DNA from: Candidatus Zhuqueibacterota bacterium
Lineage (GTDB): Bacteria; Zhuqueibacterota; Zhuqueibacteria; Thermofontimicrobiales; Thermofontimicrobiaceae
Reading direction: 5' to 3'
Length of the DNA: 64,000 nt
Assembly: GCA_049322915.1 (NCBI GenBank)
Contig: JBMOPW010000045.1
Span: 116,203 to 180,202, forward strand
Position 1 is the stretch's first letter; every line of letters starts with the position of its first letter. The position numbers were made by a program, and so were the translations under genes. The notes beneath the pieces were generated by a model. The model searched no databases and was not told the origin of the DNA. It was given only the letters and a program-made list of their open reading frames with translations. Below are positions 1 through 64,000 of the stretch, piece after piece.

Positions 1-998
1 TAGCCAGGTTCCGGGCCGAATGCATTGATCTTCCCGCCGGCGCCAGTGAAGTCGTGATAATTATCCACTGTTGGCGTGAATACCGCCCGATAATGGTCCT
101 CGGCATGATTCCCTGATGAATTGACCCACGTGATGCCGCTCGCGATAGCCTCGGCAACGATATCGCACGCAGGGCCCGTGCCATCGTAGTAGGATTGCAA
201 AAACCAGCTCATGGAGTGATTCACAATTTGAACGCCATTTGCGATACAGGCGTCCTTTGCATTTTCAAGGTCGGTCAGATCATCAATTTTATACAGATAA
301 AATTGGGCATGAGGAACAATATCGTAAACAGCCTCAGCCACAGCGGTCCCATGTTCGGTATCTGTTTGCAGCCCTGAACCGGAAAAATCCTGGCTGGTGT
401 AGGTCGCTGGAATATCGCCGTTGCTCTGGGCGTCGGTTAATTTTTCAAAACCGCCGTCAATGATGGCGACTTTGACTCCGGCGCCCTGATACCCTTCTGC
501 CTGCCAGGTATCGGCATTCATCAGCGCGATGCCTTCGCTCTGGATGGCGTCAGGAACGGGTTTAACCTGCTCTTTCACCATACCGATCCGCGCCAATTTT
601 TCTGCAAAATTTTCCAGGCGGGCGATGGGCACCAGCACTCGCATCGAATGGCGGGCTCTTGCCTGAACCACAGCCTGCACCTGACCAAAATCTTGTCCGT
701 CGAAGACTTCCGTTGTCTTTCCAGCTTTGGGCATGAGCGTCACCACGACTTTATCTCCCTGCACCTTGATGTTTGCCCGGTCGGCATAAGTGCGGTAGTC
801 CTGGTTTTGCTGAAAGGTATCTACAAGCTTTTTCAAAGCCGGGGGTAAAATAGATCGGTCCGTATTGCTTTCAATGCTCGTTACGTTCTTGATCTGAAAA
901 CTATCCATTCTGCCCACTTTCAAATTTTGGGCAAAAATAAAATTTACAATCATGAAACTCAACATTGGTATAAAAAAATTCGTCACCCTTTGATGCAT
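1..998 (-). CDS. Secreted subtilisin-like S8 serine protease, N-terminal part (continues beyond the window start)
   Basis: Not in the ORF track because it has no stop in the window. Manual translation from ATG at 998 (GGAGG RBS upstream) gives a signal-like N-terminus, then GYQGAGVKVAIIDGGF (catalytic Asp), TEHGTAVAE (catalytic His), IVNHSMSW and WVNSSGN (oxyanion Asn). Confidence 0.88.
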   Translation of the reverse strand, partial: MHQRVTNFFIPMLSFMIVNFIFAQNLKVGRMDSFQIKNVTSIESNTDRSILPPALKKLVDTFQQNQDYRTYADRANIKVQGDKVVVTLMPKAGKTTEVFDGQDFGQVQAVVQARARHSMRVLVPIARLENFAEKLARIGMVKEQVKPVPDAIQSEGIALMNADTWQAEGYQGAGVKVAIIDGGFEKLTDAQSNGDIPATYTSQDFSGSGLQTDTEHGTAVAEAVYDIVPHAQFYLYKIDDLTDLENAKDACIANGVQIVNHSMSWFLQSYYDGTGPACDIVAEAIASGITWVNSSGNHAEDHYRAVFTPTVDNYHDFTGAGGKINAFGPEPG

Positions 999-1256
999 AT
1001 TTTCCTCCGAGTTGTGGACGGTATGAACTGCTCCAGGTCGTTTCCATGAATTAGGTCATTTGGAGGATGGAGCCAGTCACATCGACCGTGCGCGTCTGAA
1101 TGGTTCAATTCATAACAGGAAAAATTACCGGCAAATATTAATAAATGCTGAAATAAAAATTGCTATTATTTAACTAAATGACTGAGGACAGATTCAAAAA
1201 ACCGACCCGATAAGAAATGCTCGTTCGTGGAAATTCTGCCTTACTATTTTTGAATT

Positions 1257-1288
1257 AAAAAGGCAGGCCCGGTACAGGGCACTGCCTT
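1257..1288 (-). terminator. Rho-independent terminator of the FG-GAP protein gene
   Basis: Minus strand reads AAGGCAGTGCCC-TGTACC-GGGCCTGCC followed by a T run, about 70 bp downstream of the stop at 1356. Confidence 0.7.
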
Positions 1289-1355
1289 ATCGTGTCGAAA
1301 AAACTTTTCCTCACAAGGTCATGTCGACTTACTTTTCGTCAACATTCCCTTTCGA

Positions 1356-4300
1356 TCATTTGGCAAAAATGAGCTTCATCGATTTTTGGAAATTGCCCGA
1401 TTTCATTTTGCAGAAATAGACGCCCGAACTGACCAGCCGTCCGAAATTATCCTGACCATTCCAGGTGACCTGGTGATAGCCGGCGCCCTGATTTTCGTCG
1501 GCCAGCGTTCGAACCAATCGGCCCGAAATATCATAAATCTGAACCGTGACAAATGCAGTCTGGGGCAGACCATAGCTGATCTTCGTCTCGGGATTGAACG
1601 GATTGGGATAGTTCTGCAGCAGGTTGAATTCTTTGGGCAGCTCGCTCAGATTCACGCCAGCCACGCGGGTGGCGCCGGTCAATTGAATGGACCCTGCATC
1701 GTCCGAACCATCGCTGCTCAGCACAACCACAGCCGAACCGTACAAACCATTCTCTTCATCGGTCAATGTCACAATCAGACTATCGCCAATGTTCCAGTTC
1801 GCGGCGAAATTGCTCACGCCGACGTACCAGTAATTTTTGTCAATGCCAACGCCGACTTGACCTGTGGTCAGCACTTGCCCGGGTCGACTGGAAATCCAGG
1901 CGCGCAGCGTCAGTTTTTCAACATCGGGGTGCTGAATCTGTCCGAAGACGGTGTGCGGAATATTGCCGCCAGCCAGCGATTTGTCAGGCCTGAACCCTGC
2001 TCCCTGAACCTGTGGCGCAGAGGCAAGTAGTTCGCCTTCGCCGTAATCGGGCCAGGTTGTCGGGGCTGTGATGCTGATGGAGTAGGGATAACCAGCCCGC
2101 ACGGCAAAATTATTGAATGGCAATCCCACCACATGGCCCAGCGTTCCCTGACCAGCCGCGTCCCACAAATAGACGTCGGTGCAGTTGGGAATGTTCACGC
2201 CCAACTGGTCGGCGGTGGTCAGTACCGCTTTGGCCAATGGCACGCCGATGCGGTTGATGTCCGTGCCGCTGGTAGTGACCAGATTGAAGCTGACATTGTC
2301 GTACGAGCCAGCCACAGTCCAGACAGTATCTTTGGTCACGCTGACAGAATAGGCATACCCGGGTTGAACCGCAAAATTATTGAACGGCAGCCCTTTGACA
2401 TGGCCGACCGTGCCCTGACCGCTGGCGTCCCACCAGTAAACATCGGAGCAATAGGGAATGGCCTGCGCCAGGTTTTCGGCAGTGGCGATGGATCGGCGCG
2501 TGTCCGCGGTGTTCATGATCAAAACGATGCGGTTGATATCGGTGCCGCTTGTGGTGACCAACTGGTAGTCGAATTCGCCTGCCACGTTGGAGGGTTCAAA
2601 TTCTTCGCCGGAGACGGCTGTGACTTTGTAGAAGTAGTTCGTAGCGACATCGCCGACGACATTGGCGCCATTGCCGGTATCGGTCCATTGAATGCCGGCC
2701 GTGCCAGCGTCTTCATCGGTGATGTTCGCCGCAATGCGATTGGTTCCGGCAGCGACATCCGGGACGAAATCGAATGTGGTACCGCGGTACACATTGTAGG
2801 TGGTGATTCCTTCGGCAGCGCTCCATTCCAGTAAAATATTCTCTGTCATATTGGATGCGCGAAGGTCCGTGATGCTGACACCGACTTTGGTGAAATTAGC
2901 TGTCACGGTCTCATTGGAATTCATTGTGACTGTGGTCTCATCGTCATTGGCATCAGCGACATTCCCTGACCAGTTTTGAAATTCATAACCGGGATTCGCT
3001 GTGGCATTTATATCGACGATGGTTCCTGCGTCATAAGGATGGTCTCCGGGAGTTGGCGCAGTGGTTCCGCCCGCAACCGGATTGGCAACCATTGTAAGCG
3101 TGTAGACGATCTGCGAAATGGTGAACACAGCGTCGCTCTGATCCGCTGGCGTGCCGTCGGTGTCCGATACTTTCACGAGACATGTCGCTGACGGCGCATT
3201 GGGAATTGTCCAGTCGAACGAGCCGTCGTCCGTTGTCGAAGCAGTGACATCGGCCCAGTTAGCGCCGTTGTCCGTGCTGTATTCGATGTGCACGTTGCCA
3301 CTGGTTTTATTCGAAGTCCAGGTGATGGCATGGCTGGAACCGACTTCCCAGTCTTCTGCGCCATTGGGCGCGGTGACGGTGATGAACGGCGTCTGCGAAA
3401 TAGTGAAAACTGCGTCGCTCTGATCCGTGGGCGTGCCGTCGGTGTCCGATACTTTCACGAGACAATTTGCCGATGGCGCATTGGGAATTGTCCAGTCAAA
3501 GGAGCCATCGTCGGTTGTGGACGCAGTGACGTCAGCCCAGTTAGAGCCGCTGTCGGTGCTGTATTCGATGTGCACTGTGCCGCTGGTACTTTCTGACGTC
3601 CAGGTGATGGATTGACTGGTCCCGACTTCCCAGTCTTCTGCGCCATTCGGTGCGGTCACGGTTATTGATGCTACTTCTGATATTGTGAACGTTGCATCAC
3701 TCTCGTCTGATGGATCGCTATCCGTGTCAGTCACGCGCACGAGGCAGAGGGTCGATGGCGCATTGGGCACCGTCCAGGTATAGCTGCCGTCGTCCGTTGT
3801 TGAAGCTACAACGTCAGCCCAGTTGGAGCCGTTGTCCGTGCTGTATTCGATGTGCACCGTGCCGCTGGTTTCATCGGAACTCCATGTAATATCGTGACTG
3901 CTGCCAATCTGCCAGTCTTCGCCACCGTTGGGCGAAGTCACTGCAATGCTCTCGCCGCCAGCGGCTTCGGTGATGGTCAGAATTTGATCGACCGCAACAT
4001 TGGTCAGAGTCTGAATAATACCGGACGGCCACTCCACTTTTATTTCACTGATGGTCGTTGCATTACCCAAACCGAAGTGCGCTTGAAGGCTATTGTGACT
4101 TGCGTAGCCTGTCTCAGTATTGATATCGCGCAACTGCCAGACTACGGAAGAGTTGATCGTGGCTTTCACTTTCACTTTGGCGCCGATGCCTGCTTTGTTG
4201 GAAACAGTGCCGGCGCAATTGATGGTGATCCAGTGGTTGGTGTTGCCCAAATTGGGGCTGTTGTTTTCGTAGAGCATGTTAGCGCCGTAACGAGAGGTTA

Positions 4301-5477
4301 CCATGTCTAAAAATCCATCGTTGTTGTAATCGGCAAAGGCGACACCGTACACAAATGTGGAATCAGTGGCCCCACTGGTTGTGTTCGAAGAGAATGTGCC
4401 ATCGCCATTATTGATGTACAAATAGCTGGAAGCGGTCGTCGGATCGCCAACGGATCCCACAAACATATCCAGATCCCCGTCGTTATCAACGTCGCCCCAG
4501 GCGCTGCCCGTGGAGAATGCTAAATCTGTAACGATTGGCCCGGCTGTTGTATTTCGTGTGAATGTACCATCGCCATTATTCTGGTACAGGAAATTGGCTT
4601 CGGGTGCTGACTCTGATTCCCCATAATTGGTGAAATACAGGTCCATATCGCCGTCATTATCGTAATCGCCCCAGCTACATGCCTGTGTGTCGCCTTCATC
4701 AAAAATATCCAGCTTGGTGAAAACAGCGCCACCATCGTTTCGCCACAAAAAATTGTTGGGCCCACTGCCACCGGCGACGGCAAGATCGATATCACCATCA
4801 TCATCAAAATCGGTCCAACTGGAGCTGCCGATGAATGTTGCTCCGGCGGCGCCAACAATATCTGCACTGGTGATTTTCGTGAAGGTTTTATTTCCGTTGT
4901 TTTGATAGAGGGAGTTATTCTGTTTAGCCCACCAGCCGTTATGAACATAGAGGTCGATATATCCATCATTATTATAATCACCCCAGGCGCAGGTTGCTGA
5001 AAATTCAGCATCTGTTACAGGGGGCCCGGCTGTGAGATTCTTCGTGAAGGATTCGTCCCCATTATTTTCGTACAGGAAATTCTGCCGCTGCAAATCAAAG
5101 GGATTCCCCGTATTGGTGGTCACATACAGGTCCAGGTCGTTGTCATTGTCAAAATCGCCCCAGGCGCATCCGCCGGAAGTGAACTGATCCGTGACAATAG
5201 CCCCGGTGGTAATTTTCTCAAAACTGCCGTTCCCGAGGTTTTTGAACAGAAAGTTCACCTGTTTGGCTTGTTCTTCCCCGTTGGTAATGTACAGGTCCTG
5301 AAACCCATCCTTGTTATAGTCGCCCCAGGCGATTGCTTTTGATGAGCCATCCACAGGTCCGAACGGCTTTTTTTCGATGAAAAGACTTTGCGCGTGGACG
5401 ATTGATGCGAATGACAATAATACCACGACCAGCAAAATCAATTGTAACTTTGGTAAATGAAGACTTCTCATTTTCAT
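1356..5477 (-). CDS. Large secreted FG-GAP repeat / ASPIC-UnbV protein with Ig-like repeats and a T9SS-like (FlgD-Ig) C-terminal domain
   Basis: Signal peptide; about 7 repeats of AWGDYxNDGxxDLY; ASPIC/UnbV-like GIGAKVKV...HFGLG...VEWPSG; three ITVTxPNGxEDWxxG Ig-like modules; an InlB B-repeat-like segment (ATANPGYEFQNWSG); C-terminal LLQNYPNPFNPETKISY. Confidence 0.88.
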   Translation of the reverse strand: MKMRSLHLPKLQLILLVVVLLSFASIVHAQSLFIEKKPFGPVDGSSKAIAWGDYNKDGFQDLYITNGEEQAKQVNFLFKNLGNGSFEKITTGAIVTDQFTSGGCAWGDFDNDNDLDLYVTTNTGNPFDLQRQNFLYENNGDESFTKNLTAGPPVTDAEFSATCAWGDYNNDGYIDLYVHNGWWAKQNNSLYQNNGNKTFTKITSADIVGAAGATFIGSSSWTDFDDDGDIDLAVAGGSGPNNFLWRNDGGAVFTKLDIFDEGDTQACSWGDYDNDGDMDLYFTNYGESESAPEANFLYQNNGDGTFTRNTTAGPIVTDLAFSTGSAWGDVDNDGDLDMFVGSVGDPTTASSYLYINNGDGTFSSNTTSGATDSTFVYGVAFADYNNDGFLDMVTSRYGANMLYENNSPNLGNTNHWITINCAGTVSNKAGIGAKVKVKATINSSVVWQLRDINTETGYASHNSLQAHFGLGNATTISEIKVEWPSGIIQTLTNVAVDQILTITEAAGGESIAVTSPNGGEDWQIGSSHDITWSSDETSGTVHIEYSTDNGSNWADVVASTTDDGSYTWTVPNAPSTLCLVRVTDTDSDPSDESDATFTISEVASITVTAPNGAEDWEVGTSQSITWTSESTSGTVHIEYSTDSGSNWADVTASTTDDGSFDWTIPNAPSANCLVKVSDTDGTPTDQSDAVFTISQTPFITVTAPNGAEDWEVGSSHAITWTSNKTSGNVHIEYSTDNGANWADVTASTTDDGSFDWTIPNAPSATCLVKVSDTDGTPADQSDAVFTISQIVYTLTMVANPVAGGTTAPTPGDHPYDAGTIVDINATANPGYEFQNWSGNVADANDDETTVTMNSNETVTANFTKVGVSITDLRASNMTENILLEWSAAEGITTYNVYRGTTFDFVPDVAAGTNRIAANITDEDAGTAGIQWTDTGNGANVVGDVATNYFYKVTAVSGEEFEPSNVAGEFDYQLVTTSGTDINRIVLIMNTADTRRSIATAENLAQAIPYCSDVYWWDASGQGTVGHVKGLPFNNFAVQPGYAYSVSVTKDTVWTVAGSYDNVSFNLVTTSGTDINRIGVPLAKAVLTTADQLGVNIPNCTDVYLWDAAGQGTLGHVVGLPFNNFAVRAGYPYSISITAPTTWPDYGEGELLASAPQVQGAGFRPDKSLAGGNIPHTVFGQIQHPDVEKLTLRAWISSRPGQVLTTGQVGVGIDKNYWYVGVSNFAANWNIGDSLIVTLTDEENGLYGSAVVVLSSDGSDDAGSIQLTGATRVAGVNLSELPKEFNLLQNYPNPFNPETKISYGLPQTAFVTVQIYDISGRLVRTLADENQGAGYHQVTWNGQDNFGRLVSSGVYFCKMKSGNFQKSMKLIFAK
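3110..3950 (-). repeat. Three tandem ~282-bp intragenic repeats encoding Ig-like modules
   Basis: GTGCCGTCGGTGTCCGATAC occurs at 3151 and 3433 (period 282); the third copy at ~3690-3950 is more diverged. Confidence 0.9.
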
Positions 5478-6111
5478 GTCCCTTTCATGACAATTAAGTG
5501 AGGTGAGTTATCGATCTGGGCCGTTCATCGCTATCAGGACGCTGGCAATACGTTTTCATGTGTCGTACTTCAGACACAACAAAATAGCCAGAGTCCGCGT
5601 CAGGCGAAATGAACAAGAATATGCCGATCGACGATTTCTGAGCCAGAAGGTCGCCGGCAGAAATTCAACACCTACATCACAGAACCTGGCAGGGCACTCA
5701 AGGGGATTCTGAATGCGACCGCTATGGGATGCGAGCGAGGTGGTCAACTGCCTGACTTGTCCCGATGGTCGGCCAGTCATTAAATTCTATGCATTGTTAT
5801 TCTCTCAGCGATTAAATCAGCTTTTTCTATTATCCGAAAATGAGGTAATACAAATCCGGGGAAAACTAACTTTGTGTAACAATTGTAATACCTCCAAAGC
5901 AGTATCATTCCGTAAAATTTAGAAATGTATTTGAGAAATTTTTTACTAATTGGCTGCTAATTGAGGGGTGGAAAATCATATCTACTCAATGGGAGCGGAG
6001 CGTGAGAGACGGGGTGATGTCGATTGTCCGTTCGATGGCTTTTGCCGGGTGAAAATATTATTGGATGAAATGGAGGATGTCATAGTGTTGGAAAATGCAC
6101 GCGAACGCCTG

Positions 6112-6146
6112 TCGCAAAGTTAGCGCCGGCTGCACTAACTTTGCGA
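6112..6146. terminator. Strong hairpin downstream of the 6208-7257 gene (terminator or REP-like)
   Basis: Perfect 12-bp inverted repeat TCGCAAAGTTAG / CTAACTTTGCGA; no clear U-tract. Confidence 0.5.
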
Positions 6147-6207
6147 GCGTCGAGTTGTGAAGGTCCTCGATAAAAGCGAGGTCAATATTCAGTAATTTTT
6201 TGGGAAA

Positions 6208-7257
6208 TCAGGGGAATTTTATCTCGATGCCAAATCGGGGCTTGCCCCTGAGTTTCAGTTTGAACGGATCCACATCGCGGGCGACGGCATCGCCGATCTG
6301 ATAGCCTGAATCAAGCGCCTGTGCGAATTCCAGGCTGTAGCCCACGAAGAGATGCAGGTCAATGAAGTCCAGCGGTATGCCGGCGCCGATGGCCAAAATC
6401 GGCTCGATGGTCTGCGAAATGCGCAGACCGCCGGACAGATGAAACGAAGTCGCCATTGTTTTGGCTTTTGTATCGACCGCTTTGAAATGGTAGTTGAATA
6501 CGCCGAACGAAGCCAGATCGCCCTTGGGCTTGGGGCGAACCACAATCGTGCCGCTATCAATGATGAAATCCACGTCGTTGACGCTGGTGATCGCGGTTGC
6601 AATGCCATAGCTCCATCTTTCGAGCGACGTGTTATCAAATGTCGCTTTGGCCAAAAACCTGTCGTCGTAGAAATCTTTTTTCACGATGACGGAGATATCG
6701 CAATTCTTGTGGAATGTCTTTGGGACTTCATATTTTCGAATATCCAGCCATGTCGTGTATTGGCTTTCTGTCTGGATTTTCAGGCCTGAAAAGATAGGGA
6801 AGAGGGAGATGAAGTTGATTAAATTCTCCTCAAAATAGGACGACTTCCGCGTGACCACGGTGGATAGATAGGACTCTTTCAATTGATCCCGCGAAATGAA
6901 AATGTAGTACAGCGAGTCTGCGCCCAGCCCGTAGAGGCGCGTGTCGTGAAAATGAGAATCCCCGTGAATCATTCCAATCGGTGATTCCGACGGTGTGAAA
7001 TTCGCCACCACGATGTAGTAGTTATTTTTCTTGAGCTGAAATCCGGATAGTTCAATCAGTTTTTTCAGACTATCCGAAGCCCACTCGGTGTACCCGTCGC
7101 GATAAAATCGCCAGGCTTTGCCAAACAGATCCTGAGAATCATCGACGATGAACGGAGAGTTATTAACCGGCCGGGGGACCAGGATCATCTGATCCTGGGA
7201 GAAAGACAGATGACTCACGAGAAAAAGGATGACCAGAATAAAGTGACGTTTTTTCAT
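6208..7257 (-). CDS. Hypothetical exported protein, possibly with an outer-membrane beta-strand C-terminus
   Basis: 349-aa ORF with a signal peptide (MKKRHFILVILFLVSHLSFS); C-terminal half has alternating hydrophobic residues ending RFGIEIKFP. Confidence 0.7.
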   Translation of the reverse strand: MKKRHFILVILFLVSHLSFSQDQMILVPRPVNNSPFIVDDSQDLFGKAWRFYRDGYTEWASDSLKKLIELSGFQLKKNNYYIVVANFTPSESPIGMIHGDSHFHDTRLYGLGADSLYYIFISRDQLKESYLSTVVTRKSSYFEENLINFISLFPIFSGLKIQTESQYTTWLDIRKYEVPKTFHKNCDISVIVKKDFYDDRFLAKATFDNTSLERWSYGIATAITSVNDVDFIIDSGTIVVRPKPKGDLASFGVFNYHFKAVDTKAKTMATSFHLSGGLRISQTIEPILAIGAGIPLDFIDLHLFVGYSLEFAQALDSGYQIGDAVARDVDPFKLKLRGKPRFGIEIKFP

Positions 7258-7504
7258 TTTTGAGCCCTCATGTTATTATGGTGTTCAGGAACAGTATTTG
7301 AAATATATAGTGAAAGCGTTTCCGGCAATGGGCGGGTACTTTTGAATCAGCCCGGACAATTCACTCGCCCGAACGGGCGCGGCTATTTTCTGCGATGAAA
7401 AAAAGTTCAGCAGATGACGAAAAGGGGATTTGCGCACCATTCGAATTGCAATACGCCAGACCAGACATGCTTCACTCGACTTCAATGTGTCGGTAATGTG
7501 TCCT

Positions 7505-7533
7505 ATTTTACTATAATCTCATTAAAATTGCAA
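7505..7533 (-). promoter_or_regulatory. Candidate sigma70 promoter for the 6208-7257 gene
   Basis: TTGCAA-17 nt-TAAAAT on the minus strand. Confidence 0.45.
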
Positions 7534-7602
7534 GATAATATTTCAGCTCTCTGAAAATAATTGTAACTGATTCGTCATTTAAAGTATCCAAAGATTGCCG
7601 AC

Positions 7603-7690
7603 CGATCGTTCGGGATATTCATCCCAAACATTGCGGCTGTTCCGGGACATACGTCGCAGGCATTACACTTGCTGGATGTGTGTCCAGCAA
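7603..7690 (-). repeat. Dispersed ~90-bp three-hairpin element, copy 1
   Basis: Reverse complement reads TTGCTGGA-CACACA-TCCAGCAA...GACGTATGTCCCGGAAC...GTTTGGGATGAATATCCCGAACGATCG and aligns with 39424-39510 and 63911-64000. Confidence 0.85.
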
Positions 7691-7777
7691 GGGCAGGAAA
7701 TAGTATTTCAGTACTTCATTCCCCCAAAAAAAAATTTCAAACAATTGAAACAAATTCAATTTTACATCGTTTCATCG

Positions 7778-7794
7778 AATGACTTTCGGTCATT
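7778..7794. promoter_or_regulatory. Candidate TetR operator
   Basis: Palindrome AATGAC-TTTCG-GTCATT about 60 bp upstream of the TetR start codon. Confidence 0.5.
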
Positions 7795-7851
7795 TTATTG
7801 ATGAATATCAATTGAATTAAAATTAATTTAATACATTTATAGAGGACAATC

Positions 7852-8499
7852 ATGGGAATAACGGAGCGGAAGGAACGAGAAAAAGAACAGCGATACAACG
7901 ACATTGTTGATGCGGCTGAGCGCGTATTTTTCAGCAAAGGCCGGCATCTGGCAACGATGGATGATGTCGCTAAAGAAGCTGAATTAAGCAAAGGCACGCT
8001 TTATTTATATTTTAAAAATAAAGAAGATTTGTATCTGGCGATCAATTTGCGGGGTTTCAAAATTCTTCGGGAAAAGTTCGAACGGGCGGCTGCCACCGAA
8101 GAAATTGGTCTCAAAAAAACGAAAGCCATTGGTCAAGCGTATTATCAATTTTATTCAGAATATCCCAAGTATTTTGAAGCACTCATCTATTTTGAATCCC
8201 ATGATATGACGTTACAGGATGAAAGTAGCATTGCCGCGACTTGTGCAGAAGAAGGTCATAACGCGCTGGAAATTCTGATCGATGCGCTGAAGACTGGAAT
8301 TGCCGATGGCTCAATCCGCCCGGATATCGATCCGGTTCATACTGCAATTATTCTCTGGGGCCAATCTTCCGGCATTATCCAATTGCTTTCATTGAAAGGG
8401 GAGCATCTGAGTAAGCTTCATAAAATTACTTTATCGGAAATAATGGAAGACTTTTATGGGCTGATTTATTACTCTCTTAAAATCAATAGCGTTCAGTAA
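7852..8499 (+). CDS. TetR/AcrR family transcriptional regulator
   Basis: N-terminal HTH: IVDAAERVFFSKG...TMDDVAKEAELSKGTLYLYFKNKEDL; AGAGGA RBS. Confidence 0.95.
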   Translation: MGITERKEREKEQRYNDIVDAAERVFFSKGRHLATMDDVAKEAELSKGTLYLYFKNKEDLYLAINLRGFKILREKFERAAATEEIGLKKTKAIGQAYYQFYSEYPKYFEALIYFESHDMTLQDESSIAATCAEEGHNALEILIDALKTGIADGSIRPDIDPVHTAIILWGQSSGIIQLLSLKGEHLSKLHKITLSEIMEDFYGLIYYSLKINSVQ

Positions 8500-8547
8500 A
8501 ACATACACAAGAATCAATGTTTCTTAAATCCAATAAGGAGAAATAAA

Positions 8548-9897
8548 ATGCAGCAGTTTCGATTCATATTTTTTTTCCTTTGCTTTACATCAATTTCGAT
8601 AGCTCAGGAGGATATCCTGGAAAAATATGTCCAGCAAGGTCTGTCCAACAATTTGGCGTTGAAGCAAAAGCAATTTTCCTTTGAGCAAAGCATGGAAGCG
8701 CTGAAACAAGCGCGCGGCTTGTTTCTGCCGACAGTCAATATTGAAGCGCGTTATTCCCGATCCGGTGGTGGTCGAGTGATTGAAATACCGATTGGCGATT
8801 TGATGAATCCGGTTTATGGTTCATTGAATCAGTTGATTGGTCAGCCGGTTTTTCCAACGGATTTGCCCAATGAACGGATTCCCTTTTTGCGGGAAAAAGA
8901 ACACGACACCAAAATTCGGGTGATACAACCGCTGTTCCAGGCGCCGATTTATTATAATTATAAAATTCAATCCGATCTGAAGCAGATCGAGTCCGCTGCT
9001 GTGGGAATTTACAAACAACAGTTAACTGAAGATATTCAAACCGCTTATTTCACCTATCTCAAGGCGCATCATGTTGTCGATCTCTTCCAGAAGACGCTGG
9101 CATTGGTCAATGAAAATTTGAGAGTCAGCGAAAAATTAGTTCAGAATAGCCAGGCCACCGAGGATATTGTTTTTCGGGCACGGGCTGAACGCAGCGCTGT
9201 CGAGCAAAATTTACTTGATGCCGGGAAGAATGAAAAAATCGCCGCCGCCTATTTCAACTTCTTACTCAATCAACCATTGGATACACCGATTGTTATCATC
9301 GACGATTCCTGGCAGCCGCGGGAAAGCCAGTTTACGCTGGAGGAGGCGCAAACAGCGGCGTTAGCAAATCGGCTCGAATTCCGGCAGTTAACCAGCGCCA
9401 TCGGAGCAGCAGATAATACGGTCAGATTGAATACCGGATCATTTTTACCGGGAATTTCCGGTGTGTTCGATTATGGCTTTCAGGGCGAGGAATATCAATT
9501 CACCGAAAAAGATGACTACTGGATGGCGTCGCTCGTCCTGCAATGGAACCTGTTTCATGGTTTTCAGGACAAATCGAAAATCACCAGCGCGCGCCTGGAA
9601 CGAAATAAAATAACGGCCCAGTTGGACGAACTGACCAATCAAATCAAATTGCAGGTTCAGGACGCATTCGATAATTTGACGGTTGCACGGCAGGCAATTG
9701 TGAGCGCCAATGAACGGTTAGCCAGCGCCCGGAATTCATTTCGAATCGTCACCAGGAAATATGAGCAAGGCATGGCGCCTCAGATCGAATATCTGGATGC
9801 CCGAACTACGTACACGAACGCGGAAGTCAATTACATCATTTCCAAATTTGATTATTTCATAAAATACGCACACCTGGAACGGGTTGTGGCGCGGTGA
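8548..9897 (+). CDS. TolC family outer membrane efflux protein
   Basis: Signal peptide, two OEP-like halves (GLSNNLALK / ALANRLEF, KYEQGMAPQIEYLDA), and position in the efflux operon. Confidence 0.92.
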   Translation: MQQFRFIFFFLCFTSISIAQEDILEKYVQQGLSNNLALKQKQFSFEQSMEALKQARGLFLPTVNIEARYSRSGGGRVIEIPIGDLMNPVYGSLNQLIGQPVFPTDLPNERIPFLREKEHDTKIRVIQPLFQAPIYYNYKIQSDLKQIESAAVGIYKQQLTEDIQTAYFTYLKAHHVVDLFQKTLALVNENLRVSEKLVQNSQATEDIVFRARAERSAVEQNLLDAGKNEKIAAAYFNFLLNQPLDTPIVIIDDSWQPRESQFTLEEAQTAALANRLEFRQLTSAIGAADNTVRLNTGSFLPGISGVFDYGFQGEEYQFTEKDDYWMASLVLQWNLFHGFQDKSKITSARLERNKITAQLDELTNQIKLQVQDAFDNLTVARQAIVSANERLASARNSFRIVTRKYEQGMAPQIEYLDARTTYTNAEVNYIISKFDYFIKYAHLERVVAR

Positions 9898-9966
9898 ATA
9901 TGCAATTCATGAATGGCATCTACTAAAATAAAAATTCGATACTCTATCGCTTACAAGGAGAAACAA

Positions 9967-11010
9967 ATGAACATCAGAAAATATGGCTTTTTATTCTTTG
10001 CAGTTATAGCGATCACTGTTTTGAATTGTCAATCAAAAAAAGATGAGACTATTAACGCGAAAGTCATTAACGTCAGAACAGCGGTCGTAACCAAAACCGA
10101 ATTGTCTATTCCCATTCATACCAGTGGGATCGTTACGGCAAATGAGGAAATGAAATTAGCATTCAAGACCGGTGGTATCATTGCTAAAATTTTTGTTGAC
10201 GATGGCGCTACAGTGAAAATGGGCGATATTCTGGCGACATTGAATCTGACTGAAATAAAAGCCCAGGTCAATCAGGCGAAAGACGGCTACGACAAAGCGG
10301 AGCGCGACTTCAAGCGGGTAAAAAATCTTTTCGCTGACAGCGTGGCCACTCTGGAGCAATTGCAGAACAGCGAGACAGCCCGCAACGTCGCCCGATCCAA
10401 TTGGGAGATAGCTGAATTCAATCTGAAACATTCTCAAATTATTGCACCGGCTGGCGGCGTTATCCTGAAACGATTTGCCGAGGAAAACGAACTGATCAGT
10501 CCGGGCTACCCGGTTTTCCTGTTTGGCGCTAATCAGAGGAACTGGAAAATCCGCGCCGGGCTTGCGGATCGCGATATTGTAAAAATTAAGATGAATGACT
10601 CGGCAGCAGTGGCCCTGGATGCACATCCGGGACAGGCATTTTCAGCCAGCGTATCCAAAATTGGCGAAGCAGCCAATCCGATGAACGGCACGTATGAAAT
10701 TGAACTATTGCTGAATCATACCGATCAACGACTGGCTTCCGGGTTTGTCGCTAAAATTGACATTTTCCCAAACGCCAAACAAGCGTTGTACCTCATTCCC
10801 ATTGAGGCATTGAATGAAGCTGAAGGCAATGGCGGTTGCATTTACACCATTGACGCGGCGGATAATACCGCTCAAAAGATTCCGGTGACGGTGGTTCATG
10901 TATTTGATAATGTCGCTGCCGCTGCCATTGGGGCGGAAAATTTAACCAAAGTAATCACCTTCGGATCAGAATATTTGACCGATGGTTGTGTTGTCAACGA
11001 AGTTAAATAA
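9967..11010 (+). CDS. RND efflux periplasmic adaptor (membrane fusion protein), likely a lipoprotein
   Basis: LAFKTGGIIAKIFVDDGATVKMGDILATL and IIAPAGGVI lipoyl-like halves. Start moved from 9913 to ATG 9967, which has an AAGGAG RBS. Confidence 0.92.
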   Translation: MNIRKYGFLFFAVIAITVLNCQSKKDETINAKVINVRTAVVTKTELSIPIHTSGIVTANEEMKLAFKTGGIIAKIFVDDGATVKMGDILATLNLTEIKAQVNQAKDGYDKAERDFKRVKNLFADSVATLEQLQNSETARNVARSNWEIAEFNLKHSQIIAPAGGVILKRFAEENELISPGYPVFLFGANQRNWKIRAGLADRDIVKIKMNDSAAVALDAHPGQAFSASVSKIGEAANPMNGTYEIELLLNHTDQRLASGFVAKIDIFPNAKQALYLIPIEALNEAEGNGGCIYTIDAADNTAQKIPVTVVHVFDNVAAAAIGAENLTKVITFGSEYLTDGCVVNEVK

Positions 11011-11097
11011 ACCAGTGAGTATCCATTCAAATCCTTTCAAAGATTTAGAACCTTTGAACGGGTACCAAAGCCGAAATATAAATGAAGGAAAAAACCA

Positions 11098-14000
11098 ATG
11101 CGATTGCCCCAATTTGCTATACAGAATCATCAGTTTTCAATGATCATCATTATATTGCTTATCCTCTCCGGGATCGTATCATTTCTGACCATGCCCCGCT
11201 CGGAAGATCCCACCGTCACGCCGCCGGGGACGAGTGTTATCGTGATCTTTCCCGGTGCGAATCCGGTGGATCTGGAGGAACTGGTCATTGATCCTATTGA
11301 AGAGGTGATTAATGAACTTGAAGATATTAAAGAATTAGTCTCCAGCGCGGAAGATGGGCTGGCAGTGATCAACGTCGAATTCAATGTTGGCAGCGATGCC
11401 GATGACAAATATGCGGATGTCGTCCAGAAGGTCAACAGTATCCGAAACAATTTACCGGCAGAAATTCTCCAATTGGACATGATCAAGTGGTCAATCTCTG
11501 ATGTAAAAATTTTGCAGACGGCTTTAATTTCGGAGTCTGCGTCATATCGCGCGCTGGAAAAGGAAGCGGATCGATTGAAAAAACAACTGGAGCGCGTGCC
11601 GGGAGTGAAGAAAATTGAAATTGGCGCGTTGCCCCGGCAGCAGGTGCTGATTGCAGTGGATTTAGAGCGGCTGGCGCAGGTTCATATTCCGTTGAATCGA
11701 ATTATTGGCGCGATTCAAACGAATAACTTAAATATTCCGGGTGGCAATATCGATATTGGCAATAAGCGATTCAACATCCAAACCAGCGGTTCTTACAGTT
11801 CCCTGGATGAGATCAGAAATACCGTCATCGACGCATCGGGGCAGAATCTGCTCTATTTGAAGGACCTGGCGACTGTTTCCTATTCGTATGAAGATCAACA
11901 GTACCGGGCGCGCTTCAATGGGAAACGCGCTATTTTTCTCACTGCCAATCAAAAGGATGGCACCAATATTTATCAGGTGATGGGCGGCATTAAAACCGAA
12001 CTGGACAAATTTGCCCGCACGTTACCAGCCACAATGACCATCGAAAATGTTTTTGATCAGTCGCAAAGCGTATCCTACCGCTTGAATGGCTTTTTCAGCA
12101 ATCTGCTACAAGGCTTGATTCTGGTCGGCGTTGTGATGCTGCTGGCGGTGAACATCCGCGCTGCCATTATTGTCATGTTGGCAATTCCGGTTTCGATTCT
12201 GATGGGCGTGACCTTTATCGATTTCAGCGGCTACGGCTTGCAGCAGATGACCATTGCCGGACTGGTGATTGCATTGGGAATGCTGGTGGATAACGCCATC
12301 GTCGTCACCGATAATGTGACGCGTTTCATGAAAATGGGCTATTCCAAAACCGAGGCAGCTATCCAGGGCACGCAACAGGTTGGTTGGGCGGTGACCAGTT
12401 CGACGATAACAACCGTCCTGGCGTTTGTGCCGATGATGATGATGCAGAATGTGACCGGCGATTTCATTCGCAGTATGCCGTTGATCGTTGTTTACACGCT
12501 TTTTGCATCATTGTTTGTTTCACTGACCCAAACTCCCTATCTGGCCAGCAAATTTATCAACGTTGCCAATGGCGACCGTGAGAGTCGTTTCCGCCGGATG
12601 ATAAACTGGTTCATCGAAACGAAGTACCGAAAAACATTGGCCTATGCCCTGGAGCACCCCAGGCTAATTCTTGTGACAGCCTTAATCGTATTTTTTCTGA
12701 GCCTCTCTCTCTTTCCTTTTATCGGCGTCAGTTTTTTTCCAAAAGCCGAAAAACCGCAATTGCTCATTAATATTGAATTGCCGGAAGGTACCAGTCTGGA
12801 CCGAACCGATGAAATCGCCCAAAAAGTGGAGTCAGTCATTGCCGCACGGAAGGATATAAAACTTTATGCCGCCAATGTCGGCAAAGGGAATCCGCGAATT
12901 TATTATAATGTTATCGCCCGGCATGAGAAAAGTAATTATGCTCAGATTTTTGTTGAATTAATAAAGAATGATTTAGCCCTGCAATCCCAGGTGGTTGCTG
13001 AACTGCGTCAGGAATTTTCAACTTACGCCGGTGTTGCCATCGAGGTCAAAGAATTTGAACAGGGGCCGCCGGTTGAGGCGCCAATCGCCATCCGTTTATT
13101 GGGTGAAAATCTGGAAGTTCTGAAAGCCACTTCCAGAGATATTGAAGATATCATTCATGGGACTGAAGGAACTGTGAATATTTACAATCCGCTCAAAACC
13201 ACCAAGGCCGATCTTCACGTGAAAATTAACAAAGCCAAGGCCGGATTGCTGGGAATTCCGCTCGCTGAAATCGACCGCACGGTGAGAGCGGCAATCAATG
13301 GCTTAACAGTGTCTAAATTTCGGGATGACGAAGGCAAAGAATATGATATTGTAATTCGGATGCCTATCGACAATAAACCAACAATAAAAGAATTCGATAG
13401 AATTTTCGTGACATCGGTGACCGGCGCTCAAATTCCGTTGAAACAGGTTGCGGCGATTGAATTTCAATCCACGCCTATCTCTATCAATCATTATAAACTG
13501 GAACGAAGTGTCACCATCACCGCGGATGTGATTTCCGGTTATTCTGTTAATGATGTAACAATGGACATTCTTGGTCAATTAGAAAAATACCAATTCCCGA
13601 AAGGCTATCGCTATTATGCCGGCGGTGAGTTGGAAAGCCGTGAGGAGTCGTTCGGTGGCATGATGCAGGCAATCATTATCGCCATGGTTGGAATCATGGC
13701 GGTGCTGGTGTTGCAGTTCCGATCCTATTCCCAGCCGCTCATCGTATTTTCGACTATTCCATTGGCGATCATCGGATCTCTGGTGGCGCTGTTCATCACC
13801 GGCAATAATTTTTCATTCACCGCCTTTGTTGGACTGACCAGCTTGATTGGCATCGTGGTCAACAACGCCATCATTTTAGTGGATTTTGCCAATCAGCTCC
13901 GGGCCGAAGGGAAAGATGTCGTTACCGCGCTCAAAGAAACCGGCGAACTTCGGTTTACACCAATCATTCTCACATCAGGGACAACAGTTGGCGGATTATT

Positions 14001-14151
14001 GCCGCTGACCTTACGAGGCGGCACCATGTGGGCGCCGATGGGCTGGACCATCATCGGCGGATTGACCATGTCAACGATTTTGACCCTGGTCATTGTGCCG
14101 GTGCTCTATAAAGTTTTCACCAAAGAAATAGGTCATAGCGGAAAGGCGTAA
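11098..14151 (+). CDS. RND efflux transporter permease (AcrB/AcrD/AcrF family)
   Basis: 1017 aa; GMLVDNAIVV, GIVVNNAIILVD and RFTPIILTS motifs; two TM bundles. Confidence 0.96.
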   Translation: MRLPQFAIQNHQFSMIIIILLILSGIVSFLTMPRSEDPTVTPPGTSVIVIFPGANPVDLEELVIDPIEEVINELEDIKELVSSAEDGLAVINVEFNVGSDADDKYADVVQKVNSIRNNLPAEILQLDMIKWSISDVKILQTALISESASYRALEKEADRLKKQLERVPGVKKIEIGALPRQQVLIAVDLERLAQVHIPLNRIIGAIQTNNLNIPGGNIDIGNKRFNIQTSGSYSSLDEIRNTVIDASGQNLLYLKDLATVSYSYEDQQYRARFNGKRAIFLTANQKDGTNIYQVMGGIKTELDKFARTLPATMTIENVFDQSQSVSYRLNGFFSNLLQGLILVGVVMLLAVNIRAAIIVMLAIPVSILMGVTFIDFSGYGLQQMTIAGLVIALGMLVDNAIVVTDNVTRFMKMGYSKTEAAIQGTQQVGWAVTSSTITTVLAFVPMMMMQNVTGDFIRSMPLIVVYTLFASLFVSLTQTPYLASKFINVANGDRESRFRRMINWFIETKYRKTLAYALEHPRLILVTALIVFFLSLSLFPFIGVSFFPKAEKPQLLINIELPEGTSLDRTDEIAQKVESVIAARKDIKLYAANVGKGNPRIYYNVIARHEKSNYAQIFVELIKNDLALQSQVVAELRQEFSTYAGVAIEVKEFEQGPPVEAPIAIRLLGENLEVLKATSRDIEDIIHGTEGTVNIYNPLKTTKADLHVKINKAKAGLLGIPLAEIDRTVRAAINGLTVSKFRDDEGKEYDIVIRMPIDNKPTIKEFDRIFVTSVTGAQIPLKQVAAIEFQSTPISINHYKLERSVTITADVISGYSVNDVTMDILGQLEKYQFPKGYRYYAGGELESREESFGGMMQAIIIAMVGIMAVLVLQFRSYSQPLIVFSTIPLAIIGSLVALFITGNNFSFTAFVGLTSLIGIVVNNAIILVDFANQLRAEGKDVVTALKETGELRFTPIILTSGTTVGGLLPLTLRGGTMWAPMGWTIIGGLTMSTILTLVIVPVLYKVFTKEIGHSGKA

Positions 14152-14223
14152 CCATTCAGGTTGAAATAAGAAAGACGTCGCACGACACTTTTATTAACCC
14201 AAGTCATTATTCCGAACAGAGAT

Positions 14224-14264
14224 TCCAGCGCGCCCTGGCCTTGAAAAAAACCAGGCGCGCTGGA
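14224..14264. terminator. Hairpin after the efflux operon
   Basis: TCCAGCGCGCC(C)TGG...CCAGGCGCGCTGGA inverted repeat. Confidence 0.55.
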
Positions 14265-14351
14265 TCTGAAACAATTTTTCAGTATTGCCGTTTGACAGAC
14301 CAATCACATGGGATTTGAAAAATCAATCAGACCAGCACAAAGGAATCCGAT

Positions 14352-15908
14352 ATGGCAAAACGATTATCCCCGGAATGGGCTGCGATTCTCCTGCTTGCGC
14401 TTTTCAAATTTTTATTACATGTCCTGTTACCGGCAAATTACGAATTGCATCGGGACACCTATCTCTACCTGGCTCAGGGCGCGCATCTGGATTGGAGTTT
14501 TCTCTCGGTGCCGCCAGTGACAGCGATGCTCGGAAATATCGCCCGGTTCTTCCTGGGCGATTCGGCATTCGCTGTTCAATTTTTTCCGGCGCTGGCCGGA
14601 GCGCTTTCCGTGGTCGTCGTCGGGATGATCATCAGGAGCCTGTCCGGAAAAATCTGGGCCATTGTATTAGGTTGCTCCGCGTTCATTCTCTCGGTGGCAT
14701 TTTTACGAAGCAATGCCCTGTTCCAGCCGGTCGCATTCGACGAATTCTTCTGGCTGCTCTCCACCTATTTCATGGTGAAAATGCTTCAAACCCAACACCC
14801 GAAATTCTGGATTCACCTGGGAATTACCTGGGGATTCGCGATACTGACCAAATACAATATTGGGTTTCTGATTTTCGCATTTGACCTCTCACTGCTCCTG
14901 ACCAAAGACAGGAAATTGTTCCTCTCGAAATATTTTCTTTATGGGACGCTGCTGGCCAGCATCATCGTTCTGCCCAATTTGATCTGGCAATTTAACCACA
15001 ATTTTCCTGTTGTCTATCACATGTCCCGGCTCCGGGCAGAACAGCTCGTGCATGTCCAGGCAGCCGATTTTTTAATGGCCCAGGTATTGATGAATATATC
15101 CAGTCTGTTCGTCTGGGTTTTTGGCGTAATTTTTCTTCTGTTCCTCCGGGAGGGAAAGAAATTTCGCGTGATGGGATTTACCTTTCTGGCAGTCATCTTG
15201 GTCTATCTCGTTCTCAAAGGAAAAGCGTATTACGCACTCGGAATTTATCCCATGCTGTTCGCCTTTGGCGGCTTTGCTTTTGAAAAATACTGCGTCGGTC
15301 GCCGGCATCTGCTGCGCCCCATCGTTTTGGTCGTGATGTTTTTCATGAGCCTGGCGCTGCTTCCGTTCAGCCTGCCGATTCTGCCGCTTGATAGCATGGT
15401 GGCGTACGGGGAGAAGGCGAAACAATTTGGCGGTGAGGGCGCCTTGCGCTGGGAGGATGGTCGCGTTTATCCGCTGCCCCAGGATTATGCGGACATGACC
15501 GGCTGGAAAGAACTGGGTGATATAGTCATCAATACCTATCAGAGCCTGAGTGATTCTGAAAAAGCCAGTTGTGCGATTTACGCTGAAAATTATGGGCAGG
15601 CCGGCGCTATTGTCTATTTCAGTCGATTTGATAACCTGCCCGAGCCGATCAGTTTTGAAGAGAGCTTCCTGTTCTGGGCGCCGGATAGCGCGGATTTCGA
15701 AACGCTCATTTACGTGAATGACGATACCTCTGAAATCGTAAGGTATTTCGCATCAGTGGAACTGGCCGGACGAATTACTGATCCGTACGCCAGGGAGAGT
15801 GGGTTACCTGTCTGGCTGTGCAGAACGCCGCGCAATGGATTTGCAGATTTCTACGCGCAGAGGGTTAGGCAGGTCAAAGATCAATTTCGAAGAAAGTCCG
15901 GGGCTTGA
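14352..15908 (+). CDS. Glycosyltransferase family 39 / ArnT-like (GT-C fold) membrane protein
   Basis: YELHRDTYLYLAQGAHLDWSF...PP N-terminal loop, multiple TM helices, LTKYN and PNLIWQ motifs. Confidence 0.85.
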   Translation: MAKRLSPEWAAILLLALFKFLLHVLLPANYELHRDTYLYLAQGAHLDWSFLSVPPVTAMLGNIARFFLGDSAFAVQFFPALAGALSVVVVGMIIRSLSGKIWAIVLGCSAFILSVAFLRSNALFQPVAFDEFFWLLSTYFMVKMLQTQHPKFWIHLGITWGFAILTKYNIGFLIFAFDLSLLLTKDRKLFLSKYFLYGTLLASIIVLPNLIWQFNHNFPVVYHMSRLRAEQLVHVQAADFLMAQVLMNISSLFVWVFGVIFLLFLREGKKFRVMGFTFLAVILVYLVLKGKAYYALGIYPMLFAFGGFAFEKYCVGRRHLLRPIVLVVMFFMSLALLPFSLPILPLDSMVAYGEKAKQFGGEGALRWEDGRVYPLPQDYADMTGWKELGDIVINTYQSLSDSEKASCAIYAENYGQAGAIVYFSRFDNLPEPISFEESFLFWAPDSADFETLIYVNDDTSEIVRYFASVELAGRITDPYARESGLPVWLCRTPRNGFADFYAQRVRQVKDQFRRKSGA

Positions 15909-16099
15909 GAAATGGGACGCAGCCCGGCAAGTCGCGGGCAGAATTGGCAGGTTGAAAACCGAAATCACCCGGTGAATCCGAGCCTTCGGACGCGCTGAAT
16001 TCTTTGCATTGGCGTGTACTCTGCCTCGGGCGTCAGCGGCTGGCAGGCAAATTTTTCCCGCTGACCAAAGGGGCTGTCATCGGTGAACGGATGCAGCGC

Positions 16100-16852
16100 T
16101 CAATACTTCCCCACCGTGGCTAAATAAATCGCGAATTCTTCTTTGCCATCGACGCCGATGATCTGGTTGACAGCGTTGTCATCGAACGCTGCCACAGCGC
16201 AACAGCCAATTCCCAGCGCTTCGCTGGTCAGATAGAGGTTCTGGCAGACATGGCCGGCGTCGAGGTAAATATAACGAAACGCCCGTTGCTGGTACTTCCA
16301 GAGACTCCGTTGAATAATGGCAGTCCAGATGAATGACACGGCGCAGGTTACAAAGATACCCTGTCCCAGACAGGCCTCGGCAATGCGCTGTGGCAGGTCC
16401 GCGCCTTCCTGCACCAAGACCAGTTTATGCTCAAAGGGTAAATACCGGTAGAGCCCCGACAGTTGATCCTGCACTTGATTGAGTATCAGGTACGTTTCCA
16501 GCGGATGTCTTGCCCCGGCCGAAGGCGAGGTGCGATAGGAGTAGCCATAGCCCGATTCAATGACGCCCTGGGTTCCCCAGAGCAAGGCAGCCAATTCTTT
16601 GAGCGTGAGCGGTTCCCTGGAATAGCTGCGCCGTGAGCGGCGCTTCATCAAAAGGGTGAAAAAATTGTCCGCTGCGGCAGGAATGAACTCGTCAGCGCCG
16701 GGCAACCTCACCGTGGACTGGGACGAGAAGTATGGCTTTTTGTCCGATGGCACCGGCAGTCCCTGACTCATCTCACTGGGTGAGAAAAAATAATTGTATT
16801 TGGTAAATTCCTGGAAATATTCTCCGATATGAATTATCTGTGATTTCTCCAT
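16100..16852 (-). CDS. SagB/ThcOx-family nitroreductase-fold dehydrogenase
   Basis: RRSRRSY, RTSPSAGARHPLE and YLDAGHVCQNLYL motifs. Start placed at ATG 16852 (purine-rich RBS) rather than 16903. Confidence 0.9.
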   Translation of the reverse strand: MEKSQIIHIGEYFQEFTKYNYFFSPSEMSQGLPVPSDKKPYFSSQSTVRLPGADEFIPAAADNFFTLLMKRRSRRSYSREPLTLKELAALLWGTQGVIESGYGYSYRTSPSAGARHPLETYLILNQVQDQLSGLYRYLPFEHKLVLVQEGADLPQRIAEACLGQGIFVTCAVSFIWTAIIQRSLWKYQQRAFRYIYLDAGHVCQNLYLTSEALGIGCCAVAAFDDNAVNQIIGVDGKEEFAIYLATVGKY

Positions 16853-16973
16853 CGATTCTCTCCCTCGCGGATACGTCTCCCGGCGTGAATTCAGTATTAA
16901 CAATGAATTTGATGTGGTTCGAAAAATCCAATCCTCGTGCGACCGCCAAACCTGACGCCAATTTCCCCATAAT

Positions 16974-17013
16974 AAAAAGCGGCTGGCTCATTCTGATGAA
17001 AGCGCCAACCGCT
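16974..17013 (-). terminator. Rho-independent terminator of ppdK
   Basis: Minus strand AGCGGTTGGC...GCCAGCCGCT followed by a T run. Confidence 0.75.
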
Positions 17014-17043
17014 GTGTAAATCATTATGGATGAATGCCGTCAA

Positions 17044-19719
<2,676 letters not shown>

Positions 19720-19780
19720 CAATACTTCTCCCTAACTTTGTTAAATTTGTCACACGTAGTTTATAAGACCTAACGTGAGC

Positions 19781-19916
19781 GATTAGCCCACAGCTATCAG
19801 CCATCAGCGGCAAGGTTTCAGCCATTTGGTGAGCTGAACGCTAGACGCAAGACGCAAGACGCTAGAAGCCAAAAGATAGAAGCCAAAAGCCAATAGCTAA
19901 ATGCCAAACGCTAATC
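19781..19916. repeat. Inverted heptamer tandem-repeat element
   Basis: Six nnnnAGC-type heptamers at 19781-19822 face twelve GCnnnnn-type heptamers at 19833-19916 (e.g. GCTAGAC GCAAGAC GCAAGAC GCTAGAA GCCAAAA). The outer units GATTAGC / GCTAATC are exact reverse complements. Confidence 0.85.
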
Positions 19917-20045
19917 ACTTCAATCAGGTCAGAGTTATTTTAGAATTTTTGAATCACACTCAGTTTTAATTTTCACATGACGGCTGCCGTTCAATCAGGC
20001 GCTGCCATCGAATCGTTACTTTCGGACCTGCTGCAATCGACAGGG

Positions 20046-21752
20046 TTAACGGATATCGACCAGACTGCTCAGCAGCGAAGAATACGAGCTTTCATTCGAG
20101 ATAATTTCGACAGCCTTTTTTATTTCCGGCGTCCATTGGAATTCGCTTTGGTATTTACCCTCGGTGCCCCACAGTTTCGCGGAAATTTCCGTCTTGAGTT
20201 TCCACTTGATCAGATCCAGATCGCGATCAAAATCAGCTTTTTTGGCATCTGCCACTGCCTTTTTAAAATTGTTGAAAGAAGCGATGACGGTCTGGTCATA
20301 ATGTTGTTCCTTCAACAATTCCTCAATGGCGTCGCAGTGCTCTTCGGCGTCGGTTTTATAGGTGAACTGCTTCTCGGTCAGGAATTTTTTGAAATCCGCG
20401 ACCATGTCATCGGTGACCTCAAAGTCCTGATGAATCTGTCCATTCTGGGATGCATATTCCAGCGCGTAATTGAAGAACATGGATTTCATGATCAGGTTGC
20501 CGAATAGCGGGGTTATCTCGTAGGGTTCGACTTTGATATCAGGGACGATGCCGCCTCCACCGTGGACTTTTCGTTTGGACTTGGTAAAAAAGACTTCATC
20601 CTGCTTGACAGTGGTGTCTTTGTTGGCCTCGTAGCCCCAGACCACATCTTTGGCGCGAATGAAATCCGGTTTTTGAATGAGACGACCGCTTGGGATGTAA
20701 TATTTGGCGGTGGTTATTTTGAGCGATGTCCCTTTCTGATTCAGGGGCAATACGGTTTGAACCAGGCCTTTCCCAAAAGTTCTCGAGCCGATAATCAAAC
20801 CGCGGTCGAGATCCTGAATGGCGCCGGCCACAATCTCCGACGCGGAGGCGCTGAAATTATCGACCAGCAGGATGAGCGGTTTATCGCCCCAGATGGGCTC
20901 GATGCTCGATCGGTATTCCACATTCGTTCCGGATGCGCGACCTTTGGTGTAGACGATCAAATTGCCTTCGGGCACAAAGTTCTCCGCCACCTGAACAGCC
21001 GATTCAAGCAATCCCCCTGGATTGCCGCGCAGATCGAGGATCAGGCTTTCCATGCCCTGGCCCTTGAGCACCGCAATGGAATCGTGAACCTGTTTCCCGG
21101 CGTATCGGGAAAAGTGGCTCAGGCGAATGTAACCGATTTTGTCATCGACGAATCCGGCAAAGGTGACGTCGCTGACTTTTATCTCGGCCCGGATCAATCG
21201 AAATTCGAGAGGCTTCATTTCGCCCACGCGACGGATGGAAATGGACACAGCCGTGCCAATTTCACCGCGCAGCCGCTCCGCTGTCTCGGTGATGGTCAGC
21301 GTTTTGGTAGGCACGCCGTCAATTTCAATGATTCGATCGCCTTCCCGAATGCCGGCTTTGCTGCTGGGCGTGCCCTCAAACGGCGGCTCAACAACCGTGG
21401 GCCAGTTATCCCGTTTCGCGATTCGCATGCCAACGCCGCCGTACTTTCCCGTGGTCATGATTTTCAGTTCGTCTGTATCCTCATACTCAATAAACATGGT
21501 GTAGGGATCCAGCGTATGCAGCATGCCCTCGATGCCGGATTTCATAAACTTGCCCGGATCGATTTCTTCGACATAGCGCCGGGCAATTTCTTCGTACACC
21601 TTGCCAAAAAGCTGGATATTTTTATCGATCTCGAAATAATAATCCGGCGCGGCAGTGTTGGTTTCCCTGGCGATCCAGCCGCCGAGCAATGTGGCGCCGA
21701 ACAACAGGACGATGGTTAAAATTATAGGAATAAAACGTTGTTTATCTTTCAT
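20046..21752 (-). CDS. S41 family carboxyl-terminal processing protease (CtpA/Prc-like) with PDZ domain
   Basis: LDPYT, GVGMRI (PDZ), LDLRGNPGGLL, SASASEIVAGAIQD and TFGKGLVQ. Confidence 0.96.
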   Translation of the reverse strand: MKDKQRFIPIILTIVLLFGATLLGGWIARETNTAAPDYYFEIDKNIQLFGKVYEEIARRYVEEIDPGKFMKSGIEGMLHTLDPYTMFIEYEDTDELKIMTTGKYGGVGMRIAKRDNWPTVVEPPFEGTPSSKAGIREGDRIIEIDGVPTKTLTITETAERLRGEIGTAVSISIRRVGEMKPLEFRLIRAEIKVSDVTFAGFVDDKIGYIRLSHFSRYAGKQVHDSIAVLKGQGMESLILDLRGNPGGLLESAVQVAENFVPEGNLIVYTKGRASGTNVEYRSSIEPIWGDKPLILLVDNFSASASEIVAGAIQDLDRGLIIGSRTFGKGLVQTVLPLNQKGTSLKITTAKYYIPSGRLIQKPDFIRAKDVVWGYEANKDTTVKQDEVFFTKSKRKVHGGGGIVPDIKVEPYEITPLFGNLIMKSMFFNYALEYASQNGQIHQDFEVTDDMVADFKKFLTEKQFTYKTDAEEHCDAIEELLKEQHYDQTVIASFNNFKKAVADAKKADFDRDLDLIKWKLKTEISAKLWGTEGKYQSEFQWTPEIKKAVEIISNESSYSSLLSSLVDIR

Positions 21753-21888
21753 AACGGTCTCCCTGGATTAATGTGCACTATTTGAATTGCAGTTCACGAT
21801 ATATGCGAATGAAGAGAATTGAAACGTGAACAAAGCTTCAAGTTAGAATGAACTTTATATATACCGCATGGCGTCAATAAAGCGGAAG

Positions 21889-22515
21889 TTATTTTCGAAT
21901 CCGGTTTGAGATTGCATGCCAGATGGTCTCGGCGATGGAATCGATAGTACTTGAACCATCAATTGTTACAAAACGTTCCGGCTCCTCCTGGCTGATCCGG
22001 AAATAGCCGGCGCGAACTCTTCTGAAGAAATCGCGGGATTCACGCTCCATTCGGTCCAGATTTTCTGCGGCCAATTGTTTCCGCTGCTCCATTTCCTCGA
22101 GGCTGATATCGATGAAGAAGGTGAGCGTGGGTTTCAGTCCCTGGGTGGCGAGCCGATTTATCTGATGGACCAGTTCAATGTCAATATTGCGGCCATATCC
22201 CTGGTACGCTGTCGAAGAATCATAAAAGCGGTCGCAAATGACCAGTGCCCCTTGTTGCAAGGCCGGCATAATTTTCTCCTTGACCACCTGCGCGCGGGCT
22301 GCGGAGTAGAGCAGGTATTCGGCAATGGGGGAGACGGCTTCGTCTTCAATCGTAAGTAAGGCGCTCCTGATTTTCTCAGCGATGATCGTGCCACCGGGCT
22401 CCCGAAAGAGCTGGAATGGTATCTGTTCCTCCCTGAACCGGGAAACGAGTCTCTGAATCTGCACGGATTTGCCGCAAAAGTCGATGCCTTCGAAGGTGAT
22501 GAGCGTTCCAGCCAT
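21889..22515 (-). CDS. tmk: Thymidylate (dTMP) kinase
   Basis: ITFEGIDFCGKS P-loop, REPGGT, VICDRFYDSSTAYQGYGR and DRME. Confidence 0.97.
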   Translation of the reverse strand: MAGTLITFEGIDFCGKSVQIQRLVSRFREEQIPFQLFREPGGTIIAEKIRSALLTIEDEAVSPIAEYLLYSAARAQVVKEKIMPALQQGALVICDRFYDSSTAYQGYGRNIDIELVHQINRLATQGLKPTLTFFIDISLEEMEQRKQLAAENLDRMERESRDFFRRVRAGYFRISQEEPERFVTIDGSSTIDSIAETIWHAISNRIRK

Positions 22516-22521
22516 GATGGT

Positions 22522-23862
22522 TTAAACCTTAATCGCTTTCCAGCGTCCGCCGCGGAAACGCCAGTAGTTCAAAACGAGTCGTACGGATTCATCGATTAAA
22601 TGGGCCAGCCATAGCCCGGTGACGGCTAAGGAAAAGGTGAAAGCAAAAAGCCAGGAGGCGAAAAGCTCCAGCGTACACACGCCGATCATGGTCATGTACA
22701 TGAGCCATTTTAAATCGCCAGCTCCCCGCAGATTCCCGATAATGACATTATCGACAGCTTTGGGTATTTGGACAATCGCAAAAACGATGACGGCATTGAC
22801 TCCCAGATGAATCACTGATTTGTCCACAATGAACAGATGCAGGATTGTCCGGGAAAATATAATGAGTATCAGCGCGATGAAACATGAAAAAACAAATCCG
22901 ACCCAGCCGGATGTCCTTGCAGTTCGCTCTGCCAGTTGCTGTTTTTCTGCTCCCAGATTTTTGCCCATCAGCGTCATGGCGCCAATGCTGAAACCGAGAT
23001 ACGCCATTGAAAGCACATTTTGAATTCGATTGAAAGCAGTATGAATGGCCAGGTATTTGGGGCCCAGCAGCGCCGCGTACACCGTAATGACCAGCAATCC
23101 CAGCGCCCATACCAATTGCTCCACTGTTGTGGGAATGCCGGTATTCAGCAGTCGCTTGAATGTCTTGAAATTGGGCGTGGTTAACTCCCTGAACGACAGA
23201 AAGAGTACCGAACGCCGTGTCCTCAAAATGTAAAGGGTGACAATGAATCCGATGGAATGGGAAATACCAAAGGCCATGGCCGCACCTTCCACTTCCCAGC
23301 GTGGAAATCCGAACCAGCCAAAGATGAAGAGTGGCGCTAACACCAGGTTCAGGCCGTTGATAATGACGTTGATGATCATGGAAAGGTGAGTGTCCCCGGC
23401 CCCGCGAATGCAGCCGACTGCGACGAAATTGGTGATCATAATCGGCGCGAACAGTGCGACGATGCGCAGGTAGGAGATACCCGCGCGCTGCGCTTCAATG
23501 GAGCCGCCTTCCCGTATCAGTTTGAACAGCAATACGCCGCCGAAATACCAGATGATGGCAAAGGCGAATGAGATGAAAATGCTGATCATCAATGCCTGAC
23601 CCATCACGTGATTGGCTTCTTGCCGTTCATCCGCGCCAAGATGACGGGCGATGATCAACGAACTGCCGACAATGAAGGTGATGAGTATCGTCAAAAACGC
23701 GATGATGATTTGAATGGCAAGTCCCTGACCCGCGAATGCAGCTGTGCTAAGCCGGCCAATCAGAATCGCCTCGATTGTGAACATGATGGTCTGGGAAGAT
23801 AAGTCCACGACAGCCGGGATGGAAGTTTTTAAGATATTTTTTAATGGGGAAGTTTGACCCAC
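22522..23862 (-). CDS. MATE family efflux transporter
   Basis: About 12 TM helices in two repeats, each with RGAGD; GFPRWEVEGAAMA. Confidence 0.93.
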   Translation of the reverse strand: MGQTSPLKNILKTSIPAVVDLSSQTIMFTIEAILIGRLSTAAFAGQGLAIQIIIAFLTILITFIVGSSLIIARHLGADERQEANHVMGQALMISIFISFAFAIIWYFGGVLLFKLIREGGSIEAQRAGISYLRIVALFAPIMITNFVAVGCIRGAGDTHLSMIINVIINGLNLVLAPLFIFGWFGFPRWEVEGAAMAFGISHSIGFIVTLYILRTRRSVLFLSFRELTTPNFKTFKRLLNTGIPTTVEQLVWALGLLVITVYAALLGPKYLAIHTAFNRIQNVLSMAYLGFSIGAMTLMGKNLGAEKQQLAERTARTSGWVGFVFSCFIALILIIFSRTILHLFIVDKSVIHLGVNAVIVFAIVQIPKAVDNVIIGNLRGAGDLKWLMYMTMIGVCTLELFASWLFAFTFSLAVTGLWLAHLIDESVRLVLNYWRFRGGRWKAIKV

Positions 23863-24026
23863 ATGTTACCTCTAATGGCATTCCTGCAGTGACAACGCAG
23901 CGATCTGTGATCCGGATATTAACCCTGCTGCGTCACATAGATTTATTATCGTTATATATTGTTTTTTGGGTAGATGAAAAATTCAACATATAGTGATAAA
24001 TTTGTTAAATGACGTTGCAGTGTTAA

Positions 24027-24057
24027 GAGTGGCTGGATTTTGAAAGACCAGCCACTC
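24027..24057. terminator. Hairpin downstream of ino1
   Basis: GAGTGGCTGG...CCAGCCACTC 10-bp inverted repeat. Confidence 0.55.
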
Positions 24058-24134
24058 CAGCAGTCAGGATTCAATGCGCTTCAACAGGTACAGCGCGCCG
24101 GTTCCCGAAAAAGCAGGGGAGACCAGACACAACA

Positions 24135-25448
24135 TTAATCGTAATATTCAAGCCCCAGATGGGTGATTAATTCTTCACCTTTCAAATGGCGCAGTGTGTT
24201 TTTTAACTTGATCAACTGAATGAAAAGATCGTGCTCCGGATAAAGTTCTTTGGCGCACATCGGGCTTTTGAAGTAGAATGATAACCACTCCTGAATGCCC
24301 TTCATGCCGGTGCGTTGAGCCAGATCCATGAACATGGCCAGGTCCAGCACAATCGGCGCCGCCAAAATACTGTCGCGGCACAGGAAATCGACTTTGATCT
24401 GCATGGGGTAACCCAGCCAGCCGAAGATGTCGATATTGTCCCAGCCCTCTTTGTTATCGCCGCGCGGAGGATAATAATTAATGCGCACTTTGTGGTAGAA
24501 ATTTTTATACAGATCCGGGTATACTTCCGGCTGCAGAATGTATTCCAGCACGGAAAGCTTGCTCTCTTCCTTTGTCTTGAACGATTCAGGATCGTCCAGC
24601 ACTTCGCCGTCCCGGTTGCCCAGGATATTGGTCGAGAACCAACCGTTCAGTCCCAGCATTCTCGCTTTGAGCCCCGGGGCTAACAGGGTTTTCATCAATG
24701 TCTGGCCGGTCTTGAAATCCTTCCCGGCGATGGGCACCTTGAGTTCACGCGCCAGTTCGATGAGCGCGGGAATGTCGACCGTCAAATTCGGTGCGCCATT
24801 GGCGAACGGCACGCCGGCTTTGATCGACGCATAGGCGTACAACATGCTCGGCGCGATGGCCGGGTGGTTCTCTTTCATGGCTTTTTCAAGCGATTCAATC
24901 GTCTGATGCACCGGCTCCGGCTTCAGGTAAATTTCAGTGCTGGCGCACCAGATGGTGACCATGCGATTCAAATTATTTTTCGCTTTGAAATTCTGAATAT
25001 CTTCAATCAACATCTGGGCATAATCATATTTATTGGCAGCTTTTTTAACATGGTCGCCGGATAACCGCTTCACATATTTTTGATCGAACACAGCTTTCAT
25101 CGGAGCTATTTTTTCAATTTCAGGGCGAATCTTTTCGAGCAATGAGGTTTCCAGAACACCGGCTTTCATTGCGGCTTCGTACACGTTGTCCGTAAAAATA
25201 TCCCATCCGCCAAAAACGATGTCATTCAAATCAGCTAATTCAATGAAGTCTTTGATCTTGGGCGAGCGTTTCTCAGTCCGCTTTCCCAAACGAATGGTGC
25301 CCATTTGAGTCAACGAGCCGATGGGCTTGGCCAGTCCATTTCGAACAGCAATGACGCCGGAGATGAACGTCGTCGCCACAGCACCCAATCCCGGGCATAA
25401 AATTCCCAATTTACCTTCGGGTTTTGCAATGTCATATTTCTCTTTCAA
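24135..25448 (-). CDS. ino1: myo-Inositol-3(1)-phosphate synthase
   Basis: GLGAVATT Rossmann motif, FGGWD, GKDFKTGQT, NILGNRDG, RGDNKEGWD and CRDSILAAPIVLDL; TTG start with GAGGAGG RBS. Confidence 0.96.
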   Translation of the reverse strand: MKEKYDIAKPEGKLGILCPGLGAVATTFISGVIAVRNGLAKPIGSLTQMGTIRLGKRTEKRSPKIKDFIELADLNDIVFGGWDIFTDNVYEAAMKAGVLETSLLEKIRPEIEKIAPMKAVFDQKYVKRLSGDHVKKAANKYDYAQMLIEDIQNFKAKNNLNRMVTIWCASTEIYLKPEPVHQTIESLEKAMKENHPAIAPSMLYAYASIKAGVPFANGAPNLTVDIPALIELARELKVPIAGKDFKTGQTLMKTLLAPGLKARMLGLNGWFSTNILGNRDGEVLDDPESFKTKEESKLSVLEYILQPEVYPDLYKNFYHKVRINYYPPRGDNKEGWDNIDIFGWLGYPMQIKVDFLCRDSILAAPIVLDLAMFMDLAQRTGMKGIQEWLSFYFKSPMCAKELYPEHDLFIQLIKLKNTLRHLKGEELITHLGLEYYD

Positions 25449-25503
25449 AGATGTCCCTCCTCAATTCAAAAAGCTAGTTCAATTGCGTTTCTCTCTCAAT
25501 GAT

Positions 25504-25854
25504 TTATTCTAAGATTTGATTCTGGTCGTTCACATAAACAACTTTGGGGACAAAATTTTTCGCGTCGGATTCCGATAAAATGCCGTAGGCGACAATGATG
25601 AGCATATCGCCAATCTCAACCATCCTCGCCAGCGCGCCGTTGCAACAAATGGTGCCAGACCCCGGATCGCCTTCGATGACGTATGTTTCGGCCCGTTCCC
25701 CGGTGTTGATGTTCAGAATTTGCACTTTCTCGAACGGCAAAATATTCGCTGCGTCCATCAATTTTTTATCGATGGTGATGCTTCCCTCATAATTCAAATT
25801 CGCATCGGTGGCAGTCACACGATGGATTTTTGATTTGCACATGGTCACGTTCAT
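25504..25854 (-). CDS. panD: Aspartate 1-decarboxylase
   Basis: KSKIHRVT...NYEGSITID (G-S autocleavage site), NTGERAETY and NGALAR. Confidence 0.97.
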
Positions 25855-26079
25855 GATGCCAACTCCAGTGAAGATTCGATTAAGTATGCGTTCTCTTTAT
25901 AGTATTCATTCGGAAAAAAGACAACATTGCTTTAACATCTCTGTTGCGCGCAGTGGATGTCTCGCACGTGGCAGGACATGCCCATCGTATCGCGAGCCAA
26001 TCGCGTCATGGTCGTCGCACACTGTCCCATGACCGAAAAGACGCAGCCCATCGATATGAGGTGCAATCATCCGCTCGCG

Positions 26080-26727
26080 TCAATTGCCTTTGGCCGGGGG
26101 ATTGCCTTTTCTTCGCTCCGTAAGCCAGACGTGGTACACGCGCTGGATGGCGGTGATGTTTGAAAAAATGGCAACCAAAAAGATAGCGACGACCAATGCC
26201 ACATTGTGAATGAGAGCGCCCAACGAAATGAACAAAACCCGCTCGGTCCGTTGCATCACGCCCACTTTGCATTCCAGGCCGAGGCCTTCGGCGCGGGCGC
26301 GCACGTAGCTTGTCATAATCGAGCCGCCGATGGCGACGGATACGGCGATGGCGGCAATGAGTGACACGTTGATGTCGCCGCTCTGCCAGGGCACTGTGAC
26401 GAAATAGTAGGCCAATCCAAAAAATATCATCACTTCAGAATAGCGGTCCAGCGTTGAATCGTAGAGCGCGCCAAATTTAGTCACGCGATTGGTGGCCCGC
26501 GCAACGCGTCCGTCAATCACGTCGAACAGGCCGCCGATGAGCATCACCAGACCGCCCCAGCGCAGGCGGCCGCTTCCGAACAGGTAGGCTGCGAAGATGC
26601 TGACAATCAGGCCAATGGTCGTAAAATGATTTGGGTTAAGTCGTCGTTTAATGAAGAAGTTAATCACAGGGGCGATTATCTTCAAAAAGGTAGTTCGAAC
26701 CCGCTCCGGTACTAATATAATTTCCAA
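26080..26727 (-). CDS. CDP-alcohol phosphatidyltransferase (PgsA / phosphatidylinositol-phosphate synthase-like)
   Basis: Family signature DVIDGRVAR...GALYDSTLDR; SYVRARAEGLG...VGVMQRTER. Confidence 0.93.
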   Translation of the reverse strand: MEIILVPERVRTTFLKIIAPVINFFIKRRLNPNHFTTIGLIVSIFAAYLFGSGRLRWGGLVMLIGGLFDVIDGRVARATNRVTKFGALYDSTLDRYSEVMIFFGLAYYFVTVPWQSGDINVSLIAAIAVSVAIGGSIMTSYVRARAEGLGLECKVGVMQRTERVLFISLGALIHNVALVVAIFLVAIFSNITAIQRVYHVWLTERRKGNPPAKGN

Positions 26728-26741
26728 CTTCCCAATGCTCC

Positions 26742-27437
26742 TTATCGATTTATTTTTTTTCCTTCAATGATTAAAACAAATTCACCCTTATAGGTGATGA
26801 GATTTTCGTTTTGCGCAAAGTCGATCAATTGCCCCCGGTAAATCTGCTCGAATTTTTTTGTCAATTCCCTGGAGATGGAGATTCGTCGATCGCCCAAAAA
26901 CTCGAGCAGATGATTCAGCGTCTTCTGCAGTTTCTTCGGCGATTCGTACAGGATAATGGTGCGCTTCTCTTCGGCCAATTCTTTCAGTCGCGACTGCCTG
27001 CCCTTTTTGGGCGGCAGAAATCCTTCGAAAACGAATCGGTCGCCGGGAAGGCCGGAGCAAATTAAAGCCGGGACAAACGCCGTGGCGCCTGGTACAGCTT
27101 CGACGACGATATTCCGGGAGAGCGCTTCGCGCACAATATAAAATGCCTCGTCGGAAATACCAGGGGTTCCGGCATCGGATATGACAGCGATGGATTCCCC
27201 CTGCTCAAGTTTTTTGATCAACCCCGGTGTTTTCTTCTCTTTGTTGAATTCAAAATAACTTGTTGTTGGCGTGCTGATATTGTAATGATGCAACAGAATG
27301 GCCGCATGTCGTGTATCTTCGGCAGCGATTAACGCAACCCGGGACAACACTTCGACAGCGCGAAACGACATGTCGTTTAAATTTCCGATCGGCGTGCTGA
27401 CGAGATAAAGCCGGCCGTATGGTTCGGGTTCTTTCAG
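26742..27437 (-). CDS. rsmI: 16S rRNA (cytidine1402-2'-O)-methyltransferase
   Basis: AAEDTR, ISDAGTPGISD, FEGFLP, YESP, RELTK and KGEFV. The conserved N-terminal LYLVSTPIGNL lies upstream of the tracked ATG (27371), so the start is extended to CTG 27437. Confidence 0.95.
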   Translation of the reverse strand: MKEPEPYGRLYLVSTPIGNLNDMSFRAVEVLSRVALIAAEDTRHAAILLHHYNISTPTTSYFEFNKEKKTPGLIKKLEQGESIAVISDAGTPGISDEAFYIVREALSRNIVVEAVPGATAFVPALICSGLPGDRFVFEGFLPPKKGRQSRLKELAEEKRTIILYESPKKLQKTLNHLLEFLGDRRISISRELTKKFEQIYRGQLIDFAQNENLITYKGEFVLIIEGKKINR

Positions 27438-27439
27438 TG

Positions 27440-28807
27440 TTACAACTCCCCTTTACCTTGTTTGGACGGCGCGTCCGCAGATTTGCTGAGGATCGCCGCG
27501 CATTTGTCAACTATTTCAATGGCCTTATCAACGATTTGTTCCGTGATATTTAATGAAGGCCGGAAACGGAGAGACCGTTCCCCGCACTTCAAAATGAACA
27601 TCCCCAGCTCGAACGCCTGTCCGATGAATTTATTCCGAAGGCAATCGGTCGGCAAATCGAACGCGATGAACAGCCCTTTGCCGCGCACGTTGGAGATGAA
27701 CCCGGCATATTTTTCCTGAAGAGTGAGCAGCTCATTCATGAAATAGGCGCCGACTTTCGCGGCATTATCCACGAGGCGCTCTTCCTCGATGATCTCCAGG
27801 TAGCGCTGGCTCCGAACCATGTCGACCAAATTGGCGCCCCAGGTTGAATTGATGCGGCTGGATTCCTGGAAGACATTATTTTCCACGTCGTCAATTCGTC
27901 GACTGGCCAAAATACCGCAGACCTGTGCCTTTTTGCCAAATGCAATGATGTCCGGTTCAACATCGTGATGCTGATAGGCCCACATTTTCCCTGTGACGCC
28001 GAGCCCGGATTGCACCTCGTCGAATATCAAAAGGATATGATGTTCGTCGGCAACCGCCCGGAGCTGCTTCATGAATTCAGGTCTGAAATGATTGTCTCCG
28101 CCTTCGCCCTGAATCGGCTCAATGATGATGGCCGCGATGTCGTCCGGATGGTCCTGAATGGCCCGATGAATCTGGCTCAGGCTCATCTCTTCATCCTGAA
28201 TCACTTTCTTCAGATTTTCTTCAGTCACGGGAAACGTCAGTTTTGGATTGATCACTCGCGGCCAGTTAAATTTTGGGAAATATTTCGTCTTGGCCGGATC
28301 GGCGGTATTGGTCATGGATAGCGCATAGCCGCTGCGCCCGTGAAATGCCTGTTTGAAATGGATGACTTTGCTGCCCAGTTCTTCAATATGGCCCTTCTTA
28401 AAATTGTGCCGCACTTTCCAGTCGAAGGCTGTCTTCAAGGCGTTTTCAACGGCGAGGGTGCCGCCGCTGATCAGGAACAGATGGGGCAGGCTTTCGGGAA
28501 TGGCCACGCGGGAAAACGTCTCGACAAACTCGGCCATTTCCACGGTATAGAAATCTGAATTGGATGGCTTGTTCAATGAAACATAGGCCATTTTTTCTCT
28601 GAACTCCGGGGTCAGCATTTTGGGGTGATTGAGACCTACAGGGAGGGTCGCGAAAAATGTGAAGAAATCAAGATATTCGCGGTTGGTCTTTGCGTCCACC
28701 AAATAGCATCCGTGACTTTTCTCCAAATCGACAATAATATCAAAACCGTCAACCAGCATGTGTTTCGATAATATCGGAATGACATCGGCAGGTTTTACAT
28801 TTTTCAT
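27440..28807 (-). CDS. lat: L-lysine 6-transaminase (class III PLP aminotransferase)
   Basis: NKPSNSDFY, AVENALKTAFDWK, AFHGRSGY, EPIQGEGGD, DEVQSG, FGKKAQV and SSRINSTWG. Confidence 0.93.
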   Translation of the reverse strand: MKNVKPADVIPILSKHMLVDGFDIIVDLEKSHGCYLVDAKTNREYLDFFTFFATLPVGLNHPKMLTPEFREKMAYVSLNKPSNSDFYTVEMAEFVETFSRVAIPESLPHLFLISGGTLAVENALKTAFDWKVRHNFKKGHIEELGSKVIHFKQAFHGRSGYALSMTNTADPAKTKYFPKFNWPRVINPKLTFPVTEENLKKVIQDEEMSLSQIHRAIQDHPDDIAAIIIEPIQGEGGDNHFRPEFMKQLRAVADEHHILLIFDEVQSGLGVTGKMWAYQHHDVEPDIIAFGKKAQVCGILASRRIDDVENNVFQESSRINSTWGANLVDMVRSQRYLEIIEEERLVDNAAKVGAYFMNELLTLQEKYAGFISNVRGKGLFIAFDLPTDCLRNKFIGQAFELGMFILKCGERSLRFRPSLNITEQIVDKAIEIVDKCAAILSKSADAPSKQGKGEL

Positions 28808-28968
28808 TCATTCAACTCCTTAATTCGTCCTTGTCAATTGGAATACGTGCATCTTTTTCATAACGAACGGTCGTGTGATTTGAAATGAATATCCAGTCTT
28901 CTATCGGGTGACGATTCATTCAACATCTTTCGTCGGCCGCAGGGCGTATCTGAAAAATAAAACTGAAT

Positions 28969-28997
28969 ATTATAACAAAAATATTTCTAAAAGTCAA
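28969..28997 (-). promoter_or_regulatory. Sigma70 promoter upstream of lat
   Basis: TTGACT-17 nt-TATAAT with TG just upstream of the -10, on the minus strand. Confidence 0.7.
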
Positions 28998-29301
28998 GAT
29001 AAAACACGTCCGACCAATTTGAGCCTAACTACCGATTCAGGAAAAAGATACAGAGCGTTGCGGGAAATTTAAAAGGCAGAAAAAAAGCATGGGGTCAGCC
29101 GGAAATGCATCCGAAAAAATAGCGCGGATTGGGCATTACCCATCGCAGACATGCGTTGCGGATCATTTACAGCGTTGTTTCGAAGCGTATGAAACAGATG
29201 TCGGGGAGCATCCGGTGGCTTTCGCCGGGGGAGTTCGATTGAACAGGGCGAATCACGCCGGCAGCCGGAACGTCTGGTTGGTGAAACAGCGCGCCGGCGC
29301 A

Positions 29302-29790
29302 TCAGCGTTTGTATGCTTTGAATTGCAAATTCAGTTTTTCCCAGGTCTGGGTGAGGCCTTCGGACACAACTTTGGTGTGCCCGAAAATGGGCATGAAATT
29401 GGTATCGCCGCGCCAGCGCGGGACGATATGAAAATGCAGATGGTCTTTCACCCCGGCGCCGGCAATTTCACCCAAATTCATGCCGATGTTGAAAGCGTGG
29501 GGCGACATGGTTTGAGTCAGCGCCTCTTTGCACGCGGCGAGGAGCTCCATCATTTCCACGCGTTCTCCATCCGTGAGACTCGAAATGTCCGATGTATGGC
29601 GAAAGGGAACGACCATCAGGTGACCGTTATTGTAGGGATAAAAATTCATGATGACAAAGCAGGAATCCCCGCGGAACAGGATGAGATTTTCCCTGTCGCG
29701 ATCCTCGGATGGCTTGTCACAGAAGATACAGCCTTCGGGTTTTGGCTGTTCAATGTATTGAATCCGCCACGGCGCCCATAAAATTTCCAT
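29302..29790 (-). CDS. HIT family nucleotide hydrolase/transferase (Ap4A phosphorylase-like)
   Basis: LWAPWR, CIFC, NFYPYNNGHLMVVP and HLHFHIVPRW. Confidence 0.94.
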   Translation of the reverse strand: MEILWAPWRIQYIEQPKPEGCIFCDKPSEDRDRENLILFRGDSCFVIMNFYPYNNGHLMVVPFRHTSDISSLTDGERVEMMELLAACKEALTQTMSPHAFNIGMNLGEIAGAGVKDHLHFHIVPRWRGDTNFMPIFGHTKVVSEGLTQTWEKLNLQFKAYKR

Positions 29791-29835
29791 AGGTTAGACC
29801 TCAGTCATGAATTTGCTTGAAGATTTGAATCGAAT

Positions 29836-29874
29836 AGATAAAGGGCAATCGGATGATCCGCTCGCCCTTTATCT
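29836..29874. terminator. Hairpin downstream of the EF-G-like gene
   Basis: AGATAAAGGGC...GCCCTTTATCT 11-bp inverted repeat. Confidence 0.6.
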
Positions 29875-29913
29875 TGTTTTAAAATCATATCAACAGCGCC
29901 AGCAGACAGGCCG

Positions 29914-31998
29914 TTATTCGTTCTTCTCGGCTTCTGTTTGCGCGACAATTTTGTCGGCGACTTCTTTGGGCACTTCTTCGTAGTTGGAAAATTTCAGCTT
30001 GTGCCCGCCGCGTCCCTGAGTCAGCGAACGAAGCGTCGTGGAGTATTTGTATAGCTCGGACAACGGAATTTTAGCGTTGATAATCTGGAACGGGCCATTG
30101 GAGTCCATGCCCTGAATTTTGCCGCGACGGCTGGAGATATCGCCCATTACGTCGCCCATGAATTCCTCCGGAACCTGGATTTCCACGTCGTAGATTGGTT
30201 CCAGCAGCACCGGTTTCGCCTCGCGGAACAGCTTTTTGAAACACATGGAACCGGCAATTTTGAACGCCATATCCGAGGAGTCGACTGTGTGGAAGCTGCC
30301 AAAGTAAAGTGTCGTCCGTACATCGACCACCGGGTAGCCGGCAATGACGCCCTCTGTCTGGGCTTCTTTGACGCCTTTCTCAACGGCTGGGACGTATTTT
30401 CCCGGAATCACGCCGCCCACGATGGCGTCCACAAATTCATAGCCCTGACCCTTGTTGGGTTCGAGTCGCAAGGATACATCCCCGTACTGGCCGCGTCCGC
30501 CGGACTGTTTTTTGTGCTTGTACTGGCCTTCGGCAGAGGAGCGGATTGTTTCGCGGTAGGGAATTTTGGGCTCGACCAGGTCCACTTCCACGCCATACTT
30601 TTCCCTCAATCGTTTCACGATGATGTTCAGGTGCAATTCGCCCTGGCCTGAAATGATGATCTGTTTCAACTCCGGATCGATGATCACTTTGAATGTCGCA
30701 TCCTCGTCCTGAATGCTGTGCAGGCCGGTGGAGATTTTTTCGTCATCGCCTTTGGATTTGGGTACCACGGCGACGCGAATGACCGGTTCCGGAAAATCGA
30801 TGCCGTCCAGAATAATGGGATTGCCTTTGTCGCAGAGCGTATCGGTTGTCGATGTATTTTTCAATTTTACGATCGCGCCAATATCACCACAGATGACCTG
30901 TCCGACTTCCTTTCTGTTTTTGCCATTCATCGAATAGATCTGGCCGATTTTTTCCGGGGAATCTTTGGTGGAGTTCAGCACTTCACTGCCTGTTTTCAAT
31001 GTCCCGGAGTATACTTTCACAAAGGATAATTCGCCCACATGCGGTTCGGAAATCGTCTTGAACACAAGCGCCGAGAGCGGGGCATCGCTTTTCATCTCGC
31101 GCGTCAATTTATCCGTGGATCGCGGCTTCACTCCGAGTGCCTTAGGCCGGTCCGATGGCGCCGGGCAGGCAGTGACGATCAGGTCTAACAACGGCCGAAT
31201 GCCAATATTTTCTGTGGCAACGCCGCATACGATAGGCGATAAATTGCCGGAAACAATGCTCTTGCGCAGCCCTTTTTTCAGTTGATCCTCGGACAACTCG
31301 CCTGTGTCGCAGAAGATGTTGAGCAGTTCTTCGTCGTTCTCGGACACCGATTCCATGAGTTCATTCCGCAACTCCGCGGCGCGATCTGCCACGTCCGCAG
31401 GAATCTCCTCTTCCGTGAATTTGCCGGACTTATTCTTTTCAAATCGGAGCAATTTCATTCTCAGAATATCCACAATGCTGTCGAATTTGTCGTTACCCTC
31501 ATTCACCGGGAACTGCAAGGCAGCGACGCTGTTGCCGAAGCGTTTTTTGGCATAGTCATAAATTTTGGAAAAATCAGCGTGCTCTTTATCCAGCCGATTG
31601 ATGAAGAAAATCCGAGGGATATTATTTTTCCCTGCCAGATCAACCATTGCCTCTGTCCCCACCTCGAACCCTGAGACCGCATTGACGAGAACCAGCGTCG
31701 AATCGCATACGCGCAGGGCGCCAATGACTTCACCAACAAAATCGGAATAGCCCGGTGTGTCCAGGATATTAATCTTGCAATTTTTCCAATCCAGATTGAG
31801 CAGGGATGTGCTGATGGAAATCTTGCGGTCGATTTCATCCTGATGGTAATCAGAGATGGTCGTGCCATCATCCACGGTTCCGATACGGTTCGTTTCCCCT
31901 GCGGTGAAGGCAATTGCCTCTGACAGAGATGTTTTGCCGACGCCGCCATGAGAAATCAATCCCACATTCCTAATCTGATCCACTGTGTATTCTTTCAC
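29914..31998 (-). CDS. fusA: Elongation factor G paralog (EF-G II / EF-G-like)
   Basis: Full EF-G domain order (GQGELHL, PYRETI, KKQSGGRGQYG, VDSSDMAF, LLEPI, LRSLTQGRG); divergent G1 (SHGGVGKTS) and G3 (DTPGY); not in an rpsL-rpsG-tuf operon. Confidence 0.92.
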   Translation of the reverse strand: MKEYTVDQIRNVGLISHGGVGKTSLSEAIAFTAGETNRIGTVDDGTTISDYHQDEIDRKISISTSLLNLDWKNCKINILDTPGYSDFVGEVIGALRVCDSTLVLVNAVSGFEVGTEAMVDLAGKNNIPRIFFINRLDKEHADFSKIYDYAKKRFGNSVAALQFPVNEGNDKFDSIVDILRMKLLRFEKNKSGKFTEEEIPADVADRAAELRNELMESVSENDEELLNIFCDTGELSEDQLKKGLRKSIVSGNLSPIVCGVATENIGIRPLLDLIVTACPAPSDRPKALGVKPRSTDKLTREMKSDAPLSALVFKTISEPHVGELSFVKVYSGTLKTGSEVLNSTKDSPEKIGQIYSMNGKNRKEVGQVICGDIGAIVKLKNTSTTDTLCDKGNPIILDGIDFPEPVIRVAVVPKSKGDDEKISTGLHSIQDEDATFKVIIDPELKQIIISGQGELHLNIIVKRLREKYGVEVDLVEPKIPYRETIRSSAEGQYKHKKQSGGRGQYGDVSLRLEPNKGQGYEFVDAIVGGVIPGKYVPAVEKGVKEAQTEGVIAGYPVVDVRTTLYFGSFHTVDSSDMAFKIAGSMCFKKLFREAKPVLLEPIYDVEIQVPEEFMGDVMGDISSRRGKIQGMDSNGPFQIINAKIPLSELYKYSTTLRSLTQGRGGHKLKFSNYEEVPKEVADKIVAQTEAEKNE

Positions 31999-32174
31999 AA
32001 AATGCCTCCTTAAATTACGGTGGAACTATCTTATAATTGCTGCTCAGTTACCTTGCAAACAAATGGCATTTGTTCGATTTGTCTCCGTGTCGGACATTCC
32101 TGAAAATACCTCGGAAATAAGTGCCTCATGGTTGACATGACCATTCAAATGTGAACCAAGCAGGTGTGTTTATT

Positions 32175-33683
32175 TCAACTATTGGGATTTTGTTTTAGCT
32201 TTCTCCTCAAAATCTGACCTATCTTATTTCGCGGTAGTTCATTGTAAAATTTTATGACCTGTGGACATTTATAAACCGGCATGTGATTTTTGCAAAACTC
32301 GATGATCTCGTGGACAGTGACTGTTTCGTTCTTCTTCAGCACAAGGCAGGCGGCAACATCTTCCTTATGGTCCGGATGAGGGATGGAAATCACTGCCGCG
32401 TCTTTGATTTTTGGGTGATTCAGCAACACGTCTTCAATTTCTTTGGTGTAAATTAAAAAGCCGCTTTTGACGATGACGTCGGACTTCTTTTCGCCGATGT
32501 AAATATAGCCCAGCTCATCCTTCTTGCCCAGATCGCCGGTGTACAACCACCCATTTTTCAATCGTTTTGACATGAGATCGGTGTCGTTCCAATATCCCTT
32601 CAGCACGTCCTGGCTCAGAATCGCCACTTCGCCAATGACATTCGGTTCCACTTCATCGCCGCGGGCGTTGTGAATTTGAATCTCCAGTCCGGCGAGCGGA
32701 ACGCCCACGGAATCGTTACGGACGTCCAGGGACGGATGATTTGAACAGACGATGCCGCCGCTTTCAGTGAGACCGTAGCAATTCAATAGCGGCACGTTGA
32801 ACCGATTTTTGAAGTCCGATGCTAACTGGTCCGGGACGGGAGTCCACGACGAGAGGCAGAATTTTAGCGATTGGCCTTTTAAAATTTGTGGATCAATTTT
32901 TAATAACGAGGCGTAAACGTCGGCGCTTGCCACAAGCACGGTCGTGCCGGTCTGGTCAATTTCACGGGCAATTTTTTCATAATCGAGTTTTGCATGCAGC
33001 ACAACCGAACTCCCCAGCGAGAGAGCGCTATTCAAAATAATGTTCTGGCATGAAATCAGAAACAGAGGAAGGATTGCGCCGAACACATCGTCGCCGGTGA
33101 ATCGGAAAAAATCGGCCGTGCGGTTTGCGCTGGCGGATAAATTCCGATAGCTCAGCTCCACGCCGACCGGCAATTCGGACATTCCGGACGTGTATTGAAT
33201 CACCGCCACATCATCGGCATTCATCCCGCTGAAAACAAAGTCCGGGGCCGACGAGGCGATCAATTCGATGAGATTGAATTCTGCGCTATTGGATGTTTTC
33301 CCCAGGCAAATCAAAATCGGTTTCATTTCACCCCAGTCCCGGACCTGGTCAATGGCCTGAGTAAAGCCTTCCCAACAGATAATGGCGCGGGGATTGAGGT
33401 TTTTTAAAACGTGATTGAGGTCGTCTTTTTCCAGGGTGTAATTAATGGGACTGATGATGGCTCCGATTTTGAGAGCGGCGTAATAGCTGAATATGAAATG
33501 TGGTAAGTTGGGCATCAGAAGGGCGATGCGATCGCCGCGTTTAAGCCCGATTCCTGAAAGGCCGTTGGCTAATTTATTGGTGATTTCGTCGACCTGGGCG
33601 TACGTGATGGTATGTTCATTGAAAATGATGGCTGTTTTATTGGGTAATTCCTGAGCGATTTTTTTATATTTCTCAATTAACAT
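32175..33683 (-). CDS. AMP-binding (long-chain acyl-CoA ligase-like) protein with degenerate catalytic motifs
   Basis: GLKRGDRIALLMPN, QYTSG, YGLTE and GWLYTGDLG mark the ANL superfamily. Confidence 0.88.
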   Translation of the reverse strand: MLIEKYKKIAQELPNKTAIIFNEHTITYAQVDEITNKLANGLSGIGLKRGDRIALLMPNLPHFIFSYYAALKIGAIISPINYTLEKDDLNHVLKNLNPRAIICWEGFTQAIDQVRDWGEMKPILICLGKTSNSAEFNLIELIASSAPDFVFSGMNADDVAVIQYTSGMSELPVGVELSYRNLSASANRTADFFRFTGDDVFGAILPLFLISCQNIILNSALSLGSSVVLHAKLDYEKIAREIDQTGTTVLVASADVYASLLKIDPQILKGQSLKFCLSSWTPVPDQLASDFKNRFNVPLLNCYGLTESGGIVCSNHPSLDVRNDSVGVPLAGLEIQIHNARGDEVEPNVIGEVAILSQDVLKGYWNDTDLMSKRLKNGWLYTGDLGKKDELGYIYIGEKKSDVIVKSGFLIYTKEIEDVLLNHPKIKDAAVISIPHPDHKEDVAACLVLKKNETVTVHEIIEFCKNHMPVYKCPQVIKFYNELPRNKIGQILRRKLKQNPNS

Positions 33684-33924
33684 GCTTCGTTTTAAACCCC
33701 TCCAAAATTTTTATCCGTTATAGTATAAAAAAAAAATGTCAAAATCAAGTTTTTTTTAAAACAAGGGCGCCCCCCAAATTCAATGTGAATTTTTCAAGTC
33801 CCTGTATTTCAAAGGAGCGAAATGGCAGCCGGCCGATTTTGCAGGCATCCACCTTCCGAATCAGGAATCCCGTTGCCGGTGACGCGCACTGAATTTCGGG
33901 CGTGACAGAATCGCAATTTTTACC

Positions 33925-33953
33925 TTGACTTTATTGAATTGCTCGTTTATATT
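33925..33953 (+). promoter_or_regulatory. Sigma70 promoter of the CHAT-STAND-TPR gene
   Basis: TTGACT-17 nt-TATATT about 80 bp upstream of ATG 34032. Confidence 0.6.
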
Positions 33954-34031
33954 GTGACCAATTCTCATTTCACTTTGCCCGTAACCCACCTTAAAATCTG
34001 TCAAAGCTCAATCCAGGGAGGCGATCCAGCC

Positions 34032-37000
34032 ATGTCGCTATTTCTTGATATCCTCATGGAACTTGTACCTGAAATGCTGTTCCGCGCGATCAAAGACTAC
34101 ATCGACATCCGCAAAGGGGAGTTGAAAGATTCTGCCTTTGAAAAATTTTACCGAACCTTAGTCGTTTCGTTCATCGACACGCAAAAGGGATTGGACCAGG
34201 GGCAGGCAAAGAAATTTTTCGCCAGCGATGCCGCGCTCGATGGCGTGCTGGCGTATCTCTATCGCTTCACCGATCCTGATGCGGCGATTCGTGACAAATG
34301 CCAGCAGGCACTGTGTAGTCTGGCAGATCGATATAAAATCTCAGGCGACGCGAAATTTCCGACTGAAAAATTGGTGCAACGCTTTTTAGTTGATCTCGAA
34401 ACCGAGCTGCGCCACGATGTCAATAAATCGCTGCTGCCCTTTTTCACTGATCTTCGGGATGACCATGCCAGAATCGTGCAGAAGCTGGATAGCCTGACCG
34501 AACAGATCGAAGCGGATCGCCAGGCGCGTGAGCAACGCGCCACCCAGATCGATGCCAGCGGCGAAAAAGTGACGGTTCATGGGCAATTGATTTACGATTC
34601 CAGGGAAAAGCCTGAGCCACAACTACCCCTGCCCGTCATTCATTGCACGCTTGAAGCCATCGATAAAGACAATGACCGCTATCGCTCCGTTATTACCAAC
34701 GATAAAGGCAAGGAACTCCACAAACACAATTTCACGCTCAAACGCGACGATGTCTTTCTGCTCAATGCCAATCACTGGCTGGAACATGATGGTTTGCAGG
34801 ATTATCGCAGCCAGATCAAAATTGATTCGAACAGGACGTTTACCCAGCGCGTGGGGAATCATTATTTTGAACTGATTATGGGCGGAAATGGGACGCTGAA
34901 GAAACATCTCAACACCAATGGTGAATTGGAACGTGGCTTTCAATTTATGTTGGAACTCGATCCCGAAGCTGAATTGCTGTGGCAGGCGCCGTGGGAATTT
35001 CTGCACGATAGCGAGGAGTTTTTGGGACTGTCGGGCAAAGTGCACCTGGTGCGGACGCCTCTCGGCGCGGGCGCGCTGGCGGTCAAGCCCATTCCCCAGC
35101 CGCTGAGAATTCTGGTCGTGATCTCCAATCCTGCGGATAAGGGCGAGTTCGATGGTGAGCGGGCGCTGTCATCGATTCAGGAAGCCGTGGATTACGCGCG
35201 GCGCAATGGCTGGGTCGAGCTGGAATATCTGGAGGATGCCACATTTCTCAATTTTCAGCAGCGACTGGCAGCGTTTCAGCCGCATGTCGTGCATTACATC
35301 GGTCATGGCGGCAGGAATCCCGACGATAAAAAATCGATCAAATCCCCTTATTCAGGCATGCCTGGCGAAACCTACCTCGCGTTTGAAAATGAGAACGGCG
35401 ATCTCGATCCCCTCTATGGCAAGCATCTGCAACAATTGTTGGCAAACGCATCATCGGTGCAACTGCTGGTGTTATCGGGCTGCATGACGGGACAGACGGC
35501 TGCCACCGATGCGCTGGCTGGCGTGGGAACTGCCTTGCTCAGGGAACAACTTCCCGCGCTGGTGGTGATGCAGTATTCGGTGCTGGTGGATACCGCCATC
35601 CAATTTGCCAAAATATTTTACGAGCGAATCAGTAGCGGCAAGCGGCTGAGCCAGGCGCTGACCGAAGTGCGCCAGGTTTTGGCAAAGGGACGTGAACATC
35701 GGGCCGACTGGGGCATTCCTGCGCTGTATCTTCGTTCGGCAGAACTGCAGCTCATCGATCCCAGGGCGAAAAAGCGGGAACCCGAAATCACGGTCGAGCG
35801 CACCGCCATCGGCGATCTGCCCGTAGTGGCAGGATTTGTGGGAAGAGTGAAAGAACTGCGGCGCTTGCGGGAGACCGTGAAACATCCCCAGCAGCCTGTG
35901 ATCTACATCTGGGGACTGGGCGGCATCGGCAAGACCAGCCTCACGGCCAAGCTCATCGAAAAGCTGGAACAGGAACACGCTATTGACGCAAGGCGGGTGA
36001 TTCGCTGCAACGAAATCGAGCCGACCTTTGCTGCAATAGCTCAAAAGGTTGGCGATTTCATTAAATTGCAAGGGATGGCAGGACATGCCGAGGCAGGCAT
36101 CATGCTGCAGGATAGCCGCTACGATATCGAGACCAGGGTTTCCCTGCTCAACCAGGTCATCAAAGATCGGCGCTGCCTGTTCGTGTTCGATAATTTCGAA
36201 TCCCTGTTCAGCGAAAAAATCCCGCAGGTGGGACGGCTGAACGATCCCGAGCTGGAAACGTTTTTCCAGACGCTGTTCAGCCATAACTGGCGCAGCACCT
36301 TTTTGTTCACCTGCCGCTACCAGTGGAATCTGTTGCTGGAAGAGCCAGGCATGCACCGCTACGCCTGCGGCTTGCCCCGCGCCAATGCGCTGGTGCTGCA
36401 GTTGCAGGGACTCTCGCCTGCGCAGACCCGCATGTTGATGAAGAACCTGCCCGCGCTGGGCAAACTGACGTTCATTGAACAGACCCAGGTGCTGCCGCTG
36501 GTGTTGGGACATCCCCATACCGTGCATCTTTTTGACGCCTATCTTGGTCAATATGGATTAAAATCAGTGTTGCAGGATGATGAAATTACCCGCCGTAGAG
36601 ACGTTACATGTAACGTCTCTACACCAACCGAAATTATCCAAAATTTGGGCGCCTATTTCCTCGATGGTCTCTGGGCAAAATTGAACGAACAGGAACGGGA
36701 TATCCTGGGCCTGTTGTCCGTGTTCCGCACCAGCCTGGCCGAGGACGGCTTGCGGCAACTGGCGCCCGATTTAGCCGCGCTGACGACGCTGCGCAACTAC
36801 TCCCTGGTGCAACGCATGACCAGCGATACAGAGACCCGCCCTGACTACGGCGTGCACCCTGTGGTGCGCGGCTATGTGGATCGCAAATTCAGCGCGGAGC
36901 AGATGAAAGCATATCACATGGCTGCGGTGGATTTTTATGTGGCGCAACAGGCAGCCAGATTTCCAAAATCAGATAAGATTGATCAATGGACGCCCGCACT

Positions 37001-37997
37001 ATTAGCCCAGATAGCCGAACTCGCCGCTCAACAGGGCAATACCCCGCTGGCGCTGAGCCTGACCGAGGGCTTGCTGGAAATGCACCATCATCTGTTTGCG
37101 GCTGGGGAGTATGAACAGGCTGGCGCTTTGGTAACAGATTTTTATGATTTTCTTGCAATGATTGGTCGCCGTGAAGTCGCTAAAAATCTGCTGCGCCAGA
37201 GCATTGCTTCACGAGAAGGATTCAACAAATACGTCGCCATGGGCAACCTGGCGACGCTGCTGAAAAACGAAGGCAAATGGCAGGAGGCGCTGGCGACGCA
37301 TCAGGAATGTATTGACTATTTCGATAAAGAAGATGCAAAACAGCAAATGGCTCAGGTTTTAAGCCAGCAGGCGCAAATCTACCAGGAACGCGGCGAGTAT
37401 GAGCAGGCGCTGGAGCTGGAGCGGAAGGCGATTGAAATTAAGGAAGAAATAAAAGATGAAACTGTCGTTATTCAATACTACCGCATTGCGCAACTGCTGG
37501 ATAGAATGGAACGCTACGACGAGGCGCTGACCGCAGGCGAAACCGCGCTGGCAAAAGTCCGCCAGATCAGCAATGCCCAATTGGAAGCCGCCTGCCTGCA
37601 CCAGCTCGGCATGACGCTGAACAAGCTCAACCGACCGCAGCAGGCGTTTGAGCGATTTCAGGAGAGTTTACAAATCACAGAAAGACTCGGCGACCGCGCA
37701 GGGCAGGCGGATACGCTGGGAGAGATGGGAAAATTATTATTGAATACTGGACAATTTGATGCGGCTATTCATCTATTTCAAAAGGCAATTGAGATTTATT
37801 TCGAGCAAAACAATCCTGTCAAAGCTGCCATTGTTTTGGAAGCAATTGGATTCACTTTCGAACAACAAGGTCATTTTCAGGAAGCCCTGGAAAAGTATCA
37901 GGAGGCACTGCGGTTGTTTAAGCAATATAGCCATGCAGGAGATGTGGCTGGTACAGAAAGAAATATTGCACGGGTTAAAGCGAAACTGGGGCGGTAG
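34032..37997 (+). CDS. CHAT (caspase-like) domain + STAND/NB-ARC-like NTPase + TPR repeat protein
   Basis: APWEFL, LRILVVISNP, HYIGHGG and LVLSGC (His/Cys dyad), W-GIPALY; Walker A GLGGIGKTS; Walker B LFVFDNFE; winged-helix YGVHPVVR; multiple C-terminal TPRs. Start set to ATG 34032 (GGAGG RBS). Confidence 0.9.
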   Translation: MSLFLDILMELVPEMLFRAIKDYIDIRKGELKDSAFEKFYRTLVVSFIDTQKGLDQGQAKKFFASDAALDGVLAYLYRFTDPDAAIRDKCQQALCSLADRYKISGDAKFPTEKLVQRFLVDLETELRHDVNKSLLPFFTDLRDDHARIVQKLDSLTEQIEADRQAREQRATQIDASGEKVTVHGQLIYDSREKPEPQLPLPVIHCTLEAIDKDNDRYRSVITNDKGKELHKHNFTLKRDDVFLLNANHWLEHDGLQDYRSQIKIDSNRTFTQRVGNHYFELIMGGNGTLKKHLNTNGELERGFQFMLELDPEAELLWQAPWEFLHDSEEFLGLSGKVHLVRTPLGAGALAVKPIPQPLRILVVISNPADKGEFDGERALSSIQEAVDYARRNGWVELEYLEDATFLNFQQRLAAFQPHVVHYIGHGGRNPDDKKSIKSPYSGMPGETYLAFENENGDLDPLYGKHLQQLLANASSVQLLVLSGCMTGQTAATDALAGVGTALLREQLPALVVMQYSVLVDTAIQFAKIFYERISSGKRLSQALTEVRQVLAKGREHRADWGIPALYLRSAELQLIDPRAKKREPEITVERTAIGDLPVVAGFVGRVKELRRLRETVKHPQQPVIYIWGLGGIGKTSLTAKLIEKLEQEHAIDARRVIRCNEIEPTFAAIAQKVGDFIKLQGMAGHAEAGIMLQDSRYDIETRVSLLNQVIKDRRCLFVFDNFESLFSEKIPQVGRLNDPELETFFQTLFSHNWRSTFLFTCRYQWNLLLEEPGMHRYACGLPRANALVLQLQGLSPAQTRMLMKNLPALGKLTFIEQTQVLPLVLGHPHTVHLFDAYLGQYGLKSVLQDDEITRRRDVTCNVSTPTEIIQNLGAYFLDGLWAKLNEQERDILGLLSVFRTSLAEDGLRQLAPDLAALTTLRNYSLVQRMTSDTETRPDYGVHPVVRGYVDRKFSAEQMKAYHMAAVDFYVAQQAARFPKSDKIDQWTPALLAQIAELAAQQGNTPLALSLTEGLLEMHHHLFAAGEYEQAGALVTDFYDFLAMIGRREVAKNLLRQSIASREGFNKYVAMGNLATLLKNEGKWQEALATHQECIDYFDKEDAKQQMAQVLSQQAQIYQERGEYEQALELERKAIEIKEEIKDETVVIQYYRIAQLLDRMERYDEALTAGETALAKVRQISNAQLEAACLHQLGMTLNKLNRPQQAFERFQESLQITERLGDRAGQADTLGEMGKLLLNTGQFDAAIHLFQKAIEIYFEQNNPVKAAIVLEAIGFTFEQQGHFQEALEKYQEALRLFKQYSHAGDVAGTERNIARVKAKLGR
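36595..36622. repeat. Perfect 28-bp GTAG-type palindrome inside the coding sequence
   Basis: GTAGAGACGTTACATGTAACGTCTCTAC equals its own reverse complement; it reads (R)RDVTCNVST in frame. Confidence 0.92.
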
Positions 37998-38020
37998 GGC
38001 AAATTGGCAATTTGCGTTAC
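37994..38020. repeat. Degenerate GTAG-type REP-like palindrome overlapping the stop codon
   Basis: GTAGGGCAAATTGGCAATTTGCGTTAC; core GCAAATTG-G-CAATTTGC; the TAG of GTAG is the gene's stop codon. Confidence 0.65.
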
Positions 38021-38040
38021 GTTTGTTGCAGGAGTCATTT

Positions 38041-38880
38041 TCGTCCCAAAGGGACGACTGATAATAGCCCATCCCGATTGATCGGGATGGGATCAAAAAG
38101 GATAAAGGTATTTTCAAAGTCCCGTCAGGGACGAATGAATAACAATGCAACAAAACATCCCACGTTGCGGAATTATGTTTCGACAAAATTCATTCGTCCC
38201 TACGGGACTTGGGCTTGGGCGTGGTCTTTCATCTCTTTTCCCAAGAATAAATTCTTGGGCTATTGTCAAATGTCCCTGTTGGACAAAATGAAAACAACCC
38301 ATTGATGTGTCAACGGGATTTGTTCGTCCCAAAGGGACGGAATGAAAATAGCCCATCCCGATTGATCGGGATGGGATCAAAAAGGATAAAGGTATTTTCA
38401 AAGTCCCGCCAGGGACGAATGAATAACAATGCAACAAAACATCCCACGTTGCGGAATTATGTTTCGCCAAAATTCATTCGTCCCTACGGGACTTGGGCTT
38501 GGTCTTTCATCTCTTTTCCCAAGAATGAATTCTTGGGCTATTGTCAATTGTCCCTGCGGGACAAAATGAAAACAACCCATTGATGTGTCAACGGGATTTG
38601 TTCGTCCCGAAGGGACGGAATGAAAATAGCCCATCCCGATTGATCGGGATGGGATCAAAAAGGATAAAGGTATTTTCAAAGTCCCGCCAGGGACGAATGA
38701 AATAATGATATGATGAAAATGATTGATTCGTGATGATGCCGCCAAAATTCATTCGTCCCTACGGGACTTGGGCGTGGTCTTTCATCTCTTTTCCCAAGAA
38801 TAAATTCTTGGGCTATGGTCAATCGTCCCTTTGGGATGGAATGAAAATAGCCCATCCCGATTGATCGGGATGGGATCGAA
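38041..38880. repeat. Array of alternating inverted three-hairpin elements (REP/REPIN/BIME-like), about 3.3 tandem units
   Basis: Unit starts TCGTCCC at 38041, 38324, 38602 and 38823. Hairpin CCCATCCCGAT-TG-ATCGGGATGGG at 38068, 38352, 38630 and 38851. Hairpin CCCAAGAAT-nn-ATTCTTGGG occurs three times. Many GTCCC-N3/4-GGGAC mini-hairpins. Confidence 0.95.
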
Positions 38881-38940
38881 AAGAATGAAAACAATAACCA
38901 TCGAAAAATTATTCATATAAAAAATAGGAAGGAAAATAAC

Positions 38941-39393
38941 ATGGCACATTCCTATGTGAGCATATTAATCCATTACATCTTCAGCACCAAACATCGGGAA
39001 AAAAATATCTCTCCTGAAATTCAAGATCGCGTTTGGGCATACATGGGCGGGATTGCACGGGAAAACAATATGAAAGCATTATCCATCGGCGGCGTCGAAG
39101 AACACGCACATGTTTTGTTATCGTTACCGGCGACAATTTCTATTTCCAAAGGCGTGCAACTCATCAAAGGCGGTTCGTCCAAATGGATTCATGATACGTT
39201 TCCGACACTTAATGAATTTGTTTGGCAAGTTGGATATGGCGCTTTCAGCGTGAGTATTTCTCATGTTGATGAAACGATCAACTATATTGAAAATCAAAGA
39301 GAGCATCATCGACACAAAACTTTTCAGGAAGAATATTTGGCGTTTTTGAAGAAGCACGCTTTTGAATATGATGAAAACTATATCTGGGGATAA
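38941..39393 (+). CDS. tnpA: HUH/Y1 tyrosine transposase (IS200/IS605 TnpA-like, probably REP-associated RAYT-type)
   Basis: 150 aa; HYIFSTKHR, HUH motif EEHAHV, KGGSSKW, WQVGYGAFSVS and catalytic YIENQ; no tnpB follows. Confidence 0.93.
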   Translation: MAHSYVSILIHYIFSTKHREKNISPEIQDRVWAYMGGIARENNMKALSIGGVEEHAHVLLSLPATISISKGVQLIKGGSSKWIHDTFPTLNEFVWQVGYGAFSVSISHVDETINYIENQREHHRHKTFQEEYLAFLKKHAFEYDENYIWG

Positions 39394-39423
39394 CGTGCAA
39401 TTGACTCAACCTGACTCCCTGAT

Positions 39424-39510
39424 CGCTGGAACTACATTCAGCGCGGGCAATAGCTGGGACGTATGTCCCCGAATCGGCGCACCGTTCGGGATGAATATCC
39501 CAAACGATCG
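39424..39510 (+). repeat. Dispersed ~90-bp three-hairpin element, copy 2
   Basis: CGCTGGA-ACTACA-TTCAGCG...GGGAC-GTAT-GTCCC...CGTTCGGGATGAATATCCCAAACGATCG, 30 bp after the Y1 gene stop. Confidence 0.85.
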
Positions 39511-39543
39511 AGAGGCCGCTGGCAGAGGCGTGTTCCACGGATG

Positions 39544-39582
39544 AACGAAGGTCCTCACCCTGATGGCGAGGGCCTTCGTTTT
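39544..39582. terminator. Terminator between convergent genes
   Basis: AACGAAGGTCCTC...GAGGGCCTTCGTT followed by TT. Confidence 0.7.
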
Positions 39583-39609
39583 ATGTGGATTAAATTATGG
39601 AGGAAGGAG

Positions 39610-42600
39610 CTATCGCATTAAAATCAGTTTCCGACTCTGGACGTAAGTCCGTGGGAGCAGCGCTGCACTGTTCTCCCGGCGTGATAAAACCGGCGAGTGA
39701 TCCGTTGCCTCCAGCCGATAAAGATATATCCCACTGGAAATTCCCCGGGCATCCCAGTTACAACGATGAATTCCTGCTGTCAGGCGTTCAGTTATCAGGG
39801 ATGTCACCTCTTCGCCCATCATGTTGTAAATTGTAAGCGTGACAAAACACGGTCTCGGAAGAGCAAATTCGATGGTCGTGCTCGGGTTGAACGGATTGGG
39901 ATAGTTTTGATTCAGCGAAAACGACTCAGGAATGGGATTCATCGCCGGCTGTTCCACCTCAGTCAGGACAGCTTTGGAGAAAGGCGAGGTGCTACCCTCA
40001 GCGTTAATTGCAATGGCCGTCACATTGGAAAAAGGCCCATGAATGGAACCGTTCCAGATGAAATTGCCGGCCGGATCGGACATGGTTTCGCCCTGGAAAA
40101 TTTCACCCTCGTCCTCAGAGTCCGTGTAGATTTCGATCATGGCGTCAGCGATGGCTGTGCCTGAGACGGAAGAACCAGTGACCGACGTGATGGTCGGCGC
40201 GCTGATCACATTGGCCCCGCCTGAATCGTAGAGTATGCCGGATTGTTGATTGTGAGCGATGCTGTTATGGCTGATCCGGTTGCGGAGCGGCTCTGCGCCA
40301 TAGATACGCACCCCGGCGCCGCGATTGAACCAGATGAAATTGTTCCGGATGCAGTTATCGTACGATTCATCCGCGATGAACACGCCGTCGAATTCATTGC
40401 CCGTGAGTGGATCGATGAATTCCGGCGCCATGCCGATCCAGTTATTCTGGATGCTACTGCGGCAGGACTCTAAAATGTAAATGCCATATCTATTTCCACC
40501 GATCCGGTTATCGAACACCGCCACGCTGTCGCATTGATTTTGAATACAGATGCCGCCATAATTACCGTTGGGAATGGGCGCATCCCCCAACCGATTGAGT
40601 CCGACGATGTTGCCCAGGATGTTCACGTGATGCGAAGAATCCGAGACAAATATCCCGCCGTTGGTATTCCCGGAAATGACATTGCGGAACGTATCCATCG
40701 GCGCGATGACCACAAACTGGCTGTGATTCCCAATCCACACGCCATAGCCATTGGGCGCCGGGCTGAAACCATTGAAATCGGCCCCGATGTAGCAGCCGCG
40801 CAGGTGGCCGCCATCGACATTGTCCATGCTGACGCCGGTGCTGTAGAAATTATTGATGGTCAATCCATGAATGAAAACCATCGAACCTGTCACATTCAGG
40901 CCGGAGACGTATTGCCCTGCGTTGCTGCCGCTTATAACTATCTCCGGGCCGTGAGGATTGCAGTCCCTGCCAATAAATGCTGCCTGTGAAAAACCATTCA
41001 GAAACAAGTCATTATCTGAGATGGTTGGTAATTGACTGAGCGGAGAGATGATCCAGACACCGACATCCGCATCGTGGCCGGGGACGCCCTCGGGAATGGC
41101 GAATAAAATTGTGTCAGGGCCGATAGAGGAGTTGGCGCTGTTGATTGCGTCGCGCAATGATCCGGGGCCGGCGTCCATGCAATTGGTAACGAGCAGACTG
41201 CCTGTCGTGGGACCGCTTAAAGGATACATGATGGCGAATGTTGAGAGATGATCGGTTTCGCCCCGAATGACATTGACATCGGTATACAGATGGGTTGTGA
41301 TTTCAGCCCATTGCCCGCTGGGTTCATCGAATCGCATCAGTTTCAGGGTTGTTTCGTGATCGCCCAGACCGGCGTCGCTGTAAGTGATCTCCATGCTAAT
41401 CACACCGGAATAAGTGGCCGTTGTGCTGATGAGATAATAACCGGGATTGCCTTCCGGGATCACCACGTGATATGCCGGGGGAATTGGGCCAATGGGTTCA
41501 ATGGCGGCGTCGGTATTGCCCGGATTGATCACCTGAGCGAACATCAATTGAATCGCGCTGGTGACATCAACGATGACATTGACGCCGGCCGGCGTGTTGG
41601 TCGGCGATGTGGAAGAAATTGTGAACACAGCGTCGCTGATATCGAAGGGCTGCCCATCCGTGGCGTCCGAGACTTTGACGCAGCAATTGCTGGACGGGGT
41701 ATTCGGCACAGTCCATTGGTACGACGGCGAACCGGAGTAGGAACCGGCAATGGTCGAATATGTGGCCCCGCCATTGGTCGAGTACTCAATCTTCACCGCT
41801 CCACTGAACAGATGGGTATTCCAGACAATGTAACGCGGAGAACCCACATTCCAATTTTCACCGCCGTTGGGCACATCGAGTTTGATGTACGGATTGGAGG
41901 TAATTTCAAATGAGGCGTTGCTGACGTCGGAAATCACACTCGCCTGCAAGACGGAAAGGCGCACGAGGCAATTGGTGGACGGCTCATCCGGCAATGTCCA
42001 GGTATAAGAGCCGGCCGTGCCGTGATTGGTCTGATAGGTAACGAAGGAATAATTCGCTCCGCCATCGGTCGAGTACTCGATTTTCACATCGTAATTATCG
42101 ATCCCCTGTCCTGTCCAGGTGATGGCCTGAGGCGTGTCCGCTTCCCATTGTTCGCCGCCGTTCGGGTTGGTGACAGTGATACTCGATGTCGATGTTCCGC
42201 CCTGTCCGACAACTTCATCGATACCGACCTGTCCATCGATCAGGCCGGTCATGGCGCCCATGATTTGAATCGTGATCTCTTTCATCGTGTAGTTGGTGGG
42301 AAAAATGGAACTCGACGACCAGTCGAATGTCAGCGTGTTCCACACAGCGTTGGAGTTAAACCAGGAGCTGTATGTCAGTGGTTGATTTAAAAGCTGGTCA
42401 TTGTAAAACGTGCGGTCCTTTGCCAGATCATTGTCATACACCGTAACGATGAGGTTGGCGTACAGGGTGGAGCTGACCGTCATATTTTCGGTGAGCCTGA
42501 CCGATATGCTGGTTACGCTCTGCCAGTCGGTTTCGCCCGATAAATCCGGCGAACTGAACTTCATGATCCAGTAGGTTCCGGAGGAACCAGTAATGCCGTG

Positions 42601-42846
42601 TCCGCCGCTGGTGAAAAAGAGCAATGAACCATTGCCCGACCCGGTTGTGGGATAGTTGACCAGACTGGTCCATGACAATGTGAAATTCGATGAGTACGGA
42701 CCATTACCGCTTTCATCGTATGCCCCCTGCATGGTCCAGCCCTGTTTGGTGCCATCGTTGAAGTCAAATTCTTGCGCACCTGACTGGACTGCCAGCCCCA
42801 TTCCCATTGCCAAAATGAGAATGAGTTTTAAATGATTCATTTTCAT
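39610..42846 (-). CDS. Secreted multidomain protein: Ig-like modules, parallel beta-helix repeats, T9SS-like C-terminal domain
   Basis: Signal peptide from ATG 42846 (GAGGTGA RBS); two PNGGExW Ig-like modules; DAGPGSLRDAINSAN; NVISGN / N-I-GN beta-helix repeats; SLNQNYPNPFNPSTTIEF. Confidence 0.86.
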   Translation of the reverse strand: MKMNHLKLILILAMGMGLAVQSGAQEFDFNDGTKQGWTMQGAYDESGNGPYSSNFTLSWTSLVNYPTTGSGNGSLLFFTSGGHGITGSSGTYWIMKFSSPDLSGETDWQSVTSISVRLTENMTVSSTLYANLIVTVYDNDLAKDRTFYNDQLLNQPLTYSSWFNSNAVWNTLTFDWSSSSIFPTNYTMKEITIQIMGAMTGLIDGQVGIDEVVGQGGTSTSSITVTNPNGGEQWEADTPQAITWTGQGIDNYDVKIEYSTDGGANYSFVTYQTNHGTAGSYTWTLPDEPSTNCLVRLSVLQASVISDVSNASFEITSNPYIKLDVPNGGENWNVGSPRYIVWNTHLFSGAVKIEYSTNGGATYSTIAGSYSGSPSYQWTVPNTPSSNCCVKVSDATDGQPFDISDAVFTISSTSPTNTPAGVNVIVDVTSAIQLMFAQVINPGNTDAAIEPIGPIPPAYHVVIPEGNPGYYLISTTATYSGVISMEITYSDAGLGDHETTLKLMRFDEPSGQWAEITTHLYTDVNVIRGETDHLSTFAIMYPLSGPTTGSLLVTNCMDAGPGSLRDAINSANSSIGPDTILFAIPEGVPGHDADVGVWIISPLSQLPTISDNDLFLNGFSQAAFIGRDCNPHGPEIVISGSNAGQYVSGLNVTGSMVFIHGLTINNFYSTGVSMDNVDGGHLRGCYIGADFNGFSPAPNGYGVWIGNHSQFVVIAPMDTFRNVISGNTNGGIFVSDSSHHVNILGNIVGLNRLGDAPIPNGNYGGICIQNQCDSVAVFDNRIGGNRYGIYILESCRSSIQNNWIGMAPEFIDPLTGNEFDGVFIADESYDNCIRNNFIWFNRGAGVRIYGAEPLRNRISHNSIAHNQQSGILYDSGGANVISAPTITSVTGSSVSGTAIADAMIEIYTDSEDEGEIFQGETMSDPAGNFIWNGSIHGPFSNVTAIAINAEGSTSPFSKAVLTEVEQPAMNPIPESFSLNQNYPNPFNPSTTIEFALPRPCFVTLTIYNMMGEEVTSLITERLTAGIHRCNWDARGISSGIYLYRLEATDHSPVLSRRENSAALLPRTYVQSRKLILMR

Positions 42847-43333
42847 AGCATCACCTCGTATTGTTGAACATGATTTCGATTGATTTGTCAATCATCGGTT
42901 TTTCTACTATTCCATTTTTACTAATTTCTGAAAAATCAACCCGCTCCAATTCCATGGATTGAAGCATTGCTCATCCATTCATTGTCGAAAGGTGTGTCTG
43001 AGGTCCCGGCGATGTGCGCCGATCGAATCCTTTCCCAACGCCCGGATCAGGAGGACGCGCCGTCGTTGCTTTTTTTGTGCTGCGCCGTTGTTTGGGACAG
43101 GGATTCACAGCACACGCGAATTTCCCCTGATGGCAGAAGGATATGATGAAGCATTTTCATGTTGATCCATTCCTTGAGAATCGTTTCATTCAGCCCGGTG
43201 AGACGCGCCGCGCATGGCATGGTGATCATGTTGCTGCACTGGCAGATAAATTGAAATTTACTTGTTCAGGTCAGGGCTCGCCGAAATGTCTGGCTGAGAC
43301 GATTGCCGATTTTGGCCAGCATCAGGATAATTC

Positions 43334-43395
43334 TTGCATAATATAAAAAAAATGATTATGATAGTCTTGACAAAAGTATGAAAAATTCTTGAAAT
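43334..43395 (+). promoter_or_regulatory. Candidate tandem sigma70 promoters for the wHTH-TPR regulator
   Basis: TTGCAT-17-TATGAT (43334-43362) and TTGACA-17-TGAAAT (43367-43395). Confidence 0.5.
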
Positions 43396-43409
43396 TTGCA
43401 TGAGGCCTT

Positions 43410-45362
43410 ATGTTCGAAGAGGAGAGATTGATTTTTCACTTTGCAGATTTCATGTTGGATGTTGCAGATCATCGGCTGACGCAGGGTGATAAGGAAATTT
43501 ATCTCCGGCCAAAATCATTCGAGACCCTCGTTTACCTCATCGCCCGCCACGGGCATCTGGTCGATAAAAATGAACTGCTCGATGAAATTTGGTCGGGCAC
43601 TATTGTGACTGAAGCGACGCTATCTCACTGCATCGAAGAGATTCGGCGCGCCCTGGCCGACGACGCCTACCATCCCCGCTTCCTCAAAACCGTCCCAAAA
43701 ATCGGCTATAAATTCATCGGAAAAGTCGATAACCTGCCGACTGAGACGGATGAGGAAATAACCGAGCATTATTCAGAAGTCAGAATTCGGCTCACCGAAG
43801 AAAAACTTACTGAAGATTCCGAACCGTCTGCCAGCGAAACCACAACGCCGGAACATCACAACGCCTTGCCCATCAGCCTGCCCCGATATGCATTCTTACC
43901 GAAAATAGTGGGAGTCGTCTCGATCATCATCCTCTTATTTCTGGTCATTCGCCATGTATTCATGGAATCGGATCACAACATCCATTCATTGGCGGTGCTG
44001 CCGTTTGTCAATATCAATGCCGACCCGGAGCAGGATTATTTTGTTGATGGAATGACGGAGGAATTGATCACCGAACTGGCGAACATCAGCGCTCTCCGCG
44101 TGATCTCCCGGACTTCGATCATGCGTTTCAAAGGGGCGGAAGAATCGCTGCCCGAAATTGCTGCCCGGCTGGGCGTTGACGCGGTTGTTGAAGGATCAGT
44201 GCTCCATAGCGGCAACAAAGTCCGGGTGAATGCGCAGCTCATTCACGCCCGAACGGATCAACATCTCTGGGCGGAACGGTACGAGTGCGATTTGAGCAAT
44301 GTCATTGGATTACAGGGGGAGATTGCCAGGTCCATTGCGCAGACTATCAAAACCCGGCTGACGCCGGAGGATGTTGACCGGCTAAAAAAGAAGCAATCAA
44401 TTTCACCTGAAGCGCATCGTGACTTTCTCAAGGGGCGCTATTTCTGGAACAAAAGGACCGAGGATGGATTTCTGAAAGCGATCGTGTATTTCAACCAGGC
44501 GATCGAATTGAATCCTGTGTATGCTCAGGCTTACGCCGGCCTGGCGAACTGCTACAATCTGCTCTATGATTACGATTTGATCCGGCCCGGGGATGTGGCG
44601 CAAAAAGCCAGAGCCGCCGCGATAAAAGCGATCGAGATTGATACGATGTTTTCCGAAGGGTATGCATCATTGGCGTTCGTCTCATCCCGATATGATTGGG
44701 ACTGGCAGGGCGCCGAAGCGAATTTCAAACGCGCCATTCAATTGAACGAAAACGATGTCCTCGCTCATCACTGGTATGCCCTGCACTTAGCCATGCTCAA
44801 GCGATTCGATGAGGCATTCGCTGAAATCACAAAGGCGCAGGAATTGGATCCGCTCTCACTCATCGTTTCAACTAATGTTGGCTGGATTTTGTATTTTGCC
44901 GGTCGATACGACGAAGCAGAGCAGCAGATCAACAAAGTGTTGGACATGGATCCTAATTTCCTGTCCGCTCGTGTGAAACTTGGCTGGATATACGAGCAAA
45001 CCGGAGAGTATTCGCTCGCACAGGCTGAGTATCAAAAGGCGTTACAGCTTACGCCTGATGACACCAATGTGCTGAGCCTGTTGGGCAATAGCTATGCGCT
45101 CTCCGGCAATCGAAGCGAAGCTCAAAAAGTAGTTGACGAATTGATCCGCCGATCGCACCAACGCTATATTTCTTCCTATTGGATTGCTATTATGTACACC
45201 TGTCTGGGAGAAAAAGACGAGGCGTTCGCCTGGCTCAATCAGGCATGCAGAGAAAGGAGTAGCGGCCTTATTTGGCTGAATGCCGATCCCAAATTGCTTC
45301 TGCTTCGGAATGACCCGCGGTTTTCTCAATTGATGCTCCGGATTGGATTTGCAGGAAAATGA
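43410..45362 (+). CDS. ToxR/CadC-like winged-helix regulator with a TM segment, TolB-N-like domain and TPRs
   Basis: LRPKSFETLVYL...IEEIRRAL...LKTVPKIGYKF (OmpR-type wHTH); one TM; SLAVLPFVN...YFVDGMTEELIT; C-terminal TPRs. Confidence 0.9.
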   Translation: MFEEERLIFHFADFMLDVADHRLTQGDKEIYLRPKSFETLVYLIARHGHLVDKNELLDEIWSGTIVTEATLSHCIEEIRRALADDAYHPRFLKTVPKIGYKFIGKVDNLPTETDEEITEHYSEVRIRLTEEKLTEDSEPSASETTTPEHHNALPISLPRYAFLPKIVGVVSIIILLFLVIRHVFMESDHNIHSLAVLPFVNINADPEQDYFVDGMTEELITELANISALRVISRTSIMRFKGAEESLPEIAARLGVDAVVEGSVLHSGNKVRVNAQLIHARTDQHLWAERYECDLSNVIGLQGEIARSIAQTIKTRLTPEDVDRLKKKQSISPEAHRDFLKGRYFWNKRTEDGFLKAIVYFNQAIELNPVYAQAYAGLANCYNLLYDYDLIRPGDVAQKARAAAIKAIEIDTMFSEGYASLAFVSSRYDWDWQGAEANFKRAIQLNENDVLAHHWYALHLAMLKRFDEAFAEITKAQELDPLSLIVSTNVGWILYFAGRYDEAEQQINKVLDMDPNFLSARVKLGWIYEQTGEYSLAQAEYQKALQLTPDDTNVLSLLGNSYALSGNRSEAQKVVDELIRRSHQRYISSYWIAIMYTCLGEKDEAFAWLNQACRERSSGLIWLNADPKLLLLRNDPRFSQLMLRIGFAGK

Positions 45363-45470
45363 AGCAGCAGCGCCTGGCGAATGGCAATTCACAAGTCAGA
45401 ATTGCCCGTGTTCCGACAAACGGAAAAGAGAGAAAATATCCGGCCGATTCACATTAACTCGGAGGAAATG

Positions 45471-46484
45471 ATGGAATCACATCTCATCGAAAATATTACC
45501 TGGTTCACAGATCAGGCGGCCGGAGAGGCCGGCGAACCGGGCATTCACCACTCTTACATGAAAAGCGTCGCAACGGCTCTGAATTACCTCGATGAAAAGT
45601 TCGATCCGGTGTGGTTGATGGGCAGCAGCGGATTTGCATTCAGGATTTTCATCAATGTAAATCTGTGCCCGAGCGCCATGAGTATTTTTGATTTTTCAGC
45701 CATATTGCCGGAAGTGATTGAACAATCGGGGTACAGGGCCGCCTATTTCGGCCGTTACTGGAATGATGAGGCCCACGAAAAAATCAGGCGGGACCAGGCC
45801 CATGAAGCAATCCTCGCCGGCATTGACAGAAACGTGCCTGCCGTGGTCTGGGATATTTACGACGCAGAATGGGGGTTGATAACCGGCTACAATGCCAGAG
45901 GAAAATTCTATCACACGTTGACGCATCGCGGTGAAAAATCAACGTTGCCTTTTGCACGATTGGGTCGCAATGGCATCGACATTCTCTCTGTTGCCATCGC
46001 CGGCGAACCGAATCAAAAGACTCGGGACGAGATCGTTTTTAACGCACTCAAAGCAGCGGTTTGTCATGCTGAGCAGGGAGAATGGACTGAGAGAGGGCGG
46101 TATCAGAATGGATTGGCAGCGTATGAAATGTGGTCTGCATTTTATGAAAAGGCGGCGATGATTATCAACGCGGGCAAAGGCGCAAATATCAAACAGGATG
46201 TTTGGGATCACGCTGCCTACCACGCGAGTCATCATTACTCCGCCCGATGCTACGCCCGGGACTTTTTGAAAATGATCGCCCCTGGGAATGACGCTCTGGC
46301 AGCGGCGGCCTCATTGTATGAAACTGCGGCGTCATTGCTCAAACTGGTCTGGTATGCCATGGTGATCAACAGGAATCTGAACGCCGATACGCTGAATTTT
46401 CTGGCGCAACAAATACGCGAGGCAAAGCAGGCTGAGGAAAAAGGCATTCGACAGATAAATGCCTATCTGAAAATATCCACGTGA
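45471..46484 (+). CDS. Hypothetical protein
   Basis: Long ORF; GGAGG at 45461 favours a start at 45468/45471. No motif confidently recognised. Confidence 0.7.
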   Translation: MESHLIENITWFTDQAAGEAGEPGIHHSYMKSVATALNYLDEKFDPVWLMGSSGFAFRIFINVNLCPSAMSIFDFSAILPEVIEQSGYRAAYFGRYWNDEAHEKIRRDQAHEAILAGIDRNVPAVVWDIYDAEWGLITGYNARGKFYHTLTHRGEKSTLPFARLGRNGIDILSVAIAGEPNQKTRDEIVFNALKAAVCHAEQGEWTERGRYQNGLAAYEMWSAFYEKAAMIINAGKGANIKQDVWDHAAYHASHHYSARCYARDFLKMIAPGNDALAAAASLYETAASLLKLVWYAMVINRNLNADTLNFLAQQIREAKQAEEKGIRQINAYLKIST

Positions 46485-46604
46485 CCACTGACGGCAGGAA
46501 TGAGCAGGTCCGAAGGCAATTTTTTAACTGAATTTATAAATTGAAATTCTGCAAATTCCACCGAAACTCAGCCTGCCCATTCTGCTCCAGGCAATTCGGT
46601 TTCA

Positions 46605-47291
46605 CTATTTTTTAAGTATCTTCTCCGTCTCGATCTGCTTGAAAATATCGTGCATGAATTGGACGTACAGCTCTTCCTTTTTGCGTTGCTCCGGATGGAA
46701 TGGATAAATGAAAATGAGCAAGGACTGGACCCATTTGGTCAACGAAGCGCTGCGGGAATAGGTTTTGAGAAGCCGACCCTGGGTATTGTAGATCTCAGCG
46801 GTGGCGGAATAGGAGTAACTGTACGGTATCGGCAGCAGCGTCAGGCTGACGCTTGAACCAATGGTGCCCAGAAACGTCTTGGCGAAGGATTTCTGCCGCA
46901 TGAACTGGACTTTTATTATGAAGTCGTGCTGCTGCATGAGACTATCTTTGAGCACACGCCGGGCTGGATCATTGACGTCAGCAGCATAATCGGTGAATGT
47001 AGAATACTGTTGAACATTGCTGAACTCCTTCAATGCATCCTGGAAGAAATCCTCAAAGCCGCGGATCCGTTCGTACTGATTGTCCAGTTTCGGTATCGCA
47101 TCCAGCCCTTTAGTCTGCCGATAGTGGCTGAAAATGAATAATGCACTGACGCGATCCGCTTCGTAGTTTTTTTCCGGAGCCGAGACGAGCGTTCCTTTCA
47201 TGTCTGATTTGAATGTCGCACAACCTGTTATCAGTTGAGCAACAATTAACAAAAAGGCGATCAGGAATAATTGATTAAATTTCATACGCAT
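46605..47291 (-). CDS. Hypothetical lipoprotein
   Basis: Signal peptide ending in lipobox LITG-C; AAGGAG RBS. Confidence 0.75.
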   Translation of the reverse strand: MRMKFNQLFLIAFLLIVAQLITGCATFKSDMKGTLVSAPEKNYEADRVSALFIFSHYRQTKGLDAIPKLDNQYERIRGFEDFFQDALKEFSNVQQYSTFTDYAADVNDPARRVLKDSLMQQHDFIIKVQFMRQKSFAKTFLGTIGSSVSLTLLPIPYSYSYSATAEIYNTQGRLLKTYSRSASLTKWVQSLLIFIYPFHPEQRKKEELYVQFMHDIFKQIETEKILKK

Positions 47292-47357
47292 TTCTCCTTG
47301 CTAATGGTTAGTCGTATCATTGGTTCAAATCCTTTGTTCCAATTTTTATTTGATATT

Positions 47358-48653
47358 CTACAGGACAATTTTTTCCGGCCATGGTTTTTGTTTGGAAGTT
47401 CCCCACAAGTTGCTGATGTAATCGATAGAGAAAAAATCTTCGAACGCATGGAGCCAATAATTGCCTTTGTCCGAAAGAACGATCTGATCTCCATCATCCT
47501 CTAAAAATCCCAGCAGAGCGAAAGGTTTCAAATATTTCCCATAGACGTTATCGAAGTCCTTTCCGAACCGTTTGTAAAAATCATGCTTCGTGAATCTCGT
47601 TTCATAGATTCTCCAGTAAAGCCAACCCGCCATTTGCATTTCCTCCGGCAGATTAAGCGATAATGCTGTGGCCATTTTCCCGCACTCCAGCGCATTAATA
47701 TACTCAGCGACGTTAAACGTATTGAGATAGAAAATGTCCTCCAGGTAAGAACCACCACTTACCCCCAGTCCGATGTAGAGCGGCACAGTAACCGAACAGT
47801 ATTTTGGTATGCCTCGCTGGGTGAATGCCCATACGGATGTCCTCTCAAATCCGGCACTGTAAAAAATGTCCTCCAAAATGCTGAGCATTTTTTTTCTCTT
47901 CAATAGTGTTGATTTTTTATAGCCGTTTTCATTAACAGCACTCCCCATTTTAGTATAAGGGAACCTGAACAGAGGATAAGCGGCGACCTGATTTACCCCC
48001 ATCTCAACCAGGGTTTTTCCTGCCTGGGCTACCTCGTCATACGTCTGGTTGGGTAATGCAAAAATGAGATCAGCATTTACGCATTTAAAGCCCATCTTTA
48101 CAGACTGATTGATTGCCGATTTCACTTCGTTTGTGGTATATGGCCTTTTCAAAAAGCTCAAATGCCTGTCCTGCAAAGCTTCGATGCCAACACTCAGGTT
48201 TGTCACACCCAGAGATTTAAGCGTCTGAAGATTATTCGAATTCAAATGATTGGGGTGGCTCTCGATATGTATTTCACAGTGCATATTAAAGGTGCTGAAA
48301 ATATGAGATAAAATATCTTCAAGGCCGCAATGAAGCATCGTGGTTGGAGTTCCGCCGCCGATATAAAACGACGTTACTGGTCTGTCACCGACTATTCCTG
48401 AATAAAAATCGATCTCTTTTTTGACAGCCAAGGCATAACTTTTTGCCACAGTTGGCTGAAATATCTCTTTGTTATAAGGGCAGTAAGGGCATATTTGTTC
48501 ACAAAACGGGATGTGAAGGTAGATTCCTAACTCCTTTATCGTCCTAAATTTTTGTCGAAGCACGTCGGGTGAGGGGACATCGGCTTGTAAGGCAATCTCT
48601 TTTTCACCAGTGAAAAATCGACTCAGCTTTTTTCTGATGTAACTCTCAAGCAT
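47358..48653 (-). CDS. HemN/HemW-like (class C) radical SAM enzyme
   Basis: YLHIPFCEQICPYC (CxxxCxxC), YIGGGTPT, DLIFALPNQT and YIGLGVSG. Confidence 0.9.
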   Translation of the reverse strand: MLESYIRKKLSRFFTGEKEIALQADVPSPDVLRQKFRTIKELGIYLHIPFCEQICPYCPYNKEIFQPTVAKSYALAVKKEIDFYSGIVGDRPVTSFYIGGGTPTTMLHCGLEDILSHIFSTFNMHCEIHIESHPNHLNSNNLQTLKSLGVTNLSVGIEALQDRHLSFLKRPYTTNEVKSAINQSVKMGFKCVNADLIFALPNQTYDEVAQAGKTLVEMGVNQVAAYPLFRFPYTKMGSAVNENGYKKSTLLKRKKMLSILEDIFYSAGFERTSVWAFTQRGIPKYCSVTVPLYIGLGVSGGSYLEDIFYLNTFNVAEYINALECGKMATALSLNLPEEMQMAGWLYWRIYETRFTKHDFYKRFGKDFDNVYGKYLKPFALLGFLEDDGDQIVLSDKGNYWLHAFEDFFSIDYISNLWGTSKQKPWPEKIVL

Positions 48654-48678
48654 AATGGACTCCTATCAAGATACTTTT

Positions 48679-49257
48679 TTAAGAGGATTCGACACACGTT
48701 TCTTCGATGTATTTTTTAAACTCTCTTAAAAATTCATTGGCTTTTTTCCTGGCCGTGGCTATGTAGCTGTTTTTTAGCAGGCCAGGTTTCACCGTACACT
48801 CCTGAAAATATTCCACCTGATAGCCATCCTGTCCTCTTTTTATCTGATAATAACCTGAAGAAGAGAGTAATTGGGGCATAAGGCTGATGTTATTCTCGCT
48901 GCTAATCATCTCAAATATTACTTTCTGTTCTTCGCTGTTCAGTGTTCTTCGCCAGGTTGACTTATTTTCGAAGATTACGAATATTCGGTACGTATAGGTC
49001 ACTTCGTAGCTGTTGTCTCCACTTCGAACCCATTCGATGGATGATGCACCTATTGCATATTCAGAGAGATGCTCAAAATTATAGATCACATCGATGAGAC
49101 AATCACACGTCGCTCGTACGATAAAACTGCCACGGAACGAATAGCGATTACCATCCTGAATGAACTCACAATTCAGATTGTCGTGCTGGCTATCAGAAAA
49201 TACAAAAGATAAACTCAGCAGCGCAAGCAAAAGTCCATTAATGAATTTCTTCTTCAT
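48679..49257 (-). CDS. Hypothetical exported protein, possibly START/SRPBCC fold
   Basis: Signal peptide from MKKKF at 49257; DVIYNFEHLSEY and SSGYYQI patterns resemble SRPBCC proteins (fold call is tentative). Confidence 0.6.
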   Translation of the reverse strand: MKKKFINGLLLALLSLSFVFSDSQHDNLNCEFIQDGNRYSFRGSFIVRATCDCLIDVIYNFEHLSEYAIGASSIEWVRSGDNSYEVTYTYRIFVIFENKSTWRRTLNSEEQKVIFEMISSENNISLMPQLLSSSGYYQIKRGQDGYQVEYFQECTVKPGLLKNSYIATARKKANEFLREFKKYIEETCVESS

Positions 49258-49315
49258 ATTAAAAATAATTGAGTGCATTTCAGATGGCTGATAGTTACAA
49301 TGTCAACGTTTCGTT

Positions 49316-49512
49316 GTAATTACTCAGGTTCCAGGTTTCAAGGTTCCCGGTTCCAGGTTAAAAAAAATTTTTCGTCGCTATTCAGGCATGTAGTCTCGCT
49401 GCGAAGTCACCAAGCCACAAAGCAGTTACGAATATTCAATTACCAAAAAGGCATAATGAGATGATTCTAACCCTGAACCCTGAACGCTGAACCAGCCAAC
49501 CTGAGTAGATAC
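49316..49512. mobile_element. MITE-like element with terminal inverted repeats and inverted heptamer arms
   Basis: GTAATTACTCAGGTT (49316-49330) matches AACCTGAGTAGATAC (49498-49512) at 13/15 positions as an inverted repeat. The arms continue as (nnnGGTT)n and (AACnnnn)n heptamers. Confidence 0.6.
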
Positions 49513-49535
49513 AAAAATATTATCTAAAATACACC

Positions 49536-51911
49536 TCAAACCGGTCGCCTGACCTTTAATATAATGAACGTCACATCATCGTGCTGCGGACGGCCGTTCG
49601 CCCAGGCCTCGCCAGCCTGGGAAAGGTGCTCAATTATCTCCTGGGGTGATTTATTGCCTGCTTCCCGGATGATCTCTTTGACATGGGAATATTCCATGGT
49701 CTCCATTTTATCATTGAACATTTCGAGAAAACCATCGCTCATCAGTACTATTGTATCGCCGGGCGACAGATTTACTTTTTTTTCCTGGTAAGGATATTGT
49801 AGAAAACATCCCAGCGGTATTCCTTTCAGTTCAATATCTTCGACCTTTTTTTCCGCGGCCCGGTAAATCAATGGCGATGGCATACCAGCAGATGACGCCA
49901 CCATCGCTTGATCCTTGATTTTTATAAGCATCATTGCCATGTACAACGCACCAAGATTCAATCTCTTTATACTCCTGGTATATTTCTCAAACACATCGAC
50001 GATTCGTGGCGTGATGGCAAACTCGTGGAATAAACTCTTGGCAATGGTTACCATTATTCCTGCCTTTGCACCATGCCCGGTTGCGTCGCCAATCGCTATG
50101 GTCAATGTGCCATCTTCAGGCGGCTGGACATCGAAGTCGTAATAATCGCCGCCGACTTCGGATGCGGTTTTCATGTACACAGCAATGTCAATATGCGGGA
50201 GAGTCGGCACTACTTTTGGCAGCATTGAAAGTTGGAGCTGACGAGCTTCTTCAAGCTCTTGAGTCTTGCGGGAATTATCAGCTTCCAATAAACAACGTGC
50301 GATTTCTTCCTCTCTGGCATGTCGTTCCTGAGATAGCGCTTTTTCTGAAAGGTCCTTCACCTGAACAATCTGCCGTTCCAGATCTGTATTTATCCAGGCA
50401 AATCGACGCGAGAGATAGATCGACATTGAAATGCTCATCGCGATCACGCCGTAGATATACGTCGAGGTGAAGCCACCTTTCGGTTCAATGAGTTTGTAGC
50501 TTATCGAGAGATCATAGAAAACTAACAGCGCGAGGATGGAAATTCCGATCCCAAAAATCCAGAGGCTGTTGCGATCCTTTTTTAGCAGTTCATTATTGGA
50601 CTTTCTTGGTAGGTAGCTTGCAATTATTTCAACGAGGGCTATTACTTTAAAGACATCTGTCAAATGAAAGGCTGCCTCGTTCCACCGGAACAAACCCCAA
50701 ATCGATAATATTATCCCGATAATTATGTATAGCCATGTTCTTGCCGGGGATTTTTTATATCGCAATTCAAAGGCGGTGAGGAGTCCGAAGAGAATAGTTA
50801 GATTCACGACAGGCGCCTGAATGAGGGACCACAAAACGATGGAATCGGCGTTTGTCGGATTCCGAAAAAAACCGAGAACCGCGAAGCCAATCATGCAGGC
50901 TGCATAATACAGGTTTTCCTTGAAGCGGGTGTAGAAAACAAATAGCAATAGGTGCAATAACGCCAGCGCGGTGGGAATGACAGTGAGGATCATCCTTGAA
51001 ACAGTGTCTTTCTTAAGAGATTTCGATCGCCATGCAATAGCCTGGCTCAAGTCGCTCACGGTCATTGAAAAACCGATATCGCTGCTCTGTAAAAATTGGC
51101 CGACTGAAAAACTCGAGTAGCGCACTGCAAACACATGCGTCGGCTGGGGGCTGAAAATCAGAACCTGGGGATTGTTGTCCTCGGACCGTCGTTCTTCGTC
51201 CTGCGAACGACCGACCACCCCAATGGCGTATTCCAATTGTCCGTCGACGAAAACTTCCGCAGCGCCCCTCTGCCGAATCAGCAGTGCTATGGATTTGTTC
51301 CAAAAGACAGAATCGACCCTTACATGCAGACGAAACCAACCGATCCCCTGCCATCCATTTTTAGGTGGCCGATCGAATCGAATCCCTGGTCCGTATAATT
51401 CCCAACCACTATCATCCAGTGCCGTGTCTGCCCACGACGGGTTATCGCCGGGGTGGAATTTCCAATTTGAAGTCAGGTGAACAAGTCCAACCCGGCCAGA
51501 AGTATCGGCCCGCAAAATCGTGACCGCTCCAATTTCATCCCTCCATTGAGAAACCGGGACAATAATTGTCGTATCGCGTTCAACATCAAGGTGGCAATTT
51601 GCCAGATCATTTCCATCTCTATCGACGGCCGCTGTTTGCCATGAGCCCCGAGTGATTTTGTACTCAATATGCGCTCCAGCCGCGAGTATCAATGTCTGTG
51701 TCCAACTACCATCTGCTTGCCGATCAAGCGGTATACCCGGCGGATCCCAATTGCCCAATTCAGCAGGATCACCTGATACATAGATTTGTGAATTTGCCGG
51801 CAGAGATTTTGGAATGACACGAATCTGTACCTTTTTTGTCTCGTCTTTCAGATGAGGTGCACACCCATAAAACAAGACGAGTAATATGAGCAGGAAATAA
51901 ATCTTGTTCAT
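49536..51911 (-). CDS. Membrane sensor with a CBM20-like domain, a beta-sandwich domain, multiple TM helices and a SpoIIE/PP2C (RsbU-like) phosphatase
   Basis: IYVSGDPAELGNWDP...IEYKITRGSW (CBM20-like); WKFHPGDNPSWA...GIGWFRL; 6-7 TMs; VGGDYYD, IGDATGHG, MSDG and QHDDVT. Confidence 0.88.
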   Translation of the reverse strand: MNKIYFLLILLVLFYGCAPHLKDETKKVQIRVIPKSLPANSQIYVSGDPAELGNWDPPGIPLDRQADGSWTQTLILAAGAHIEYKITRGSWQTAAVDRDGNDLANCHLDVERDTTIIVPVSQWRDEIGAVTILRADTSGRVGLVHLTSNWKFHPGDNPSWADTALDDSGWELYGPGIRFDRPPKNGWQGIGWFRLHVRVDSVFWNKSIALLIRQRGAAEVFVDGQLEYAIGVVGRSQDEERRSEDNNPQVLIFSPQPTHVFAVRYSSFSVGQFLQSSDIGFSMTVSDLSQAIAWRSKSLKKDTVSRMILTVIPTALALLHLLLFVFYTRFKENLYYAACMIGFAVLGFFRNPTNADSIVLWSLIQAPVVNLTILFGLLTAFELRYKKSPARTWLYIIIGIILSIWGLFRWNEAAFHLTDVFKVIALVEIIASYLPRKSNNELLKKDRNSLWIFGIGISILALLVFYDLSISYKLIEPKGGFTSTYIYGVIAMSISMSIYLSRRFAWINTDLERQIVQVKDLSEKALSQERHAREEEIARCLLEADNSRKTQELEEARQLQLSMLPKVVPTLPHIDIAVYMKTASEVGGDYYDFDVQPPEDGTLTIAIGDATGHGAKAGIMVTIAKSLFHEFAITPRIVDVFEKYTRSIKRLNLGALYMAMMLIKIKDQAMVASSAGMPSPLIYRAAEKKVEDIELKGIPLGCFLQYPYQEKKVNLSPGDTIVLMSDGFLEMFNDKMETMEYSHVKEIIREAGNKSPQEIIEHLSQAGEAWANGRPQHDDVTFIILKVRRPV

Positions 51912-52001
51912 AATTACCGATACAGAATTGTTGTTATTATCGGAGGCCACTTCGGAAGTGGTCAAATGGAATTCACTTTCGAAATGGCCTCCATCAATTT
52001 A

Positions 52002-52421
52002 TTATAACATCCGAATTACCAATGGGACAATAATTGCGGTGACTGCAATACTCAATATTACCACGGTGAAAGAAAAATACCTTTTGTTATAATTTGATAA
52101 CAGGCTCATATCGTAGTATTTATCCACGTTATTGTCTTTATACATGGAAATCAACCCCTGGAGCAATTTCCCCCGCGTATTCTTGCCGGTCGATAATGCG
52201 CGGATGGAAATTATGTTGACCACTAGAGTCATTAGCATAAAAACTGAAAGGATGAAATCATCGCTGGCTTTGGCATGCTCTGATACAGCGTTTCCAGCGA
52301 CAGCCGAGTTGATCGCCAATACGATCAGGTTGAATAATACAGCAGTGAGCACAAAAATGGTATCGGTGCGGGAGCTCTGCTGCAATTCGTCAATAATATG
52401 TTGATGGACTTTTTCAATCAT
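52002..52421 (-). CDS. Small hypothetical membrane protein (3 TM)
   Basis: 139-aa ORF with hydrophobic segments and a GAGG RBS. Confidence 0.75.
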   Translation of the reverse strand: MIEKVHQHIIDELQQSSRTDTIFVLTAVLFNLIVLAINSAVAGNAVSEHAKASDDFILSVFMLMTLVVNIISIRALSTGKNTRGKLLQGLISMYKDNNVDKYYDMSLLSNYNKRYFSFTVVILSIAVTAIIVPLVIRML

Positions 52422-52456
52422 ATTCGCCTCATTTCTTTTGAGTTGCGAGATAGCAT

Positions 52457-52999
52457 TTACATCATGGGATCGAGGGGCAGTTTGTCAAACGGGATTGGGT
52501 CCTGGCCTTTCATCTGCCCGATAATTTTGAGGGTCTGCTCGTCCGGCTTGAACAATTTGGCGATGGCCATGGTCACATCGACGGTCTCAACAGTGGCGTC
52601 GCAATAGGGCATTTCCCATTTGGAGACAATCATGACAACACCAGCCTCGCGTGCAATTTTGGGAAGCTCATGGGCAACGCGGGACATGATATTGGCTGTC
52701 CCTGCATTGGAGAAAACCTGTAAATGCATGCGAATCTGGGTCCATGGCCCTTCTTTTTCCATGACCTGAATCAGACTATCATTCTGCTCCGCTTTAGCCT
52801 TTTGATAATTTTTGTGAAATTCGCTCAGGACGAGCTGATAATCCGCCGAACGGAAATACGCCAGCGCGATGACGCGGGAATCAAACGTCCCTATTTTGGC
52901 GGTTGCCTCCGCTGCTTCGTTGACGCCTGCCGGGACTGGTTCAGAGACAAAAAGCAGGCAAACCAACAGGATGGTCATTAAAAAAATGGTCTTTTTCAT
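52457..52999 (-). CDS. Hypothetical exported protein
   Basis: Signal peptide and AAGGAG RBS. The layout (KIGTFD, a helical middle, DVTMAIAK) loosely recalls Skp/OmpH but is not confirmed. Confidence 0.72.
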   Translation of the reverse strand: MKKTIFLMTILLVCLLFVSEPVPAGVNEAAEATAKIGTFDSRVIALAYFRSADYQLVLSEFHKNYQKAKAEQNDSLIQVMEKEGPWTQIRMHLQVFSNAGTANIMSRVAHELPKIAREAGVVMIVSKWEMPYCDATVETVDVTMAIAKLFKPDEQTLKIIGQMKGQDPIPFDKLPLDPMM

Positions 53000-53241
53000 G
53001 GATAGCTCCTTTTTCAGAAGGTCTCATTTTTGGTTGAGGCTAATGCTGTTGAGTCGGCAGGCCGGGCCCCTTGCTGCGCGTTGAACCAGAATTGGCAGCG
53101 TCCCGGCGGAGTGCTTCTCTCAGAACGTCGTACAGTGCCGTTCGATGAAAAAGCAGCGCATTTTCAGCATTGCCTCAAACGTGAATTATGTAGTGAAATT
53201 AAATTGTGAAATTAAATTCCGCAGCATAAGCCCGAGCCCCA

Positions 53242-53445
53242 TTAATCTGCATCATTCAGTGAGAAAATCTCTTCCACATTAACTCCAAAAACTTTGGCCA
53301 TTTTCAGCGCCAGTTTCACGGAAGGATTGAAGACGCCTTTTTCAATGGCAATGATCGTCTGACGAGTGACGCCGACCTTATCGGCTAACTCTTGCTGCGT
53401 CATTTCCTGATGCATGAAGCGAAAATATCGAATTTTATTTTCCAT
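53242..53445 (-). CDS. XRE/Cro-CI family HTH transcriptional regulator
   Basis: MTQQELADKVGVTRQTIIAIEKGVFNPSVKLALKMA; start at ATG 53445. Confidence 0.93.
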   Translation of the reverse strand: MENKIRYFRFMHQEMTQQELADKVGVTRQTIIAIEKGVFNPSVKLALKMAKVFGVNVEEIFSLNDAD

Positions 53446-53493
53446 AGTCTTTTCGATCGAAACAGGAAAAGGAAGGTACCTTATTGTGTACAT

Positions 53494-53522
53494 AATGTAA
53501 ATAAAAGATGACATAAAGTCAA
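53494..53522 (-). promoter_or_regulatory. Sigma70 promoter of the XRE gene with an overlapping imperfect palindrome
   Basis: TTGACT-17-TACATT; TGTCA-N8-TTACA overlaps it and is a candidate autoregulatory operator. Confidence 0.55.
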
Positions 53523-53711
53523 GTATTATTTTTTAAAATTTTGACCGTGTCCGGAATTTTGAAGTGGACCGGTGCTGATTTTTTCGGAAGAAAAAAAGCG
53601 TCTGCTCTGCGGGGCAAGCGCATCCTGCGGAAGACAGGGAAGAAGGAGATTCCGGAGAAGTCGAGCTGAACTCCACAGCGTCCTGCCGATGGAGTTCAGC
53701 TCACTTGGGAT

Positions 53712-56093
53712 CTATTTCACAAAGGCCAGTTTGATAATTTTAACCACCATCCCGTCGGTCATTCGGCAAAAATACAAACCAGTGGACGCATCCGAGGCGT
53801 TCCACTGCACGGCGTATGAACCGGCCGGCTGGCGTTCAGCCACCAGAGTCGCCACTTTTTGGCCCAGCATCGAGTAGATGCTCAGCTCGACAAATCGTGT
53901 TGCGGGAAGCTGATATCGGATAGTGGTAATGGGATTGAACGGATTGGGATAATTCTGGCGCAACTGAAATTCCGTCGGTGCCTGATTTTGGGCGCCAACA
54001 GATGTCGCGTCCGATTGAACCGACCAGACATGAACAATGAGTCGCCCATCCAATTCCGACATGAATTCCGCCACGTAAAGAATCCCATGCTGAAGATCAT
54101 TGGCTGCTGAAAATATCTCATGTTGTGGCCCGAAAAAAATTTGTTTGGGAATTCGGAAGGCGGAATATGGCTGGGGTTCGTCGCTTTGAATTTGACCGCT
54201 GGCAACTCCGGCAAGTTCGTCTGGATTATACAGGATAATCATGGGCTGCCGGTTGTGTGCGCGCCAGCCTTTGCCGACTGGATCGTCTGGCCAGGAATCA
54301 GGGTAAGGCACGTCAGCGATCACCCAATCGTGGCGCATCAGCTCTGAATTATAGCCGTACCAGTTATGTCCCAGCGCCTTGTTGCCGACGATGGCGACTG
54401 CCTGCTGATTATCAGCGGTCAGCCACAACGCCTCCCGCCAATCGTCCGAATGCTTGTACCCATCGATGGAACGCGGGAAGTGATAGTTGTCGGTTCCTTC
54501 CACAGGACCATATTCCAGAAGCGTTGTGAAAGGCAGCTCAGCCAGCGCCGCCGGGGGATTTGCGCCGACTTTCGCGAATGCGTACAGTGTGGGACCAAGA
54601 CCGCTCAGGCCGCCCTCGCGATAGCGGCCGACCAGCAGATTTCTGCCGGAGCAATTCGCATCGGCCCACTGCTGCGGTGTCGCGAAAAGCCAGTCGCCGA
54701 TCATCGCATCAATCGGCGGCTGATTGGAGTTCCCAATGTGCCACGCCCCATACTTTACGCTGCCGGCCAGGTTCGCGGCATCGCAGCAACTGATGGCGGC
54801 ATGTTTTTCTCCTGAGACGGTGAAATAAATGCTCCAACTGCTGTACAATCTGCGCTCTTCGGCGATGTACTCCAGCCCGGTGCGCCACACATCCACGTAG
54901 TCGCCCCAACCGTTCACGCTGGCCGGACGAATGTTGACCGGCGGAACCAATATCGTCGCCTCGTTCAAATCGGCCACATTTTTTTGAGGAGAAATTTTCG
55001 GCAGGGGAATGGCGATTTCACCGATCAGTCCGTTTTCAGGTTGATTGAGATTGCTCACAAAGAGCGAGCCGGGATAGCCATCGCTTGGACCGGAGGGGTC
55101 GCCGTCGCTGTTGTACGTTAACGCGTCGCCGCCCCAGTTGAATTGTTCCGGCAAAAGAAATGCGCCAGCGTATTCAAAACCGGCAGGGTTGATCAGATCG
55201 GCTTCGCCGGCATACGAGCGGGTGGACACAGTCACGGAATTGGACTGGCCCGATTCATTACCGGCAGCATCCAGCGCCGTGACAGTGAACGCGTACTCCT
55301 GCTTCGGTTCGAGAAAGACGCAGGTCAGTTGATTCGATTGGGAATAGCCTTCGACAGCGCCGTTCATGTATACCAGGTATTCAACCACGCCGACATTGTC
55401 CGAGGACGCATTCCAGTTCAATTGAATTTTTGAATCGGAAAGCACTGTCGCGCCAACACCCGTGGGCGGAGAGGGCGGAGCCACATCCGCGTCGTCCAGC
55501 AGTTCAATTTTTTCACAGATCAAATACTGCTTTTGATAGGTCGAGCCCCATTCAATAGCGAGATTGATGTTGACCAGCGAGTATGTTCCATCGCACTTGT
55601 GAACGCCGGCGTCGGTGATTTCGAATGCTGTTTTCGCCATGGCGTGCGGTTGAATTTCCGAGTAGGTGAATCGGTAATCGCTGTATCTTCGCATGGTGAA
55701 CCAGGTCCCATCCGGGGAGACTTCATTGGGCGCATCGTCATCGGTGAAACTCACCCGAGCCGTGAAGTGAAACGTTTCATCCGAGTTGTTGTGCCACGTG
55801 ACAACGATTCGCTCACCTACATTGAATTTCCGACTCACGCCGCGAACGCCGCGATAGTCGCCGTACTCGCCGTCGTCGCGGTTGGTGATCAACCCGTCAT
55901 TCCCCTGAGAGGTGAAAATCTGGTTGCTGCTTTTCAGGATGGAATTCCACCCGGCCAGTCCGAACGTGGTCGTCCCCTGTGAAGCGCCGAACCGCACCAG
56001 AGTTACAGACTGGGCGGCGGCAGGCCTGAAAAAAGCCGGACTCGCCGCGAACAGCACGATGAAAAAAAGAACTGCATGTGACCTGACATTCAT
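53712..56093 (-). CDS. Secreted protein with an FN3 domain and T9SS-like C-terminal domain
   Basis: Signal peptide; PPSPPTGV...WNASSDNVGVVEY...VTALDAAGNES (FN3); QLRQNYPNPFNPITTIRY; AGGAGG RBS. Confidence 0.87.
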   Translation of the reverse strand: MNVRSHAVLFFIVLFAASPAFFRPAAAQSVTLVRFGASQGTTTFGLAGWNSILKSSNQIFTSQGNDGLITNRDDGEYGDYRGVRGVSRKFNVGERIVVTWHNNSDETFHFTARVSFTDDDAPNEVSPDGTWFTMRRYSDYRFTYSEIQPHAMAKTAFEITDAGVHKCDGTYSLVNINLAIEWGSTYQKQYLICEKIELLDDADVAPPSPPTGVGATVLSDSKIQLNWNASSDNVGVVEYLVYMNGAVEGYSQSNQLTCVFLEPKQEYAFTVTALDAAGNESGQSNSVTVSTRSYAGEADLINPAGFEYAGAFLLPEQFNWGGDALTYNSDGDPSGPSDGYPGSLFVSNLNQPENGLIGEIAIPLPKISPQKNVADLNEATILVPPVNIRPASVNGWGDYVDVWRTGLEYIAEERRLYSSWSIYFTVSGEKHAAISCCDAANLAGSVKYGAWHIGNSNQPPIDAMIGDWLFATPQQWADANCSGRNLLVGRYREGGLSGLGPTLYAFAKVGANPPAALAELPFTTLLEYGPVEGTDNYHFPRSIDGYKHSDDWREALWLTADNQQAVAIVGNKALGHNWYGYNSELMRHDWVIADVPYPDSWPDDPVGKGWRAHNRQPMIILYNPDELAGVASGQIQSDEPQPYSAFRIPKQIFFGPQHEIFSAANDLQHGILYVAEFMSELDGRLIVHVWSVQSDATSVGAQNQAPTEFQLRQNYPNPFNPITTIRYQLPATRFVELSIYSMLGQKVATLVAERQPAGSYAVQWNASDASTGLYFCRMTDGMVVKIIKLAFVK

Positions 56094-56313
56094 TGACAGC
56101 GTCCTCCTGTTAAAATGAAATGATGATTTTGAGTGTCTTCATTATATATGAAGGTAGAAGCAACTGGTATCAGCGAATTTTTCAAAACAGGAAAATGTAA
56201 CATCTGAACATGAAAAGGCTGACTGCCTTTAAAGACGTTGTGAAACGACAGGTGACCAATTTACGGACACTATGCTGGCGATTCCGGATAACAAGCGGCT
56301 AAAAACTGTTCGC

Positions 56314-56342
56314 AATATAAAGAATTTTTGAAGGGTTGTCAA
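56314..56342 (-). promoter_or_regulatory. Sigma70 promoter for the FN3 protein gene
   Basis: TTGACA-17-TATATT on the minus strand. Confidence 0.6.
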
Positions 56343-56861
56343 TTACATTTTTGAGAATAGCAGTCCGCTGGACGGTCACGTCGGTGTGGGCCGTCAGTGA
56401 AGGCTTGATTGCAGCCGTATCATGACAGCCAAGTGGATCGCTCAGTCAAGCCATTAATTCTTTAGTGCGATATCTGTGAAACATAAAGATGACCCGCTGC
56501 CCACAATCCACAGCGCATTTCCTGATTTGTATCATTTCCAATTATAAATGAGACAGAATAAACGATCGCGGCTGAATCGGCGTCAGCTAATTCTGGCAGG
56601 GAATATGACTATGGGACAGGACAACACCGCTGTGTATCAAGTTCGTGTATCGGATACAAATGAGACATCAATGCTATTGACTGAGACAGTTATAAAATTC
56701 ATATCATTCATTAGAATAATATGTTAATAAGAGTTATCGAAAATTTAACGCCGTAGCTTTGTCTCGAATGTCTCATTAATCTGGGTATGTCTCCGACTCA
56801 GGTGTAATTTTTCAGTCGTGCAATATAAAGAGAATGCGATAAATATGAAGAAAAGAAAACA

Positions 56862-56878
56862 TTGGAATATTATTTGCT
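56862..56878 (+). promoter_or_regulatory. Candidate sigma54 (-24/-12) promoter
   Basis: TTGGAATATTATTTGCT has GG-N10-GC with TTGCT; repeated TGAGACA/TGTCTC motifs lie upstream. Confidence 0.5.
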
Positions 56879-57786
56879 ATGTTGAAACAAATTTGTTTGT
56901 GAGGGGTTGTATTTAATTTTTCGTTGAAATACTGAAGAGAACCGAAAGCAGACCCTGTGCCTCAGATCGTGAAGTGACCGTGTCGCGGCGCTGTCATTTC
57001 GGTCTATTGAAGCGGAGAAAGCGATGGTTTGGAATCGACATCATCAATCCAGGGTAGCAGTGCGGATTTGGCTGGAATCCATACAATTCAATGACAGAAT
57101 TCAATTCAAAATATGGAGGTGACCGGGTAAGTTAACACATCTCATTGCGCGGATAACATCGCAGTGTAAAATTTCAGCATGACGCTGGAGCGCATTGGAC
57201 AACCGGCCTGGAAGCGTATTTGACTCTCACGCCTATTTGTACGCCTTGTGAATGAATTAATTATCAGAAACGCCGATGAAATATTTTATCTGATGATTGA
57301 AAAATTGAGAAGCACTTTTTGTAGCAAATTTGCATCAATTCCGATGACAATATTTCCGCAATTTCTGGAGTTTGGTTCTATTAATATCTTGAACGTCCAA
57401 AAAAATATTACGATACCTGAAACCTCAGGCAATGAAGAACATCCAATAAGACTTCATTCTTCAACATCGGGAAGGTGGAGTTCGGACTATCGGATGATAT
57501 GGTAAGTAATTCAATTCAGAACATGCGGATTCGCGGAGTTGTAGTTCGCGGAAAGTACATCGGCTGAACCGGGTGCTTCGAACTCCCGGGATTGGAATTA
57601 ATACAGGGCAGCATTCATTTTTTGTTGTAGAGTTTTGTGAATAGATCGAATTCAGATAGGGCAATCAGAATTCTTTTTATTGCGGGCAAGAAGAGTGAAA
57701 AATACAGCTCTCTCGTTTCAGGTTGAAGAGTGACGAACGAGACGCCAGTATCATTAAAAATCTGGTTTTAAGAGTGGGGATTATAC

Positions 57787-58497
57787 ATGAATCTATCAGC
57801 ACAATCGATACCCGATGTGACAATCGAAGCTGTGGCGCGGAGTATTTTCAAAGAGACGTTTCACTACGGCTTCAAGCAGGTCGACTATTTACGGTTCGTC
57901 AACCTGCTGTTAGACATGTCCATGAAAAATGAAAGTGTCGATAATGAAGCAGCGGAATCACCGGTAATTGTACAAAATGGGGAACGACTCAATTTGCCAT
58001 TGAGCGGAGAACGCGTCAATATTCGCGCCTTCAATGAGCTTGACGATGTCGAACTGCTCAAACGGTGGGTCACTGACAAAGACGGTCGACATTTTCTTCT
58101 CTCCAGGATAACTGCAAAACAATCCAATATCGATGAGTTGATCAAAAGCGCCAATAATATCATTGGAATGATTACGCTGAAAGATCAAACCCCGATAGGA
58201 CTACTGGCCTTTTTGGACCATGACGAAATTCAGCGCAAAGCTGAGTTGAGAAAACTGATCGGCGAATCTGAATTCAGGGGGAAAGGATACGCAAAGGAAG
58301 CAACAGAACTCTGGATTCAATATGGGATTTCCTTTTTAAACCTGAAGAAAATCTACCTCAACACTCTGGATACGAACATCAGAAATATCAGGCTTAATGA
58401 GGAATTGGGTTTCAAAGTCGAAGGCATACTGCGGAATGAATGTTACTTCGATAGCGTTTACCATGACATTCTGAAAATGGGATTGTTGATCGATTGA
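57787..58497 (+). CDS. GNAT acetyltransferase (RimJ/RimL-type) with an extra N-terminal helical segment
   Basis: LIGESEFRGKGYAKEA, NLKKIYL and NIRLNEELGFKVEGILR. Confidence 0.88.
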   Translation: MNLSAQSIPDVTIEAVARSIFKETFHYGFKQVDYLRFVNLLLDMSMKNESVDNEAAESPVIVQNGERLNLPLSGERVNIRAFNELDDVELLKRWVTDKDGRHFLLSRITAKQSNIDELIKSANNIIGMITLKDQTPIGLLAFLDHDEIQRKAELRKLIGESEFRGKGYAKEATELWIQYGISFLNLKKIYLNTLDTNIRNIRLNEELGFKVEGILRNECYFDSVYHDILKMGLLID

Positions 58498-58823
58498 CCA
58501 ACTACGCCCAACAAGCGGTGCTGCATCGATTTTAATGAGGGGTGGTCGTCAGGGGGATTCTCGAATCGCTATTATTTTCAGTGAATTCGCGTCCGATATT
58601 ATTACTGTCGACAGGCCGGATTCCACTTTTTCGTATCTGCAAAAATCAGATACAATTCCCATTCGCACTATTGATAGCTGTTTTCTTCAACAGGGTGAAT
58701 CGTTCCGGTCACGCGTTGGCGCAGGCTCGATTCGCGGCTGTTGAAATTTTTGATTTCTAATATTCCCAATTGCTTGAAGCGCAAACGTATGATATCCATC
58801 AATCACAGGAAGACACCACTATT

Positions 58824-61800
58824 ATGAGCATTCATTCGAAACTTTTTGCCGGCACCAATTTTGAGCCGACCACCCTCGTCGAATTACTGCGATGGAGGGC
58901 GAAAAATTTCCCCAACGAACGGGCCTATACCTATCTCCGCGATGGCGAGATGGATGAATTTCACATGACGTATGCAGAACTGGATCAACAGGCCCGCAAA
59001 ATAGGAGCATGGTTGCAATCCAAGGGGGCCAAAGGCGAGCGCGCGCTGCTCATTTATCCCCCCGGGATGGAATACGTGCTGGCATTTTTCGGATGCCTGT
59101 ACGCCGGCGCCATTGCGGTTCCAGCCTATCCACCGGATCCCACTCGGTTGAATCGGACGTTGCCGCGACTTCAGGCGATTGCCACAGACGCCAAAGCGAG
59201 TATTGCATTGACCACGGATTCAATCCTGTCCATGATGAAAATCATGAAGCTCGGTTCCAAAGTGACCGATTCCCTGGAAAAAGTGCCATTCCTAAAAAAG
59301 TTCGGAAGTTCATTAAATTCTTTCATCGCGCAGCGAAGCGCCATTGCCCATGCCAAAGACCTGGGCGAGATCAACTGGCTTTCAACCGAAGACATTGACA
59401 AAAATTTTGCTGATAAATGGGTGGATCCCCGGATTGACAAAGATACCTTATCGTTTTTTCAATACACGTCCGGCTCCACCGGTCTGCCCCGTGGCGTGAT
59501 GCTGACGCATGAAAACCTGCTTTACAATTCAGCTCTCATTTACGAAGGCATGGGCTACACGCCCGATAGCGAAGGCGTCATCTGGTTGCCCATTTACCAC
59601 GACATGGGGCTCATTGGCGGGGTGCTTCAGCCATTGTACGGGGGTGTGCCGTGTACGCTCATGTCGCCCATCGCATTTTTACAGCGTCCGCTTCGATGGT
59701 TGCAGGCGATTTCGCGGATTAAGGGTAAAAAGGTGATCAGCGGCGGCCCCAATTTCGCGTATGATTTGTGCGCGCGGAAAATCACGCCGGAGCAGCGCGC
59801 TAAACTGGACCTGAGCCACTGGGTGCTGGCGTTCAGCGGGGCTGAGCCGGTCCGTCCCGAAACGCTCGATCGGTTCACTGAGACATTCAAATCCTGCGGA
59901 TTCAAAAAGCCGGCGTTTTATCCCTGCTACGGTCTCGCCGAAGCGACCCTGCTTGTCTCCGGCGGAGAACCGGAAGAGTTGCCCGTCATTTTTGAGGTGA
60001 AATCCAACGAGTTAAAAAATAATAGAGTTGTTGAAGCCGGGCCTCAGGATGCGGACAAGCAGACCATCGTCGGATGCGGGCATACGCGCGGGGAGCAAAA
60101 AATTGTCATTGCTAACCCTGAGACGAAAACGGAGTGCCTGCCCAATGAGGTTGGTGAAATCTGGATCTCCGGAGTCAGCGTGGCCATCGGGTATTACAGC
60201 CGGCCGGAAGATACAAAAGAGACATTTCAGGCCTACTTGGCCGATAGCGGAGAAGGACCCTTCCTGCGCACCGGCGATTTAGGCTTTTTAAAGGACGGAG
60301 AGCTGTTCATTACCGGAAGAATCAAGGACCTCATCATCATTCGGGGGAGAAATCATTATCCCCAGGATATCGAATTCACTGTGCAGTCGTGCCACGAGGA
60401 ATTGCGGCCGGGATGCAATGCCGTCTTTTCAACGGACATCGACGGCGAGGAACGGCTGGTGGTGGTGCAGGAAATCCGCAATCCCAAGAAACTTGACGCG
60501 GACGAGGTGATTGGCCAAATCCGACGTGTGGTGACCGAAGCCCATGAGTTGCAGGCGTACGCCGTGGTACTCATCAAGCCGAGAAGCATTCCCAAAACGT
60601 CGAGCGGGAAGATTCAGCGACATGCCACCAGGAACGAATTTCTCCAGAATAAACTTCAGGTTGTGGCGGAATGGCATGCCTCCGGCATGACCCCAAAAGA
60701 GACTGAGCCGTCCGTGACACATGCGGCGCCAAAGCCGAAGATTGAAAAAACCGAGAAACCGGCGGTCGTGACAAGCCCCAAAAGAGATTCCAAAGTCGAA
60801 AAAATTGAAGCCTGGCTGGTCGATAATCTTGCCGGGACGCTGGGATTGGAGCCGAATGAAATTGACATTCGGGAGCCATTCATCAGTTTTGGCCTGGATT
60901 CAGCTCAGGCTGTGGGACTTGCAGGCGACCTCGAGGAGTGGCTGGGACGTTCGTTCCCGCCAACGCTGGTCTGGGATTATCCGACGATTGAATCGCTGGC
61001 GCGTTATCTGGCGGATGAATCATCGGACCAGGCTGCACAGATAAAAGTCGAAAAAGCGCAGCAATCGTTTTTCGAGCCCATCGCCATCATTGGCATGGGA
61101 TGCCGATTTCCCGGCGCGGAGAACCCTGAGGAATTCTGGACACTGCTGAGCGAGGGCAAAGATGCCATCGGGCGCATTCCGGCGGATCGCTGGGATATTG
61201 AAAATTTTTACGATCCCAATCCGGAAACGCCGGGAAAAATGTTCAGCAAGAATGGTGGTTTTCTGAAATCTGTAGACCAGTTTGATCCTCAATTCTTCGG
61301 CATCTCCCCGCGCGAAGCGGCGAAGATGGATCCCCAGCAACGGTTGCTCCTTGAGGTGACCTGGGAAGCGCTGGAAAACGCCGGCATTCCACCGTCCAAT
61401 CTGGCCGGGACCAACACCGGCGTTTTTGTCGGGATCAGCAATACCGATTATCAGGGATCGCTGTACACCCATCATCACGTGCTGGATGCTTACACCGGCA
61501 CGGGCAACGCGATCAGCATTGCCGCCAACCGAATATCCTACGTGTTGGATTTTCACGGCCCGAGCGTGGCGCTGGATACCGCCTGTTCGTCGTCGCTGGT
61601 CTCGCTGCATCTGGCCGTGCAAAGTCTCCGCAGCGGCGAGTGCCGGCTGGCCGTGGCCGGAGGCGTTAATTTGATCATTTCGCCGGAACTGAATATCACG
61701 TTTTCGCGTGCGCGCATGATTTCTGAAGATGGCCGCTGCAAGACGTTCGATGCATCCGCAGATGGCTACGGCCGGGGAGAAGGCTGCGGCATGATTGTGC

Positions 61801-63860
61801 TGAAGCGCCTCTCCGAAGCGGTGAAAGACGGCGACAATATTCTGGCAGTCATTCGCGGATCCGCGGTGAACCAGGATGGACGCAGCAATGGATTGACCGC
61901 TCCCAATGGCAATGCGCAGCAGGCTGTCATTCGCATGGCCCACGTGAATGCCCGCGTCAAAGCCGAGGAGATCAGCTACATCGAAGCACACGGCACCGGA
62001 ACGCCGCTGGGCGATCCCATCGAAATTCAGGCCATCGCCGAAGTGATGAAGCATCGCCCCAAAGACCAACCGCTCATCATCGGCTCGGTGAAGACAAATA
62101 TCGGTCATCTCGAATCGGCGGCCGGCATTGCCAGCGTGATCAAAACAGTGCTGGCGCTTCAGCATCGCGAAATTCCGGCGCACCTGAATTTCACAAAGAT
62201 GAATCCCCATATTCCGATTCGCAAAGTGAATCTGCATATCCCGGTTGAAAAGTTACCCTGGAATGCCGGGGGTCAGCGGCGGCTGGCAGGCGTCAGCTCG
62301 TTCGGCTTTGGCGGATCCAATGCGCATATCATCCTCGAGGAAGCGCCGGTTCAAAAGTCCATGCAAAATATTCCGGAGCGACCGGTGCATGTGCTGGCAA
62401 TTTCTGCCAGGAGCACCTCGGCGCTTGAAAGCGCAGTGGCCAACTTGCATCGCTTCGTGGAGAGCCACGAGACCCTATCCATCGCGGATCTGTGCTATTC
62501 TGCAAATTCCGGCCGGCAGCATTTCGCCCATCGCGCTGCGGTCTGGGCCGATACGCGGAACGAGTTGCTGGGCAAATTAGCAGCGCTGAAGAAATCGGGT
62601 GTGGCTGACGCTGCGTCGCGCAATGGCAAACACAGGAAAATAGGATTTTTGTTCACCGGCCAGGGCGCGCAGTATACCAATATGGGCAAAGAGCTGTACG
62701 AGACGCAACCGACCTTCAAGGAAGCGCTGGACAACTGCGCTGAAATTCTGGATACTTATCTTGACAGGCCGCTGCTGGACGTCATTTTTCCAAAGAATGA
62801 ACAGGACGCTCTTTTGATTCATGAAACCCTGTACATGCAGACCGCGCTGTTCTCCCTCGAATATGCGCTGGCCGCGTTGTGGCAATCATGGGGCGTGGAA
62901 CCCGATTATGTCATGGGCCATAGCATCGGCGAGTACGCCGCCGCGTGCGTCGCTGGATTCTTCAGTCTAGAAGATGGATTGAAATTGGTCGCTGCGCAGG
63001 GAAAACTGATGCAGGCGTTGCCCAAAGATGGCGGGATGGCGGCGATTTTCACAAGGCTGGACAAGGTGAAAGCCATGCTCAGCCCGTACAGCGGAAAAGT
63101 CTCCATTGCCGGTATTAACGGGCCAGATCATATTGTCATTTCCGGTCAGAGAGATGCCGTGAATACCGTGGTCAAGCTATTCGAAGGCGAGGGCATCAAC
63201 GCGCGGATATTGCAGGTTTCGCACGCCTTCCATTCGCCGCTCATGGATTCGATCCTCGATGAATTTGAGAAAGCGGCCGGTGACATGCAATATGGCGTCC
63301 CGAAAATTCCGCTCATCTCCAATACCGCTGGAAAAATTATCGGTCCCTGGGACATGCCGGACGCGACCCATTGGCGCAATCACATCCGCGAGGCTGTGGA
63401 CTTTTTAGCGGGCATCGAAAAGATGGTGGCTGAGGGTGTTGAAATTTTTATCGAAATGGGTCCCAATCCGGTGCTCTCCGGCATGGGAATCCGCTGTGCC
63501 CCACAGGCTCAGGCGATCTGGTTGCCGTCGCTGCAGGAAACGCGTCGCGATTGGTTGAACCTCGGGGAGAGCCTCGCCAGACTGTACACCGCCGGGGTTG
63601 ATATCGACTGGGACGGATTCGAACGGGATTATCACCGTTCCTTTGTGAAATTACCGACTTATCCTTTCCAGCGAAGTCGCTACTGGATCGATCTGGAGGA
63701 GGACGGAACTATTTCGGAGGAAGCTCAATCCGTCCCGGAAGCTGTGGAGAATCAAACTGCGTCGGAACCGGGCAATGGCAAAGACATCGATGAGTTGTCG
63801 GATGAAGAGGTCGAATCGCTGCTGGAAAGTAAGCTCACTGAATTGAGCGAAGACGAATGA
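58824..63860 (+). CDS. Type I polyketide synthase: FAAL-ACP-KS-AT with a C-terminal docking-like tail
   Basis: FAAL ([50 protein letters not shown]); ACP (FGLDSAQAV); KS (DTACSSS, EAHGTGT, KTNIGH); AT (GHSIG, HAFH). Start placed at ATG 58824; the tracked TTG 58770 is an alternative. Confidence 0.94.
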
Positions 63861-63910
63861 CGGCGCTGCCATGCCGGGGGAGATTGCTGTACTACCTAAC
63901 AATTTATGAT

Positions 63911-64000
63911 CGCGCTGGATATTAATCCGGCGCGGGGGATGGATTGGAGCGTATGTTCCCGAATAGATGCGTCGTTCGGGATGAATATCCCGAACGATCG
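63911..64000 (+). repeat. Dispersed ~90-bp three-hairpin element, copy 3 (reaches the window edge)
   Basis: CGCGCTGGAT-ATTA-ATCCGGCGCG...GGAGC-GTAT-GTTCC...CGTTCGGGATGAATATCCCGAACGATCG. Confidence 0.85.

Follow-up and report, generated by a model that had tools for sequence, protein, structure and literature searches.

Does a stand-alone Y1/HUH nuclease gene, set beside an ordered array of inverted hairpin repeats, belong to an insertion sequence, to a domesticated enzyme with its own DNA substrate, to a structured RNA, or to repeats with which it is merely linked? The question is raised by one locus in a 64,000 nt stretch (the window) of contig JBMOPW010000045.1 from a Candidatus Zhuqueibacterota bacterium; window coordinates are contig coordinates minus 116202.

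The nuclease and its upstream array

R1, a covariance model built in this analysis, identifies seven copies of one ~95-nt three-hairpin element at 38042-38890, a unit number taken from the assembly alone (Logan contigs of the best DNA run end at 38092 and resume at 38848), and zero copies in the window 3' of the Y1 gene. They run A+, B-, A+, B-, A+, B-, A+, in strict alternation of variants and strands:

38042..38140, + strand, element A1 (R1 60.7 bits; RF01687 28.3 bits on the - strand)
38141..38187, no strand, inner spacer of doublet 1
38188..38285, - strand, element B1 (R1 70.8 bits; RF01687 23.1 bits on the + strand)
38286..38324, no strand, between-doublet spacer, identical to 38564-38602 and containing a small hairpin
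38325..38424, + strand, element A2 (R1 58.2 bits; 96% identity with A1; ssDNA fold z -7.1)
38425-38471, inner spacer of doublet 2, 97.9% identical to the doublet 1 spacer
38472..38563, - strand, element B2 (R1 84.3 bits; RF01687 40.6 bits)
38603..38702, + strand, element A3 (R1 60.3 bits; 98% identity with A2)
38703-38746, inner spacer of doublet 3, unrelated to the doublet 1 spacer (42%)
38747..38838, - strand, element B3 (R1 76.0 bits; RF01687 32.2 bits)
38824..38890, + strand, element A4, truncated, the gene-proximal copy (R1 28.6 bits)
38941..39393, + strand, intact Y1/HUH nuclease gene, 150 aa (Pfam Y1_Tnp, PF01797, 89.2 bits; cut-off 23)

A preliminary description, made from the sequence by eye, had proposed this alternating A(+)/B(-) array of three-hairpin elements, and R1 confirms it with ends within 1-2 nt of the coordinates given there; the truncated fourth A copy is likewise borne out, with its 3' end moved ~10 nt outward, from 38880 to 38890. 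A1 consists, in order, of hp1 (GTCCC/GGGAC), a linker ending in ATAG, an 11-bp central hairpin, a linker, hp3 and a GAATGAA tail. B1 keeps this scaffold, but its central stem has 9 bp and another sequence, and its hp1 is imperfect; A4 retains hp1 and the central hairpin and has lost hp3 and the tail, and the hp1 of B3 is common to A4. Identity is 94-98% among A copies, 87-91% among B copies and 59% between A and B, and the central stem measures 11 bp in A vs 9 bp in B with ATAG at its 5' foot in all array copies, in agreement with the earlier statements that structure is kept while sequence differs and that ATAG usually marks the foot.

Successive elements are separated by 47/39/47/39/44 nt. 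A repeat search recovers direct repeat families at 278-284 nt spacing and perfect 14-nt inverted arms joining the 3' ends of A and B, and Tandem Repeats Finder assigns 38040-38855 to a single array of 2.9 copies with period 278, 91% matches and a score of 1290. Each of three diagnostic patterns is confined to the array, with 3, 4 and 3 occurrences where shuffles expect 0.02, 0 and 0; the third also fits its own palindrome, with 3 mismatches. As ssDNA, single elements fold more stably than shuffles (z -7.1 and -5.0), and the fold of an A/B doublet reaches -61.3 kcal/mol (z -8.9). ORFs of 54-118 aa across the array were dismissed as by-products of the repeats.

The Y1 gene, with a purine-rich RBS-like run 8 nt upstream of its ATG, has a CHAT/TPR protein and a beta-helix T9SS protein as encoded neighbours. 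Its product also matches NCBIfam transpos_IS200 (63.8 bits) and carries H55-A-H57, W95-Q96, Y115-IEN-Q119-RE-H122-H123 and a conserved C-terminal tail. H55/H57, Y115 and Q119 are invariant among 33 relatives (alignment A2), as are F128 and E131 in the tail, where L136 and D144 are nearly so; all 23 invariant columns of that alignment are kept in the window protein. The protein is nearer to IS200/IS605 TnpA than to the E. coli RAYT (4er8): profile matches in the PDB are to IS200/IS605 TnpA only (1e-15 to 1e-11), with 4er8 absent at E<=10, and for the predicted structure (pLDDT 90.2) the best fold match is ISDra2 TnpA (E 9e-9) and the top 29 are IS200/IS605 TnpA chains, with 4er8 at rank 30 and 13% identity. 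The fold matches include ISDra2/IS608 TnpA bound to hairpin DNA.

The gene is single-copy; full Y1 copies in this genome number three, at 35-41% identity, plus one weak match, and no tnpB-like ORF lies between 35000 and 42500. The earlier judgement that this is not an ordinary IS200 therefore holds. Among the best 150 representatives of its relatives, 18 have two Y1 domains (272-315 aa); two Pfam stretches were present in all four of those checked, and both domains are intact in the two sequences inspected. These fused proteins hint at a dimer as the active form, unlike E. coli TnpA-REP, which the literature on RAYT/TnpA-REP describes as a monomer.

Linkage, folding and distribution of the element

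Of 80 loci at which a relative of the Y1 protein is encoded, R1 detects the element at 79 (its seed was chosen for hairpins and drawn from the same loci later counted), in Planctomycetota, Acidobacteriota, Verrucomicrobiota, Lentisphaerae and other groups. At 53 of the 76 loci with both flanks the arrangement is element -> gene <- element, with a + copy upstream and a - copy downstream, each within 200 nt, and the median gap to the gene is 22 nt upstream and 19 nt downstream. Up to 250 nt from the gene R1 scores 4.34 hits/kb, and in the remainder of the same loci 0.13/kb; this 33-fold enrichment comes with inward orientation and ~20-nt spacing on both sides in dozens of species. Repeats on one side only, given in the preliminary description as a reason against an ordinary IS200, are peculiar to this genome and no trait of the system.

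That homologs would be flanked by the same scaffold with covarying stems had been proposed as a check, and they are: double changes occur in 16 of 18 pairs and 94.3% of cells are paired, against 38-51% in slid controls, a result matched by none of 500 shuffles. G.T outnumbers A.C by 16 to 2 in an anchor-based scan and by 25 to 9 (binomial p 0.009) in the model alignment of 149 elements, an excess that identifies the strand with 5' NTAG as the folded one. The NTAG foot is present in 146 of these 149 elements (ATAG in 107, GTAG in 26), and the small hairpins come in five or more types. The central hairpin, with a stem of mostly 9 bp, a loop of mostly TT/TC and its xTAG foot, fits the description of GTAG REPs by Di Nocera et al. 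2013 (PMC3733652), who give 6-9 bp stems, TY loops and families also in PVC bacteria. Being itself a REP of the classical GTAG-tagged type, it makes the element a REP to which two accessory hairpins are added, not the alternative to a classical REP that had been suggested. In E. coli REPs the AG of GTAG pairs with CT, according to the RAYT/TnpA-REP literature; judged by that analogy, only 59 of the 149 elements have CT at tail positions 3-4, where the window reads AT, so that no cleavage site was predicted. RNAalifold returned no usable consensus for a second repeat family.

The stem type of hp3 tracks the protein tree (8 changes vs a shuffled mean of 16.7; 0 of 200 shuffles equal it). The clade with GTCGC in hp3 covers three phyla, and Pyrinomonadaceae rows split over three clades with three stem types. 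Physical linkage ties the flanking elements to the gene in any case, so this agreement is no proof of recognition. The window protein clusters with Planctomycetota rows; its closest orthologs are 71% (other family, same order) and 69% (other order, same class) identical, and their gene-proximal copies are without the central hairpin, so that the hairpin recognised may not be the central one, a point against the REPtron-like reading given further on. Five genomes each have one ortholog together with paralogs at 20-46% identity. On synteny, a check that had been called for, 12 pairs of loci from different species share the genes on both flanks; in the same-genus genome G006 the window's flanking genes are not adjacent, the sole matches being a common C-terminal sorting domain and repeats. 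That genome has 3 elements and no ortholog, its best Y1 match being 37% identical, which also counts against that reading.

The covariance-model count that had likewise been proposed yields 13 R1 hits in this genome, all at 3 loci and all in doublets or tandem doublets, a confinement that counts against the REPtron-like reading set out below. One paralog (C14) is directly preceded by an RF01687-like element (33.2 bits) and followed, by eye, by an inverted one; downstream of another (C28) lies a weak R1 hit (23.8 bits). In other genomes gene-less -> <- doublets are scattered, with at least 88, 66, 27, 13 and 19 hits. Across 30 relatives (cut-offs E<=1e-20 for the Y1 match and E<=1e-6 for elements), 5 have Y1 and elements, 8 Y1 only, 7 elements only and 10 neither, so gene and element show no association at the level of the genome, again counting against that reading. 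Genome G033 (99% complete) holds 17 elements, one cluster of which surrounds a non-Y1 ORF, and a Y1_Tnp match of only 32.9 bits.

In G004, near-identical doublets lie within a 268-271-bp MITE that bears 24-bp terminal inverted repeats and has an 8-bp flank duplication in 19 of 20 copies. Terminal inverted repeats with target duplications are the mark of a DDE transposase and not of a Y1 enzyme, and this too counts against the REPtron-like reading. An autonomous IS behind the MITE was sought through its termini: 47 terminal-repeat matches resolve by spacing into ~23 short units and no long element, leaving one 142-bp unit and one solo end. Nor could the limits of the element be defined from the C21 locus, as G006 has kept one arm in part and carries another gene upstream; the C30 locus offered no clean empty site.

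Known systems and competing explanations

Placed by the motifs of Table 1 in Quentin, Siguier, Chandler and Fichant 2018 (PMC6006769), the window protein fits TnpAY1 subclass 1.2. It has the Y---Q--HH signature, the WQ motif, 150 aa and a conserved C-terminal tail, where the table gives 148-150 aa, WQ, a Tyr motif of YIxNQxEHH type and a conserved tail of ~30 aa; few copies per genome with low identity between them are a further likeness, and the HUH motif reads EHAH here vs the family consensus DHVH. The same source gives the subclass as mostly in Cyanobacteria and Bacteroidetes and as 'REP: no'; unlike that report, relatives here extend to PVC phyla, Acidobacteriota and others, and hairpin elements conservedly flank their genes (79 of 80 loci), the no-REP trait describing the paper's sample and not a criterion of the clade. 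IS200/IS605 TnpA (IS608, ISDra2), which binds ssDNA hairpins with a short guide at the 5' foot, comprises the closest solved relatives by sequence and fold and shares HUH, Tyr and Gln; unlike IS200/IS605 (subclass 1.1), our family lacks near-identical multiple copies and tnpB and has inverted flanking structures, and the window protein has an extra C-terminal domain.

In REPtrons, known from E. coli (where one is described as three inverted REP pairs), Pseudomonas and Stenotrophomonas (PMC2817692, PMC3479197 and PMC6006769), the same plan recurs: a single-copy HUH Y1 gene between inverted hairpin repeats with a 5' xTAG foot, and gene-less inverted doublets dispersed in the genome, as in other genomes of our family. 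Regularly spaced REPs of two types in clusters of alternating orientation recall BIMEs with their Y and Z REPs. RAYT-type flanking by inverted hairpins with a foot of the GT[AG]G type applies to the family, the window copies being on the upstream side only. The earlier proposal of a RAYT-like system is therefore upheld for the array, which the BIME/REPtron analogy fits, and not for the protein, which falls outside the RAYT clade: it is of class 1 (Y---Q--HH, here YIENQ), where RAYTs have Y---NP. Other differences from REPtrons are a foot that is mostly ATAG, two extra small hairpins in each ~90-nt element, and copy numbers in the tens, not hundreds. TIRYTs, Y1 genes set between long inverted repeats that are partly self-complementary and make up small dispersed families (TIRtrons; PMC3733652), differ in that their proteins fall in subclasses 2.1, 2.2 and 2.5 in Quentin 2018, which rules out the TIRYT of Koribacter as the same family; class 3 of that paper (Planctomycetes, Acidobacteria; CnGA foot, Y----Q) was set aside on motif and foot.

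The reading we favour, and hold to be fairly probable on comparative sequence evidence, treats the locus as REPtron-like: a domesticated IS200-like nuclease paired with the REP-like ssDNA element cognate to it, the gene itself being non-IS and probably domesticated. The enzyme is an IS200-like Y1/HUH single-strand DNA nuclease (TnpAY1 subclass 1.2), and the elements would be its partners. Each element is ~90-100 nt and folds on the 5' NTAG strand into a central REP-type hairpin with an (A/G)TAG foot and, on each side, a small 5-bp hairpin with a conserved G-R-N-T-G-A-A tail after it. Anatomy, gene-element linkage across loci, covariation of the stems, strand bias and family placement are directly shown. 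Elsewhere the unit is usually element -> gene <- element, with gene-less -> <- doublets around the chromosome; here tandem duplication of the A/B doublet upstream may have left three doublets and a truncated A beside the gene, the downstream copy having presumably been lost. We infer that the enzyme, probably as a dimer, binds folded elements in single-stranded DNA, as at replication forks, and that cutting and rejoining near them could keep, move or reshuffle the doublets. A broader proposal, on which we are evenly divided, is that the Rfam motif Acido-Lenti-1 (RF01687) is no RNA gene but half of a ~90-nt three-hairpin ssDNA substrate of subclass 1.2, dimeric domesticated IS200-derived nucleases across many phyla, an independent origin of a REP/RAYT-type system from class 1 and not class 2. 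In that proposal the small hairpins and G-R-N-T-G-A-A tails would be binding or cleavage modules and the NTAG-footed REP hairpin an exchangeable core, which would leave the central stem sequence free to differ between A and B arms.

Rfam already lists the element, as an RNA, under RF01687, a match that the preliminary description missed. The central hairpin and one small hairpin match that family on the strand opposite to the orientation used there: the 46-nt model, in which a 12-nt linker starting CUA joins an 8-bp hairpin to a 5-bp one, reads as the reverse complement of hp1, NTAG and central hairpin. The Rfam entry, an sRNA gene on the opposite strand, spans half the element; here a three-hairpin DNA repeat is tied to a Y1 gene. 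The central hairpin and hp1 of B2 form the only window stretch above an Rfam gathering score (40.6 vs 37 bits, 38518-38563, +), so that one of the seven array copies passes, the other six scoring 21.3-32.2 bits; the whole genome has 2 passing hits. Acido-Lenti-1 was rated a probable RNA in Table 1 of Weinberg et al. 2010 (PMC2864571), and its function is still called unknown in two 2026 preprints. That the elements act as RNA, either as this sRNA or as a 5' leader controlling Y1 translation, with the array as a multi-copy RNA gene, would accord with that rating, with the passing copy, with the G.T (G.U) pairs tolerated in the stems, and with the median gap of 22 nt between upstream copy and start codon, which could place that copy in an mRNA leader. 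We nevertheless find it very improbable: the gene is bracketed by opposite orientations and doublets hold both, which no transcript running in one direction would match; the wobble pairs point to the other strand than the Rfam model does; and a scan of the array for the sigma-70 consensus, the one promoter type covered, found no promoter-like site. Since the repeat flanks a Y1 gene family in many phyla, it most likely represents, by this comparison of loci, the DNA partner of the enzyme rather than an RNA gene.

Two further explanations keep the elements as DNA. One, which we think unlikely, takes element -> Y1 <- element to be a present or recent autonomous mobile element, of which the window copy has decayed and lost its right end, with the doublets as MITE-like deletion derivatives. 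Inverted ends near the gene on both sides, doublets that resemble internal deletions, a patchy distribution with no same-genus ortholog and the nearest at 71% and 69%, and protein clades of one element type that cross phyla all suit it. The protein's grouping with Planctomycetota rows does as well, although the window encodes a T9SS-type sorting domain, which would point to a different (FCB-type) host; transfer is only suggested. Against mobility, none of the examined genomes has near-identical gene copies (paralogs being 20-46% identical in five genomes and 35-41% here), the 12 syntenic pairs share both flanks across species, and, in the account of Quentin 2018 (PMC6006769), the subterminal hairpins of known Y1 insertion sequences lie on the same strand and do not form inverted ends.

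The other explanation, that these are host-useful or selfish REP-like repeats (terminators, insulators, recombination or insertion hot spots) spread by other means, with a Y1 gene that is merely linked and does no processing, for example through insertion into, or regulation by, such repeats, we rate as decidedly unlikely. It draws on the MITE amplification in G004 with its terminal inverted repeats and 8-bp duplications, on elements without a close Y1 gene such as the 17 hits of G033 with their cluster around a non-Y1 ORF, on the lack of genome-level association among the 30 relatives, and on the opposite-strand reading of the array, where central hairpin and T-rich run are terminator-like at 8 sites vs 2.3 expected. 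It leaves unexplained the 33-fold enrichment, inward orientation and ~20-nt spacing across phyla, as well as the small-hairpin type that matches protein clade within one host family.

Implications for the Y1 superfamily

Our literature search found no paper stating a link of the Acido-Lenti-1 element to a Y1 gene family, and the available text of Di Nocera et al. 2013 (PMC3733652) holds neither the three-hairpin composite nor the link to RF01687. Where 'Acido-Lenti-1 ncRNA' is annotated near genes, a regulatory-RNA annotation needs evidence; a Tannerella preprint took the motif for a regulatory RNA without it. If the REPtron-like reading is true, a widespread Y1 clade that Quentin 2018 (PMC6006769) reports, in its sample, without a DNA partner would have one, and REP-type partnerships would have arisen more than once within the HUH Y1 superfamily. 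The pair of a 150-aa enzyme and a 90-nt element would then offer a compact system for studying how hairpin-guided ssDNA enzymes are tamed, with natural variants at hand in the A and B arms, the several small-hairpin types and the fused two-domain enzymes.

Array and element anatomy

Some 850 bp of one repeated scaffold separate the stop codon of a CHAT/NTPase/TPR gene from the Y1_Tnp gene, in the following setting:

33939-37997, + strand: CHAT protease / NTPase / TPR gene (1352 aa)
38941-39393, + strand: Y1_Tnp gene (150 codons)
39610-42891, - strand: beta-helix protein with a T9SS sorting tail (1093 aa)

Tandem Repeats Finder detects a single array at 38040-38855 (period 278, 2.9 copies, 91% matches), whose repeat unit is one A element on the + strand plus one B element on the - strand. 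A covariance model of the element, R1, recovers seven copies in the window (A1-A3, B1-B3 and the truncated A4), within 1-2 nt of the coordinates in the preliminary description except at the 3' end of A4, a copy whose position agrees and whose end R1 carries ~10 nt further. Diagnostic element patterns are confined to the array within the 64-kb window (shuffles expect ~0). Beginning from its 5' end, the element comprises a first small hairpin (hp1, 5 bp), a linker ending in ATAG, a central hairpin, a 26-35-nt linker, a second small hairpin (hp3) and the tail GAATGAA; both small hairpins are GTCCC/GGGAC in the window, and the central hairpin has 11 bp in A and 9 bp in B, with differing sequences.

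Nucleotide identity within the array
A copies among themselves: 94-98%
B copies among themselves: 87-91%
A vs B: 59%
Inner spacers, doublet 1 vs doublet 2: 97.9%
Inner spacer, doublet 3 vs doublet 2: 42%
Between-doublet spacers: identical

These identities delineate three convergent (-> <-) A/B doublets, a unit number that rests on the given assembly because short-read contigs break at 38092 and 38848, and two of the three are the product of recent tandem duplication. A fourth A copy, 50 nt ahead of the ATG, has no hp3 left, and its hp1 doubles as that of B3. Single elements fold as single-stranded DNA well beyond shuffles (z of -7.1 and -5.0), as does an A/B doublet (-61.3 kcal/mol, z -8.9), in which the hp3-and-tail parts of A pair with those of B, leaving hp1 and the central hairpins to form their own local structures.

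When read on the - strand, the central hairpins of A copies at 38352-38375, 38630-38653 and 38851-38874 are followed by a T-rich run and resemble intrinsic terminators; counting A central and spacer hairpins, there are 8 terminator-like sites on that strand vs 2.3 expected, so the array could block leftward transcription.

In an Rfam scan, A1-A3 and B1-B3, but not truncated A4, match RF01687 (Acido-Lenti-1) over their central hairpin and hp1, with B2 above the gathering score (40.6 bits vs 37) and the remaining matched copies at 21-32 bits. Acido-Lenti-1 was described as a probable RNA of Acidobacteria and Lentisphaerae (Weinberg et al. 2010, PMC2864571), and a 2026 preprint offers the guess that it regulates nearby protease genes. 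The Rfam match lies on the strand opposite to the orientation originally assigned to the elements. An anchor-based scan that scores G.T and A.C alike found 16 G.T vs 2 A.C in central stems, and a model-based alignment of 149 distinct elements gave 25 vs 9 over the three pooled helices (binomial p 0.009, without correction for relatedness); this excess identifies the folded strand as the one with the NTAG foot 5' of the central hairpin, which upholds the original orientation over that of the Rfam model. The foot is present in 146 of the 149 elements (ATAG 107, GTAG 26, CTAG 8, TTAG 5). With its mostly 9-bp stem, mostly TT or TC loop and xTAG foot, the central hairpin fits the GTAG-tagged REPs, which are described with 6-9 bp stems and TY loops and include PVC families (Di Nocera 2013, PMC3733652).

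Placement and residence of the Y1 gene

The window's protein is Y1_Tnp by Pfam and passes the NCBIfam IS200 model (63.8 bits vs 55). Alignments of 75 and of 33 relatives reveal conservation of both HUH-motif His residues (consensus DHVH; EHAH in the window's protein), an SSKW motif, WQ-GYG, Y-I-x-N-Q-x-E-H-H and a C-terminal tail of ~30 aa; all 23 invariant positions are kept by the window's protein. These are the signatures published for TnpAY1 subclass 1.2 (Y---Q--HH, WQ, median 148 aa), which occurs at 1.7 copies per genome with 36% identity and is described there as having neither REP nor IS200-type ends (Quentin et al. 2018, PMC6006769). Class 3 of the same study (Y----Q, foot CnGA) and class 2 RAYTs (Y---NP) were rejected for this protein. 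Searched against the PDB, the family profile retrieves only IS200/IS605 TnpA chains (1e-15 to 1e-11), E. coli TnpA-REP being absent even at E<=10, and the best fold matches of an AlphaFold model (pLDDT 90.2) are ISDra2 and IS608 TnpA (E about 1e-8, 22-25% identity), with 4er8 ranking only 30th (E 1e-4, 13% identity). The protein thus does not belong to the RAYTs, although a RAYT-like system had been proposed.

The family is large: clustered at 50% identity, it has 255 representatives at E<=1e-30, rising to 4533 at E<=1e-10. Among the best 150 representatives, 18 are chains of 272-315 aa with two matched stretches; all four of those checked (from P0003, P0006, P0025, P0097 and 14 others) contain two Y1_Tnp stretches, and in both fusions whose sequence was read each half keeps HxH and Y---Q. 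Such fusions of subclass-1.2-like Y1 domains may be single-chain dimers.

The Y1 gene behaves as a resident gene. The window's genome encodes three full Y1 copies at 35-41% identity plus one weak match, five other genomes each hold one ortholog plus paralogs of 20-46% identity, and near-identical copies were found in none of those five; moreover, 12 pairs of loci from different species, in lineages including Pirellulales, Blastocatellia, Pyrinomonadaceae, Brocadia and Phycisphaerales, have genes on both flanks in common and in the same orientation. The earlier view that this is no ordinary IS200 is thereby borne out. Distribution is patchy near the window's organism: a same-genus genome has no ortholog (best match 37%), and conserves neither the CHAT/NTPase/TPR nor the beta-helix T9SS neighbourhood. 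The closest orthologs, at 71% (another family of the same order) and 69% (another order of the same class), both carry flanking elements. Within the window's genome, an RF01687-like element (33.2 bits) immediately precedes a paralog on contig C14, behind which an inverted copy can be made out by eye, and a paralog on C28 has a weak R1 match downstream.

Linkage and dispersal of the elements

We gathered 80 related loci, encoding relatives 38-65% identical to the window's protein, from Planctomycetota, Acidobacteriota, Verrucomicrobiota, Lentisphaerae, Electrothrix, Brocadia, Balneolaceae and others. Scanning for a hairpin preceded by TAG, without regard to position, recovers the three-hairpin architecture beside most of these genes, with a tightly conserved total length (mostly 88-93 nt). 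In an alignment of 94 elements, 94.3% of cells are paired (38-51% in slid controls), a percentage that is partly circular because the R1 seed was chosen for hairpins; stem variety at fixed positions is not affected by this circularity. The check for covarying stems at homologs, suggested in the preliminary description, comes out positive: 16 of 18 pairs have changed on both sides, and none of 500 shuffles reaches the observed pairing values.

R1 yields 221 matches (E<=0.01) across the 452 kb of related loci, at least one in 79 of 80, so homologs do carry the scaffold. Matches occur at 4.34 per kb up to 250 nt from the gene vs 0.13 per kb elsewhere in the same loci, and the model is specific, since of 31 related genomes (2-8 Mb) 18 give no match at E<=1e-6. 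In 53 of the 76 loci with at least 200 nt on either side of the gene, the gene has a + copy upstream and a - copy downstream, each no more than 200 nt away, at median gaps of 22 and 19 nt from the coding region. This survey defines the normal unit as element -> gene <- element, hp3 tails inward; the one-sided arrangement originally noted holds for the window and is unusual in the family. At several loci (L016, L024, L049, L050) a doublet or more stands on each side, as in the window's array.

The hp3 stem types (among them GTCCC, GTCGC, GTCCG and GCCCC) follow the protein phylogeny. On a maximum-likelihood tree of 46 proteins, 8 types of gene-adjacent elements require 8 changes (shuffled mean 16.7; 0 of 200 shuffles that low). 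The GTCGC type forms one clade (support 80/79) with rows from Planctomycetota, Acidobacteriota and Pseudomonadota, and the Pyrinomonadaceae rows are split among three clades, with three types. The counted elements adjoin the gene, so the match shows co-inheritance and co-transfer; it is compatible with specific recognition and is no proof of it.

In the position just 3' of the Y1 gene that the inverted element occupies in orthologs lies a second, unrelated dispersed repeat of ~95 nt:

39418-39512, + strand: second repeat
about 7590-7710, - strand: second repeat
63892-64000, + strand: second repeat, cut by the window's end

A blastn search at E<=1e-3 finds it 58 times in the genome, on 21 contigs and at 71-100% identity; it also occurs on several contigs of the same-genus genome, and is not near other Y1 paralogs. 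Alignment of 36 of the 58 matches gives a short outer stem with three internal hairpins, which has no Rfam match above chance. In the best-matching sequencing run, DNA read depth rises to ~1235 over this repeat, vs 68.

Linkage at the locus is not matched by association at the level of whole genomes. Sorting 30 relatives by Y1 match (E<=1e-20) and elements (E<=1e-6), a comparison in which the Y1 search pools paralogs and R1 may miss those paralogs' own hairpins, gave no gene-element association at this grain:

Y1 and elements: 5 genomes
Y1, no elements: 8 genomes
Elements, no Y1: 7 genomes
Neither: 10 genomes

Six of the seven elements-only genomes are 56-85% complete; the genome G033 is 99% complete, with 17 elements, a Y1_Tnp match of only 32.9 bits, and eight elements clustered around a 168-aa non-Y1 ORF (L158, G033:C59:3300-7300). 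In E. coli, REPs are reported to persist after their RAYT is gone (Di Nocera 2013, PMC3733652). The gene-proximal copies of the two closest orthologs keep hp1, ATAG, hp3 and tail and are missing the central hairpin, suggesting that the small hairpins may be no less important than the REP-like core.

Elements also occur away from the gene. With 150 candidates per genome scored, five other genomes contain at least 88, 66, 27, 13 and 19 copies, mostly as -> <- doublets with gaps of 0-20 nt. In G001 these form several subfamilies whose boundary is hp1; neither a terminal repeat nor a flank duplication was visible in the doublets inspected. In G004 (the genome of locus L045), a unit of 268-271 bp with terminal inverted repeats of 24 bp is built around each of ~23 near-identical doublets, and an 8-bp AT-rich duplication flanks 19 of 20 copies (L110-L129; 15 perfect). 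This is the signature of a DDE-type MITE and not of HUH Y1 chemistry, so high copy number there is uninformative on Y1 activity; the G004 assembly yielded no full-length element bearing these ends. By contrast with dispersal, elements in the window's genome multiply by local tandem duplication: the genome-wide covariance-model count proposed earlier gives only 13 copies, which make up the array, a single doublet on C21 and, on C30, two doublets in tandem (64770-65384, L009; period 386 bp) that follow closely on a gene with a T9SS-type C-terminus. The C30 repeat unit appears to contain a copy of that gene's last codons, which points to local duplication and not insertion.

Proposed mechanism

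By analogy with IS608/ISDra2 TnpA and E. coli TnpA-REP, in which a hairpin is described as bound and bases 5' of its foot as choosing the cut, we propose that, while the DNA is single-stranded, the protein would bind the element folded on its NTAG strand and then cut and rejoin near it. Doublets would thereby probably be maintained, inverted, duplicated or moved. The most conserved unpaired bases, TAG-CC at the foot and the G after hp3 (145 of 149) followed by R-N-T/A-G-A, are candidates for guide and cut site. The E. coli rule, by which the foot AG pairs with CT, was rejected as the cut-site guide; the tail fits it in only 59 of 149 elements and not in the window. From the two-domain fusion relatives there is a hint of a dimeric enzyme, as in IS200/IS605 TnpA; E. 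coli TnpA-REP is reported as a monomer.

The passages on Acido-Lenti-1 examined in papers retrieved by full-text search mention no transposase partner. Judged by title among the matches listed, only Quentin 2018 treats the TnpAY1 / subclass 1.2 clade, and a literature search on RAYT/REPIN in Planctomycetes and Acidobacteria gave nothing beyond works already cited. The locus is best read as REPtron-like, pairing a class 1 Y1 enzyme with a composite REP.
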